A DNA stretch of 64,000 nt from Eledone cirrhosa (Eukaryota). How positions within the stretch are numbered: position 1 is the stretch's first letter; each line of letters starts with the position of its first letter. The notes beneath the pieces are model-generated. The model did no database searches. It saw only the letters and a list, made by a program, of their open reading frames with translations, and was not told the origin of the DNA. Made by a program: the position numbers and the translations under genes. Shown here piece by piece: positions 1 to 64,000 of this stretch. The stretch is from positions 35,092,001-35,156,000 of the forward strand of contig OZ024753.1 in the NCBI GenBank assembly GCA_964016885.1, read 5' to 3'.

Positions 1-81
1 CGGCGAGTAGAAATTAGCGAAACGCAACTTTCGATTTGTGTTGGCAAGCGCTCAATGGATACGAAGATACCAGAGCAATAA

Positions 82-130
<49 letters not shown>

Positions 131-133
<3 letters not shown>

Positions 134-312
134 GGCAACACGGTAAAAACCTCCCAGACCCACACTGTAAATGTGGTTGGTGTTAGGAAGGGCATCCAAC
201 TGTAGGAAACCTGCCAGACAGTCATATGCGAGCAAGACAATCACTCTTGCCTCAAGTGGGAAAACCCCCGTCCAAACCCATGCAAGCGTGGAACACGGAT
301 GTTGATGATGAT
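131..312 (+). mobile_element. SINE-like family A copy (core ttaggaagggcatccagctgtagaaa, (GAT)n tail)
   Basis: Core motif and gatgatgatg tail recur at about 7480-7760(+), 24220-24340(+), 28015-28178(+), 28705-28885(-), 29820-30080(-), 32110-32345(+), 36530-36990(-), 41960-42135(-), 49120-49900(-). Boundaries approximate. Confidence 0.75.
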
Positions 313-625
313 ATATATATATTTCTGAAAATAACTATGTTCATAAATGATTGTGCTATATTGCATTTTACTGATAATCAGTGCAATACAAACTAAAAAA
401 TGTTATGCAAAAATTTATACAAGTAACAATTAGATAAAACATGATAATAATGACGATAATGATTATAGTGTTTTTTGTTTTTTTTGTTATTTACACACAT
501 ATTTGATATATATGATTAATTTTATTATTAAAATATTTGACACTAATAATTATCTAAAGTGTATATGTTTCAGATTCTTCATTAGTCTGTTGTAATCTCA
601 AGGGTCTTGAATCTGGCAATTTAAA

Positions 626-880
626 CCCTTTTGATACCAAATTGCCTAAAACTGTCCTGGATTTATGATACAAAAATACTCATTTTATAATGTTTCTACT
701 TATATTGAATTCTTCTATCATGATTTTTATTTAAGAAATTTTTGTTAAGTAATCTTCTATCTACGAGCTTACTAATGGAAGAGAATTATTTTATTAAATT
801 CCTTGAAATATTTGATTATTTAAAAAATTAATTTTGACTCATAAGCAGTGTATTTCATTAGAAATACAATAATGAAAAGA
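626..880 (+). mobile_element. piggyBac-type MITE family 2 (about 250 bp, degenerate)
   Basis: Starts ttaaa|cccttttgataccaaa and ends ...agaaatacaataatgaaaaga. Homologous copies at 35339-35581(-), 39445-39904(+), 56275-56802(+), about 33000-33567(-), about 43620-43773(-). Confidence 0.6.
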
Positions 881-915
881 ATAATATCGAAAGTAGTAAA
901 TTCTAAAACTTAGTA

Positions 916-1945
916 TTACCAAAAATGAAGATGCCACTGAAAGGCTCTTGCTTTGATAACTGAGAGGATATTACATGAACTGCAACAGTGGAGCTAAGAG
1001 CCGTTCCAGAAGAAGCATTCAAGATGTGATTTGAACAGTGGAAGGATCACTGTGCTAAGTATGTGGAAGGATCATTGGACTGAGTATGTGGAAGGATCAT
1101 TGGGCTGAGTGTGGGGAAGGATCGTTGGGTTAAGTGTGTGGAAGGATCATTGGGTTAAGTGTGTGGAAGGATCACTGTGGTAAGTATGTGGAATGATCGT
1201 TGGGTTAAGTGTGTGGAAGGATAATTGGGTTAAGTGTGTGGAAGGATCACTGTGCTAAGTATGTGGAATGATCGTTGGGTTAAGTGTGTGGAGTGACCAT
1301 TGGGTTAAGTGTGTGGAAGGATCATTGGGTTAAGTGTGTGGAAGGACCATTGGGTTAAGTGTGTGGAAGGATCATTGGGTTAAGTGTGTGGAAGGATCAT
1401 TGGGCTGAGTATGTGGAATGATCGTTGGGTTAGGTGTGGAAGGATCATTGGGCTAAGTGTGTGGAATGATCGTTGGGTTAAGTGTATGGAATGATCGTTG
1501 GGTTAAGTGTGTGGAAGGATCATTGGGTTAAGTGTGTGGAAGGATCGTTGGGCTAAGTGTGTGGAAGGATCGTTGGGCTAAGTATGTGGAAGGATCATTG
1601 GGCTAAGTGTGTGGAATGATCGTTGGGCTGAGTATGTGGAAGGATCATTGGGCTAAGTGTGTGGAAGGATCATTGGGCTAAGTGTGTGGAATGATCGTTG
1701 GGTTAAGTGTGTGGAAGGATCATTGGGCTAAGTGTGTGTGGAAGGATCGTTGGGTTAAGTGTGTGGAAGGATCATTGGGTTAAGTGTGTGGAAGGATCGT
1801 TGGGCTAAGTATGTGGAATGATCATTGGGTTAAGTGTGTGGAGGCACAAGGGACCCACTTCAAAGGGCATTAGCAGTTGAACTTCAGAAAGCATATAAAT
1901 TTTTTCCTCTGCCCCAATTTAAATACTTTTTGACAGGTCTTCTAT
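916..1945 (+). pseudogene. mariner (Tc1/mariner) transposase C-terminal relic with 3' TIR-like end, interrupted by a minisatellite
   Basis: Frame from 916 reads LPKMKMPLKGSCFDN*EDIT*TATVELRAVPEEAFKM*FEQWKD. After the array it reads KCVEAQGTHFKGH*, matching the mariner C-terminal pattern LFPKLK..LKG.RF...W..RW.KCV...G.YFEGD. End atactttttgacaggtcttcta resembles a mariner TIR. Confidence 0.8.
1038..1843 (+). repeat. 25-bp minisatellite, about 32 copies (gtgtgtggaaggatcattgggttaa)
   Basis: Direct inspection: period 25 (e.g. 1311 and 1361 in register), head-to-tail with no spacers. Confidence 0.95.
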
Positions 1946-2150
<205 letters not shown>

Positions 2151-2264
2151 CCCACACAAAAACACTATTTATTTAGAAATTGTAGATTTGTTTTGTTATT
2201 CTTTATTTATCAGTTTTATCTTAACAAATAATCAGATTAATGTCTCTCTCTCTATATAAATATA

Positions 2265-4540
<2,276 letters not shown>

Positions 4541-4591
4541 ACATAAACAAGGAAATATTTATAATATGCAGAATATAGTTTGCTATTTTAG

Positions 4592-4614
4592 GAAGTAGCT
4601 AATGAAATCAGATG
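4592..4614 (+). other. candidate 23-nt micro-exon
   Basis: tttgctattttag|gaagtagctaatgaaatcagatg|gtgagt. Splice motifs only. Confidence 0.25.
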
Positions 4615-4819
4615 GTGAGTTTATCCGTGAATTTTTTTTTAAACAGGTTTATTCTGTTAAAGCTTCTCAATATTCTCATGATTAAAAAAGAAAAAAAAAG
4701 AAAGGAATTTTAGCTATTCTAAATCTGAATATAATTTTCTTAGCAAGTTCATATCAAGCAGAATATTTAGATACATGTGTGTGTGTGTGTGTGTTTCAGT
4801 ATAACCAAATACTATTTTA

Positions 4820-4960
4820 CACATACATATATATATATGTGTGCATGTATGTATATGTATATACATACTACTGTACGCCTGTATACATATATGTATGTAC
4901 GTATACATACTTATCAGCCGTACTAAGAGTGAGAAATGAAATTTTGTTTCATTCTTTTCC
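4820..4960 (-). mobile_element. fragment of the 423-bp hammerhead-bearing element (its terminal-redundant segment)
   Basis: Reverse complement matches 29268-29400 (tttcatttctcactc.tagtacggctgata...gtatacag.cgtacagtagtatg). Confidence 0.75.
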
Positions 4961-5610
4961 ACTCTTTTACACAGTTTTCTCTGAAAGCAGCATATCCAAG
5001 GAAAATATGGTTTGAGCATTGAAATGGATTTAGCATACCATCTTGAGATATAGACTGACTAACAGAAATGGTAGATTTTGTATATGGCTTCATAGAAGTG
5101 GTTGATAGCTCCTACTACGTAGGTGACTAATTAGCTGTGCAGAATGCTGATCTAACTACATAGTAACTACAATAAAAACAGACTGGAAAAATTTCAAAGA
5201 GCTACTAGTTTTGATGGAAACAATAGGTTTCTTTCTACGAATGAAAGGCCATATGCATGATGCCTGCTTGCAATGTTGATGCTGAAATGATAGGGAGACA
5301 TGAGTAGTGAATGTAGAGAATATGCAAATGTTGGAGAGAAATGAACCGATTTTTGGCTTTGTTACTACAGCTGGATGCCCTTCCTAGTGCCAACTTCATT
5401 TACAGTGAATACTAGGTGCTTTTGTCGTGGCACCTACATGACCACTTTATCTAAAAATATTCCACCATAATTTTATGTAAGAAACATTGATATGTTCCAA
5501 AGACCAGCATAATAAGGAGAAAGTTGATTTGAAATTCTTGATTATTTTGAAAATTATTTGAAAATCATAGGCAGGGTCTTTCATTAGAAATATGATAACG
5601 AAAGGCTTAA

Positions 5611-5830
5611 CCCTTTACCATTTACATTACTCTATATTTACTATTGTATTTTCACAGGAAAGACTTTATCTCACATAGTTATCTCACATAATATCGAATC
5701 TTTGAGATTTTGATATTATTTATTTTGAGAACAATACCTTAATATCAGCATGAGCAGCCAGACACAGCTGGTTTGAGCAGAAAGAGGTGAGATAATTCTG
5801 GCTGGATACGGGCGATTTAATGCTAAAGGG
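5611..5830. mobile_element. piggyBac-type MITE family 1 (about 220 bp)
   Basis: TTAA|CCCTTTAcCATTTA ... TTAATGCTAAAGGG|TTAA. TTAA target duplication plus CCC/GGG termini are piggyBac hallmarks. Confidence 0.85.
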
Positions 5831-5950
5831 TTAAATGTTGTGCAACCATTTAAGAATGTTTGTATTATAACACTTGACACAATTATGTTCTAATCGTGAT
5901 GAGATTTAATTTCATAATGGTTTAAACGTAAAACTATTATCAATTCTCAG

Positions 5951-5996
5951 ATAATTTAAAACATCTTCTCTCTGTTCTTATCTAATCTGCTGTCAG
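5951..5996 (+). other. candidate non-coding exon (46 nt)
   Basis: ttctcag| ... cag|gtaagt (consensus donor). Stops in all three frames. Confidence 0.3.
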
Positions 5997-6321
5997 GTAA
6001 GTGGTGTTATAGAAAACAATTATCAAGAAGTAAGGGGATTGCAAAGGAGCTGTCGTTTGCATATCTTACATATCTACTACATTAGTTAAAGGGTTTTAAC
6101 ATTTATATTATCAACAGGCCAAGTCAGGGGAGAGAGGAGGAAGAAACCTACTTCCTCCCAACTTCTATTTTTTTTTTATTCTATTCTATTACTTATAAGT
6201 ACATCATGTATACTACATGTACACACACACACACACACACACACACATAGTTCAAGGAGATAACAAACAGAGGTACAAAAATTCTTATTAGTTTCACGCT
6301 TTGTTTGGAAAAGGAGAAAGA

Positions 6322-6360
6322 AAGTTCGATATATTGGGCTTTAGCCCTTCTTCAGGAGTA
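6322..6360 (-). ncRNA. degenerate Penelope-type hammerhead motif
   Basis: Minus strand CTGAAGA-AGGGCT-AA-AGCCC-aatatatcgaac. GAAA box lost, partly explicable by CpG decay of an inferred ancestral CGAAACGTC. Sits between (CA)n and (TA)n. Confidence 0.45.
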
Positions 6361-6381
6361 CAAAATTAGAACACAAAAGAG

Positions 6382-6479
<98 letters not shown>

Positions 6480-8295
6480 CTAAATCATATATATTTAGTA
6501 CTGATTACTAAAATACTTAATGACCAATTTGAAATGTAAACTACATCTTAAATCTGGCCTGGACTTATCTTTTTTGAGAAGGAGTTGCTACATCTTAGGC
6601 TTGGACCTATGACCAGCTTTGCACAGACCTGAATATCAATAATTTTCATATATATTTAATTGGGTTTTATTATCATATCAAACCTGAAAAATATATATAA
6701 AAGTGATGAGTAAAATAACTATGACGGTTACTGATAAGCTAATGTTTAATAATAGTATCTTACATGTAATTAATAAAATCTTACTTTTATCTTAATTTAG
6801 TTTGTACCGAAAAAAAAACAACTCGTTAATAACTAAAAGTTGAATTCATTATAACTTTCACCTCGTTACTAGAATACTACTTAGGACATTGTAATTATGT
6901 ATCTTAAGAATCTAATCTGGTTATATAAAATAATTTACTTTTATATTTAAAATGATTTCATATATAATCTATTTCTGTCATATATTTTCACATATAATCT
7001 ATTATCAACTAGGACAGTGGATTGGCACTATTAGTAAACCCTTGGAGAAAATGCTTTGTTGTATTTCAAATCATGTTCAAGTCACCTTTGCTTTTCATCC
7101 TTCTGGGGTGGATATAATAAAGCACCAGTTAAATACTGGTTTTATATAATCATCTTCCCCTTCTCCCTAGTTTTATGCCAATGTTGAATAGAATTATTTA
7201 CATTATCAAGGGTTGAACTCATGTTGTTAAAGTCTTAAGTTATAAGTTTAATTCCTTGGTTAGTATATCTAAATATACTCTAGTTTAAGCAGGACAAGTG
7301 ACATACAATTAACTCTGTAATGATTTAGCAGAAAATATTTTCTGCTAAATCATTACAGAAAAACATAGACTTAAACTTACACTCAGTAGGCACCTCTTAA
7401 ACCAATATAACCCCCCCCCCCCCCCCCCACACACACACACCTTCCCCCCACCACTCTTACTCTGTAAAGTTATGTTGGTACCCCAAAAAATCCAGCACAC
7501 ACTGTAAAGTGGTTGTGTAGGAGACACAGCAAAAAGCACCCAGCACACACTGTAAAATGGTTGTGTAGGAGACATGGCAAAAAGCACCCAGCATACTCTG
7601 TAAATGTGGTTGGCATTAGGAAGGCATCTAGCCGTAGAAAACCAGCCAGAAACAGTCCTATACAAGCGAGACATGGTTACCCAACCAAACTTGCCTCAAA
7701 TGGGACAAACCTGTCTAACCCATGCTAGCGTGGAAGGTAGATGTTAAATGATGAAGATGAATATAAAGACTTTAGTTTGACTAAATCAGTTTAATAAGTA
7801 AACATTATCTAATTGCTCAATTCACAAGATTTATTAGTTCACCCACATTGAAAATTGAAAACTTGTTCACCTTTCCATCACTTTAGCCTACATTTGGTGG
7901 CATATCTAAACAGTCTTAGTACGACAAAGACTGAGTTTTGCAACTATAATTATAGTACCCAGTAAATTACTACTGCAGATAAGTTCAGCTACACAAATTA
8001 GAGCATAAAAAACAATTTGTTTTTAAAAGAATTGATAGAAATAACCTCATCAAGATAAGTGTGTTGGCATAGTTTGATTTAAAAATTTTGTGCATTGAAG
8101 TAGATTTATATGTACTTAAAACTATTGAAATTTTCATTGTTAAATCAACTGTCATCTTCAGCCAAAATATTGTACACACTGACTATTTGGATTAGCTATT
8201 CAAATATATCTGTCTATAATCCATCCATGATAAGCTAACATATATTTTCTAAGAAGTTATAGAGTCAGAGTATTTCTTAGCTGACATTCATTTAA

Positions 8296-8512
8296 CCCTT
8301 TAGCATTTACATTACTCTGTATCTATTATTGTGTTTTCATAGTAAAGGCTTTATCTCACATATCTTACATAATATCGAATCTAAGAGATTTTAATGTTAT
8401 TTATTTTGAGAACAATACCTTAACATAAGTATCAGTGGCCAGTTACAGCTAGTTTGAACAGAAAGAGGTGAGAGAATTCTAACTGGATACAGCCGGTTTA
8501 AATGCTAAAGGA
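8296..8512. mobile_element. piggyBac-type MITE family 1
   Basis: TTAA|ccctttagcattta ... taaatgctaaagga|TTAA. Homologous to 5611-5830. Confidence 0.85.
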
Positions 8513-9458
8513 TTAAATAAAATCTTGTATTTGATGGAAACAATAACCAAATTTGAAGGACATAAAAAGACAATCTAAATATTAGGCTTGTTGGATATTA
8601 TTACAAATAGTTTCTTTTGTATTTATATCTAGCCATTAATCTTCAGTTTATGAAATTTTGGATATGTTCATCAAATTGAATTTTCTAGCAGACTTAATTA
8701 TGTTCATGTGAAGTTGAATTATACATACCTATCTATTGAAACTGGTAGCTTTTCAGAGAGTGTATCTTACTTAATTCAACATACTCTAAAGCGAAAAAGA
8801 AATTTATTTTCTGCTGTGGTAATTTTTCCACGAATAGTTTAGATTTAGAAAATAAAGCAAAATAATGATAAAATCAATATATTCAGATGTGGTGCTTTGT
8901 GAAATAATGAACTGATGTCTAGCTTTAGTAGACTTAGCTCAATATATACGAATCAAAGAGTGAAAATTTTATATTTGATGAAATAGGATAAATATCTTTA
9001 GAATCAAAGAGTGCTTGAAAGAAAAACCATTGAAATAATTCTCTTTCAAGTGATATAATTTGATAAAATAGAAGCCACAAAAATAATTCAAAACTAAATA
9101 GCAAAATACTTTTTTTCTATTGATACCATCAGTGATACTTTAATCTTGTTTTGTTTCTGTTTGTATTTCTAATGTATTTTTCAAAAACATTTTATATGAT
9201 ATCATTTATACGAAAAGTATATTATATTTATTGTCGAGGATATTTGTAAGATAATTCTGCAAAAGTCTTCATTAATAATAATGGCATACAGTTCTTTATT
9301 TAAAGTCGCATGAAACAATATATAGACATTTCATTATATTGCACCTTTTCAGAATCATTTAATTGTACAGTTATCTTTTGCAAATTTTATAGAAGAATAT
9401 AAAATATAAATATATATTATATAATATCATGTTTATTATATATTAATTATATAATATC

Positions 9459-9640
9459 AGGGTGGTGGATTGGCAGTATCGGTAGAGGGTTGGATGCCAT
9501 GCTTTGATGCATAGTTATGGCCCTTTCCATTCTGAGTTCAAATCCCGCCAAGGTTAACTTTGCCTTTCATCCTTATGGGGTCGATAAAACCAGTAATGCA
9601 CTGGATAATTGTTGGCCTTGTGCCAAAAGTAGAAACAATT
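9459..9640 (+). mobile_element. tRNA-derived SINE family B (central gcctttcatcc...ggggtcgataaa...gtaccag, Meta/MESC-like domain)
   Basis: A-box-like tggattggcag, B-box-like gagttcaaatccc, tail gtgccaaaagtagaaacaatt. More than 20 related copies in the window. The domain name is from recall. Confidence 0.8.
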
Positions 9641-9880
9641 AATTATATAATATCATGTTTATCATATATTAATTATATAATATTATATTTATCATATATT
9701 AATTATATTATATTATATTTATCATATTTTAATTATATAATATCATATTTATCATATATTAATTATATTATATTATATTTATCATATTTTAATTATATAA
9801 TATCATATTTATCATATATTAATTATATAATATCATATTTATCATATATTAATTATATAATATCATATCATATATAAATT
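9641..9880. repeat. 30-bp AT-rich minisatellite, about 8 copies
   Basis: aattatataatatcatatttatcatatatt tandem. 1.5 further units lie upstream of the SINE at 9415-9458. Confidence 0.9.
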
Positions 9881-12800
9881 ATATAAGCTATCATATTATT
9901 GCATTTAAATAAATTGACATAAGAAGCTAACTTTACCATTCCATGACCTGGACTAGATCTGAACAAAAAGGGGACATTAGATAGAACTGTTTATAGATCT
10001 GAGGGTGCAAGATTAGTCAGTAATTTTATGTACTTATTTACTTTCATGTTAATCCAAAGACGGTAGTGATAATGGTGATGACAATGATGATGTCGATGAT
10101 GATGATGAAAGTAATTGTGGGAAGTTAAACAGTTGATAAAATAGAAATAATATAAATTACGATAATATTTTAATTGAAATAGCGTATCAATCAATAGATT
10201 TGTTAAATAGATTGAAACAATATATTATATTTCTTCAAATCCTATTTGATTAGAATGCCATAGATGACTGAATCAATAGGATATCAAAGAGGGTTTAATG
10301 ATTTGTATCATCTAATTTGAATTAGCTTTACTGTAAGATTTTCTACTACCTGCATTACTAGTTCTGTTGTAATGTCCTCTGTATTGTATATCATGTTTGT
10401 AGCTGATGATAATGCAGCTATGATAGACATTGTAGATTAATCCTTTGTGTACAATCAATCTTATTAGTATGAGTCTATGCAGGAGCCTCTACATGCTTGC
10501 TTGACTTGCTAGAAATAGTAACCAAGTCTCCCTCAATTCACACGTTACAATTCTTAAAATATGTCATTTTTGATAATGTAGACTGGGATGTACTGAATAA
10601 GGAATGGGAGGGTTGTGGCTGGAATGCTTTTGAGCAGGGATGCAAGGATTCATTTGATCAGAGATCCCCTATGGATAAACAATCTTATAATCTATGTAGT
10701 TACATTTTTGGCATAAATCCATGATTTCAGTATCTTAATAACTATCCATGAAATTCTTACAGCCTTTTCCCCTTTTCATCATTATCATTTCTACATCTTC
10801 TTTTCCATGCTTGCATGGATTAGATAAGTCCTCTCCAGTACAGCATCTTTTCAATTATCTCTTTCCTTTGTCATCCTCTTTGTGAAGTTCTATGAGTACG
10901 TCTGTGATCATCTATCAATACATTGGCTTTTTTCTCTACTTGGAGCTCCTGGCACCTTTTCAGTTCAATATAACATTATTCATCTCTATATTTTTCTTTA
11001 CTCTTCTTATTGGAAAAACTTCAAAGAACAGATCATTTTAAAACTCATCCTTACCTGAATCTCCAGAATAAAAAGTTATAACAAACATAAATAAATATTT
11101 TGGAAAATATAAAACCTCATTTTACTAAATTTGTTATATTTATTTTCAGTCAGTGTACCTTGGACTACACTCTTTAATGTGTCCCTTCTTTTTAAGGATG
11201 GTAGGATGTTATTTAAAGGAAATTTAGCTGTTATTTCCAGTGTAATTGGCTCATTTAGAATTTTGGTATTTGTATATGTTTGTGTAAGGCGGCAAATTGG
11301 CAGAGGTTTTAGAACATCAACTAGAAAGTTTTGTGGTATTCACTCCAGTTCTCTGCTCTCTGATTTTAAATCCTGCTGAAGTCAACTTTGCTTGTCATCC
11401 TTTTGTCTAGTAATGAGGTCAATTCTTTCTCTATATATCTTTCTCACTTCCTCTTTATCTCTCTCTTTCTCTGGAAGAAATCTGCTGTGTTCAGACCTGG
11501 CAAGATGGGCTCTACCAGGTTTTAATATGCCAAAGAAACACTGTATGTTAATAGGGTGCCCCTACAACTCAATCAGGAGTTATGGGTCTAAGAGAAGAGA
11601 GATATTTTTGTGTAGAATAGTAGAAATTTCTTTAGAATAGTAGAAATTTCTTTAGAATAGTAGAAATTTTTATTTTAGTAGTTGTCTTAGTTGGCAATTG
11701 AAATGATTTGGAACTAAAAAATATGGTTTTTAACTGAAAATGAATTTGAAAGAATTGTGCACACTACAAACAAAAATTTATTGACCATTATGGTGGTGAT
11801 TCAAATAGGGATAAAAATTATTTCAGATATTAGCATAATTTAAAAAAAATCTATTGTTTTCAAACTATTTCAAAGCAGATCAATCTTTTCACTTTTGCTT
11901 CATTATTGGAATTTTACATGTATTTTCTAAATACAATGGTAACAATTTTTTTTTTATTGGTAATCTGTATTGATTCAAATATTTCAGTTCTGTAATATCA
12001 CTTTTGGTCCAGATTTGTTTGAATCAATATGAAATATGGTGCCAGATTTTGAAATACTTCATCATTCCATCAAAGATGTTAAAAGCTGAGTATTGCTACC
12101 TCCTATGATGTTTTTTTTAAATTTTTAATTCATTTAATCAGGGGTAGGGGTAGTGTCTTTAATGAATAGGGTCTCCGAGATCGATGGGAAGGAGAAAGGG
12201 ATGAAGGTATCCTCAAATTGGAGATGTGGTCTGAATGTTTTCAACAGCGTACTCTATTAAAGGCAGTCTGGGGTCAGGTGGGGTGAACTAGGAAATAGAT
12301 TAAGTTTATCACCTAAGTAGACCACAGTGAAATTTGAACTCGGAATGCAATGAGCTGAACCAAATAATGTATAAAGATAGTAAAGCCATATGAAAAAATA
12401 TAAATGTAGTTGTGACCAGTTCAAATAGCAGTTTTTAAAAACCTTATGAATGGCTATTCTGAGTTATTGATCACCTCATAGGCTCAATAAAGACAACATT
12501 CTTTAAATTTTTCATATAAAAGAAATCTCTAATAAAATTAATCAGATGTTAGTTTCTAAATTATATTCAAGCTAAATGTACTGGGGGAATTTTCAAAATA
12601 TAAAATCCATGTATAACATGGATTTTATTAACTATAGATAAAGTGGGATGGTAGATATCATGAATTTTATTAGTTATAGATAACAAATATCATGGCTTTT
12701 ATTAGCTATGGATAAGATGGAATGATAGATATCATATCTAGCTCCTATATTCTATTGGTAGGAACAGTTGGTATGGTGGTGAATTGGCAGAGCTGTAAAA

Positions 12801-13130
12801 AGTTGGATAGAATGCTTTATGGTATTTGTTCTGCTTTTCCCATGCTCTCTCAGTTCAAATTCTGCAAAGGTCAACATTCATCCTTTTGTACTGGGGTCGA
12901 TTCTTTCTGTGTGTCTCTTTCTCACCTACGCTCGCTCCTTTTCTGAAATATATACATGCACATACATATATCTACTGTATACACACACACACACATATAT
13001 ATATATATGGATTGTAACGTCCAGTTACTATAGGTTCACCAGAGTGAGCACTCGATGCGTAGTTTCCAGTAGGTATATTGGTGTTGTACTAAGCAGAGTG
13101 TAATAATAATAATGCTGTCATTACCATAAC

Positions 13131-13220
13131 AGAGGTCTGACGAGCTTTTGATTCCAGTCGGGCCCGATTGATATAGATCGAGCCTTGAGCTGATCAATCA
13201 TGAAACCCGCATCGCACCTC
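13131..13220 (+). ncRNA. degenerate hammerhead-like motif with extended stem II
   Basis: gaggt-CTGACGA(13137-13143)...GAAA(13202-13205)cccgcatcgc-acctc. Stem I gaggt/acctc pairs but the NUH triplet is not intact. Confidence 0.4.
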
Positions 13221-14639
13221 AATAAATGTAATGAAGATCTAACACCTCATCCTTTTTATTATTTACTGTCTCAGTTAAAATCCACCGAGGTTAACTTTTC
13301 CTTTCATCCTTACAGGGTCAATAAAATAAAGTACCAGTAATGCACTGGGATAATTGATGGCCTTGTGCCAAAAGTAGAAACAATTATTATTGTTATTATT
13401 ATTATTATTATTATATATATATATATACATTCAATAATTCGAAGCTTAGTTCCTTGTTTCTTACACCTTCTTCAAGGTAACTGTTCACTATGTATTGCAT
13501 ACTTTTTCTTTTGTTTGTATATAGAAACAACTATATTATTTCTTTCCAGCTGAATGATTAAAAAGTTTTCTATTATTTCATGTTGACAAAGATCAATTGC
13601 TTTCAATACCACCATTGTAAAGAAAATAGTGGTGGTACAGAAAGGAAATTGGAAGAATTGTTACCAAATATTATACAAAGAACCTTTTGACTACACCAGA
13701 TTTTTTTTCTTGTTTCCTTTTGCTTTCTGTTATCCAATTTTTGAAAAGGCTCATCTAACAGCTCTATTAAGAATAACTTAACTGACACCAAACCAACCTT
13801 TACTATAAATAACATAACTGCTCAAAGTGGCATGAGGTATATTGTTACAATTGGCAACAAAATCATTCTTGAGAAAAGCAGCTGTAGAAATCTAATACTA
13901 ATATTTGATCTCTGTATATTTCCTATATTTGCTTCACTACTGTTCAAATGAAAGAAAGATATTTGCAATGCAAATGCTGATCTCACAGGAGTCATGCAAC
14001 AAAGATACAGTTCAATGCAGTTCAGCATTATATAACACAAAAGATCAGCAAACCTATCTTTCCTCTGTATCAATTTTGAAACTATATGAGATAAAAAGCA
14101 AGACCTCACAAAAGATCACCTAAAAATAATGAGTCAGCAAAATAGTTTTGAGTTTGTGAAGAAGTTTTCATGTGGTTCCTCAAACAGCTAAAACTCCTTT
14201 TTTTGTCTTTAAAATGGTATCTTTGAATAAATTATTGATGATAAGGCTTTGAATCACACAAAGCCTAAAATAAGCAACATCTAAGCTAGACCAGGTTGCT
14301 GTATTTGTAAACTGCTTCTAAGCAGTTTTAGTGGTTATTTCTATGCCTCCTCCCCATCCTCCCCCTCCTCATCATCATCATCACCTTACATCTGCTTTCC
14401 AAGGTGAATTAATGAGAAAGCTTTTATGTGGCCATGTGATCTTCTGGAAGTAGCAGCCAAATTTCTTTCAGATTACACTTTAATGTCTTCAAAAAAGAGG
14501 AAGGATATATCTGGGGAAATCTAGTTTGAGATAAATCTGTTTGATAAAGTTTAACCTAAGGCTAAACAACAACAGTAACAACAACAAAGAAACTACTAAT
14601 TTTATGTTCTGTAAAACAAAACAAATTAGGGAAGATCAA

Positions 14640-15034
14640 TCAATCACTAGGTCACACTGCTTGTGTGGATTCCCTTGACTCTCTGTCACCATCCAGTTCT
14701 ATTGTTCATCATATTTGGCTGGTCAGAGAGATTGCAGTTTATGTCATCACAAATCTACTTGATATAGGTCTTGGCTTGCTTTGGCTTGTCGCCTTCTTTT
14801 ATCTCTTCCTTGTGTTGGCTCCCACAAAAGAGCTTCACTAACAATTTTGTCTTTAGCTCTCCAGCAATACCCTGTAAATCTGACTCTATGCTCTTTGATG
14901 ATGTCTGATACTGGATGAAGGTTCCCAATGGTGTGGCAAAAAACGTCAGGGTAATAACCCTTGTAGCAATAGCTGCAAAAATGTATAATTCTATGCTGCT
15001 TTACCACATACATTCAGAAATTGAAAAGTATTGA
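14640..15034 (-). mobile_element. RTE-clade LINE relic with 5' inversion
   Basis: Minus strand encodes LHPVSDIIKEHRVRFTGYCWRAKDKIVSEALLWEPTQGR (RTE ORF C-terminus) plus a 3' tail ending (tgat)n. + strand 14948-15034 encodes RVITLVAIAAKMYNSMLL..I.SEIEK (start of RT domain, YRGITL..IAAKIYN pattern). Confidence 0.8.
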
Positions 15035-15134
15035 AGGTGTGAAAGCTAAAGCAAGAAAATAAGAATTGATGATGATGATGATAATTCTTCATGAAAATCT
15101 AGATTTTGTTAATTATTTTATCTTCTGTTTTCAG

Positions 15135-15235
15135 GAAACTTAATGGCCAGGAGTAGAACGAATTGCAAGGATATTGTTTCACAACAAAGTCATTCACAAA
15201 CGTTAATGCTACTACAATTTTAACAGTGTTTCAAG
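15135..15235 (+). other. candidate non-coding (5' UTR) exon, 101 nt
   Basis: ttttatcttctgttttcag|gaaac ... ttcaag|gtaaat. Good acceptor and donor. Stops in all three frames. Confidence 0.45.
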
Positions 15236-17669
15236 GTAAATGTTTTGTTTCTATTACAGTTCAATAGAATTATGAATTTGAAAAAAATTAGAGTAGGTTT
15301 ATTGTTAGTTACTTAATACACAAACATGCTTCTAAAGGTTGAAAAGACCCTGCAGTTGTGTTAAGGATATGACAATCTTTCAAGTGTTGGCGATCTACAT
15401 GATAAATGCACCCAGTACACACTGTAAAGTGGTTGGTGATATAAAGGGCATCTAGCTATGAGTCCTTTTTTTTGGTTAACATCCCTTTATCTATCAAATT
15501 AAAAAGCTTTACTGTAGCTTATTATTCAGAATACAAATTTTGTTTTAATCAAGCTAACAAAAAAATTGTAGTTGTCTATAAGATCTGTGTGATATTTTTT
15601 AGCTATTTTTATTGAGAAAAAGTGGGTTTTATGTCTCATGAAGTACAGTACTTTAAATTGGGAATAAACAGATTATATGTAAGGCACTTATTCTTGTAGT
15701 CTCATGACTGGGTTCATTCAAGGAGAATTTAAACAACTGGAATATTAATTTAGAAATTTTAAGAAGTAATATTAGAATATATTTTGATTACAGATTTCTG
15801 TTTAAATCTGCTTTAGATTTTAAATGATATTTTTATAATTTTGCCAAAAACAACCTCCTCTCCACCCCCCGAAAAAACAACAAGATCATTTAATATAGCA
15901 GTAGTTACCTAGAATGACTCCCTGTTCTACAAGCTGTGCAACCGATTGAGTAATGTTTCTCTAGAGACCCTTTATAAAAATAAAAAAATATTTTGACTGC
16001 TTATATTTGTGATCTATTTTTTTGGTCATTACCTAAGATGCATGGCCATAGGTAAAGGTGGACATGAATATGGAATTGAAGCAAGTGAATTTGGCTTTTA
16101 CACATACCCTGCCTTTTTTCTGATGACCAAGTACACCTATTCATATTAATCAAATAAAAATTTAACAGATTTTTTTCTATCAAAATATTAATAAATCTAT
16201 TGTTGAACCAGTGGATTGAGAACCTTGATGTAGCTGGTTTCCTGTTTCAACTGGAGCCTGCTGGCCTTGATTGTGGTGATGGGAAATGTCCCAGTGGTAT
16301 AATCCTGTTCCCATTTGAGGTGAGATAAATCTCTAATCTGGGATACTGCAATATGTTCTTTGCCTCCAACCTGATCATTTCAGCCACAAACCTGAGTACT
16401 GTCACCTATACCATGATAGAAAGAAAGACAGCTAAATGCTAGGAGTTGATTGATTGCTTTTGAGACCTCTGGTGTCTACAGTCCCTGAACTCTCATTTTC
16501 CTCCTTCAAAATTGGGAGCAGTACATCCTAGCTGAGGAAGTAGCTTAGGGGTGAAGTTGTTGATTCAATGCCATCGCCATTTTGTCTATGGGGCACAGCT
16601 GAGATATACCCCTTAGACGGGGGGGGGGGTGATAGTCTGCCTCGCTCTCCCCCTTTTTCTTACCTTCGTTATTTAATTTTTCTTTCTTTTTATATTGCAA
16701 ATAATGTATAATCCAATTGAAATTTGTTGAATAAACTTCACTAAAATTGAGAAAATAGACTCTACTCAAATATTTCCCGAGACAAGTGTATGTGCAGTGT
16801 GTAGGAGTCCAATGAAGAAATTACTTTATATAATTACTATGTATTTACCAATGAAATGATTTGTACGATTTTACATCACAATCTCTATGGTTACGAGAAA
16901 TTACATATCTGTGTTACTGTTGCTTCATTTCTGATTGGCTATTGAAATCCTGAAAAACCACCACATTATATAAAATGGATTCTATGAGCATGTTATATCT
17001 CTTGACAAATAACTTACTTTAATCAAATTTTATTCCATTTTCTCTTTCATTAAAAATTTAAAGGTTATTTTAAGAATTTATATATTTGAACACCTTCATA
17101 TGTCAAACCTGTTTTATTGTTCTCATTTCAAATAAATGTTTTACTAATACCTCTATAAATAGCGGAATCAGTTTATCTTTGTTTGATTATTGATATATTG
17201 GATTTTTATATTTGTGAGCTAGTTGCTACACCTTCGCTTTGACCTGTTTTATTATCAATTAAGATATTTTAACTATATAATCTAGGACCTTATAATCACT
17301 TGTTATATCATTTCTGTGACTGAAATCTAAAAATAAAAATGATAATGAAGCTTGATAAAATTTAATATAAAAATCTAAAGCTTTCATTAAAAGTAAACAA
17401 AATAACATTTACAATTGTGTAATAATTATATTTATCAATAATATTATGTAGTAGTATTCTTTTTTTTTCCTTTTTAATTACAATTGTCAAATCAGAAAAG
17501 GAAACTGCTATTGTAACTATCATCAGTTCATGGATGTTTAACTTTCTACTCTCAATACTTGTATGATCTGTCACAACAATGCAGTATTCAGTGCTTGTTA
17601 CTGCTGATACTACTGCTACAAACTGCTGCTGTTACTACTGCTGCTGATACTGCTGCTGATGCTGCAGCT

Positions 17670-17740
17670 TCCTTAATTCTTTCTCTCTCTCTCACTCTCC
17701 TTTTCTTTCTCTCTCTCTCTTCTTCTTCTTCTTTCAGTCT
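17670..17740 (+). promoter_or_regulatory. CT-rich tract ending in TCAGTC: initiator-like element or strong splice acceptor
   Basis: About 65-nt polypyrimidine run then ttcag|tc (TCAGTC at 17734-17739), about 620 nt upstream of the candidate ATG, in a region free of interspersed repeats. Confidence 0.4.
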
Positions 17741-18362
17741 CTACTTCTATGTCAGTTACTGGCTGCTGTCTTCTCGCTTTTGGTTGTGTGTTTCTTCTCT
17801 AATTGGATTCACCCAAAATGGGGTAATCAATATAGTCATAGAAAGTGGTGGCAACGATTCGTGGTTTGCTGTATAGTCTTTTCTTCAGTATTGATTTGAG
17901 GGGGTTTCAGCTCCATGGTGAAGCTGGCGCAGTTTTACCATATATAGATATTTGCCTCGAGCTCTTTCTTTCCATTGATAATCTTTGTTAATAATCAGAA
18001 CATATCAAATAGAAAAGGATGAAGATATTTTCCTCTTCTATTTCCTCTTTGAAGGATTGAGCTTACGTAGTAAAATTCTGGATTTGTGTACTACTATCGT
18101 TGAAAGCACGCAATCATCTATCACAACTACTACTATTTTCACTGTTTGAGTTGCTACATACTTAACTGGCAATGAAATGTAATTTTTATTTTTCATTTAT
18201 TGGTGGGGAAGAACAGATTGATTAAGAAAAGATAAACCCCCACCAACATTTTTTGATACTCACCAGTAGCACATTCAGTTCCCTATTGGAATTTATCAAG
18301 GGAGAATAGCCAGCTTGGTGTTGTTTTGTTTCTTTCTTGGATTCTTAAAATATTGAAATTCT

Positions 18363-18399
18363 ATGACCATGGAGACTAACATGGGGTCAATCAAACACA
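18363..18399 (+). CDS. candidate first coding exon (MTMETNMGSIKH + 1 nt, phase 1) of an unidentified gene
   Basis: In-frame TGA at 18354-18356, ATG at 18363, second ATG in Kozak context accATGg (18369), consensus donor ACA|gtgagt at 18400. Unique-sequence surroundings. Confidence 0.5.
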
Positions 18400-19252
18400 G
18401 TGAGTATTTTTCCGAGGCTTTGTAAAATTTATTATAGTAATAGAGGAAAAACACTGATCTTTTTTCTATGTTGATAGTTAAAAATGTTAATAAATTAATA
18501 ACAAAAGATATACATGCTCCCTTTGTCCTTTTCCTAACACAGTGTTCAGAAAATAAACCTTATTTAATGATTCAGTATTAATACATTCCTTGTTATTATC
18601 TCAGACAAATGATAATAGTAAATTTATAAAGAAGAATTCATTTAAAGTGTATCAGTAGGATTTAGAACTTATTATTTCTGAAGCAGTATGTAGAAATAAT
18701 TAATTTTCAGATAATCTCTAGCTTGGTTACAAAATACATTTTCTTTTCATTATATTTACAGCTATATTTTTTCTTCTACTTTCATTTAGAATTACTTCCT
18801 TATTAAAATAATCATTTTTTATATGACTTCTAATTTATAAAATGTTTTCATTTTAATTTCTGGTCAGTTCTTATAGATTTCTGTATTTCCTCATAATAAA
18901 CAGTTAGTAAATTATTTAATTTAAACGTTTCATGATTTGAAAATTTAATAATTCACTTTTTTGAGAATTTTCTTTTTAATATAAAAATACCTTACCAGGT
19001 ATTTTTATATGAAACATTATCAATTTGACATTAAAGAATATATATATATATATATTTATTTATTTACACTCCCTGTATATAATATATGTGTGTGTATAAA
19101 TATATATATAATGTATATATGTAAATATGTAAATGTATATGTATGTATATATGTATATATATTATATATTTATATTTTGGAACATTATATGTATTCAATC
19201 AAATACACTCTCATTTTGTCTCAATCAGAGACAACATTGTTTTAAATGTATA

Positions 19253-19284
<32 letters not shown>

Positions 19285-20399
19285 CTATAAATAGTAACAG
19301 GATTTCTGTTAATCACGTTCAGTTTATTTTAAATATAATGTTTCAAAATATAAATATATAATATAGAAGTCAACAAGGGCAGAGAAAATGACATTTAGAA
19401 AAAGGTTACATGATATAATCTATTCTCTAAAAAAAAATCTATTTATTTACTGTAATATAATAATTATTTCTAACCTGCAATTAGTGGATCAGTGACAGTC
19501 AGACTATTTAAGTTGAATTGAATATATATAGTAAGTAGAGCGTATAAAGGAGAGTTAGGTAAATCCTGAAATCAATAGTAATATTATGTTTGAAAAAGAT
19601 GTATGTCTCTATTTCATGTATGATAGAATAGAAGTTTTTATATTTTTACATTGTTATTATTTTTGCTTTTGTTTGTGTTTAAATAATTAATATTAATATT
19701 ACAAAGATTAACTATATAGTATAGATTGAAATGCAAATAAATGAAAATAGAAATTTTAGCAAATTAAAATACTAACAAATTCTATAACAGAACCATGATA
19801 ATTTAAAATATTAATTGTTAATAATATTTAAACAATGAAAAATTCTGTTTAAATGTTTACTTCTATTACATAAGTTAGGATGTAGTAACAGATATTTACA
19901 TTATAATATAAAGGGAATATTCATTGGAATTACTATATAGTTAATTCATAACATCCTGTACCACATGAAACCACATTACCAAGACATTTTTTAAAAAGTA
20001 CAAAACAACACTATAATCACATCATATTAAATATTGAACTGTTTGTTTTTTTTACTGTGAATTTTCACAATGATCTGTCCATTAGTAAAGACACCACAAA
20101 TATGTGAATTAACAAACCAGTGTTTTTAGATATTTTCTTTTAAATTATTACAGGATGGTAAGAGTTAAAGTTTGATATTAAGAATAATGAGTGGGCAGTG
20201 ATTAAGACTATTGGGTAAATTGATTGTGAATGTAGAAGGTCAATAACTAAAAATATCGACAGGGCATGCTGAAGTGAATAATTGAAAACATTGTGAGACT
20301 GTAGAGAGGTTATTTACTTCCAACATTGACTGCTAGTATTCAGTTACGATATTGATTTAGAGATATTGACTATAATCACCATAGAAAATATTTGTTGTA

Positions 20400-20445
<46 letters not shown>

Positions 20446-20484
20446 ACATTTATATATGTATATAAAGATAGACATATATGTATA

Positions 20485-20556
<72 letters not shown>

Positions 20557-20661
20557 TAATATTGAATATATAATATATATATATATATATGTTTAGCCCA
20601 GGTTCAATCGGGGGTAACCACAGTAAGTATGGTACTCAATACATAGCAGAGTACAAATATT

Positions 20662-20763
20662 TAATATAGAACTGTCTCTACAGGACTAGAACTGTTTCAT
20701 TTGGCTGATAATTTGCTAATAATTTCTCCCAAATGAAACAGTACTAGTCCTGTAGAAGCCAAT

Positions 20764-20772
<9 letters not shown>
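20662..20772. repeat. imperfect inverted repeat (about 43-bp arms) in a (TA)n island, hammerhead 3' half-like
   Basis: aatatagaactgtctctacaggactagaactgtttcatttgg / ccaaatGAAACagtactaGTCctgtagaagccaattctatatt. Confidence 0.8.
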
Positions 20773-20815
<43 letters not shown>

Positions 20816-20819
20816 TCAA

Positions 20820-21017
20820 TGATATTAAATAAATGGAAACTATATTTATAAAACCATATTTATTCTATTATATATATTTCAAGGGTACCAAAACTTTGGT
20901 ACGCTCTCATCAGATAAAATACAAAGATGAGAGCGTACCAAAGTTTTGGTACCCTTGAAATATATATAATAGAATAAATATGTTTTTATAAATATACTTT
21001 CCATTTATTTAATATCA
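20820..21017. repeat. 92-bp-arm inverted repeat (2 mismatches, 14-nt loop)
   Basis: Arms 20820-20911 and 20926-21017. The right arm continues as unique element sequence to about 21115. Confidence 0.95.
20862..20920 (-). ncRNA. minimal type I hammerhead ribozyme
   Basis: ATTTTAT CTGATGA GAGCGTACCAA AGTT TTGGTACCCTT GAAA TATATA TA^ ATAGAAT: both core boxes, 11-bp stem II with one C.C mismatch, 7-bp stem I, palindromic stem III loop, AUA cleavage triplet. Confidence 0.75.
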
Positions 21018-21359
21018 GTGAATATTATACCCCAGAAAAACTGTCGAGTGCTTTGAATCAGTTATAAACATTTATATTTGTTGAATTACCAACAAATTGA
21101 ATATCCCTTTTGCTTTTATATATATATATACTGTTCAATAAATCCAGATAGCGAATCTAGTGAATCTACTACTTATGTACATACACATACACCCACACAT
21201 CATATATATGCATGGGCTATTATCAGAAATTTTAAGACTCTTTTTCTTCTATATCAAGCATTAAACTACAATGTCATTATTGTATTGTATTAGTCTGTTA
21301 TTTTTCCTTGTTGATATTTCTTATACATATATATATACATATATAATATATATATATAT

Positions 21360-21681
21360 AACGAAGGAAATGTGGTAAGGAACCAGGTGGACCATAACGC
21401 ACCAAAGTACTCAATACTTAGGGTAGTAGAGTGGGTAATAGGAACAAGTAGGACCCCGACGGCTGAGCTCAAGCCGTTTCGACAGCTAATTCTGGACGAA
21501 TTAGCCGTCGAAACGGCTTGAGCTCAGCCGTCGGGGTCCTACTCGTTCCTATATATATATATATATATAGGAACAAGTAGGACCCCGACGGCTGAGCTCA
21601 AGCCGTTTCGACAGCTAATTCTGGACGAATTAGCCGTCGAAACGGCTTGAGCTCAGCCGTCGGGGTCCTACTCGTTCCTAT
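21360..21681. mobile_element. (TA)n-embedded fold-back element (family P) with duplicated 115-bp palindrome
   Basis: Unique arm 21360-21437, palindromes 21438-21552 and 21567-21681 (55-bp arms, loop tggac) joined by (TA)n. Confidence 0.9.
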
Positions 21682-22042
21682 ATATATATATATTTTTTTT
21701 TTATTTCATTACCAAAGGTTTCAAGAAACTAGATGATTCTTGTAAGGAACATCCAGTTCTTGAAACCTTCGGTAATGAAAGAATTATATTGTGTTGTTTG
21801 TTATGTAATGAAATAGCTCTGTAAAATAGATAGAGCACTCTTTTTTCCTTTACCTTTTCTATGGAAATACTTAACACACACACATATATATATATATACA
21901 CATATATGCGTGTGTGAATATATATATATGTATATATGTATATATATATATATATATGTGTGTGTGTATGTATTCATATCTATGTGTGTATCCATATATA
22001 TATATGTGTGTGTGTATGTATACATATCTATGTGTGTATCCA

Positions 22043-22083
<41 letters not shown>

Positions 22084-22953
22084 TGTGATAGTAGGATTGC
22101 CATGTATATATATTTATAAAAGGAGCATGATATGCACAAATAGATACTAAGGTATCGTCGCACATGTGTATATTGATATTTATACACACACACACATATA
22201 TACACACATGTATATACATGTATGTATATCATGTATATATATATAAACACATGCGCACACATTTTATATATATATATTTATGTGTGTGTGTATATATGTG
22301 TGTGTATATAATTCTATATATATGTGTGTATATATACGCTGGCTGGACTAAAAAGTCACACTCGTTGAGCGCATCGGTAGGGGTTCTCCTACATGGATAT
22401 AAAGTAGTGGCCGTACTCGAAAATGAGTTGGCAGCCACTATATATATATATATATTTAATACAATAACAGAGATAGTTTAAAGCTAAACTCTGACTGGTA
22501 ACCATCTCACTCAACAAACATTAGGTTATATTAAAATATAAACCCCCAATTTAAGTGTTTGGGGTGCTAACAATATGTATAATGTGGAAAAACCAGTTGT
22601 ATTATTTTATGAGATATAATTAAAGTTAAAGTATATATATATATATATATATATTTGTGTATCAAAAATCCTCATTAGAAATGTAATCTTATGTGAGCCA
22701 TATTGGTGGTGTGGCGATTTATTTTTCTGTTCTTTTATTGAGTTGGTGAAGTACACTGGAAACAATTGTCAATTTGATAATGATGAATGAGGGAAACACC
22801 ATCTAAGTGGATGTCAACAAAAGATTACCATTTAGATAGAGCAATAACTTCATTAATAACACCAAACTATGTTCACCATCATGTTGAGAAGGTCTTGGGT
22901 CAGTGATGGTCACCTCCTTCATCTTCTTTAGAATATCTTGTGAGTCACCTGAA

Positions 22954-23312
22954 CCCTTTAGCATTTAAGCCAACCATATCCAGTCAGAATTCTCTCACCT
23001 CTTTCTGCTCAAAACGGCCATAACTGGCCGCTCATATTGACGTTAACGTATTGTTCTCAAAATAAATAATTGTTTCTACTTTTGGCACAAGGCCAGCAAA
23101 TACCCAGTGCATTACTGGTACTTTATTTTATCGACCTCGTAAGGATGAAAGGCAAAGTTAACCTCGGCGGGATTTGAACTCAGTCCGTAAAGGAATGTAA
23201 TGTGTTCTCAAAATAAATAATATCAAAATCTCATAGATTCGATATTATGTGAGGTAAAGCTTTTACTGTGAAAATACAATAGTAACTATAGAGTAATGTA
23301 AATGGTAAAGAG
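22954..23312. mobile_element. piggyBac-type MITE family 1 interrupted by a SINE
   Basis: TIRs ccctttagcattta / taaatggtaaagag|TTAA. Opposite orientation to the 5611 copy. Confidence 0.85.
23071..23202 (-). mobile_element. 5'-truncated SINE family B with 19-bp target-site duplication
   Basis: tgttctcaaaataaataat at 23052-23070 and 23203-23221. Confidence 0.9.
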
Positions 23313-23368
23313 TTAATATAACTATGTTATGTATATTAATTTATTAATTATGTGTCCATGTACTTAAA

Positions 23369-23720
23369 GGCTGTGAATTAGCAGAGTTGTTAGAACGTTG
23401 GATAGAATGCCTTGTGGTATTTATTCCAGCTCACTGCTCTCTCAGTTCAAATCCCGCCGAGGTCAACTTTGCCTTTCATCCTTTCGAGGTTGATAAAAAA
23501 AAGTACCAGTCTACTACTGGGCTCGATTCTTCCTCTATATTCCTTTCACATTTCCTCTCTCTCCCTTTCTATCTTTCTCTGGAAGAAATCTGCTGTACTC
23601 AGGCCTAGAAAGGTGATGGGTTCTGCCAGGCTTAAAATGGCCAAGAAACGCAGTATGTCAATACGGCGCCCTTACGACTCTATCAGGAGTTACAGGACCA
23701 TACGATACCACACCATATCG
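23369..23720 (+). mobile_element. SINE family B variant with alternative 3' tail (ggaagaaatctgctgtactcag...atcaggagttacaggacca), 13-bp TSD
   Basis: ccatgtacttaaa at 23356-23368 and 23721-23733. Homologues at 11285-11590, 59085-59375, and a partial minus copy at about 58495-58620. Confidence 0.85.
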
Positions 23721-26702
23721 CCATGTACTTAAAACCTGAAATGCAATGTTCTCCACCAGCCCGGTTTATCCTGGAATAGTCCAATAATCCTTTATGGTGT
23801 CCTGCCGACTAAATAAATGTTATGGGGCATTACATCTCCTTCCCTTCTCTCTCTCTGTATATACATATGACCGTACATAAGCAGGATAGATTCTCTCGGC
23901 TGATCTGGGAGGTCAGTAATCTCGATTAAGTATTGACTTATATGATGATGATGTTAGATATGTTTATATATTTATGTGTATATTATATACATATATATAT
24001 GTTTTCATCACCATCATCGTTTAACGTCCATTTTCCATGCTAGCATGGGTTAGATGTGTCATCCCATTTGAGGTAAGTTGGGTCAGGTGCCTGTGTCTTA
24101 CACATATGTATCTATATAGGTATATATGCTTATGTATATATGTATATATATTATATATATATATGTTTATATATATAATATGTATATATATTATATATGA
24201 ATATATATATATATATATAGCACTCACTGTAAACGAGGTTGGTGTTAGGAAGGGCATCCAGCTGTAGAAATCAAGCTAGAATCAGTTCCCGTCCCACCCT
24301 TGCAAGCAGGGAAACGCGGACGTAAAATGATGATGATAATATGATATTATCACGTTGGAGTGTGTATGGCAGTATTATTATGAATTAGAAGGCAATATGT
24401 TTGAATTTAACCACATTCCATTATGTAATCACTGTTATACGTATCTCAATGGCATCTGTTATGTGATATTCAGGCACGATCTCAGCAGACAGTTCTTTAC
24501 TGTAAGTTCTTATCTGATATACCGGCTGGTGAGCTTAGCTGTTGTTTCTTCAATGGTTGTTAGTTAAAACAAAAATATTATCAACAGCAAGTAGAAAATA
24601 ACTGGTAAAATTTAATTAAAGAAGGCTGAGGGTTGAAGAAGCTATATGAGACTCATAAATGTTGTTCTGAACATTTCATTATGGTTCAAGATCAAAATGC
24701 ATAGAAAAATTTACTGTAGTACAGAACCATCTAACTTATTTTATTCTAGATTTTATGTTAAAAGGATAATTTGGATGAAATATACATATATCTGTATTAT
24801 AGTTATTATTGATAGTTTACACACTAAATATGGTAAATACTGGATCTTCTACTGCTTGTTGAGTCTCTACAAAGTCTTTAAACAGGCAATACTTTACTGA
24901 GTATATGTGCTCTTTGGATTTTAGTCTTCAAGTTTATTATTATTACTATATATATATGTATATATGAATTGCCTAAATAGAAATGGAATTTATTTATTCT
25001 ATGTATTATTTTTATTTCTAATTTATAAATATTGATGTATATATGCAGGATTTTGCATTTACATACTTTCCAGTTATTTGGTTTGGTGGTGTGTGTGTGT
25101 GGGGGGGGAGATTATAGCATCTACCCTACTCCTCTCTAGCCTCAGCCTCATGGACCTTAGCATACATTTTCTCTTAAAACCCTTATCCATCACTTTTTGT
25201 ATGTCTAGTTACATTCATAAAGAAATTGCATGTTTTTATCATGAGTTAGGATATGCTTGCTCAGATCATTGAATAAATATTTGTTTAAACACTGTCAGTT
25301 GGGATCAGAATCAGGATATTTCTCAGGTCAAACTGATCAGTATTGGCTACACTAAAATCCTAAGTAGCTGATATGAAATTGTCTGAAATGGTTTCCTTTC
25401 TTCACAGCAGTTAGAAATATGACATTATTTAAAAATTGCCAGAAACGTTAGTGTCGGGCAACATGCTTTGCAGCATAGAGTTACGGTGCTTTATGTTCTG
25501 AGTTCAAATTCCACCAAAGTTAGCTTTGTCTTTCATCCTTACGGGGTTGATAAAATAAAGCACCAGTACTGCACTGGGGTCAATTTAATCGACTTTCCTT
25601 TCTCCTAAAATTGTTAGCCTTAAGCCTAAATCAGAAACCATTAATTGATTAGGAAAATATTTTTTCATCCACATAGGTTTGATATTTTTGCTATTCATTA
25701 CAGACAATGTTTTTCATTCTTTCTATTATAAATAAATTACTTGCTCAATATTCAAGAGTATCTTGGATATTTTTTATGCTTAGTTTCTCTTGACTATAAA
25801 TATTTCCACTCAGCTTCATCTATTTATTGACTAAAATTGTTCAAGGTGAAATAACTCTGTAATGTCATCAATAACAACTAAAATGTTTTTCAGTTAAATG
25901 TTAATAATAGAATTATTATTAAAAGGCATGAGAAAGCTACAATGATTATTACAAAATATTTTTTAAAACTCATTCAATAGCTAATTGTTAAACTATAGTA
26001 AGTTAATGATCATTTTAGTTCTTCAGTGAAAAGAAACTATACTTATTTGGTTAAAATATATCAAATTGCTAAATGGTAATGAAGACATTTGGAGGAGCTG
26101 GGCCATTAACAATGAAGTTCTTGTCATCTTTGGTGGCTTGCCTTTCCAAAGTATCGGGTGATGTTTTAAGGGTGTTTGGTTATTCCAGTGCTTTAGCCCT
26201 ACTATCACTTGTGGCAATGCTGCGAGTGTGTTGGCTTGCCTAAAAAAATATTAGAGGGAAACTCCAGTGCCCCTTGTGATGTGTGATGGAGTGTGCAGGT
26301 CTTCTTTGCCTTTTTTCTTCTTTATTCCTCTCTCTCTTCCTCATTCTACCCTTTCTTCTTTTTGGGGGGGCTATTATATATATCTGCATAGTCTTGTTCA
26401 TTCTATAAACTGTATTGATTTTTTTAAAAATTATTTTAAGGAATTCTGCCTACTCAAGTTATCTTTCAGTTTGTATTTTCTTTAAAATTAAATGGATCAT
26501 TGATATAAACCTTCATTAAATAATTATTTATCTTTATACCTTTATAAAAGTGTTTTCAAATATTCTTTCTTTTCATATACATTGTGGCTTTTAAAGCCTT
26601 TTATTCTTTAATAACACATGACAAATATTCATTGTTTGCCTTTTTATACATTCTTTGCATCTTCTAAAATCAGCGCTCTGCTTGTAATTATTTAAATCTA
26701 TA

Positions 26703-27103
26703 AGTGTGGCAGATGGGGAAAATCGTTAGTGTGTTAGATGAAATGCTCTGCTGCGTTTTGTTTCGGCTCTATACATTCTGAGTTCAAAAACCTGCCAAGG
26801 TCAACTTTGCCGTTCATCCTTTTTGGGTTGATGAAATAAAGAAACAGTCAAGCACTGCGGTTCAATAAAATCGATTTTCTCTTCCCTTGTATTGCTGACC
26901 TTGTACCTAAATTAGAAACAGTGAATTGGCAGTATCGGTAGAGGGTCGGATGCCATGCTTTGACGCATAGAGTTACGGCCCTTGCCATTCTGAGTTCAAA
27001 TCCCGCCGAGGTTAACTTTGCCTTTCATCCTTACGGGGGTCGATAAAATAAAGTACCAGTAATGTACTGGGTAATTTGCTGACCTTGTGCCAATAGTAGA
27101 AAC
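26703..27103 (+). mobile_element. two head-to-tail family B SINEs within one 16-bp direct repeat
   Basis: Old copy 26703-26920, young copy 26921-27103. aattatttaaatctat at 26686-26701 and 27104-27119. Confidence 0.85.
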
Positions 27104-27987
27104 AATTATTTAAATCTATTGAACTACATGTAATAGACCCAAACTTTTTTAAAAACTTTATTTACACGTGAACAGAAGGTGCATTGCCTAATGACCAGAG
27201 TGTTGGACTCACAATCATAAGGTCAGTCCTCTAGTCCCTGGATTGAGCATCATGTTATGTCCTTGAGCAAGACACTTCTTTTCATATTACTCCTTGTAAC
27301 TCAGAGAAGATAAATGAATACTAGCTGCAGCAGAGAGGTTAACCTCATGATAGCCATGCCCCAGCATGACTACAGGCCATGGGTTAGAACAGGTAAAAGA
27401 GCATATAGTAAAAAAGTAAAGAGTATCAGTTTTGTTAGAAAGTAAGTAAGCTTTCTCTATATTTGCTTTCAAAAAACATAGTTACAAATTCATAAGGATT
27501 AATTAGGATGAACTGATCTTGTATTCAGATTAAATAAGACTAGATATGATAATATTTATGTATGATTGGCTGTCTTGGTGTACTTTATATTGAAATTTCA
27601 CAAAGAAATTTACAGCAGATGAGTTTAAGAAACTAATATAGTATTGTAGATTCAACATCTGCACATTTGAATTAAAGCAGATGCAGATTAGATCACTTAC
27701 TGCTGAGGGATTAGATTAAGCTGATTAACAGAAATCATCATTTTTACACTTTAGTTGTGGTACAGCCCTTCCAGGTATAACTTTTAATCTATGGGATAAA
27801 CATTTTGTATGAGTGAAGAGAGAGTAGTAGCCACTAATTAATGTTAAATGTGTAGGACTTAGTTCCTCTGATTAATTGATATCTTCATTTATTTGGCTTT
27901 CTACTAAAAACTTTTAGTGAATACAAGTAGAAATTTAGACAAAATTATTTAATTCTAATAACTAACAGCTTGAGAAAGTTGAAAGTG

Positions 27988-28018
<31 letters not shown>

Positions 28019-28239
28019 GTTGGTGTTAGGAAGGGCATCCAGCCATAGAAAACCTGCCAGATAGTCCTATATGAGCGAGACATGGTCACCCGACCAACCT
28101 TGCCTCAAATTGGGACAACTCCCATCTAACCCATGCTAGTGTGGAAGATGGACATTAAATGATGATGATGATGATGAGGGGGATTTCTGCCATTAGCCAT
28201 TCTTGTGTATCTTTCTATTTCTTCTTTATATTCTCATTC

Positions 28240-28370
28240 TATTTTCTGATGAAGGACTAGATTTAGAAACGTTAAGACTCTTTTCCTACTATATCAAGCA
28301 TAAAACTAATAATATATTTCTTCATTGTACTGTATCATTTGCTTTGTTATTTCTGTTTACCTTTTGCATA
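28240..28370 (+). mobile_element. Penelope-like terminal fragment with hammerhead core
   Basis: CTGATGA(28246-28252)-aggactagattta-GAAA(28266-28269)CGTT-aaga. Stem II weak. Downstream part homologous to 21225-21320. Confidence 0.55.
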
Positions 28371-28554
28371 CTCACACACATACACACACACACATATATC
28401 ATCATCACATCATCACTGTTTTACGTCCATTCTTCCATGCTAGCATGGGCTAGATGGGTTGGGTTGTCCTGTTGTGGACAATGCCAGGTCAGGTGACCAT
28501 GTCTTTCTCATACAGAACAGAACTGATTTTATGTATATATATATATATATATAT

Positions 28555-28671
28555 AACAAAGGAAATGTGGTAAGGAACCACAAGTACTCAATACTTAGGG
28601 TAGTAGAGTGGGTAATAGGAACGAGTAGGACCCCGACGGCTGAGCTCAAGCCGTTTCGACGGCTAATTCTG

Positions 28672-28674
<3 letters not shown>
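28555..28674. mobile_element. family P element, unfolded copy
   Basis: Same sequence as 21360-21497 with a short internal deletion, ends at ctaattctggac, flanked by (TA)n on both sides. Confidence 0.9.
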
Positions 28675-28705
<31 letters not shown>

Positions 28706-28899
28706 TCATCATCATCATCATCATTTCATTTTACGTCTGCTTTTTCCCTGCTTGCAAGGGTGGCACGGGAACTGATTCTGGCTTGATTTCTACAGCTGGA
28801 TGCACTTCCTAACACCAACCTCATTTACAGTGAGTGCTGGGTGCTTTTTTTGCCATGGCACCTCCATGACCACTTTACAGTGGAATGATAGAGACCCCA

Positions 28900-29050
28900 G
28901 TCCCTATCATCTCATTTCTACAGCTGAGTAAACTGGAGCAATGTGAAATAAAGTGTCTTGCTCAAGGAAACAACACATCACCCGGTCTGAGAATTGAATT
29001 CACAACCGATTGCAAGGCCAATGCTTTAACCACTAAGCCATGTGCCTCCA
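28900..29050 (-). mobile_element. tRNA-derived SINE with CORE-like segment (family C)
   Basis: Minus strand ggaggcacatggcttagtggtt...ccttgagcaagacactttatttca. Related copies at 27175-27400(+), 34255-34580(+), 37090-37235(-), 53670-53825(-). Confidence 0.75.
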
Positions 29051-29267
29051 TATATATATATATATACATACAACAACACAATAACAAGCATTTTAAGAAC
29101 ATTTCTTCTATTAAAATAAAAGTTAGCTTTGTGGATACCGTAAGAAGCTGAATCATACTCATGGGTCTTTTCTGAGGCAATGTTTTACAGTCAAAAATCC
29201 TTCTAGGAGCCAACACATTTAGTCACTTCTTACGATATGCAGGGATACAGTGTACCTATATATATAT

Positions 29268-29803
29268 AAATGGAAAAAATGAAATTTCATTTCTCACTCC
29301 TAGTACGGCTGATACTTAAATATAAGTATGTATACATACATACATATATGTATACAGACGTACAGTAGTATGTATATACATACATACATGCACACATATA
29401 TATATGTACGTATGGGTTTACCGAACATTTATTATAATGTTCGGTTTGTTTGTAAACAAACAGCCCGAATTACGCCATACAGTGTTCGGCAACCATCGTT
29501 GCTCTTTTGTTCAACACTGACAAAGGAACGATGAACTAGTTTCTAGCTTATTAGCTGTCATCAGCACCGTAAACCTTCCTGTCAGTCGATTGAACATTTG
29601 AAAGTATATACTTTCCTTATGCATATTAACGGCTGAGCAGCCTAATTTGCATATCGAGTGAGTTAGTCGACCGGGCGTACTGAAAACGATAAATGGAAAA
29701 ATATGAAACTTCATTTCTCATCCATAGTACGGCTGATACTTAAATATAAGTATGTATACATACATACATATATGTAAACAGACGTACAGTAGTATGTATA
29801 TAC
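29268..29803 (-). mobile_element. terminally redundant 423-bp unit (about 1.3 copies) carrying a hammerhead: retrozyme / Penelope pLTR-like
   Basis: 29268-29380 repeated at 29691-29803, CpG-rich interior, (TA)n at both ends. Confidence 0.75.
29528..29570 (-). ncRNA. minimal type I hammerhead ribozyme
   Basis: ACGGTG CTGATGA CAGCT AATA AGCTA GAAA CTAG T T^ CATCGT: both core boxes, 6-bp stem I, 4-bp stem II (closing pair C.A non-canonical), palindromic CUAG stem III, GUU triplet. Confidence 0.75.
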
Positions 29804-30190
29804 AAATATATATATATATATCATTACCATCATCACTGTTTAACATCCATTTTCCATGCTTGCATGGGTTAGATGAGTTGTCATGTTGTGAGATTAACCA
29901 GGTCATGTGACCATATCTTGCTTATATAGATCTGTTTTTGGTTTGGTTTCCTACACCTGAATGCCCTTTCTAATGCCAACCACTCTACAGCATGTCCTAG
30001 GAGCTCTTCTTGCGGCACCGCCACTACGACCATACAGGGTGGACGGGGGTCTTTGTTGTGGCACCAGCACTGTAGGAGAGCAAGTACTATATATATATCT
30101 CTATATATATACATAGACATCTCTATCTCTATATATATAAAGATACATATATTATATAATGTATATAATATACATAGTATCCATATATTT

Positions 30191-30233
<43 letters not shown>

Positions 30234-31029
30234 ATATATTATATATATTATGCATATTATAAATGTATTATATAATATCTGCATATTATATATATATGGT
30301 TTGTTTCTTCTCGCTCTCTCTCTCTCGTATAGTGTCTGTAAAAGATTGATAGGGCTTATTTCTCATTCCTCTTGGTAATTATTAATCTTTCTGCATCAAG
30401 CCTTGCTCCATTTTCTTTGTACATTTTGTCTTGTTATCTTGTTATCTCGTCTCTTGTCTGATATATACCTTTCCTTCCACTCCATTCCTTGCTTCTGTTA
30501 CATGTTTTATTTTTTGCACCACCAACACTACTACTACTACTACTACTACTACTTCCTTTTCTTCTTCTTTGCTCCCTCCTCCTCCTCATCATCATCATTA
30601 TCATCATTATCATCATCATCATCATCATCATCCTCCCCCCCTCCAATTCACATTGATCATTGACTTTTTATTGTAATAATCTCCATCTTCTTTCTGTTAT
30701 TCAAAGTCGAGTAGTTTTTCTGTGACAGAGAATTTCTTGTCTTTTTGATTTGCAATTACTTGTTCTATATTTCAAAAGTCTTCTCTTCACTACCTTTACT
30801 CTCATACTCTTTCCCTTATTTCCCCTTCATTATTCTCATTGACTCACTTCCACACTTCATTATTTCTTCTCTTTCTATTTTTTAAAATATATTTTTGTTT
30901 TTGTTTTGTTTCTTCTCTCTCAATCAAAATCTACTTCTACTTTTTCTCTTCATTTCCCAATGTCTCCCCCCTACTTCAAAATCATACATGGATTTCTCTC
31001 ATTCCCTATCTATCCCCCCTCTCTATATC

Positions 31030-31101
<72 letters not shown>

Positions 31102-31130
31102 ATATATAACTCTGATATATATATATATAT

Positions 31131-31162
<32 letters not shown>

Positions 31163-31841
31163 CATATATATATAACTCTGATATATATATATATATATAA
31201 CTATCTATATCTATATATATATATAACTATCTATCTATCTATATCTATATCTATATATATATATATAACTCTGATATTTGCTCTGTCTCTATAACTCTGT
31301 TATTTTATCATGTTACCTCTCTAATATCCTCCTCTTCTCTGTTCTTACTCACATTATCTCTTCTTTAACTCTCCCTTCTCTCACTCTTTATATTTCACTT
31401 CCTGTTTGCATGTATAGCTTGCTGTTTGGCTACAGCTGTTCATCTTTCTCTATTTCTCTTTTCTTCTCTCACTTTGTCAGTCTCCCATCTTATTTATTTA
31501 TCTATCAAATACATTTACTCCAAACAGGTTTTTAAGATAGAATTCCTATGAAACAATATGTTATTATTATTATTTTTAATATAAAGATCACAGCCAATCA
31601 TTACTCTGATTATAAGGTTTAACATTTGATAAATTATTTTTTTGTCAAATATTTCCTGAAATATTTTAAAGCACCTAATGGTTAAATGTTGAACACTTTC
31701 ATACAATACTTTTACATGTTCCAAACAAACCAAAACATTATTTTCTTGATTTGTATCTCACATTCAATATTTTTAACATCATAAATGGAAATTTTCTTAG
31801 AAATATTTCAAAAGGCCTAACAGGTAAATGTCAAACCTTGA

Positions 31842-31895
<54 letters not shown>

Positions 31896-31943
31896 TATAT
31901 TTTATCTGCCTGCTCTTCAAACTTATAATTTTATATATATATA

Positions 31944-32035
31944 TATCGAGCCCTCTTCACATTTATTATTATTACTATATATATATATATATATATATAT
32001 ACAGTAATAATAATAAATGTGAAGAGGGCTCGATA
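31944..32035. repeat. perfect 33-bp inverted repeat around a (TA)n spacer
   Basis: tatcgagccctcttcacatttattattattact / agtaataataataaatgtgaagagggctcgata. Confidence 0.95.
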
Positions 32036-32875
32036 AGGATTATATATATATAAATATATATAAAAACCAGAGAGCAAATATTTATTAAATATACAGATAT
32101 GGTTCACCTGGTGCCATGACAAAATTTTTCCAGTCCACCCAGTATAGGGCCGATGCCACTATAAAAGCTCCTAGTACACGCTCTAAAATGGTTGGCTTTA
32201 GGAAGGGCATCTGACCATAGAAACTAAGCCAAAAATAGAACATGTGAGCAAGATATAATTATCTGATCTGTTTAGCCTCATAACATGACAGCCTGTCTAA
32301 CCAATGCAAGCATGGAAAAAAAAGAGAATAAATTGTGATGATGAGGATAATATTCAGAGGGATACATGGAAAAAATTGGAGTACCTTGTATAACAGCACC
32401 ACCTTGCTCACGGGTATTTATTTTCACAAAAGCCGCTCTGTAGCAAGTATTTGAACCTGGCTTTCAGCAGAGGGTTAACATGACCTCACAATTCTCTGAC
32501 ATTTTCTAAACTTCCTTGGATGCCAAAAACTAAAATCAAACCCACTGGTTTCCATCTTCTCTCCTATCAATGAACTTTGATCCAATGTAGTAAGCTCCTC
32601 AGTCAGAGGTGCATGTAACACATGAAACTAGTTGAAGAAGAAATTTGAGGATTATGAAAGGTACAGCTTCTGCAAGTCCTGAGGCTGACAACTGTAACAC
32701 TTTTCTTCTGCTTTTATGAGACCCATGACAGTACTTGAGTTTATGACAATAAAATACTTGTTAAATATTCAGTACATTTTCTTCTTGGATCAGTGACATG
32801 TCATAACATGTGGGATATATTTCAATCAATGGGTTATGTATCATGACCAACTATTACACACAGTTGTTGTTGCCT

Positions 32876-32971
32876 TTCTTCTTCTTCTTCTTCTTCTTCT
32901 TCTTCTTCTTCTTCTTCTTCTTCTTCTTCTTCTTCTTCTTCTTCTTCTTCTTCTTCTTCTTCTTCTTCTTC
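32876..32971. repeat. (CTT)n microsatellite
   Basis: About 32 pure units. Confidence 0.97.
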
Positions 32972-33284
32972 TCCCCCTTCTCCTTTTTTTAATGAAAGAC
33001 CCTTGCTATAATTTTGAAACCCATCAAGAATTTAGAGAGATTTGGTACAATAAGTAAATTTGTCATTATGAGGCTAGTCTTTGGAACATAATTTAAACAA
33101 AGATTCTTACAAAAAAAAAATATATTGGAAGGTTTTCGAATAAACAGTTTTGTATCGTAGAACAAGGCACGGTTTTAGGCTGTTTGGAAACACAAGGGTT
33201 ACAATGTTGTTTGGAACATGACTTAGTGAAGGTTCTTACATAAAATTACAATGAAAGATTTTTAGATAACTATAAACACTTTAA

Positions 33285-33504
33285 CCCTTTAGCATTTAAA
33301 CCAGCCATATGCAGCCAGAATTCTCTCGCCTCTTTCTGTTCAAACTGGCTGTAACCAGCTGCTCATACTGATGTTAAGGTATTGTTCTCAAAATAAATCA
33401 TATCAAAATCTCATAGCTTTGATATTATGTGAGATAGTTATGTGTGATAAAGTGTTTGCCATAAAATACAGTAGTAAATATAGAGTAATGTAAATGCTAA
33501 AGGG
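33285..33504. mobile_element. piggyBac-type MITE family 1 nested in a family 2 MITE
   Basis: TTAA|cccttttagcattta ... taaatgctaaaggg|TTAA. Family 2 sequence on both sides. Confidence 0.85.
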
Positions 33505-33887
33505 TTAAAATAAATAGTTTTGTATCATAAAATCATGGATAGTTTCACGTGGTTTGGAGTCAAAGGAATTAGAGTGTAACAGTGATTGATAGCTGAGCTC
33601 CTTAAAATTACATCCAGTGTACTTTACGTAGGGTATGTATTTAGTTAGTATTTTTAATCAACAGAAACCTATTTTTAGATAGGTTCCATTACTCCCAAAC
33701 ATCAAAATGGTTTTAGTTAATGTAGTCTGTCTTTGAACCAAATAATATCTTTGAAGCTGTTTTGAAAGAATTTTTATATGGTGACATTGTTGATTCCCTC
33801 AACATGCTTTATATATATATATATATATATATTTATGTGTGCGTCTGTACATGTATATATGTTATGCTATATATATGTATGTGTATC

Positions 33888-33919
<32 letters not shown>

Positions 33920-34254
33920 GGTCTTGCAAGCAGGGAAAAGCAGACGTAAAATGATGATGATGATGATGATGATGATGATATGTGTGTATGAGTATATAAA
34001 AATACATTTTCAAAGTATAATTTTCATTTAGGGGGAAATTAAATAAAAATATATTTCTACTCGAATGCTTTTGAATAGAATAAATATGAATGTTTTGTGT
34101 TTGATGTCTTCTGTTGTTAGAAATCTTCAAAGACAGTAAAATAGATTTTAGCTGAATACAATCAGCCGCGTGCATGTTTTGCCAGCTTTCTTGTTGTACC
34201 TGAATACTCTAGAGTCAATGTTCTCTCATTTTATTGTTTCTATACAGGTTTAGG

Positions 34255-34580
34255 TGAAAGCACATAGCTTAGTGGTTAGAGTGTTGGGCTTACAATTGTG
34301 AGATTGTGAGTTCAATTCTCAGACTGGGCTTTGCATTGTGTTCTTGAGCAAGACACTTTATTTCATGTTACTCAACTGTAGAAATGTGTTGCAACGTTAC
34401 TGGTGCCAAGCCCTATCAGCCTTAGTCTTTCCCTTGGACAACATTTGTGGCGTGGAGAAGGGTGGCTGGTATGCATGGGCAACTGCTGGTCTTCGCCAAA
34501 CAACCTTGCCCGGACTTGTGCCTTGGAGGGGAACTTTCTAGGTGAAAATCCCATGGTCATTTGTGACCAAAGGGGGTCTT
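34255..34580 (+). mobile_element. full-length family C SINE
   Basis: A box tagcttagtgg, B box gagttcaattc, CORE-like gtgttcttgagcaagacacttt, tail shared with 53670-53760(-). Confidence 0.75.
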
Positions 34581-37327
34581 GTAAATATAAGTCTAGATAT
34601 ACCTGTGTGATTGAGGAAGTTTGCTCTGCAATCATGTGGTTTCATGGTCCCATGATATGTGACCTTGGGCAAGAGGTTTCTACTATAACCTAGCGTTGTC
34701 TGGTGCTTTTTAAGTGAAATTTGGTTGATAGGAACTGTGCAAAGCCCGTAATATATGTGTGCTTGTGTGTGTGAGAGAGAGAGAGTGTATGTGTGAGAGC
34801 ATGTGTGTGTTGTATATGCTCCTCATAGGGTAGAAAGGGCTCTTGAGTTGGGTCAATGACGAACAACCTTTCTACTGCTGGTGTCATGATACAATACACC
34901 TAGTGCACTCTGCAGAAGTGTAAGTGAAATATGCTCCCCCTCCTACCTATCTGAGAAGTCAGTAGAGGCCACTTGTCCAACCTTTGCTTGCATGAATAAT
35001 TAACATTAAATGATGATGACGATGCAGATGATGTATGCGTGTATATATATATATGTGTGGTGTGTGTGTGAGTGTTTACACTGTTTAACAAGCACTGTTT
35101 GTATATGTTTATTTATCAGTGTAAATTTACATATATTGAATTCTTTCCATTAGATTCAGTATAGTTAGACTTGGCTGTCACAATCATTATAGCATTCCCC
35201 ATATCAATGTTATGCCAAGTCTACAGGATAGATAACAGTTTTATAAAAAAAAAGTCTGAATAGGAGGCCATATTTTCACAATATCTTAATTATAGAAACG
35301 CTAGTCCTAAAACATAAAAAAGAAGTGTTTTTTTTTAACCCTTTCATTTACATATTTCTATTGAAAAATAATCAAATATTTGAAGATACTTATTAATATA
35401 ACCAGGTTTCTTGTTATCAAATAAGAGTTTGGAATATAATTTACAGTTTCTAATGAAAGACACTGCCTGTGATTTTTTATTAATTTTGATGGATGTTTTT
35501 TAAATAAATAAAAACACTTTAAAATATACAATTTTGCATCATAGAATCAGGCGTGTTTTCAGCCAGTTTGGTATCAAAAGGTTTATATTATTTGAAATCA
35601 ATACTCCATTTGAATTTTCACTATTGTAAAGCTGTAAACAAAGCAGAGAAAAAATATCTAAGCAAGAGCTTTGTTTCCAGTTACAAATTTGATGACAGGG
35701 TCTTTTAGCACTTCTCTTGGGATCAAGAACTCGGTTGGGTACAGGAGTGAAATGTAGTTTAAGTATGTATATATCAAATAGACTGAACAATAATTTATTG
35801 AAAAAGTTTTTATGATGTGTAAAAATCGAACAATATTCTCTCTGATATTTGCATAAGTTGTAGCATTTTCGATAAAGTATTATACATTTGAATAGCTCCT
35901 TATACCAACTTTAGTGCCACCATAAAGTGAATTTAGTATTTTTCGTTTTTTTTTTTACTTTTCAGTTAGTAGAGGAAAGAACAGTGTTTGTGATCCCACA
36001 GAGATAAAGAAAAGAATTTACCAATTATCACCATGTTCATCTTTAAATAGAATGTAGCATAAACTTTATTTTCCATGAATATCTTTATATTTTTCACTTG
36101 TATATGTATTTTAAGAAGTGTTCCATTCAGCTAGGTTGGCAAGACTTTTAATGGATTATGTCAGCAGTAATACAATGTCTTGCTATTCTGAGTTAAAATT
36201 TCAGCTTAGCAAATTGTGTTTTTCATCATTTCGGTATTGATAAAATACCAGTAATATTCTGATTTTTTTGAGAAATTGATGATGCTGTTTATTATAGCTG
36301 TTTATCATCATCATCATAGTGGAGCCATGCAGCATCTGACACCTGAACTGATGGTCTGCTGTGTGAAGAGTTTAGCGTGTGATATCATATTTAAAAAATA
36401 AATTATATCTACTTTCAGTTTTCATAAAACATAAAAATGGTTCTTAGAAAACTAAAACTAAACAGAAAATGTGGTAAATTTTCGATTTTCTCCATTATAA
36501 GTTTTAATAGAAGCATTCATAATATATGTATTATCATCATTTAACGTCTACTTTCCTTGCTAGCATGGGTAGGATGGGTCTTCACCGACTGAGCCTGTAC
36601 TGAAGTGAGGCGACTGACCTTTCAGACAGGGTAGGGGCTTCACATCTCACTTACATACAATTCCGCATTCTATTAAGTGCATTTTTATCATAGTACCAGT
36701 ACTAGAGAGGTTGTTATGTCTTTGACACAACTGGAGGGTCCACCCAACATTTTGTTTGGCTAGCTTTCTACAGCTGTATGCTTTTCCTAACACCAACCAC
36801 TTTACATGTACTGAGTGCTTTTATTGTGTAGATCATGAACACTAGGGAGGTTGGAATGTCCATGACACAACTGAAGTGTCCTCTCACCCCTTTGTTTGGC
36901 AAGCTTTCTATGGCTGAATGCCCTTCCTACCACCAACCACTTTACAGCATGTACTGAGGGATTTTATTGTGTAGATCACCAGCATTAGGGAAATTATATA
37001 CACAATTAATATCGACAGTCGATCGACTTTCGTCAAATTGGACCTAGGAAATCATGTTTCCTTGGGTCTTTCCAATTGCTAATAATATCTATCGGTTGCA
37101 ACTCCAGGTAGAAGGAGCAACGTGGAATAAAGTGTCTTGCTCAAGGACATAATGCATTGCCTGGTCCAGGAATCAAACTCACAACCTCACGATTGTGAAT
37201 CAAATTCTCTAACCACTCAGCCATGTGCCCTCACTTTTAATATACGTATTGTAAATTCAGTTAAAAATGGGTAATATCTAAGTTAGTTATTTTTACCACT
37301 GGTAAAAATAGTTTACACCCATAGTGT

Positions 37328-37407
37328 AATGTTCAACGATTATGTTTAGTAACATATTTTTGGTGTTTACACCAAAAATATGTTACTAAACATAATCATT
37401 GAACATT
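37328..37407. repeat. 80-bp near-perfect palindrome (39-bp arms, 1 mismatch)
   Basis: aatgttcaacgattatgtttagtaacatatttttggtgt-tt-acaccaaaaatatgttactaaacataatcattgaacatt. Confidence 0.95.
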
Positions 37408-39482
37408 TTTTCCCAATACAATATTCTTATTTTTGACTTTTATATAATAATTGTTTCTACTTTTGGCACAAGGCCAGCAATTACCCAGTACATTACTGGT
37501 ACTTTATTTTATCGACCCCGTAAGGATGAAAGGCAAAGTTAACTTTGGTGGGATTTGAACTGGGACATAACTGTGCTGCAAAGCATGGCGTCTGACCCTC
37601 TACCGATATTGCCAATCCATAATAATATCTTAAATGAAATAATGGAGATAAAATGTTACTGTCAGATTCTAGACTATTATATGTTTTATCTATAATTACA
37701 TAATCAATAACCTATTAAAGACTTTAAAAGTAACTTTATTTGTGTCCTTTGTATTTAAATTAAATTGATGTAAAATGTATTTGAAGAGAGGATTCATGTA
37801 CCATGTGACTAAAGTGTCTTCAAAAACTATTTGATATTAAGAATATAATTGAATGAGTTTCTTAGTCAGTGGGTTGTGTGTGCTAAGCAAATTGAATAAT
37901 TCAAGAAGGTTTGAATATCCTAATAGTAATGTGTTTGAATTCCATAAAGCTAAAAAAAGGTTAAATAGGAAGAAAAACAAATAAAATACATTGTAAAATA
38001 CAATGTCTATATTTCACTACCATGCAACAGTGCACTTCATACACAAGCATCATACAATTTGAAAAAGAATTCCTTTGTTGCAAGAAGAAATAGTAGTAGT
38101 AATTGCTCCCTGAACTTTTTCCAACTTGTTCTTACTCCAGATACTATGCTTTCGGAACACTTTCTTCCATTGTTAAATAGGTCACCTTGGTAACAGAGGC
38201 TATCAACTACTTCTGTGGGACACTACTAGAATTTGAAAGAATTTATTTTACTAATCCTATGCATCTGCTACACACAAATTCTTTTCTATCAGCTTGCCTA
38301 TGAGCTAATTGCACTCATGTCCACCCATAGTTTACATCTGGATTTCTTATCTATTCCTTTTCTACATATTGAGTATCTCTACTTCCCAAATGGCTTTATA
38401 TTCCTGTCTTTTTTTTTTAACTGAAGCTTTTGGCCTTGCAAAGGTTTATTTCAAGATCACTCAATTCCTAGCTTTTCTCCCACGTTTGGAATGTTTTTCT
38501 TTTAATTCTGCAACAGATTTAGCTATGAGAACTAAATCATTGGCATAGAGAAATTCTCATTGATAATCAGACTGAAATGTCTTTCTGATGGCAGGGAGAA
38601 CTTCAGTAAATAAGACAAGACTAAGAATTGAACCCTGGCAGACACCTACATGCACTCACAATTCCTTGCTGAACTCATTACTAATTGTCACTTTGTTTTC
38701 TTAATAATCACTTGACTATAGAGCAGGGTACACTCTGTCAAATCAAGTATAAATTGGCCATGAATATGTTAGGAATATGACCATCTATTTAAGAGTACTT
38801 AAAAAGGAAAATTAAACTTATTTTTCTAATCCTAATGCTTTTTAAAGTATATATAATATAATCTGTTTTATACTTTCTTGTCTCCTATTAAAGTTTTTAT
38901 TTGTATTTTATCAATATTAATGAAGTTTTAATTTAGAAATAAGTTTGTAATTAAGCTAATTTTGTTTAAAATTCTACATCAGAAAATAGAGCTCGTCTAT
39001 TAGTTATAATTTCATTGTTACTGTTAAGATCGATAATTTAATTCATAAATGCTATAATATTCACAACATTTATTTTTATTACCATAAATTTAAATATTTG
39101 CTGCAATCTTAACAAGAGACAGAACTATCTAATTTTTGTAATTAGCAAGGGACATATTTTCCTCAGTCTGAGAAAACTATAATAAATATTATACATCTCG
39201 ATTGTATCCTATTTCCAGATATATTGTTTGATGTATTTTTATTTTGCTTCAATGAATTCCACATAAAATAAGAAGCAATAACACTTAGTATCTAGATGCC
39301 ACACTTAAACCAGAAGCCTGACATGTTTCATTGGCTTAATAGATCATTTTTATTGCACTTATTACTCTTTGGCATTCCCATTAGACATTGCAGGAGGAAG
39401 ATTAGTAAAATCTCATTGAGTCAGTTACAACTGACTGAATCGAATTTTGATACCAAACGGCCTGAAACCACCTATGATTTAA

Positions 39483-39687
39483 CCCATTAGCATTTAAACC
39501 GGCCAGAATTTTCTCACCTCTTTCTGTTGAAACCGGCTGTAACCAGCCGTTCATACTGATTTTAAAGTATTGTTCTCAAAATGAATAACACCAAAATCTT
39601 TCGATATTATGTGAGATAGTTATGTAAGATAAAGTCTTTACCATGAAAATATAATAGTAAATATAGTGTAATGTAAATGCTAAAGGG
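39483..39687. mobile_element. piggyBac-type MITE family 1 nested in a family 2 MITE (39445-39904)
   Basis: TTAA|cccattagcattta ... taaatgctaaaggg|TTAA. Confidence 0.85.
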
Positions 39688-42600
39688 TTAATGACACAAA
39701 ACCTCTCATTTTAAAGAGTTTATTTTAAAATAAAATCTTCCATCATAATTTCATTTATAAACCTTTGTTAAGTTTATGTTCCAAACACCAACTTAATAAT
39801 GTCAAAATTAGTTATTTTACTTAATCTCTAAATTTTTGGTTATTTCAAAAATTATTTGAAACACATAGAAAGTGTCTTACATTAGAAATTTTGTAACAAA
39901 AAGGTTAAACTGAACTCTTTTTTTTGTTTTGTTTTTTGGAGTGTGATGTGTGTACTATGCTAACATCATTGATATTTAGACACAGCTCTTATTTTTAGGC
40001 TTTGTCTACTAAACACAGCTCTATTGATGCCTGATGAAATAATGGGTGGGTAAGCTCCAATCTAAAATCAGCATATTAGATACATTACCTACATTTCAAT
40101 CTTCATTAATGATATTAATCCTCTAGACCATTGTTTATCTAGCCTTGACTACTAATTTAAATCAGCTTGTAGTTAAAGCATACTAATTATGGATACTGAT
40201 GGAACAAACATTAATTCTGTTAGCATTATATTACCCTCCCCCCCACTCTCTCAACACTCTTACTATTATTACCATCATCAACCCACATTCATAATTTTTA
40301 TAGTTATTTTTAATGTTGGCTTATGCTACGTGCATTTGGAAAATTACTTTTTTTACATATTTCTATAAGCTGGGTCTATCTATTTACATTTTTGCCCAAA
40401 TACTCATTTATCTACTTTTGTCTATATTCTACAATCAGTTGAGAATTTTACAATTTACAACATTTCACCTAATTCTTATACCCTTATTCTCACAATATAT
40501 TCACCCCTTTTTTTGTTAATCCTTAATTGTAACTTATTCACAAATGATTTCAGCAACACTTCTTCTCTTCTTCTTCGACCACTTATTCATGAGAGGGTCG
40601 TGGAGACAATCTTCAAACACTCCTTCCTGAGAGTCCTGTCAAAAGTAAATGTCTCCAACTGGTGACCCCAAGCGTGACCAACCAAGCTCATGGATGTTAT
40701 CATTCTAACCACAGGTACAAATAAATTATTTTTCAGTGTTTCAACAACACTGATAAACAATTTATTTGTATCTGATATGTATCATTTGGAAAGCTTTAAA
40801 ATGTTAGCATTTAACTATACTATTTTAGCATTTAATATTTTCATGTTAGTGGATTGGCAGAATTGGTAGAGCATCAGATAAAGTGACATTGTGGTATTTG
40901 TTCTGGCTCTTTATATTCTGTGTTCAAATCCTTCCAAGGCCAACTTTGCCTTTTATCCTTCTAGGCTTGATAATATAAAGTACTGGGGTTGATTTAATCA
41001 ATTTTGCCCAGCCCCAAAATTTGCTGGCCATGTGGCTAAATTAGAAATCAATATTTTTATGTTTTTCAGATTTGCAAACTTTAGTGTATTTTCTGATCAA
41101 ACAAAGTGTGTTGTGAGGACTCTTCAGTTGTGTCCAAGACATGACAACCTCTTTAGTAACGGTGTCATGATAAAATTCACTCAGGAGAGTGTGGAACCAT
41201 ATATTAATGAAATGTGCTCCATCCCCACCTCCTGGCCTGTCTGGAAGGCTGGTAGCCCCGCTTCAATATTGATGATTCAGTCTGTGAAGACCCACCCAAC
41301 CCTTGCTAGCAGGGAAAATGAACATTAAACGATGATGATGATGATGATATCTTTCTAAGAATATATCATTAAAATTACATGCACCGACAGATATCCAAAC
41401 TCTATGCCTATCTTGATGTGCCTTTCATAATTTGCTGTTACCTTTACTATCTTCATTACTTGGTCTATTAGATTTCATCAGTTACATCCTTTTGTACCAG
41501 TTGAATTTTCTAATTAATTAGGTTAGTAATCAGATCATTTTCTCAATATCTCTAAGTTTATTTGTACCCTAATACTCACAACATTCATCTTCTTGGTTAT
41601 TTGCCATCAATTCCTGCACTTGTACAACCGGTTCCATCAGTCAAACCTACTTGAATTTCTTTATTTATTCCATCATTCTCTTTGTAATAGTTTCTTGTTG
41701 CATTCAATTGTACCATTAAAAAACAACAACTATGCATCAGTTTACTAGTATATCATTAGACAAACTATAGCATTACAAAAGTAAGTTTTCTCACATAAAT
41801 TGCCTTCAAATGGTATCTAATCATAGAAACTCATACAGTTTTTACTCATTATTAACAAAGCTTTTGATGATGCGTGGCATGCAACCTCTTGTTAAATTCT
41901 CTTCTTATGGTTCCTGATCAATATCATATCACCTTAATATGTAGTTTCCTTACATGCCATACTATCATCATCATTATTTAAGGTCTGTTTTCCATGCTTG
42001 CATGGGTCAGACAGGCTGTCATGTACTGAGGTTAGACTGCTCAGGTGACTATGTCTTGCTTGTACATTTCGTATTTAGCTTGGTTTCTACAACTGGAAGC
42101 CCTTCCTAATATCAACTACTTTACAGCATGTACTGTATATATTTATGCAGAACATAGAATATATTAGACTTAAGATAAATTTAATATAGATGTAACTACA
42201 GATTTGTAATTAGCAAAGTGAAAAGCAGAAAGTATCTTTACACTCTCTTCTTTTCACAGCAAAACTATAGTCATATCTATATTAGGTTTATCTTAAGAAA
42301 ACAAATTTAGAGATATAATTATATTAAAAATGGGGTGTATTTTTATCCATGTTTTGACAAGGAGAAAAAATAGCTAAACTCACCACTCAGTGAGGTACAT
42401 CATTTTTTCTTTGTACATATAATACTATCACAAATACAAGCAGCCAAAATGGGGTTCCTCCGAAGGATCTTTGAAATAACATTACTTGATAGAGTACATA
42501 GCTCAGAGATCAGAGAATCACCCCAGGTTGAGTCGCTACATCTCTGAATTGAGAGATCACCGCTCCAATACTATGGACATGTGGTCAGAATGTCTAAAGA

Positions 42601-44102
42601 AAGAATTACTAACTGGTAGGTCAATAAAATAAAGTGCCACTAAAAGTATTGGGGCTGATATAACCAACTTTACCCTCTCCTCAAATTACTGGCCTTGTGC
42701 CTAAATTAGCAATCATTATTTAAGTTATCAACAATAATGCAGATTTGGCCTAATAAAAAAAAACAATTATTTAAAATTCATACCAATTATAATATTGTAT
42801 GAAATAAAGGTGCTTTAGTGATAATCAATGAAATCAATAGATTCTGCATTTAGATTTGACAATCAACTCACCTCACACACAACAAAATAGTTATAATATA
42901 ATAAAGATCCATCAACTTCGGCTGATGCTTATTTAATGAGAACAGTCTCTAAACACAATGATCTTCATAATTTCTGTCTGAGAATTCAGTGGGAGAACAA
43001 ATATTTGTGGAGCCATGACCACTAATGGAGAAACTATTGGCAATTCATATTGCTATAAGCAGTGGTTGTGTAGAATAATAGATAAAATAGTGAAATGATT
43101 AATTTATTTGGCTATTAACAGATCGTTGCCATGGTAGTCTTTGTTTAAACTAATTGTGAAAATACACCAAGTAATTTTATTTTAGAATTCTATGTCACTT
43201 GTTTTTCTAAAATAATCTTCTATGTAAACATGTTCCTTGTGAGTTAATGCTTATAATGTGATCTAAAGTCTTAAGCCCAGATTATTTTATAACATATATT
43301 CTACTAACTGTATTTAAGTTCCAGTTTAATTTAACCTTTCCATTACTCTATTTGTAATGAGAACAGTGGCTATGATTGTCAAATCATTTTGAAAAGGTAA
43401 AATATTTCATTGGAAATGAAATATCTAAAATGATATACTAGAAAGAAAAAATTGTAAAAAAAAACAAAGAAAAGAAAAAATTAAATAGCAAAAGGGAAAA
43501 AGGGAAGTGGGTAAGCAGCAGACTTTACAGCCTAGACTTGGCAGTATGTTTTAGCTGTGCCTTGTAAACAAAATCGCGAAGGCATAGCCACAGAGAAAAA
43601 TAATAAAAATAACTAACTTTATCATTGAGTTGGAGTTTGAAGCATAATTTAACAAATGTTCTTATGTAAAATTATGATAGAAAGTAGATTTTAGATAAAT
43701 AGCAACACTTTAAAATAAGTAGTTTTGTATCACAGAACCATGGGTGGTTTCAAGTGGTCTGGTATCAAAAGGATTAAGTCAAAACATCTGATTTGATGTT
43801 GCTATTACCTCAAGATCACTTCATTTTTCAACTTGTTTAATATTGTTTAAGGATTATTTCACTATTTTTATTGTCTGTCTGAGGAGGAAGCCAGTGGGAT
43901 AGGAAATGGGCATTTAGATAATGTTAGGAATTGTTAAAGTCTACCCCAAATATCAAATGTTTTAATGACATTCTCCCTGCTGTAGCAGGAGTAATCTTGT
44001 GAACCTAATTACAGATTTCATACACATCATGGAGTTCTTTTTAAAGCCTTTTGGTTGCAGGAATCCAAAGTAACTTTTCTACCTGGATACACTCAACTAA
44101 AC

Positions 44103-44247
44103 CAGTCATGGGCAAACTGTGGCATGCTTGGATTTATGAATAACATGCCTAATTTCAAATTTGCCTTAAATTTTATGTATTGCAGCCCACCTTATGATGG
44201 ACCATATCCTATATAGCCCACTGTTAAAAAATAGTTGCCCATGTCTA
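44103..44247. mobile_element. hAT-type MITE
   Basis: Termini cagtcatgggcaaact / agttgcccatgtct resemble Charlie-type hAT TIRs. Confidence 0.55.
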
Positions 44248-44574
44248 ACATGATCACATATATGCATTCACACAAATATGTACACATGCATACAAAAGAA
44301 AGAAAAAAAGGAAAGGCTGATGGGAAACAAAGAGAAGGGAAAAGAGAGAACAGTAGATCATAAATAATTTAATATTAATAAGAAACAATCTAAACTGGTT
44401 TCTCTTTATTGTGTTGAGTTTTTGCCTAGTGAATAACACTAGTCATATGTTGTGGTGTAGGGAAAATAGTTGATCAAACCATCTGCAATATTTAAATAAA
44501 CAATGGGCAGTGGATTAAAAGAATCATTAGTGTGTTGGATAAAATACATTCTAGTATTTATTCCGGCTTTTTAA

Positions 44575-44795
44575 TCCTTTAGCATTTACATAACTCTACG
44601 TTTACTATTATATTTTCATGGTAAAGGCTTTACCTCACATAATTATTTCACATAATATCGAATCTATCAGATTTTGATATTATTTATTTTGAGAACAATA
44701 CCTTAATATCAGTATGAGTGGCTGGTTACAGCCGGTTTGAGCAGAAAGAGGTGAGAGAATTCTCGCCAGATACAGCTGATTTAAATGCTAAAGGG
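44575..44795. mobile_element. piggyBac-type MITE family 1 nested in an old family B SINE (44505-44935)
   Basis: TTAA on both sides. SINE head before, SINE B box and central domain after. Confidence 0.85.
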
Positions 44796-47321
44796 TTAAA
44801 TTTGGAGTTGAAATTCTGTTGAGGTAAATTTTGCCTTTCATTCATCTAGGGTTGATAAAATACAGGACCAGTCAAGTACCACGGTCAACATAATTGACCA
44901 CATTTGAGTTCCTATGCCTATGTTAGAAATCAATATCTTAAATTATCACCATGTAATACTTATTTGTATGATTTGTTTTTCCATATTTCAGGCATTGGAT
45001 TGTGTATTTAATTATGTTTAAAGATATGTCTCTATAACATTCTGCTAATAAATTGCTATTCTGGGCTCCATTCATACAACTTTTACATTGAGTGTATGAA
45101 AAAGAAAAAAATTTTTTCTCCATTTAACAAATAATATTAGCTTTATTCAATTAGGCTCTAAGCCAAATTTGGCCAGGAAATTGAATTTTTATTTTGTTTA
45201 TTTATTTATTTATTTATTCATTTATTTACTGTTTAGTCAGGGAAGGATGAACAGTGGCTATGGCTCTTTTCAGGGCCACTGAGGCAGAGAGGAAGGAGAA
45301 GGTATCCTCAAACTTGAAACTTGATCCAAATAATTGCATCAGGGTGGACTCTACTAAAGACACCCAAGGACCAGACAGCTGTATTAAACTGGGTGTTGGA
45401 TTCAGTGTACTGCCCAAGTAGACTACAGCAAGATTTGAACTCAGAATGCAAAGGGCTGGAACAAATACTGCAAGGCATTTTATCTAGTGCTCTAACAAAT
45501 CTGCCAATCCATTACTTCAGACTTGGACTTTATTGTATCAACCCTGAAATGATAAAAGGCAATGTTCACCTTCATGGGATTTGAACTCAGATTGCAGAGA
45601 GTCACAATAAACAACAAGTGTTTTAAGGCTGTTTTTGCTTCTAAGGCAGGAGGTAGCTTTGCATGCCCCACTATAAGCTTCATATTTATCATGGGGTTCT
45701 TTTTGATGTAATGTTTTAAAGCTTTTCCTGACACCAACTCATTTACTCAACTCTTACAACAGACAGGGATGTGGTGTACCCATTCTAAACTAGATACATA
45801 CAGTCAGGACAAATGCCACAAGGCATTTTGTCTTACACTAAAACTCTGCAAATTTTTACTTTATTTTACTTTATATTATTGACCCCAGAAGGATGAAAGG
45901 GATGGTCAACCTCAGAAAGATTTGAACTCGGGAGACAAAGCACTGTAACTAAATGCTGCTATGATTTTTATCCGACACTCTAATGACTTTGCCAAACCAC
46001 CACCATTGTCTACATTTAATAATGAATTTATACATTTAATAATGAATTAGAATATTTTAAAACCCATATACATCATTTAATTATAATGATTTTCATTTTC
46101 GTGTTTTACTATTAATATGATTTATAATTTAGACTAATCCACTTTAAGTTATAATTAAAATTAATCCTTCTTTAAAACTTTATAAACCACATTTATTATA
46201 TGTTTTTGACCAATCAAATTTTCTGATATATTCCGGTTTCTTTGTTGGTAGCAGCTGGAATACTTTTCATCTGTAATGTTGGGCCCATCACCAGTGATGG
46301 GTGGGGGGATGGGGACACCCTGGAGGGTACTACCACACACTCCCACTTTTAAATGGGTGCATTCTCAGATTTAGAAAATAGAGTTTATAAAAAAAAAATC
46401 TATGAAATATGTTCCTTGAATTAGAATGTCCACCCAGAATACTGTATACTACCCCACCGCCTCCCAGCACCAAAGCCTTGTAATAAGCCTCTTCACTGTA
46501 ATAAACACAGCTTCTCATATCTTGCAGTTATAACAATGGTATAGCTATCACTGTGCAGTTATGAAATTTGCTTTGCAACCTCATGATCTAGGGTTCCATT
46601 CTACTGTATGGCAACTTGGACAGGTGTTTTCTACTATAGTCTTAGGCTGACCAATACTTCATGAGTGAAATTTGGTTGTTAACAACTATGCAGAAGTCTG
46701 TTGTGTGTGTATATGCATGTGTGTGTGTGTGTATATATATACATATATGTGTGATTGTGCATATGTGTATTTATCTCGACATGTGTTTTTGAATTGACAC
46801 TGGTGACATTTGTTTATGTTCTGTATAAATGATATGTTCCACTGCCCAGCAGTTTCACAGGTGATAATTGTTGAAATGCATATCTTAGTTATTTTCAATA
46901 TCATACTTGAGTTGGCATCAGGAAGGGCATCCAGTCATTGATTACTGTGTCAACAAAACCTCATCTAACTCATACCATTATGGAACAGTGAATGTAAAAG
47001 TGATGATGATTGTATTGATAGTAACAATTACAATAGAATTATTATTCTTTTACCTTTTTCAATCAATAGACTGCAGCTATGCTGGAGTTTCACCTTGATT
47101 TAGTCAATTATATCAACATCAGTAGCCCTTTTTTCAAGTCTGGTACTTATTTTATCAATCCCTTTTTTTTGTCGAACTACTAATACACAGGATATAAACA
47201 CAGACAGTCACAAATGTAAAGCCAAACACGAAAACAAGCATATACTTTTTTAACAACACTGCAAATTAGTTTGGCAAGTTTTCACCATAAATATCTTTCT
47301 TTATATACTTATTATCCTTTC

Positions 47322-47462
47322 TTATACTTTTGTTGAGCCCTAATTTTCTAAGGTGTTATTTAATTATTTCATTTCAGGTTTTGTAATAAGGTAAGTTGAA
47401 GAAAACTTGAAACAAAATAATTAATTTACACCTTAGAAAATTAGGGTTCAACAAAAGTATAA
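47322..47462. repeat. imperfect inverted repeat (about 61-bp arms, 19-nt loop)
   Basis: ttatacttttgttgagccctaattttctaaggtgt...tttcaggtttt / aaaacttgaaac...acaccttagaaaattagggttcaacaaaagtataa. Confidence 0.9.
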
Positions 47463-47609
47463 CAAATGAAAAGTATATACATATATATATATATTCGTCT
47501 AACCCATGCCAGTGTGGGAAAATGGATGTAAAACGATGATGATGATGGTATATGTGTAGAAAGCATTTGGTGAAATAATAATTGTGGTGAACTAGCTGAA
47601 TCGTTAGAG

Positions 47610-47941
47610 CAGTGTTTCTCAACCAGTGTTCCCCAAAATCCTAGGGTTTTACAAGAGGTCACTAGGAGTTCTGCAAGAAACACAGATAAATAAGCTAATG
47701 CATTTTTGAGTAATTTTTGTTTAATTTTATATTCTCAATTTTACTATACATGTATGGCAGATTGCTGGAAAATCCTTGGTTATCCGAAAAAAAAAAAAAT
47801 TATGTTTACTACGTGAACTACAATAAAAAAATAAAACATGTTAATGATGTTATATAATAATTTTTATGCAGAGGGAGGGGGTCTTGAAACATGAAAACTA
47901 TTTCAATGGTTCCACAAATGTAAAAAGGTTGATAAATGCTG
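47610..47941. mobile_element. hAT-type MITE inserted into a family B SINE (47583-48168)
   Basis: TIRs cagtgtttctcaacc / ggttgataaatgctg. Degenerate 8-bp TSD cgttagag / tgttaagg. Confidence 0.65.
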
Positions 47942-48564
47942 TGTTAAGGCATCAGACAAATTGTTTTGTGGAATTATTCTGGCCTTTTATATTCAAAGTT
48001 CAAATATCACTGATGTCATCTTTGCCTTTCCCCCTTCTGAGTTTGATGAAATAAAATATCAATCAAGTACTGGGGTTGATTTAATCGACTTCCCATCCCC
48101 TCCTCAAAAAAAAACCAAACAAACAAACAAAAAAACATTTCTGGCTTTATGCCTAAATTAGAAACAATTAATATTTCATTCTTCATTTTTATTTGACAAA
48201 TATTCCCAACTTGCATTAAATGTCCATAATATTTTGCCTTCTTGGTTCACTTAAATAGCCTATTTCTCTAGACATTATATATATATATCATCATCATCAT
48301 CATTGTTTAACATCTATCTTCCACGCTAGCATATATATATATATATATATAATTGTTTCTACTTTTGGCACAAGGCCAACAATTATCGCAGTGCATTACT
48401 GGTACTTTATTTTATCGATCCCATAAGGATGAAAGGCAAACTTAATCTTGGTGGGATTTGAACTCAGACCATAAAGGGCCATAATGCTATGCTGCAAAGC
48501 ATGGTGTCCAACCCTCTACCGATACTGCTAATTCCCTGCCTATATATATATGTATATATATAAA

Positions 48565-48700
48565 GGTGTGGGTTCAATTCCCACAGATACTAATATCCAT
48601 ATTTTTTCCTTGAAGGGATCTTATATGCCCTATTATTTAGACTATGTTTCTATAGTTAAAAAAATTGATGATGCTTCTAGCTTTCTCAGTGTTTCTAAAC
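48565..48700 (+). mobile_element. truncated relative of the tRNA-like unit at 62035-62319
   Basis: gtgggttcaattcccac T-arm, T6 run, then aaaattgatgatgctt...tttct...tttctaaacac resembling 62035-62080. Flanked by (TA)n. Confidence 0.5.
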
Positions 48701-49258
48701 ACACTTTCATCATATATTTATGTATATATATATGTGTGTGTGTGTATATATATATATATTATATATATACAGAGAGAGAAAGAGATAAGGTAAGATAAGC
48801 TACAACTGCTCATCTAGAACAAATAGAACAGACCCATCTATAAGACTGTGTATGCATGTCTACACACATACACAGATATATGTATGTGTGTGTGTATATA
48901 TACATATATATATATGTTATATAAGTAGATACATGCATACATGAAACACCATATGCATACACATATATGTACTAAGTTACATTGCAGATTAAATCGTAAG
49001 TTTTTATGTCAGTTAGTCTATCGAAGGAAAAACCCAGTTTCAGATTTGTAGTAATTTTAGCATTAACATATATCTTTAGTTTCATTTCAGCTTTAAAACA
49101 TTAAGTTAGCAGCCTTTATGAATGACCCATTCTGAGACAATCCAAGTCAGATGACCGGATCTTACTCATTCAGAACTGATTTTGGCTTGGTTTCTATGGC
49201 TGGATGCCCTTCCTAATGCCAATCACATTTACCGTGTGTACTGGGTGCTGTTTGATGT

Positions 49259-49790
49259 GACACCTACATGACCACTTTACAGTGTGGACTGGGTGCTTTT
49301 TGTCATGACACCTACATGACTACTTTACAATATGAACTGGGTGCTTTTTGTCATGACACCTACATGACCACTTTACAATGTAGACTGGGTTATTTTTGTC
49401 ATGACACCTACATGACTACTTTACAGTGTGGACTGGGTTCTTTTTGTCATGACACCTACATGACTACTTTACAGTGTGGACTGGGTGCTTTTTGTCATGA
49501 CACCTACATGACTACTTTACAATGTAGACTGGGTTCTTTTTGTCATGACACCTACATGACTACTTTACATTGTAGACTGGGTTCTTTTTGTCATGACACC
49601 TACATGACCACTTTACAGTGTGGACTGGGTGCTTTTTGTCATGACACCTACATGACTACTTTACAATGTGAACTGGGTGCTTATTGTCATGACACCTACA
49701 TGACTACTTTACATTGTAGACTGGGTGCTTTTTGTTGTGACACCTACATGACCACATTACAGTGTGGACTGTGCGCTTATTGTCATGGCT
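49259..49790. repeat. 48-bp minisatellite (11 units) expanded inside a family A SINE
   Basis: gacacctacatgactactttacagtgtggactgggtgctttttgtcat. 1-3 units of the same motif occur in other family A copies (5400, 7490, 28820). Confidence 0.95.
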
Positions 49791-50890
49791 CCAGGATGAC
49801 TGCTTTATGGTGGGAATTGGTCAGAGAACCACTTTTTATTCATGCATTCCATATTTTGGTATGTTTTCTATGGATGGATGCCCTTCCTAATGTTATGTCC
49901 ACTACCAATATTTTTCTGTAGTTATTAGCAAAACAAACAAAAATATAACTAGATTATTATTAGGGTGGTTGATTGGCTGTATCAGTAGAGCGTCAGACAG
50001 CATGCTTTGGGGCATAGTGTTGCATCCCTATATGTTCTGATTTTAAATCCCATCAAGGTTAGCTTTACATTTCATCCTTATGGGGTCGATAAAATAAAGT
50101 ACTAGTAACACACTGCGGTTGATTTAAAATTGTTGGCCTTGTGCCTATATCAGAAACCATCATCATCAGCATCAGGAGTAGTAGTAGTAGTATAATACTC
50201 ATCTTTGCTCTCACTATGACCATAACATATATATTAAGACTCATAGTATCGTGTTTATTATTTCCATTCTCAATAGCAGCATTTGCTACATTTCTTGTAT
50301 GCAACCAGCATCATTTAAAAATAAAAAAAAAAACTCCACCTCTATCAGAATATCATTCTCACTATAGCTTCAGTATAATCCTACTTGCTCTTCAGCTTGC
50401 TGTGCATCCCTTACTGTTGCTAATATTTATTGTCGTATACCAGTATAGTTGTCATTGATGTCTTCTACAATCATAATCAAGGAAGAAAGCAAAACATTGA
50501 TAATATAACTGTGTAAATATATTCTGTTTACTCCCTACTTTATATCAAACCCATTTGTTAATAGAAGCCCATCACTTGTCAGCATGAAAGACTTTAAACA
50601 AAGCCCTATATGCACACACGTGCCAGAGTTGTTGTCACTGCTACCATTGCTGTTACAGCAACTAGGACTACTACTTCAGCGGCTACTATTGTTCTCTTTT
50701 TCAAACCAACCAGGAAGCAAAGAATTCATATAATTTTGCTTTCATGTTATTTTTCTTATATTCTTTTACATTAAAAATAAAATCAACAACAACTACAAAA
50801 AAATCCCTAACATTTTCATTCTTTTTCCTTAATTATAACTCATTTAAAAAAATTTTTTTGTTAACTACACTCAGCTTATTATGTTGTCAC

Positions 50891-50929
50891 ATGATTGATT
50901 CACTTTCGGATTATGAACTATCAGCTCAG
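50891..50929 (+). CDS. candidate alternative first coding exon (MIDSLSDYELSAQ, phase 0)
   Basis: ATG at 50891, strong donor CAG|gtaaga at 50930. Preceded by about 500 bp of unique, UTR-like sequence. Confidence 0.3.
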
Positions 50930-51177
50930 GTAAGAGGAAATCATATCCCTCGTCATTCACAGATTTAATTACTGTGTTAATTAAAATAAAATAAAATGGA
51001 TTTCTAATTAGATTCTTTTGTTATTTAAAATATCCAAGATTTATATTTTGATATATAAATAAGATGATACTGCATAGATTCATAAAATTTCGTTCAAAAG
51101 TAAATTCAAGGTTAACTATATTTTGTGATATTCATGTTTTAATAATTTCTATTTAAAGCCAGAGAACAAGACCCTAA

Positions 51178-51387
51178 CCTTTTAGCATTTACATTACTCT
51201 ATATTTACTATTATATTTTCACTTATTTCACATAATTATTTCACATAATATCAAAGCTATGAGATTTTGGTATTATTTATTTTGAGAACAATACCTTAAC
51301 ATAAGTATGAGCAGCTGGTTACGGCTAATTTGAACAGAAAAGGGTGAGATAATCTGGCCAGATATGGCCAGTTTAAATGCTAAAGGA
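51178..51387. mobile_element. piggyBac-type MITE family 1
   Basis: ctaa|cctttttagcattta ... taaatgctaaagga|TTAA. Confidence 0.8.
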
Positions 51388-51720
51388 TTAACACAAGATA
51401 TTAATAGCGTTCCAGTCCCTGTTTTCAGTTATTTCACATAGTGCAAATACCTGCAGGGAAAACATTATTGTCATATCTTCTTGTTTCTCTGTATTAAAAT
51501 GTCAACAAGAACATTTCTAACTAGTCAAAATAAGCTAATGTTATATTATTTTATCATGTTTTGTTTTGATAGGCTGCTTTAATTAATTAAAATCTCAGAA
51601 TTATATATAAATATTGATCTATCTATTCATTTGTCTCTCTCTGTCTGACAGTCTGACTGTCAAACATAGAACATAGTCGGCCTATATCTATCTACCTATT
51701 GATATATATATATACATGCA

Positions 51721-51770
<50 letters not shown>

Positions 51771-52118
51771 CATGGAAAAACAGACATTAAATCATTATGT
51801 GGTGGTAATATATAAACATCTGTATATGTATGTACATATCTGCACACAGGCAAACTATATATATATATATAGATAGATAGAGAGAGAGAGATACATATAT
51901 GTATATATGTAATGTATATATATAAACAGACATGTATGCATACATATTCATATATGAGTATGTATATGTATTGATATCTAAGTGTGTGTGTGTTTATTTA
52001 TATATACATACATACATATATATATATGTGCGTGTGTAGTTACATGAAAACTTGTCACATGACAAAACAAGGAAACCTCTGTATTATGAAAATAGTGGTT
52101 AATATATATATATATATA

Positions 52119-52205
52119 AACGAAGGGAGTGTGGTAAGGAACCAGGTGGGTCATAATGCACCAGAGTACTCAATACTTAGGGTATGTGATGATAGGAAAA
52201 GAGTC
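52119..52205. mobile_element. family P element, diverged truncated copy
   Basis: aacgaagggagtgtggtaaggaaccaggtgggtcataatgcaccagagtactcaatacttaggg within (TA)n. Confidence 0.85.
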
Positions 52206-52498
52206 ATGTATATATATATATATGTATGTATGTATATATATACATATATATATATCCTTGCTAGCAGTAATAGACAAACAGACAGTAACTAATGAGGATG
52301 TACATATAACACAATGTTTAATATTTATTATAAAATCAAGGTTTACTTTGCCTTTCATCCTTACGGGGTCGATAAAATAAAGTACCAGTAATGCACTGGG
52401 TAATTGCTGGCCTTGTGCCTAAAGTAGAAACAATTATAAAATAATGTAGTATTTATTTTCCTAAATAAAATTTTGTATATATATATATATATATATAT

Positions 52499-52766
52499 CC
52501 GGGAGCTTCCAACAGAAATGGTCGCATTCTTTAAGGGTATGTCAATATTTATTTATAAAACTGATCTATATTATATTTTATCTGATGAAAGCACACCATA
52601 ATTTAACTTGGTGTCCTTTAAATATGTATGAAATAAATATGGTTTTATAAATATAGTTTCCATTTGTTAATATATCGTTTTTTACTCCAATAATTTGTTG
52701 AGTGCTTTATATCAGTTATAAAAATATTTGCTTGTTGTAACCCAACAATTTAAATAGAACTTCTAC
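52499..52766 (+). mobile_element. relative of the 20820 element with mutated hammerhead (52575-52635)
   Basis: attttat CTGATGA AAGCACACCA taatttaact TGGTGTCCTT TAAA (GAAA to TAAA). Downstream sequence aligns with 20970-21100. Confidence 0.75.
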
Positions 52767-52822
<56 letters not shown>

Positions 52823-52847
52823 ATATCAGTGTGTATATATGTGTGTG

Positions 52848-52882
<35 letters not shown>

Positions 52883-55457
52883 GTGTGTGTGTGTGTACGT
52901 TTATATTCATACACTAAAAGCTAAACAGGTGACATAGAACCCATGACTTTCAGTTATCATATGTAGTATAGATTATAATACAGTGAAATAGTGATGATGT
53001 TAAATTATGTCAAGCTAGATTACAATCTGTAAAATATATGCTCTATCCATGGTTGAATGACAAAAAAGACTGTTAATTAGCATTGAACTCAATACATGTT
53101 TTGGTACAGAGTAGTTATATTTCCACAATCTGGTGGATTTGAAAGTCAGCTGAAATGGGGAGAGCCCTCCATTACGATGTCACTCTATTTCTGATTTTAA
53201 AAATAAATATTTCAAAACCTGTATTTGAAAGCTAGTCCTCTGTTGTGAACTACTTATTGATACTTTTTCAGTTTTGAGAATAATAGATTCATACCCTGCT
53301 TATTAGAATATGTAACAAGAATGCAGATAGTATATAACCTTCTCATGGTCATATTTCCAAATAAATTTACTACCTATATGTTTCAATTAATTTTGAAAAT
53401 AATCATGAATTTAGATAGGTTTGGTAAAATAACTAGTTTTTTTATTGAAAATTTAGCGGCTTCAGTATATATTTCTTTTAATGGAAAATAATCTAAGTTG
53501 AATATAAAAGCCCTGGTCGATGCTGTCAATTTTTGTCTGTTCAGAGGCTCGTATGCCCAACTTGTTAGACTATTTTTCATAGCATATAAAAAATTATGTT
53601 GAAGCTTCTAAATTTTCAATAAATACATATCTGCTCAACTAATTTATTTTTATAAAGCTTGTAAGAGTAAGAGTAAAGATCTCCTTCGGTCACAAATGAC
53701 CATGAGATTTGCATTTAGAAAGTTCCGCTCAGAGACACGAGTCTAGGCAAGGTTGTTAGTAAAGAACCAAACACAGAACCTCTCGATTGCAAGTCCAATG
53801 CTCTAACCACTAAGCCATGTGCCTATTATATATAATGCTTGTATAAACACAATATTTAACTTTCCTAGTCGTTGTTTTCGAAACTTAACTCAAGAGAGGA
53901 AACAAATCAGTTTTTAAAAGAGTTTAAAAATTATGGACTCATTTTATATGTCTCTTTTGGCTGGTGGTTCATTCTCTAATTGTCTTTAGTCCTCTATTTC
54001 TTACTTATGAATATATATGTAGGTTATATTTGAACTCTGAATCATCTCTACTTCTAAAATAGGGCAAAGGTTCTGAGTTTGAACTCAGCCCAAGGATGTG
54101 ATTAATAAGAAGATCAGGTAATAATAGTTTTGAAATACAGCATATGCTGTGACTAATGATAGTATGAAAATATAGTACATAAAAGTTCATATACTCATAA
54201 AAGGGTTGTTGCCAAGTATGGAAAGCAGGACTGATAATGATGATGATAGTGGTGTAAATTAGAAATAAGAACTATGATATTTATAGAGTGAACATTTTAT
54301 ATTACTTTTATTATAAATTGGTTTGAAAATTATTTCAACGTCAATCCTTAGAGAATGTTAAAGACATCACTCTTCAATTATGATTTAACTAACTTCTATT
54401 ATGCACATACATGTTTTCCATGGTAAAGCATGTGTTAACCGTGTGACCCCTCCCAAGACAGGGTTCATACTCATCATAGGGCTCTTTTTGAGCTAATGTT
54501 TTATGGGAAGATGCCCTTCATTGTGCCAACCCTTTTAACGACTTTTTACAACACACAGATACAGTGTACCTACTCTAAACCAGATACAGAGTTTCCATTA
54601 TAGGAATTCTATATTATAACATTTTCACGAATGTATTTCTAATGAAATAAATACTTTGTATTTTAAATAATTAATGAAGAATTTAGAAAGGATTTACAAT
54701 AATTTTAATTTTATTAAGATGGTATTTGTTACAGGACAAAATGTTATTGTATAAAACTATATTGGAACGTTTTTATTTAAGTAGAAACACTTTAAATTGC
54801 ATGATTTTGTTTCATAGAAACAAAAGCGATTTTGGACTGGCTTAAATTAACATCTTGTGATTAAAAGAAGAGAGAAAGAGAGAAGGAAAGAGAGAGACCA
54901 GCTTCTGAGGGAATAACATAGAGGAGAGTGAGTTTTATTGTATATGACATGTTTATGTAGAAAAAGAGGACATTATTAGAGGGGATCTGTGAGAGCTAAC
55001 AAGGTTAAAATGTTGATTTCTTATTTAAGAGGCACAAGGTTGCATACATATATGTATATATATTAGAGGAGATTTATGTAATGTTTATTACTTTTCTCAA
55101 GTGGAATAAATTTGGTTTGAATCAGGAGTTAAAACTGGTTGGTTGGTCCCTGAAGTCGCTGTGACTTTACTTTTCCCAACAAATCATCTTCTGGTAAAAT
55201 AATAATGGTAGAATAATAATGGCACAAGGTCAGCAATTTGAAGGGAAGAGGAAAGTTGATTAAATTGAATCCTGTGTGTTACTGGTGCTTTATTTTATTG
55301 ACCCCGTAAGGATAAAAGGCAAAGCTAACTTCAGCAGGATTTGAACTCAGAATATAAAAGGCTATAACTATATAACCACAAAGCATGTTGTCAGCTGTTC
55401 TACTGATACTGCCAATCCACTGCCCTTCAGGTAGATTAATAATAATAAAAATCTTAT

Positions 55458-55616
55458 TGGTGCAGGTATGGCTGTGTGGTTAAGGTGTTTGCTTCGCAAC
55501 CACATGGTTCTGGCTTCAGTCATGCTGAGTGACACCTTGGGCATGTCTGCTACTATAGCCTTGGATTGACCAATGCCATATGAATGGAAATTGGTAAATA
55601 GAAACTACAAAAGCCT

Positions 55617-55657
<41 letters not shown>

Positions 55658-55810
55658 TGTCTGAGTGTCTGTGTTTACGTCCCATAACTTAGCAGTTTCA
55701 CAAAAGGAGATCAATAAAATAAATACTAGACTTGAAAAAAATAAGTATTGCGGTTGTCAATATGATTAGCTTAGTTAAGCTAGTGCTGCAACATGGCCAC
55801 AGTCTAATGA
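55458..55810 (+). mobile_element. tRNA-derived SINE family D (ggctgtgtggttaag...caccttgggca...ctactatagcc)
   Basis: Related copies at about 34600-34750 and about 46540-46700. Internal (TA/CA)n. Confidence 0.7.
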
Positions 55811-56082
55811 TTGAAACCTTTTTGGCTCCATACCCCACCACAACATCACAAAAATAAATTTTATGTTCCCCACCCCTTCAATATAAAAACATGTTTGGTG
55901 TTAAAAAGATATGTAAAATTTATAAAAAATTTCCCTGCAAAATATTTAATGTGCTCAACATTCAGAATCAATTTTAATCTGTTCAAAATTCCTATCACTT
56001 TACTGGGTTATTTTTTCCTTCTTTCTAATGAAAGGCACTTTACTAAACGTGAGTACATACTTACAGGGTCATATTCATACAC

Positions 56083-56123
<41 letters not shown>

Positions 56124-57172
56124 CATACACATCATGTGATTTGTGTGGCTTTAGATATTTGCATAAAAGTTTATGCACATTAAGAAGCCGCTTATCTTGA
56201 AGAAACTGTATATTCAAAGTAAGATCTTTTTTTTCTTTTTTTTACTCAGCAAATTACTGAATAAATTACCTAATCCTTTTGATTCCCACCCACCCAAGAC
56301 TACCTTTGGTTCTTTGATATAAAATCACCTGTTTTAAAATGTTCGTATCTAAATTACAATTGTCCATCCTTATTTTAAGTTATATTTTAAACAGCTGCTT
56401 AATTACCAAAGCTAGTTATTTTAATAATTACCTGAAAAAAAAAATGGTGGTGGATTAGTAGCATTGGTAGAACGTCAGATAAAATGCTGTTGCAGTATGT
56501 TTTGGCTCTTTACATTCTGAGTTCAAATCCCACTGAGGTCGACTTTGCCTTTTAAATAAAGTACCAGTCAAGTACTGGGGGGTGGGGGGTGGGGTGATTT
56601 AAACAACATCACCTGTCTCTTGCTTTTCATCCTTCTGGTGCCAATAAAATATCAGTCAAGGACTGGGGTGGATTTAATTGACTTTGACCTTCTCTTATGC
56701 CAAAATTAAAAATAAATAACTTCATGAAAATTCTCAATTATTTTCAAAATTAATTTGAAAATATGGGTAATATGTTTCATGAGAATTATGGTAATGAAAA
56801 GGTTTAATGAGAAATATTGTAGTATCTGCTTTTTGGCAAATGAATTTCAATTATAAAACAAATTTGTTAATGTTTGAAGTTATCTTTTGTAAACACTACA
56901 GGATAATCTGTTGTCTATTTTGTATTGTGTACTTGACTATAAGCTATGAGTTGAGTAATTAACATCATTAAACATTCTAACTCTTGAATAATTGATTTAA
57001 TAAGATCATTGTTACTATCTATCTTTATTTGAAACACAATATATCATTGCTATAAAAAATACATCTAATGTCCAATTCACACGACAGAATTTCATCATCA
57101 TCGCCATGTTCCTCCTCCTTCTCCTCACCATCATCGCCATGCTCCTCCTCCTTATCATCCTCCTCCTCCTCC

Positions 57173-57206
<34 letters not shown>

Positions 57207-57431
57207 CATTGCTCTTATATCTATAAATTTTGACAATGTTCTATGCACTAGTAAAGATAATATAAACATTTGTATTAACAAGCTCATAGATACTTTCTGT
57301 GAAACCGGATGTTAAGAGTTAATAAATCAGTTATTGTTGTAGTTTGGCCCTCAGATCAGTATTGATTAAGCTGACCAATAATTAAAAATGATTTAATCAT
57401 GAACATTCTATATTATTATTATTATTACTTA

Positions 57432-57610
57432 TTGCCAGTATCGGTAGAGGGTCGGACGCCATGCTTTCCAGCATAGTTACGTCCCTTTACTGTCTGAGTT
57501 CAAATCCCGTCGAGGTTAACTTTGCCTTTCATCCTTACGGGGTCGATAAATAAAGTACCAGTAATGTACTGGGTAATTTGCTGGCCTTGTGCCAAAAAGT
57601 AGAAATAATT
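57432..57610 (+). mobile_element. young family B SINE
   Basis: Near-identical to 26921-27103 and to minus-strand copies 37449-37620 and 48351-48540. Confidence 0.85.
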
Positions 57611-58174
57611 ATTACTAATGCTACTAAGGTGGTGGATTGATAGAATCATTTGGGCATCAGGTAGAATGCTTTACAGTATCTGTTCCAGTACTCTCCACTC
57701 TGAGTTAAAATCCTGTTATGGTTATCTTTGCCTTTTAACCTTCTGGGGTCAATAAAATAAAGTACCAATAAAGTACTGGGGTCAATATAATCTACTTTTC
57801 CCTCCTCACACACTGCTGGCCTTGTATGAAAATTAGAAATCATTATTTTATATAGCTAAGACATTTTTTAATGAGTTCTTTTCTATATAAAACAGTAGGA
57901 TGTTGATTTGAGGGAATTTAGCTTATGGAATTTAGCAAGTCAAGCAATTGTGTAGAACAGAGGTTCTTTTAACTCCATTCTCCACTACAGTATCTCACAA
58001 AAACTGATGCCCTCCAAAATATAAAAAAAACAGCATCTTTGGTGTGAAAGGATATAATAAAAAGTTTAGAAACTTTGACCCCTAAAATATTCAAATTATG
58101 TGGTGTGCACACCCAGTTCAGAATCAGTGGCATAGAGGCTTCCTTGATAGCTCAATTCATTTGATTATAATAAA

Positions 58175-58445
58175 TATGCATAACAAAAGGTGTTGGACTT
58201 ACAATCATAATGTTGTGGGTTTGATTCCTGGACTGGGTAGTGTGTTGTGAACAAAACACTTCATTTCATGTTGCTCCAATTTACTCAGCTGAAAATGAGT
58301 ACCAGCAATAGCTGGGGGTATAACTCTGAGATGGACTGACGTCCTGTCCAGGAGGAAGTATTGTACTTTCTGTCACTTCACACCACAGAAACCAGGATAA
58401 TTACTGGCCTGATGAGCTTATGGACTCGGGACAGACTTTCAACTT
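58175..58445 (+). mobile_element. SINE with V-domain-like segment
   Basis: tRNA-like head then gatggactgacgtcctgtccagg, resembling the V-SINE conserved domain (from recall). Confidence 0.55.
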
Positions 58446-59612
58446 TAGGCTTTGAACAAATAGACAGATGGTGTATTATAAAAATGATCCATCTATAGGA
58501 CCTGACCTCTTGCTGGAGTCATAGGGGCACCGTTATGTCTTGGGCATTTAAACCTGATGGAGCCACAGTTGGGATTTTACATATCTCTATACCCACTTTG
58601 CAATTTCCCATGCACTGAGTACTCCCATAATTAGTGATCTCCCCGGTCTCAACACCACAGACTTTCTATATATATAGAGGAGGAATTTGTAGTTTACTTG
58701 AAGTTTACTATATATATATATATAATATGTAAGCAGACATGTACAAACAACAAAAAAAACTATACATAAGGAAAGAACATATATAGCATAATCTGATAAA
58801 GAATATGGAAAAGTCAGAGTCCTGCACTATAGTAGCTTTTAGCTTTGCTCTCTATCTTTCACATGGCTGATGCTTCTGGTCTTATTCTTTTCTCATCAGT
58901 GGATAGGATAGCTTTTTCTTCCTTTTGTGACATTGGTTATGGCCTGCTCTTCCTCAGCCTTCTAGTTTGTTGTTGCTGTAGTTTAGTACTTGTCCAGCTC
59001 TGACTGAATAGTCCTATGGTCAAAGCTATTCTAGTTGTGACCATCCCATCTTTTTAAGAGTTTATATATATCTATATATGGTATAGGCAGTAAATTGGCA
59101 GAGTCATTAGAACGTCGGATAGAATGCTTTATGGTATTCATTCCGGTTCTCTGCTGTTTGAGTTCAAATCCCACCAAGGACAACTATGCCTTTCATCCGT
59201 TCAAGGTTGATAAAAATAGTAGCAGTCTAGTACTGGGGTTGATTCTTCCTCTCTTTGGAAGAAATCTGCTGTACTCAGACCTGGAGAGGGAAGGGCTCCG
59301 CCAGGCTTAAAATGCCCAAGAAGTGCTATATGTCTCTGCAGCACCCCTATAACTCTATCAGGAGTTACAGGACCATACACATATATATATATATAATACA
59401 TTTAATGTGTCTTTTCCTCATTTAAGACTGTAGGCTGTGATTTGAAGGAGATTTGGCTGCTATCTCTAGCAGGTTGAATCACCATGTAGAGGCTCCCTTG
59501 TTTGCTTGTAACCTTACAAGTTATTTGTTATGGCAGTCGAGTCAAGGCAATGATGAAAGTGAGTTTGTTTCCAGCTTCTCTCTCTTCTCTTCTCTCTCTC
59601 TTCTCTTTCCAG

Positions 59613-59678
<66 letters not shown>

Positions 59679-59885
59679 GTAATTTCTGTCCCTTTCTTCC
59701 TCTCACACTTATTGTGTCTCTTCACACTCACATTTGTTAGCTGCCTCATTGTGGTCCATATTAAATGGGTATGTGTGTATGCATATGCATGTGCATGTGT
59801 GTGCGCACGTGCAGACACATGCATGCAAATATTCACACAGAAACATACACCTGATTCTTTTAATACATGATTTAGACCCATAAGA

Positions 59886-59922
<37 letters not shown>

Positions 59923-61297
59923 TATACACTTACATACACATATATTACATACACATATATATATATATACACACAGACATATATATATATATGTATATAT
60001 ATATGTATAAGATCCCGTTAAGAGTGAAAGCAGCGATTCTTTGCTTAAACTTTAATCTGTTATTTTAATAAATATATATGTATATATATATATATATATA
60101 CATACATTTGTAGATAAAAACACAAACCTAACCTCACAATAGGATCCTATCCACCAGATATTAAGTACCTACATAAAATGTTCCACCTGGCATTTTAAAT
60201 AAATAATTAGGGGAATGAAGATGGCTTTAATATTAATTGCCAAAAGTAGAAACAATTATGAGAAAATGATATTAATAATATAATTAATAAACTATTTTTT
60301 CAAGAAAATTGTCTAAATTATTATAACTGAGTTTTGTTATAAAAAAAAACAATCATAGAATTTATCGAGACAGTATTTAAACATGAAAATTAATATGGAT
60401 ATATATTTCTCTGAGTGTTGTAGCTGTAGTAGTTATATTTAAACGATTTATTTTCACAATCCCTTGCTAACCAGTTTATTTATACTAGAAAGTGAGACAT
60501 CTTAATCTAGAGACTCTAAAAATGACATGGAAAAATAAAAAGAAGAGAAAATAAAATAAAAATATTCAACCACATATATATATACAAGCTGTCACACACT
60601 CTAACCATGAAAAAGATATTTAGCTGTATGTATGACATAGAATGCAATCTAACCAATCAGTATACTTTAACAAGAACTGGTTTGCTGTGAATAGAGTTTA
60701 TTGATCTGGTCTCTCCCAGCTAACTTAAAAAGAGTTGGGTTATACCATTTCAGATGTAGAGAGTAGCAGGTTTTTATCGCGACGTGAAATTTCCACTTGC
60801 TATTTCAATGAATTTCATTTTTAGCTAAACAATTTTTTTTATATATATTTCACGAATATTTACTAAATTTCTTTTTTATTTTAATGCACTTGTTAATAAG
60901 ATATTACATGACATGCTCTCAGAATAAATAAAACTTAAATTTCTAATGCACTTAATAATAAAGTAAACCTAATAATAAGCTTAATATATTCTGAAAATAA
61001 ATTATTTCATTATATTTCATACATAAATGAAATAATAAACCTATCCAGGTGGGCTGGGGTGGAGGGTTAGGCAAGGATTTGAGATATTTTCTCAATATTT
61101 CCTTAAATGAATATTTAAATAAAAGAAATATATATTACGCTATTTTGTTTTTTATTAGAAATATTTTACGTATATATATATATATACACATATATATATA
61201 TATATATATATATACGCATATATATGTATATATACGCATATATATATATATATAAACATATATATATATATATATACACACATATATATATATATAT

Positions 61298-61336
<39 letters not shown>

Positions 61337-61353
61337 TATATATATATATACAC

Positions 61354-61398
<45 letters not shown>

Positions 61399-61567
61399 TA
61401 TACACATATATATATATATACACATATATATATATATATATACATATATATATACATATATATACATATATATATACATATATATACATATATATATACA
61501 TATATATATATACATATATATATACATTGACGAGTTGTAGTGCACCTGAGCACTTTACACAATAATT

Positions 61568-61598
<31 letters not shown>

Positions 61599-62156
61599 AT
61601 ATATACATATATATATACATATATATATACATATATACATATATATATATACATATATATATATATACATATATATATATACATATATATATATATACAT
61701 ATATATATATACATATATATATATACATATATATACATATATACATATATATATATACATATATACATATATATATATACATATATATATGTATACATAT
61801 ATACATATATATATGTATACATATATACATATATATATGTATACATATATACATATATATATGTATACATATATACATATATATATGTATACATATATAC
61901 ATATATATATGTATACATATATACATATATATATGTATACATATATACATATATATATGTATACATATATACATATATATATATGTACATATATATACAC
62001 ATATATATATATATATACATATATGTATATATATAAAATACGGCGATAGCTTACATTTCTAATAATTTCAAATCCACTCGCTGTTTCAAAAATATTCTTA
62101 CTTGACATTAGAGTCGCTAAGTTTATAGCTTCTAATTTGAATGGAAAAGGACGGGT

Positions 62157-62228
62157 GATGTGTTGGTGTAAATGGTAGCACAGTGGTCCGAATAACCAAA
62201 AATGTGGGTTCAACTCCCATGTACGTCA
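62157..62228 (+). tRNA. tRNA-like cloverleaf (pseudo-tRNA, nominal anticodon GAA)
   Basis: Acceptor gatgtgt/gtacgtc, D arm gtgt/gcac with A box TGGTGTAAATGG, anticodon arm tggt/acca (loop ccGAAta, non-canonical C33 and U37), T arm gtggg-TTCAACT-cccat. T5 at 62238-62242. Confidence 0.6.
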
Positions 62229-62411
62229 ATACTCATCTTTTTCCATTTCTCCGAGTGTTCTTAACCCCACTATCAGGCTAAATAATTTCTTTAATTTCTT
62301 TAGTCAAAATACGGCGATATATACATACATATATATATATATATATACATATATATATACATATATATATATATACATATATATATGATGGCTGCCCCCT
62401 CGTTATCGAGA

Positions 62412-62442
<31 letters not shown>

Positions 62443-62602
62443 CATCATCATCATCATCCCCGTTTTACGTCCGTTCTTCCACGCTAGCATGGGTATATAT
62501 ATATAAATATATATATATACGTATATATATATAAATATATATATATACGTATAAATATATATATATACATATAAATATATATATATATACGTATATATAC
62601 AT

Positions 62603-62640
<38 letters not shown>

Positions 62641-62642
<2 letters not shown>

Positions 62643-62825
62643 CGAAGGAAAAGTGGTAAGGAACCAGGTGGACCATAATGCACCAAAGTACTCAATACTT
62701 AGGGTAGTAGAGTGGGTCATAGGAACAAGTAAGACCCCGACGGCTGAGCTCAAGCCGTTTCGACGGCTAATTCCAGAATTAGCCGTCGAAACGGCTTGAG
62801 CTCAGCCGTCGGGGTCTTACTTGTT

Positions 62826-62830
<5 letters not shown>
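62641..62830. mobile_element. family P fold-back element with perfect 55-bp arms
   Basis: Arms 62719-62773 and 62776-62830, loop ca. Flanked by (TA)n. Confidence 0.92.
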
Positions 62831-62917
<87 letters not shown>

Positions 62918-62918
62918 C

Positions 62919-62999
<81 letters not shown>

Positions 63000-63000
63000 C

Positions 63001-63171
<171 letters not shown>

Positions 63172-63318
63172 CATATATATACATATATATATATATACAT
63201 ATATATACATATATATATATACATATATATATATACATATATATATATACATATATATATATATACATATATATATACATATATATATATATACATATAT
63301 ATATACATATATATATAC

Positions 63319-63367
<49 letters not shown>

Positions 63368-63719
63368 CACATATTTATACATACACATATATATACATAC
63401 ACATATATATATATATACATATATATATACGTATATACAATGCAATGAAATACCAATGACCGTTGGCAAATCACTGATGAGGGACTCATTTTATAACATG
63501 TTATCCATGTGCAACCATGCAGTATTCTTCTCCCCATTTTTTCACATATATATATATATATATATATACATACACACATATATATATATACATACACATA
63601 TATATATATATATATATACATACACACATATATATATATACATACACATATATATATATATATATACATACACATATATATATACATACACATATATATA
63701 TACATACATATATATATAT

Positions 63720-63792
<73 letters not shown>

Positions 63793-63899
63793 CATACATA
63801 CATATATATATACATATATATATATATACATACATACATATATATATACATATATATATATATGTGTATATATATATATATATACATACATATATATAT

Positions 63900-63974
<75 letters not shown>

Positions 63975-64000
63975 CATATATATAGCAGGGAAAAGCAGAC

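Follow-up and report, generated by a model that had tools for sequence, protein, structure and literature searches.

Penelope-like elements (PLEs) typically carry an inverted truncated copy and a one-sided tail (PMC8557442, PMC3846280). Members of the Hydra clade contain hammerhead ribozymes and insert into (TA)n (PMC8557442), and their proteins are marked by RWK and DKT motifs and a CxCX5C linker and lack CCHH. In work with a purified PLE protein, both target strands are nicked and extended, with synthesis starting at two internal sites that delimit the tail (PMC11167929). Non-LTR retrozymes are described as tandem units of 150–450 bp, each with a hammerhead, that are found as linear and circular RNA (PMC7229834, bioRxiv 10.64898/2026.07.22.740005). 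PLE ends with covarying hammerheads have been published, as have truncated inverted copies, tails and the targeting of TA (PMC4209133, PMC8557442, PMC3846280, PMC6765202), and how tandem and inverted PLE ends are formed and which role the hammerhead plays are stated open questions (PMC8557442).

Our analysis of a 64,000-nt window (the whole stretch of DNA that was analyzed) centers on a mirror-image repeat of ∼300 bases at 20816–21115, which is likely a dead fragment of a Penelope-like element; that it represents a terminal fragment of the PLE type is, in our estimate, very probable. Its two head-to-head arms match over 96 bp with three mismatches (Table 1), extending a 92-bp core (20820–20911 / 20926–21017). 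The preliminary description had seen an inverted copy beginning at 20926 without the CT of CTGATGA, and the first base of the right arm is indeed G5 of CUGAUGA; the 94-nt continuation of this arm to 21115 had been overlooked. An inverted, 5′-truncated terminal copy as in EN+ PLEs is present at the fold-back.

Four of 12 listed public runs, from other individuals and reduced-representation libraries, were aligned to 20812–21117, i.e., the RAD reads X10 and X11 and the contig records X1, with the same species label, and X4, from another organism. The stems II of the two arms are identical, and all three differences between the arms are private to the right arm, the left-arm letter being found in 298 of 376, 406 of 435 and 400 of 436 X10 reads. 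None of the three is A-to-G, and ADAR-type editing was rejected for the fold-back.

Table 1. Features of the fold-back locus, its minus-strand hammerhead motif and the paralog (positions in the window).
Feature	Position	Strand	Basis or remark
Left target flank, (TA)n run and short CA repeat	20767..20815		sequence
Left arm, inverted copy ending at the recurrent short 3′ terminus of the family	20816..20911	-	sequence and reads
Spacer of 14 nt, 5′ part of the element (stem I 5′ strand, C3-U4)	20912..20925	-	left copy only
Fold-back junction	20925/20926		
Right arm, forward copy 5′-truncated at G5	20926..21021	+	sequence and reads
One-sided tail of 94 nt, reaching the recurrent long 3′ terminus	21022..21115	+	sequence and reads
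Tail hairpin motif	21029..21052	+	starts 8 nt beyond the short terminus
Right target flank, (TA)n run	21117..21130		sequence
Complete minimal type I hammerhead motif, 8-bp stem I	20861..20921	-	descriptor match; predicted
Stem I 5′ strand	20921-20914	-	
CUGAUGA core box (C3-A9)	20907..20913	-	
Stem II, G.U at 10.1/11.1, C.C mismatch at pair 4, covarying distal pairs	20881..20906	-	
GAAA box	20880-20877	-	
GAAA, short helix III and AUA cleavage triplet	20869..20880	-	
U16.1/A17	20870/20869	-	
Predicted cut site	between 20869 and 20868	-	sequence
Stem I 3′ strand, 8 bp	20868-20861	-	
Paralog, single-orientation decayed copy between TA/TG repeats	52500..52768	+	nhmmer
Paralog hammerhead remnant	52574..52637	+	CUGAUGA 52582-52588, stem II 52589-52618
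Paralog tail hairpin motif	52684..52706	+	pattern match

Both outer ends of the fold-back coincide with recurrent termini of the family, the short one on the left and the long one on the right. The short terminus lies near 20817–20828 and is followed by TA repeats in 1,863 and 1,921 reads and 56 contigs, and the loose ends before these positions are TA-rich in X1, X4, X10 and X11. The long terminus at 21115 is followed by (TA)n in 62 X1 contigs and one X4 contig. Thus, the fold-back carries a one-sided tail between two recurrent termini, as EN+ PLEs do, and its hammerhead lies near the 3′ end, with the predicted cut site at a distance of 53 nt to the short terminus and of 147 nt to the long one. 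Two further pile-ups of read ends, at 21087 and 21098, were rejected as biological ends: both coincide with AATT sites and presumably reflect restriction cuts of the RAD libraries.

The tail contains a hairpin whose motif, defined post hoc, has six matches in the window compared to 0.02 expected in shuffled sequences. Its carriers are the fold-back, the paralog, three copies of a neighboring family and one more. One copy of the hairpin (60–100, minus strand, motif at 76) adjoins a TA run near the window start. By eye, the same hairpin is found downstream of the hammerhead in the published consensus sequences of Hydra-2_Amil and Hydra-2_Ajap (PMC8557442), a variant of it in Hydra-1_Crog, and it is not clearly present in the other three Hydra consensus sequences.

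The intact minus-strand hammerhead proposed earlier at 20862–20920 was confirmed as a complete minimal type I motif, read from 20921 to 20861, in which the left copy has the CUGANGA and GAAA boxes and U16.1-H17 in type I order. A relaxed hammerhead descriptor gave two matches on both strands of the window, this one and a second with a 6-bp AU/GU stem I. The Rfam hammerhead models did not match 20800–20925 at E-values up to 10, and no hammerhead was among the matches listed (150 of 243) in an Rfam scan of the window. Rfam miRNA matches were rejected as TA repeats and perfect hairpins below the gathering score.

Helix III of the motif consists of A15.1-U16.1 and one further pair around a palindromic AUAU loop, and the 8-nt segment from 15.1 to 16.1 is its own reverse complement, which predicts a dimer helix; a common family variant keeps this self-complementarity by a G.U pair (reads, by eye). 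The ribozyme in active parent elements would thus likely cleave as a dimer. The usual, though not universal, G10.1-C11.1 pair is absent, with G.U in the left copy and A-U in the paralog. In isolation the motif folds with z = −2.7. The duplex predicted for a read-through RNA reaches −146 kcal/mol compared to −7.6 kcal/mol for the hammerhead fold, so that the hammerhead of the fold-back is probably silent in place: such an RNA would likely bury the ribozyme in the 92-bp duplex and leave this copy inert.

Compared with the minimal type I hammerheads of PLEs (PMC4209133), the motif shares the type I order, a long helix II, a very short helix III and a palindromic loop, as well as a family setting of mostly solitary copies, opposite-strand pairs and many compensatory changes. 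In contrast, stem I has 8 bp here and 4–5 bp there, and G.U or A-U replaces G-C at 10.1-11.1. The conserved C.C mismatch in stem II finds no mention in the accessible text of that study and is a small unexplained feature of the family.

The sole other family copy that nhmmer detected within the window is the paralog, which differs by 19% substitution over the 3′ part. It has UAAA for GAAA and has lost G12, so that the boxes of a minimal type I hammerhead are incomplete, and 3 nt are absent at its cut site; the preliminary description had missed both defects. It had correctly listed two compensatory swaps in stem II and the same C.C mismatch. From fold-back to paralog, G.U became A-U, G-C became A-U and U-A became C-G, the latter two being double changes at adjacent pairs, and the C.C remained. 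Under independent substitution, five changes in 20 stem II columns would retain all nine pairs with P = 0.02, and at least two double changes would arise with P = 0.004. Since the paralog is catalytically dead, its stem II pairs reflect the parent element, and selection likely acted on parent elements and not on the two copies in the window.

The public runs provide stronger evidence for selection on the RNA structure, as claimed earlier, than these two copies. The family accounts for 27,200 of 12.5 M reads in X10 and 30,601 of 12.8 M in X11, depths that are skewed to subfamilies carrying a cut site of the RAD libraries, and for 6,687 of 16.3 M records in X1 and 52 of 8.3 M in X4. By eye, one abundant subfamily (5,410 and 7,432 reads) shows double changes at stem II pairs 2, 5 and 11, A.A at pair 8, three extra pairs and the same C.C. 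In a second one (10,743 and 11,071 reads), pair 8 is C-G, pair 7 is G.U and the C.C is again present, provided that its loose end belongs with the listed variants, as we infer. The C.C at pair 4 (20903/20884; 52592/52615 in the paralog) is thereby kept in four family variants, and the pairs on both sides of it change. Among the variants listed (40 of 75 rows), none at 5% or more falls in CUGAUGA, GAAA, U16.1 or A17. Common changes at 20865 in stem I and 20873 in the helix III loop preserve pairing, and one at 20866 leads to U.G where the partner base stays the same. Helices I and II are thus present, with helix II supported by covariation among variants compared by eye, and the hammerhead fold was likely under selection in active parent elements, of which this covariation would be the record.

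Compensatory pairs could also stem from template switching at the DNA level within a small hairpin, a process that makes multi-base compensatory changes (PMC8794818), and the two swaps between the copies in the window are adjacent, as such an event would predict. We nevertheless regard this origin as very unlikely: there is an intermediate state among the variants, from which each copy appears one double change away, the changes flank a C.C that persists in four variants, no variation is listed for the unpaired letters of the core, and the changes in stem I and helix III keep pairing via G.U (the last two by eye).

Scans of metagenome contigs and of viral contigs gave no matches to the family, and a literature search, with Repbase, Dfam and subscription journals outside its coverage, returned no description of it. 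The Penelope-like context suggested beforehand is borne out by the inverted 5′-truncated copy, the one-sided tail, the (TA)n flanks and the Hydra-like hairpin. The linked RT and GIY-YIG reading frame that was to accompany it is not in the window: Pfam searches of all 285 of 285 open frames of at least 45 aa outside tandem repeats revealed neither domain, only five weak matches in four frames, all below the cut-off. Such a lack is expected of a truncated copy, and a mobilizing enzyme has to be assumed, since the window holds no remnant of either domain.

With the Hydra clade (PMC8557442) the locus shares insertion into (TA)n, which is common to Hydra, Neptune and Naiad and hence not diagnostic, a hammerhead near the 3′ end, and a U just before GAAA that occurs in four of the six Hydra consensus sequences. 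Unlike Hydra elements, the fold-back has no open reading frame, and its tail measures 94 nt instead of the published 30–40 nt. Identity with Hydra-1_Obim was rejected, as the family is unlike the 3′ end of that element. The head-to-head arrangement, the tail at one end only and the two termini resemble the inverted pLTR of EN+ PLEs (PMC3846280, PMC11167929), from which the locus differs in that only the last 110–190 nt of the element are copied and no target-site duplication is readable in (TA)n.

The family also resembles metazoan non-LTR retrozymes (PMC7229834, bioRxiv 10.64898/2026.07.22.740005) in being small, AT-rich, non-coding and high in copy number with a type I hammerhead. It might thus be a non-autonomous, retrozyme-like mini-element that a PLE enzyme copied in trans from a small, perhaps circular, self-cleaved RNA, an origin compatible with twin-primed insertion. 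In line with this, the window contains no coding sequence for the family, which comprises many copies and several subfamilies with different stems II, and retrozymes have been proposed to be non-autonomous PLE derivatives (bioRxiv 10.64898/2026.07.22.740005). However, the family is known here from DNA, and the window holds two arms and one paralog, neither of the two copies being repeated, instead of tandem 150–450 bp hammerhead units. Moreover, the parent extends upstream by at least 30 letters in reads and by ∼75 nt in the paralog. We therefore see the retrozyme-like origin as a real possibility, if one of rather less than even chance.

How the fold-back arose is suggested by what its arms do not share. 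The tail is present only on the right and the 14 nt of the spacer only on the left, a layout that a single self-folding cDNA cannot give. These unequal arms, the natural termini at both outer ends and the behavior of the purified PLE protein (PMC11167929) point to two priming events, and we consider it probable that the fold-back is a twin-primed, 5′-truncated insertion into (TA)n by a Penelope-like, probably Hydra-type, RT-endonuclease. According to this model, both strands of the (TA)n target would have been nicked and cDNA synthesis primed from both cut strands, one cDNA starting at the short terminus, shortly ahead of the tail hairpin, and the other 94 nt further out. Both would have stopped near the ribozyme core, close to the first strong RNA structure, one 12 nt upstream of C3 and one at G5, and the two cDNA ends would then have been joined with ∼1 nt of microhomology, or with 3 nt for a parent similar to the paralog. 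Both arms are truncated, since in 54 X1 contigs the parent extends beyond 20926 on the upstream side, with sequence that resembles the upstream part of the paralog.

The published model for such junctions, and hence a point against twin priming, is self-priming on an antisense template, which was proposed for the head-to-head repeats and palindromes of bdelloid Penelope elements (PMC3846280). Here, one strand, antisense RNA or cDNA, would have folded back and copied itself, and arms with identical stems II that differ at only three of 96 sites do indicate a shared template. Self-priming would, however, have to account for sequence in each arm that the other one is without and for outer ends that both adjoin TA at recurrent termini. 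As there are only 1–3 nt of pairing at the junction, and as the process calls for an antisense template or for trimming afterwards, we judge it quite unlikely. A chimera of sequencing or assembly, or a later DNA repair event, is more improbable still, and only marginally to be considered: few reads cross the junction, and no listed contig of the public runs, which stem from other individuals, spans the whole locus, but there are three differences between the arms, no duplication of the flanks is seen, the outer ends match the two natural termini of the family, and hammerhead halves occur in both arms of four further fold-backs in the window.

At least four hammerhead-type repeat families, split by TA runs, lie within the 1.2 kb of 20586–21783, an insertion hotspot. 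Family B, flanked by TA (21361–21679, 62642–62827, 28555–28676 and 52120–52184), contains GAAA, a helix III of six pairs and a palindromic loop, together with GUC and the tail hairpin, and the first of these loci carries a second, identical fold-back unit. Judged from GAAA, helix III and GUC, family B would represent half a hammerhead; two fold-backs and one single copy of it break within ∼5 nt of each other, 12–17 nt before G12. Family D is a TA-flanked fold-back at 20586–20769, directly left of 20816–21115; each of its arms contains GAAA and helix III, and it has a variant of the tail hairpin at 20652 (minus strand) and a possible degenerate CUGAUGA at 20706. Family E, a diverged fold-back at 21701–21783, has in each arm GAAA and a helix III of three pairs; its center lies 18–19 nt before G12, and its helix III is shaped like that of Hydra-1_Obim.

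The preliminary description had further proposed that the inversion junction is mechanistically tied to the ribozyme region. A break fixed at GAUGA within the CUGAUGA box is not supported, since it does not recur in the family reads: the letter of the window at 20926 is found in two of eight X10 and one of five X11 reads, so that at most three reads cross the junction, compared to a mean depth at 20911–20921 of 1,952 in X10 and 2,270 in X11, together ∼4,200 beside it. Other possible fold-back joints, among 15 joints listed of 30 and 12 between-letter rows listed of 17, five rows of which come without strand sense, connect 20893 to 20944, 20906 to 21073, 20916 to 21022, 20924 to 21069, 20928 to 20908, 20980 to 20949 and 20875 to 21069. 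Each is represented by one contig of depth 5–12 or by three reads, and they are scattered over more than 100 nt; the reference used for this mapping extends no more than 12 nt beyond the core on the upstream side, and the reads are likely to under-represent hairpin DNA. Joints on the opposite strand from 20816–20831 to 21023–21046 were discarded as ordinary passage from arm to tail.

A looser tie is suggested by the window itself. Five of ten independent self-inverted matches have GAAA and helix III in both arms, with the inner arm end 12–31 nt from G12 of GAAA (P = 0.004 at a chance of 0.125 per point; four of nine by family, P = 0.02), under a criterion that was loosened post hoc after its first version missed families B and E and that may carry ascertainment bias. 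Together, this suggests that breaks are loosely tied to the core or to stem II, around which there may be a mild local excess.

Could the ribozyme itself fix the junction, because the template RNA begins or the RT stops at the core or stem II, and stem II anneals the cDNA ends? Both inner ends of the fold-back lie within 12 nt of C3, the five half-hammerhead fold-backs break 12–31 nt before GAAA, a joint at loop II (20893 to 20944) is present in one X1 contig, and five inner ends of three family B insertions cluster within ∼5 nt (by eye). On the other hand, 20925/20926 lies outside stem II and is crossed by at most three reads against a depth of ∼4,200, the other joints are spread from ∼30 nt upstream of C3 to positions over 100 nt downstream of it, a short fold-back retaining half a ribozyme necessarily breaks near that ribozyme, and the count depends on the loosened criterion. 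Self-cleavage cannot have made the breaks, since the predicted cut site lies 42–56 nt downstream of both, and hammerhead cleavage is dispensable for insertion in vitro (PMC11167929). We therefore hold a junction fixed by the ribozyme to be doubtful.

In its strongest form, in which the Hydra-type hammerhead would be a structural part of insertion, with two RTs, primed on opposite target strands, stopping at the core and the self-complementary stem II with its conserved C.C joining the cDNA ends, the idea is unlikely. If it were true, stem II covariation would have been selected as much for integration as for cleavage, and the origin of the inverted repeats of PLEs would be explained. A literature search with subscription journals outside its coverage yielded no paper that maps PLE inversion junctions against hammerheads. 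The fold-back at 20816–21115, which alone adds little, is a small and clean case in which one end is short, the other is long and the ribozyme lies at the center, and it defines templates for a direct assay.

Apart from these repeats, the window is AT-rich, animal-type DNA with 18% tandem repeat and no detected gene. Further inverted repeats, whose arms do not both contain a hammerhead half, are located at 37328–37407, 47312–47472, 40712–40774, 42169–42297 and 18975–19014. A decayed hammerhead-like sequence at 28246–28330, with CUGAUGA and GAAAC, has a second partial copy at 21225–21268; its stems fail the descriptor. The segment 62157–62228 matches the Rfam tRNA model with 42.3 bits, above the gathering score, and is perhaps a tRNA-derived repeat. 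Minisatellites of 25, 30 and 48 bp occupy 912–1884, 9608–9937 and 49132–49899, and several high-copy SINE-like repeat families are spread over the window.

Follow-up and report, generated by a model that had tools for sequence, protein, structure and literature searches.

The window, meaning the whole 64-kb stretch of DNA that was analysed, is AT-rich animal DNA with many TA and CAT repeats and appears octopus-like. A blastn search of the window with positions 21360-21498 as the query returned four loci of one repeat family, family P, at 21360, 28555, 52119, and 62641, and TA repeats flank both sides of all four, in agreement with the first-pass annotation, which had recorded four copies within (TA)n. 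Their components are as follows.

21360..21497, minus strand: long arm of copy 1, 138 nt, with the minus strand as the RNA sense; site A, the RNA-sense 3' end, adjoins (TA)n at 21360, while the 5' end coincides with the shared stop point
21360..21437, minus strand: one-sided "tail" of copy 1, 78 nt, from site A to site B
21407..21417, minus strand: 11-nt motif, a small predicted RNA hairpin
21493..21497: junction loop tggac of copy 1, the final bases of the long arm
21498..21552, plus strand: inverted short arm of copy 1, 55 nt, terminating at site B against (TA)n
21550..21569: (TA)10 spacer between the two units at copy 1
21567..21693, plus strand: direct duplicate of 21438-21564, comprising the palindrome and part of the TA tract
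28555..28674, minus strand: copy 2, a single unfolded arm with an 18-nt deletion, which stops at ctaattctggac
52119..52207, minus strand: copy 3, of subfamily 2, 5'-truncated before the hammerhead half
62641..62830: copy 4, with a long arm at 62641-62773 and an inverted arm at 62772-62830, 2 nt being common to both at the junction

The long arms of copies 1 and 4 measure 138 and 133 nt, and the inverted arms 55-59 nt. In copy 1 they form a palindrome with 55-bp arms (21438-21492 and 21498-21552), a tggac loop and two mismatches; in copy 4 the 55-bp arms are identical and the loop is ca. Both palindromes had been noticed earlier with these different loops, as had the unfolded copy 2 that halts at the same point, and all three descriptions hold. 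In the three subfamily-1 loci of the window, the arm ends at, or 1-2 bases from, the point equivalent to 28674; copy 2 ends at a point where the native sequence would go on with TA, as does the target repeat. The other end of the copies varies, as expected of 5'-truncated retro-copies whose RNA sense is the minus strand, and the earlier description of family P as retro-copied stands. The two mismatches in copy 1 are CpG-to-CpA changes, both carried by the long arm. They are older than the duplication described below and fit decay after insertion; one of them is a common family allele (32% of the depth in X1, one of the public runs introduced below). Folded as single-stranded DNA, 21438-21681 reaches −134.5 kcal/mol (z = −31.8).

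At copy 1, positions 21438-21564 are identical to 21567-21693, that is, 127 nt at a period of 129 with zero differences. Comparison of the second unit with the reverse-complemented first unit shows 9 differences, so the event was a direct duplication and not a second inversion. The first-pass annotation had called this structure a palindrome of palindromes; a palindrome duplicated across a TA spacer is indeed present, but the phrase overstates what is an exact direct duplication. The 129-nt tandem unit would have originated after insertion through slippage aided by a hairpin: the nascent strand would fold into the hairpin, and its end in the TA tract would re-anneal at site B's ATA. There is some chance, clearly on the unlikely side, that the second unit (21567-21693), and it alone, is an artefact of assembly or of long reads. 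Its 127 nt lack a single difference, and palindromes adjoining TA tracts assemble poorly, as PMC8557442 states for such insertions; however, the breakpoints lie on ATA microhomology at the base of the hairpin, as slippage needs, and the unit is direct, where chimeras from fold-back reads would be expected to be inverted. In itself, such a duplication is ordinary.

Counts beyond the window rest on 4 of 23 public runs, namely X1, X5, and X6 (contigs) and X21 (reads of a RAD library). The mapping reference was copy 2, which ends at 28674, and a second mapping used the loop of copy 1. X1 may derive from the same sample as the window, though its contigs are a separate assembly; X5 and X6 come from two other organisms. 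Family P is very abundant in these runs: 12,604 X1 contigs and 13,663 of 12.47 million X21 reads align to copy 2, along with 18 contigs of X5 and 5 of X6. Loose ends in TA were found in all four runs, and two ends against (TA)n are fixed, sites A and B, which lie 78 nt apart. At site B, where (TA)n precedes 28615, we counted 3540 X21 reads, 94 X1 contigs, 3 X5 contigs, and 1 X6 contig; molecules running on toward site A number 1180 + 2564 in X21, where counts beyond the AATT site are biased, and 52 + 264 in X1. A further 3819 and 5979 X21 molecules end at AATT, which we take to be the restriction enzyme site of the RAD library and not biology.

Among the 11 joints listed between arms, 10 join opposite strands head to head. 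In each of these ten the arms do not overlap, the inverted arm beginning at least 36 nt past the end of the first arm. The first arm ends just beyond site B, at 28618-28622, in seven of the ten, a cluster that coincides with the divergence of subfamily 2 from the reference, which sets in after 28621. All ten inverted arms start within a 16-nt zone, 28659-28674, although the three at 28674 may be an edge effect of the reference ending there. The loop of copy 1 is crossed by the eight longest X1 pieces listed out of 4516, with net length changes at the loop of −2, −2, +3, −4, −4, +4, −4, and +4; four of these eight satisfy a 31-letter bridging rule, and none has the loop length of the window itself. 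An insertion of CA at the loop is found in 10 contigs. Because X1 pieces cross the loop with varied lengths, the palindromes are recurrent, with many junctions, and are not an artefact of this assembly. The repeated folding with differing junctions that had been read from the window alone is thus confirmed in X1, where no single ancestral junction emerges from the many seen, and the separately assembled X1 contigs also answer the earlier worry that the palindrome was created during assembly.

These joints bear directly on how the arms were made. According to the first-pass annotation, reverse transcription stalls or self-primes at the ribozyme stem and snaps back; the cDNA (or an antisense RNA) would prime on itself, and the tip of the resulting hairpin would be trimmed. 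This could account for the perfect palindromes: the short arm of copy 1 is fully contained in its long arm, the junction of copy 4 holds merely 2 nt that its long arm does not supply and that tip trimming could give, and trimming of the junction with the CA insertion could yield the junctions of both copies. Self-priming has also been proposed for palindromes at inverted Penelope junctions (PMC3846280). It is unable, however, to produce any of the 10 listed opposite-strand joints with their gap of at least 36 nt. These require two primings on RNA, because an arm cannot be copied from a cDNA that lacks it. Moreover, site B ends many other molecules as well, so that snapping back is not needed there, and the long stem II with adjacent CUGANGA that this explanation predicts is absent. 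We regard self-priming as an improbable general explanation, and twin priming from both strands fits the non-overlapping joints better.

A DNA transposon of the MITE or foldback type, with 55-bp terminal inverted repeats and a TA target, would likewise place TA on both sides of the palindromic unit, as observed. Such an element should have symmetric, fixed termini and a constant interior; family P has a 78-nt extension on one arm, single-arm and 5'-truncated copies, and variable centres, and we give this explanation hardly any credence.

Priming of this kind has been shown in vitro for an enzyme of a Penelope-like element (PLE). That enzyme, the PAc protein, cuts both strands of its target and extends each of them; a dimer by prediction, it works on uncleaved RNA with two internal start sites that match the genomic tail (PMC11167929). 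Traits of PLE insertions given in PMC8557442 are an inverted 5'-truncated copy, a one-sided tail, and targeting of (TA)n, and family P displays each of them. Inverted, 5'-truncated, head-to-head copies are seen in copies 1 and 4, in the 10 listed joints, and in the loop pieces. The tail is one-sided and bounded by two putative RT start sites, at 78 nt compared with a published 30-40 nt, and the target is (TA)n at all four window loci, as in the Neptune, Hydra, and Naiad clades. Judged by its sequence structure, family P behaves like an inserted PLE end, with a presumed link to a PLE protein. Our preferred reading, to which we give about an even chance, is that each copy is a two-armed insertion into a TA tract by a Penelope-like RT/GIY-YIG enzyme, its RNA primed twice, from both cut strands, and both cDNAs probably running off the 5' end of the RNA inside a predicted hammerhead. 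The enzyme would be a PLE protein acting in trans, and sites A and B would be its internal RT start sites, each of them primed by a different strand of the cut TA tract. When the cDNA from site A halts near site B, the arms would barely overlap; when it runs on, both arms would end in the same zone and form the palindrome.

We found no RT or GIY-YIG match or remnant in the 120 of 197 window peptides that were scanned. For the peptide of the minus frame of family P, none of 57 candidates in a protein search and no Pfam family matched; the sole protein match, P0004, was rejected as a 24-fold repeated hydrophobic sequence. Nucleotide searches gave no match to a 29-nt family motif in metagenomes and none to a 20-nt motif in viral contigs. 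The one metagenome match to the 20-nt motif (L001) shares 25 nt on a bacterial-looking contig and was rejected as chance.

The zone in which the arms end adjoins a motif that resembles one half of a hammerhead ribozyme, with these parts, all on the minus strand.

21451..21487, minus strand: hammerhead-like 3' half, a descriptor match
21481-21487, minus strand: 3' strand of stem II
21477-21480, minus strand: GAAA
Within 21451..21487, minus strand: stem III of 5 bp, with a 7-nt loop that contains the palindrome GAGCUC
21458-21460, minus strand: predicted GUC cleavage triplet, followed by a G-rich stem I strand

The minus strand fits a descriptor of C-GAAA, a 5-bp stem III, and UH, composed after the motif had been seen; 32 of 20,000 dinucleotide shuffles match it on either strand, and there are 2 matches outside family P in the 64-kb window. 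The resemblance to a hammerhead 3' half noticed at first pass holds up. As in type I hammerheads, C11.1 precedes GAAA, stem III is closed by A15.1-U16.1, and a UH site is present. In the runs, no variant above the listing threshold falls in the A's of GAAA or in GUC, and the stem III variants above 10% are one wobble-compatible change and one in the closing pair. The other half, predicted at first pass as an upstream CTGANGA-GACGGT that would complete stem II, did not appear: upstream of GAAA, neither the 47 nt that can be read in subfamily 1 nor the 38 nt in subfamily 2 contain CUGANGA, and in X1, X5, X6, and X21 the 30 letters past the stop hold neither CTGANGA nor a GAC that could pair with the base of stem II. 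The partner strand of stem I would be expected upstream of CUGANGA. In X5 and subfamily 2, the continuations are able to pair with the AGCC of the arm, leaving the basal GUC without a partner. Hammerhead models of Rfam have no match at family P, and the Rfam matches at 21340-21700 are to miRNA-hairpin models and lie below their thresholds. We therefore do not class the motif as a hammerhead; its letters resemble the 3' half of one. The two core halves of a hammerhead can be separated by long insertions, as in PLE-X1_sMoe and PLE-X1_sTam (PMC8557442 File S2).

Other arrangements of the core were considered. The type II and SGC permutations, as described in PMC10085705, do not fit the visible sequence because no CUGANGA lies downstream within the element. 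No copy of the family in the window contains CTGANGA, and a scan for these permutations gave no family match, a blank of little weight given that the scan also overlooked the minimal hammerhead evident at 20913. The single candidate in the window for a trans-acting CUGANGA block, a lone 7-bp match in a GAT repeat near 50169, was rejected. A native 12-bp stem II at the centre of the palindrome was ruled out, as longer copies continue differently, and Twister and HDV-like readings were dropped on inspection by eye against their consensus features, the needed elements not being conserved between the subfamilies. The 7-mer at 21481-21487, the stem II strand, recurs at 21458-21464, across stem III and the cleavage triplet. 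Lacking its upstream partner, this 7-mer could pair with the 5' strand of stem III, a possible off-state of the half ribozyme in the modelled fold. The predicted cut site lies 98 nt from site A, and the listed copy ends show no pile-up there.

What defines the stop zone is the least certain step of the model. By eye, TTAGTY occurs at the stop point in both subfamilies, its A one base 5' of the stop; the two subfamilies are alike up to TTAGTY and divergent beyond. The motif is one base off the initiator TCAKTY quoted in PMC3601003, and the post hoc probability of TYAKTY within the given 5 positions is 0.03 in the window. A TATA-like box near −29 is clear in X6 only, one of three continuations, being ambiguous in X1 and absent from X5; TATA- and Inr-like motifs are present in a pLTR according to PMC3846280. 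Because the stop carries an initiator-like TTAGTY, transcription would appear to begin within the predicted ribozyme. In our model, the stop zone would be a Pol II start at TTAGTY within an enlarged stem II, and the 5' end of the transcript would hold half a ribozyme; in full pseudo-LTRs, the CUGANGA half would be found at some distance upstream. Many copies run past the stop, which is therefore not absolute: 76 X1 contigs and 919 X21 reads continue, and copies in X5 and X6 extend 94-99 nt beyond. The unfolded continuation is TAAAT in these X1 contigs and X21 reads and in one contig each of X5 and X6, and X1, X5, and X6 share a CCTGGT motif 15-17 letters past the stop. Such longer copies would have been primed in the downstream pseudo-LTR.

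We tentatively go one step further, in a reading that we hold to be well short of probable. Family P may be the integrated "strong-stop" product of a PLE whose promoter lies in the enlarged stem II of its own hammerhead; the half ribozyme at the 5' end would then be unable to cut off the cap or the RT start sites, and the one in the downstream pseudo-LTR would be whole.

The same twin priming could instead end where the RT stalls at structure in the RNA, namely a hairpin that resembles stem II and another, of 6 bp, that may form around GAAA instead, with joining through TA microhomology thereafter and the start of the RNA elsewhere. The truncated RNA folds with its stem II strand paired to the stem III strand, and by eye the arm can form a native hairpin with the continuations of X5 and subfamily 2. 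The 16-nt spread of inverted arm starts, as opposed to a single base, would also suit stalling, as would the end of copy 2 at a native TA that matches the target and the neighbouring family that likewise ends near its hammerhead core. The hairpins are modest, however, at −13.5 kcal/mol for 60 nt, and stalling leaves unexplained why the subfamilies are alike exactly up to TTAG and diverge beyond. We consider it unlikely, while giving it more weight than self-priming.

TTAG could also be a 3' splice acceptor, with an intron splitting the hammerhead in loop II, CUGANGA in an upstream exon, and a ribozyme formed only after splicing. In both subfamilies an AG terminates the upstream sequence, which is AT-rich and divergent. 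An open stretch of 45 codons runs through the minus frame; of its 10 common variants, 7 are synonymous, compared with an expectation of 3.1 (P = 0.012, with no correction for the 6 frames and 3 thresholds tried). PLEs retain introns, one of which ends at a hammerhead helix in D. virilis Penelope (PMC4209133). Yet at the lowest threshold only 9 of 18 variants are synonymous (P = 0.063), which makes for a weak coding signal; the peptide of this frame is without a credible homologue, and by eye copy 3 has a stop codon in it. An exon-1 class is not among the listed loose ends, and an unspliced template offers no cause for stopping at this point. Splicing is, in our estimation, very improbable.

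Around copy 1, three further two-armed inserts lie within 800 bp. The insert at 20816-21021 belongs to another family; its left arm is a complete minimal hammerhead on the minus strand (CTGATGA at 20913) with a long stem II and a palindromic TATA stem III, and its right arm begins inside the core. A decayed relative occurs at 52571-52673. The insert at 20592-20767 has GAAA, a short stem III, and UC, and its plus-strand loop opens with CTGATAA; it has GTACTCAATAC in common with family P, at 41 vs 47 nt from the TA end. The 11-nt motif (21407..21417 in copy 1) is invariant in all four family P copies and recurs in an unrelated neighbour at 20632. In the window it occurs 7 times, including the 4 occurrences in family P, compared with an expectation of 1.9, and it is a candidate enzyme-recognition element. 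The third insert, at 21700-21784, adjoins the duplication and is degenerate, with GAAA, a 2-bp stem III, and UA, and with no clear CUGANGA. Isolated CTGANGA sites on the plus strand at 28246, 13137, and 58409 were not parsed as hammerheads by the scan that also missed 20913. Elsewhere, an 80-bp palindrome at 37328-37407 (2-nt loop, 95% arm identity) is the sole copy in the window and lacks a TA flank. Two tRNA-like Rfam matches, at 62157-62228 (plus strand, 42.3 bits) and 53768-53824 (minus strand, 30.3 bits), are probably heads of tRNA-derived SINEs, and 49256-49921 is a tandem array of units of about 45 nt with an open frame that encodes a repeating DTYMTTLQC-like peptide.

Inverted, tailed Penelope insertions are already known, and opposite-strand hammerhead pairs from truncated PLEs are mentioned in PMC4209133. 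The closest parallels are insertions of the EN+ PLEs Pen2a_Av and Pen3a, which, according to PMC3846280 and the legend of Fig. 2 in PMC8557442, share with family P a head-to-head inverted copy, a palindrome at the junction, an extension on one side only, and joins at microhomology. Compared with these, a family P insert totals 120-190 nt with no ORF attached, its tail is 78 nt long, and its arms halt in a narrow zone inside the ribozyme motif. PAc, from the Poseidon clade in Anolis carolinensis (PMC11167929), likewise has two internal RT starts downstream of a hammerhead, an AT-rich target, priming on both strands, and no ends at the cut site; its hammerhead is complete and its ORF known, whereas in family P the 3' half alone is seen and no protein is assigned. 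Hydra-clade PLEs, among them Hydra-1_Obim, and the (TA)n-targeting Naiads (PMC8557442 Files S1 and S2) share the (TA)n target and a hammerhead near the 3' end. Stem III has 5 bp and a 7-nt loop in family P, whereas the Hydra entries of PMC8557442 list 3-4 bp with 1-3-nt loops, and none of eight family motifs has an exact match in the accessible supplement text of that paper.

Metazoan non-LTR retrozymes, as portrayed in PMC7229834 and bioRxiv 10.64898/2026.07.22.740005, resemble family P in being short, apparently non-coding, hammerhead-linked, and probably PLE-dependent. Family P differs from them in having no tandem monomers with a whole hammerhead each and in ending away from the cut site; its only tandem is the duplicated palindrome, which lacks CUGANGA. 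By the definition in those papers, which calls for tandem units each with a complete type I hammerhead, family P is not a retrozyme array.

In L1 twin-priming, two primings on one RNA yield a sense arm and an inverted arm joined at microhomology. The primings of family P, as compared with those of L1, occur at fixed sites, involve no poly(A), and leave arms that can overlap fully.

The literature searched, which included few subscription journals and no bioRxiv supplements, held no account of family P, nor any of transcription initiating within the hammerhead of a PLE. The mechanism of inverted and tandem PLE insertion is named as an open task in PMC8557442, and family P separates twin priming from the self-priming model of PMC3846280. 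With high-copy arms that would mark both RT start sites and a shared stop, it also offers predictions that can be tested at the level of single bases. Were the "strong-stop" reading true, double priming near the 5' end of the RNA would have spread thousands of uniform hairpins across the genome, and these hairpins would record the two start sites of the enzyme together with the first base of the RNA.

What the first reader, a model, noticed from the sequence alone, without database searches (positions are those of the whole stretch)
29268..29803. Retrozyme-like unit: 423-bp terminally redundant repeat with a minimal hammerhead, inserted in (TA)n
Seen: about 113 bp direct terminal redundancy (period 423), (TA)n flanks, no ORF, and on the minus strand ACGGUG-CUGAUGA-CAGCU-AAUA-AGCUA-GAAA-CUAG-UU^CAUCGU. 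A dispersed fragment lies at 4820-4960. Established: minimal type I hammerheads with a palindromic stem III occur in Penelope-like element termini and in metazoan non-LTR retrozymes, work as dimers, and give small circular RNAs. Inference: a cephalopod retrozyme or non-autonomous PLE family, with the partial tandem arising by reverse transcription around a circular or multimeric RNA.
Basis: partly seen in the sequence, partly recalled or inferred. Interest (0 to 1): 0.8.

Follow-up and report, generated by a model that had tools for sequence, protein, structure and literature searches.

The report
Worn solo copy of hammerhead retrozyme
This is one slightly worn copy of an abundant 423-base, protein-free repeat that carries a conserved motif for a predicted self-cutting RNA; it is likely a new family of a known kind of animal jumping element (retrozymes), probably pasted into the genome by enzymes borrowed from Penelope-type retrotransposons.

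Summary
In detail: a 113-114-bp terminal redundancy (110/116 identical), (TA)n flanks, no gene, a fragment at 4819-4961, and a type I hammerhead on the minus strand (0 of 20,000 shuffles give one). Thousands of related records lie in runs of two organisms. Within the core, the displayed variants fall at N7, H17 and the 10.1/11.1 mismatch, and one helix I pair switches among G-U, U-G and A-U. Two corrections: the ribozyme has canonical retrozyme geometry, not the Penelope 'minimal' form, and this copy has one ribozyme, so it cannot itself yield a unit-length circle. It is most likely a dead-end, 1.27-unit insertion of a non-LTR retrozyme, copied by a Penelope-type reverse transcriptase starting at an internal site about 265 nt downstream of the cut site. 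A circle or an uncut multimer as template is not decided. Cleavage, expression and the partner element are untested, and the host taxon was not verified. The scan noted similar arrays before (16 notes seen, 12 in this genome, one with a 422-nt unit). I found no cephalopod retrozyme in print. Verdict: new member of a known kind.

The parts
29268..29690 (-). One full 423-bp unit (RNA sense inferred to be the minus strand); 36% G+C; strongly self-paired
   Evidence: fold z -8.4 on the minus strand and -8.9 on the plus strand, so the z-score does not pick the strand
29691..29804 (-). Partial second unit (113-114 bp), the 5' part of the insertion in RNA sense; repeats the unit's 3' end
   Evidence: 110/116 identical to 29266-29380; five of its differences are private, since 86-100% of laid records carry the other letter
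29528..29570 (-). Canonical type I hammerhead: helix I 6 bp, core CUGAUGA, C10.1/A11.1 mismatch, helix II 4 bp with 4-nt loop, GAAA, palindromic 6-nt helix III, GUU triplet; predicted cut 29534/29533
   Evidence: family variation
29508..29596 (-). Extended helix I: a 3-nt/1-nt internal loop (loop 1) followed by about 19 further pairs enclosing the ribozyme
   Evidence: constrained fold -27.5 kcal/mol; z -3.8, 1 of 200 shuffles as stable
29600..29652 (-). Possible promoter-like stretch upstream of the ribozyme: octamer ATGCAAAT at 29652-29645 and a TATA-centred palindrome at about 29601-29616 (weak lead)
   Evidence: sequence; 9 octamers in the whole window; depth peaks near it in X1 and X4; the palindrome varies in X4
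29266..29276 (-). 3' end of the insertion in RNA sense (TTTCCATTTAT); inferred start of reverse transcription, about 265 nt downstream of the cut site
   Evidence: the fragment at 4819-4961 ends within a few bases of the same point; the same 11-mer lies near the ends of a second hammerhead element at 20839 and 20998
29323..29417 (.). Internal microsatellite-like TACA/TA tract, part of the unit; both 5' ends seen in the window fall in it
   Evidence: skipped by the read-laying tool
29257..29268 (.). Left (TA)6 flank, candidate target-site duplication
   Evidence: cannot be told from a pre-existing microsatellite
29807..29821 (.). Right TA run, candidate target-site duplication
4819..4961 (+). 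5'-truncated copy holding only the unit's 3' 140 bp (RNA sense on the plus strand), between 13-bp direct repeats with one mismatch (4811-4823 and 4961-4973)
   Evidence: 155 of 3000 random flank pairs give such a non-simple match in the same loose search boxes

Best explanation
This is a dispersed 1.27-unit copy of an abundant 423-bp non-coding repeat with a conserved canonical type I hammerhead motif, likely a non-LTR retrozyme that was probably inserted by a Penelope-type reverse transcriptase/endonuclease acting in trans. Inferred cycle: (1) tandem copies elsewhere are transcribed on the ribozyme strand; (2) ribozymes, probably paired as dimers through the palindromic helix III, cut the transcript into units that a host ligase would close into circles; (3) the Penelope protein nicks AT-rich DNA and starts cDNA at an internal site about 265 nt downstream of the cut site; (4) it copies through the intact cut site, once round the unit and 113 nt more, which leaves the terminal redundancy, while early stops leave 3' fragments such as 4819-4961. 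I put a circle as the template at about 55% and an uncut linear multimer at about 35%. This copy has one ribozyme and several private changes, so it is probably a dead end. Shown: anatomy, abundance, conservation pattern, continuity across the cut site and across the unit junction. Inferred or untested: every step of the cycle.
For: Motif far above chance: 0 of 20,000 shuffles. Abundance: 5,805 contigs in X1 and 34,898 reads in X18 (organism A), 4,055 contigs in X4 (organism B). Between 29528 and 29570 the rows shown fall only at N7 (U>C, 63% in X19), H17 (U>A, 88% in X19, giving GUA, a triplet of natural hammerheads, PMC1636495), 10.1 and 11.1 (both to U, 91% and 92% in X19; a U-U mismatch there is described for axolotl HHR_Amex2, PMC7229834), loop 2 (29550) and one helix I pair. 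That pair, 29567/29531, is G-U here, A-U in 78% of X4 depth, and changes on both sides at matching frequency in X19 (43% and 42%, giving U-G). The by-kind totals exclude a hidden change of 10% or more for 8 of the 11 invariant core positions in at least one run. In X4 depth peaks over the core (108,000-154,000 at 29531-29562 against 40,000-46,000 at 29571-29618). Read depth is flat across the cut site in X19 (6533, 6566, 6618), so copies are not bounded by it, as expected from internal initiation in a Penelope enzyme (PMC11167929). Other copies run through the 29690/29691 junction (depth and loose ends). Both window copies share the 3' end, differ at the 5' end and have candidate 12-13-bp duplications. 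Unit size, low G+C and lack of LTR signals fit the retrozyme definition (PMC7229834).
Against: Only 40 of 109 and 40 of 53 variant rows were shown; G5, G8 and G12 cannot be cleared in any run. Records had to be 80% alike, RAD reads sample copies unevenly, and the matching frequencies are not read-level linkage. In X1 depth dips over the ribozyme instead of peaking. The fixed 3' end rests on two copies: no loose-end cluster at 29691-29694 appears among the 22 of 483 rows shown, and depth falls four- to eight-fold past 29700 in X4 and X19, which may be indels or may be real copy ends. No tandem array and no autonomous partner could be seen (no genome held). The monomeric active fold lies about 8 kcal/mol above the best fold, and the unconstrained two-copy fold did not form the dimer ribozyme. 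In vitro a Penelope enzyme used uncut RNA and did not need ribozyme cleavage (PMC11167929), and 8 of 9 Xenopus retrozyme dimers showed no cleavage (bioRxiv 10.64898/2026.07.22.740005). The duplication around the fragment is only modestly above chance (155 of 3000).
Confidence: 0.78

Rival explanations
1. It is the pseudo-LTR of an autonomous Penelope-like element, or an internally deleted derivative of one, left as a partial tandem. The ribozyme belongs to the parent, and there is no self-propagating small RNA.
For: Partial tandems, (TA)n targets and 5' truncation are Penelope traits (PMC8557442, PMC11167929). Xenopus retrozymes resemble pLTRs (bioRxiv 10.64898/2026.07.22.740005). An 11-mer at the 3' end is shared with a min-hammerhead element in the window (99 of 20,000 shuffles, noticed after the fact).
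Against: The ribozyme has canonical, not pLTR-type minimal, geometry (PMC4209133). The unit closes on itself with no coding remnant, and the junction recurs in both organisms. No RT or GIY-YIG match in 114 window frames.
Confidence: 0.12
2. It is a DNA-level mobile repeat (Helitron-like, MITE-like or a satellite monomer) that happens to hold a hammerhead-like string.
For: It has an internal microsatellite-like tract, several hairpins and a TA flank; Rfam gives no hammerhead match.
Against: 0 of 20,000 shuffles give the motif; variation follows hammerhead rules; no inverted self-match of the unit at E 0.001 with the low-complexity filter on; candidate 12-13-bp duplications and a truncation pattern typical of retrotransposition.
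Confidence: 0.04
3. It is a miniature LTR element (TRIM-like) whose 110-bp direct repeats are true LTRs.
For: The repeats can be read as starting with TG (29271, 29694) and ending with CA (29379-80, 29803-04), and a short purine-rich run precedes the second repeat.
Against: The dispersed fragment runs about 37 bp past the supposed LTR end, so it is not a solo LTR. No primer-binding site follows either repeat on inspection. The candidate duplication is 12-13 bp, not 4-6. The ribozyme is type I and lies between the repeats, whereas plant LTR retrozymes carry type III ribozymes inside the LTRs (PMC7229834).
Confidence: 0.04

Closest known systems
Metazoan non-LTR retrozymes (Cervera and de la Pena 2020, PMC7229834: coral, mussel Mytilus 350-390 bp, axolotl 330/350 bp; seen: passages and parts 2-4 of 6, supplement unreadable)
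   Same: Unit of 150-450 bp, G+C below 50%, one canonical type I hammerhead per unit, no LTR signals, no protein, highly self-paired RNA, thousands of copies. Helix III (one pair plus palindromic tetraloop) is like HHR_Amex1; the mismatch at the base of helix II is like HHR_Amex2.
   Different: This locus is a dispersed 1.27-unit copy, not an array. Two ribozyme forms coexist (C-A mismatch with GUU; U-U mismatch with GUA). Expression, circles and cleavage are untested. No octopus or cephalopod mention in the main text.
Retrozyme 'monomers' of Li, Clavereau and Pollet 2026 (bioRxiv 10.64898/2026.07.22.740005; seen: parts 1-3 of 5, supplements not seen)
   Same: Solo, near-full-length offspring of tandem families, proposed to be non-autonomous derivatives of Penelope-like elements.
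   Different: That survey covers 31 vertebrates, 3 insects and a coral, no mollusc. Their 'active' criterion (two ribozyme-bearing units) is not met here. Their pLTR homology test could not be run.
Endonuclease-bearing Penelope-like elements and their min-hammerheads (PMC4209133, parts 1-2 of 4; PMC8557442, passages; PMC11167929, parts 1-2 of 4)
   Same: Partial tandem (pseudo-LTR) layout, AT-rich or (TA)n targets, ends that lie downstream of the ribozyme and not at its cut site.
   Different: No RT/GIY-YIG frame; the ribozyme is canonical (helix I 6 bp, helix II 4 bp), not min-HHR (helix II 7-8 bp, helix I 4-5 bp, extra base before helix II); no inverted second arm at this locus.

Membership tests
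Metazoan non-LTR retrozyme | Canonical type I hammerhead, conserved in the family | tested here: met
   G5, G8 and G12 not fully cleared because of hidden rows
Metazoan non-LTR retrozyme | Unit 150-450 bp, G+C below 50%, no protein | tested here: met
   423 bp, 36% G+C, longest stop-free frame 75 aa
Metazoan non-LTR retrozyme | No LTR, primer-binding site or polypurine tract | tested here: met
   by inspection; the fragment overruns the repeat end; a short purine-rich run precedes the second repeat
Metazoan non-LTR retrozyme | Family occurs as tandem dimers to multimers | tested here: inconclusive
Metazoan non-LTR retrozyme | 'Active' copy: at least two consecutive ribozyme-bearing units (Li et al. 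2026) | tested here: not met
   one ribozyme at this locus; this makes the copy a monomer, a class that survey includes
Metazoan non-LTR retrozyme | Target duplication longer than 4 bp when present | tested here: inconclusive
   12 bp of TA at the main copy; 13 bp with one mismatch at the fragment, 155 of 3000 by chance in loose boxes
Metazoan non-LTR retrozyme | Self-cleavage and expression as linear and circular RNA | not testable with these tools
   bench work needed; no RNA run was listed
Penelope-like element (autonomous) | RT plus GIY-YIG open reading frame | tested here: not met
Penelope-like element (autonomous) | min-hammerhead geometry in the terminal repeat | tested here: not met
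   canonical geometry (against PMC4209133)
Penelope-mobilised element | Partial tandem, with ends downstream of the ribozyme and not at its cut site | tested here: met
Penelope-mobilised element | Two fixed 3' ends (the 'tail') | tested here: inconclusive
   one end shared by two window copies; a second cluster of 36+31 contigs before 29617/29618 in X4 only; no cluster at 29691-29694 among 22 of 483 rows shown
Penelope-mobilised element | Homology to the pLTR of an autonomous element | not testable with these tools
   no assembly; only an 11-mer shared with a min-hammerhead element
Helitron / MITE (features recalled, not from a call) | Helitron TC...CTRR ends without duplication, or terminal inverted repeats | tested here: not met
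   ends; no inverted self-match

The most novel reading that the evidence does not exclude
A cephalopod retrozyme family with thousands of copies carries its own snRNA-type promoter (octamer plus TATA-like box), although a review states that retrozymes seem to lack promoters (PMC7761336). It also shares a short 3' end signal with a Penelope terminal repeat in the same window, marking where the borrowed reverse transcriptase starts on an RNA circle before running more than once round it. The family would then give a direct test of rolling reverse transcription of a retrozyme circle by a Penelope enzyme.
Probability: 0.22. Interest if true: 0.72.

Novelty: new member of a known kind. Interest (0 to 1): 0.42.

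Why it matters
Retrozymes are described in corals, mussels and vertebrates, and their mobilisation by Penelope-like elements from RNA circles is proposed but not shown in the papers read (PMC7229834, PMC4209133, bioRxiv 10.64898/2026.07.22.740005). An abundant family in what is probably an octopus extends the range and gives many insertion ends from which the start of reverse transcription can be mapped. Three library searches and term counts in three papers showed no cephalopod retrozyme; the 2026 Octopus vulgaris repeat annotation never mentions ribozymes in its main text. The two natural ribozyme forms, each with a mismatch where G-C is usual, are ready test cases for hammerhead chemistry. 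This particular copy is among the least informative members: old, single-ribozyme, probably inert.

Tried and rejected
Whole genome: none held, so arrays, permuted ends and partner elements could not be searched. Rfam: no hammerhead family matched (150 of 331 rows shown; 5 of 5); the microRNA-like hits are below threshold and come from TA-rich hairpins. Repeat finder on the whole window was swamped by microsatellites; the tandem finder did not list the unit. Pattern scan of metagenome contigs: 0 matches. Sequencing runs: no RNA holder listed. Read ends and loose ends at 29468-29471, 29621 and 29644-29647 in the RAD runs were set aside as probable restriction-site artefacts (AATT sites at or near them; my inference). 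Summed contig depth was not used as a copy number. The loose descriptor hit at 28246 (+) has only a 4-bp helix I and 3-bp helix II and was set aside as chance. Fold z-scores do not identify the strand. Pfam on 114 window frames gave only sub-threshold hits, so neither a partner RT nor the host taxon was found. A search for the promoter of newt satellite 2 returned no paper that I opened, so that comparison is not used. The supplement of PMC7229834 could not be read and those of the bioRxiv preprint are closed; either could list a cephalopod. Earlier-findings look-ups by sequence, relatives and nearby place returned nothing.

Full report
1. Observation. The sequence is as described. 29266-29380 matches 29689-29804 at 110 of 116 bases, with an offset of 423 to 424. 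TA runs lie at 29257-29268 and 29807-29821. The minus strand carries the quoted hammerhead at 29570-29528, with the predicted cut between 29534 and 29533. A type I descriptor found it, and matched 0 of 20,000 dinucleotide shuffles of the unit and 0.01 sites per shuffled window. The unit has no stop-free frame over 75 aa even when read as a circle. None of 114 window frames gave a Pfam match above threshold. A fragment at 4819-4961 is inverted and 86% identical. Rfam's hammerhead models did not match.

2. The ribozyme. Helix I has 6 pairs, helix II has 4, and helix III is a perfect 6-nt palindrome, i.e. one pair closing a palindromic tetraloop. Beyond helix I a 3-nt/1-nt internal loop and about 19 more pairs enclose the ribozyme (z -3.8). 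The monomeric active fold is about 8 kcal/mol above the best fold, and the palindrome can pair with itself at -4.8 kcal/mol. That fits dimer action as described for axolotl HHR_Amex1 (PMC7229834), but an unconstrained two-copy fold did not produce the dimer ribozyme, so this stays an inference.

3. The family. No genome was held, so I laid 6 of 20 listed runs on the unit. Organism A gave 5,805 contigs (X1) and 34,898 reads (X18); organism B gave 4,055 contigs (X4). Within 29528-29570 the rows shown fall at N7, H17, 10.1, 11.1, loop 2 and one helix I pair. In X19, N7 is C in 63%, H17 is A in 88%, and 10.1 and 11.1 are both U in 91% and 92%. In X4 these stay as in the window: C-A mismatch and GUU. 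So the window's mismatch is a subfamily trait, not decay. A U-U mismatch at this place is described for HHR_Amex2, and GUA precedes the cut in some natural hammerheads (PMC1636495, passages). The pair 29567/29531 is G-U in the window and A-U in 78% of X4 depth; in X19 both sides change at 43% and 42%, giving U-G. Limits: 40 of 109 and 40 of 53 rows were shown. The by-kind totals exclude a hidden change of 10% or more for 8 of 11 invariant core positions in at least one run, but not for G5, G8 or G12. Depth peaks over the core in X4 and dips there in X1. Frequencies are per site, not linked on reads, and RAD reads sample copies unevenly.

4. This copy is worn. At 29572 in loop 1, 98-100% of laid records carry A where the window has U. 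At 29670, 29681, 29702, 29709, 29721, 29722 and 29724, 85-100% carry another letter in all three runs. With a single ribozyme its transcript can be cut once at most, so it cannot give a unit-length circle. By the criterion of Li et al. (bioRxiv 10.64898/2026.07.22.740005, parts 1-3 of 5 read) it is a monomer, not an active locus.

5. Ends. In ribozyme sense the insertion and the fragment stop within a few bases of the same point (29268-29271), about 265 nt downstream of the cut site, and their 5' ends differ (29804 and about 29417), both inside the TA-rich tract. The fragment lies between 13-bp repeats with one mismatch; 155 of 3000 random flank pairs give such a match in equally loose boxes, so this is modest. 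Read depth is flat across the cut site in X19, and other copies run through the 29690/29691 junction. This agrees with the one Penelope protein studied in vitro, which cuts AT-rich DNA and starts cDNA at two internal sites downstream of its ribozyme, on uncut RNA (PMC11167929, parts 1-2 of 4). Against a simple picture: no loose-end cluster at 29691-29694 is among the 22 of 483 rows shown; many records leave the reference at 29699-29709 (86+36 contigs in X4, 1,280 reads in X19) and depth falls four- to eight-fold there. That may reflect indels in a short repeated run, or copies with only 20-35 bp of redundancy. A second cluster of ends before 29617/29618 (36+31 contigs, X4 only) may be a second start site. 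These points are unresolved.

6. A second hammerhead element. The same scan found a true min-type hammerhead at 20866-20921 (minus), with a long helix II. It sits in an inverted pair whose arms point outward, one short and one about 95 bp longer, ending in TA runs; a decayed copy lies at 52571-52774 with changed but still complementary helix II letters. This is the layout drawn for Penelope insertions (PMC8557442, passages). Its 3' region shares the 11-mer TTTCCATTTAT with the 3' end of the 423-bp unit; 99 of 20,000 shuffles and 4 of 1,079 real tiles share an 11-mer with the unit's last 30 nt. I noticed this after the fact and the ends are not in the same register, so it is a lead only.

7. 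Mechanism. Best reading (0.78): a non-LTR retrozyme offspring. Tandem source copies would be transcribed, cut by the ribozyme and closed by a host ligase, as shown for coral, mussel and axolotl (PMC7229834, parts 2-4 of 6). A Penelope-type protein would nick AT-rich DNA, start at the internal site and copy 423+113 nt through an intact cut site. A circle (about 55%) and an uncut linear multimer (about 35%) both explain that length; these odds are my judgement. That five differences of the partial repeat are private to it fits one template but also a uniform multimer. Rivals: a terminal repeat or deleted derivative of an autonomous Penelope element (0.12), a DNA element with a chance motif (0.04), a miniature LTR element (0.04).

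8. Known and new. It works like, and on the tested features belongs with, metazoan non-LTR retrozymes; tandem organisation, cleavage and circles were not testable. It is not an autonomous Penelope element. Searches and term counts in PMC7229834, PMC13282606 (part 1 of 3 read) and PMC7761336 showed no cephalopod retrozyme, but most subscription papers and two supplements were out of reach. The host taxon is not verified here; earlier AI notes on the same genome call it octopus. The scan already holds many such notes: 16 were shown, 12 from this genome, including a two-armed array of a 422-nt unit, and solo copies from other genomes. I could not test whether that 422-nt unit is this family. My reading was set down before those look-ups; the notes agree with it but are not independent support.

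9. Verdict. Real, well supported as a ribozyme-bearing repeat family, and a new member of a known kind. Interest 0.42. The boldest reading left open, a self-promoted circle copied round by a Penelope enzyme from a shared end signal, has probability about 0.22 and would deserve about 0.72.

Noticed in passing
window 20810-21121 and 52571-52774: A second, unrelated hammerhead of the Penelope min-type (20866-20921, minus) in an outward-pointing inverted pair with one short and one long 3' end, set in TA runs; a decayed copy at 52571-52774 has changed but complementary helix II letters. It shares an 11-mer near its 3' end with the 423-bp unit.
   Followed up: partly
window 29600-29652: Octamer motif and TATA-centred palindrome upstream of the ribozyme; depth peaks near the octamer in X1 and X4. 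Possible snRNA-type promoter; weak, since the window holds 9 octamers.
   Followed up: partly
window 29699-29725: Many records in all runs leave the reference here, with low-agreement continuations after a short repeated run; indels or frequent 5' ends of copies with short redundancy.
   Followed up: no
window 21438-21693: Two identical head-to-tail copies (period 129) of a nearly perfect fold-back element bounded by TA runs; MITE-like and very young.
   Followed up: no
window 31947-32036: Fold-back element with a (TA)13 centre, beside a (TA)25 run.
   Followed up: no
window 62157-62228: tRNA-like match above Rfam's gathering score (42.3 bits) between TA-rich arrays; possibly the head of a tRNA-derived SINE.
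   Followed up: no
window 1038-1842, 9638-9897, 49228-49787: Minisatellites of period 25, 30 and 48; a related 48-bp unit also at 7492-7612.
   Followed up: no
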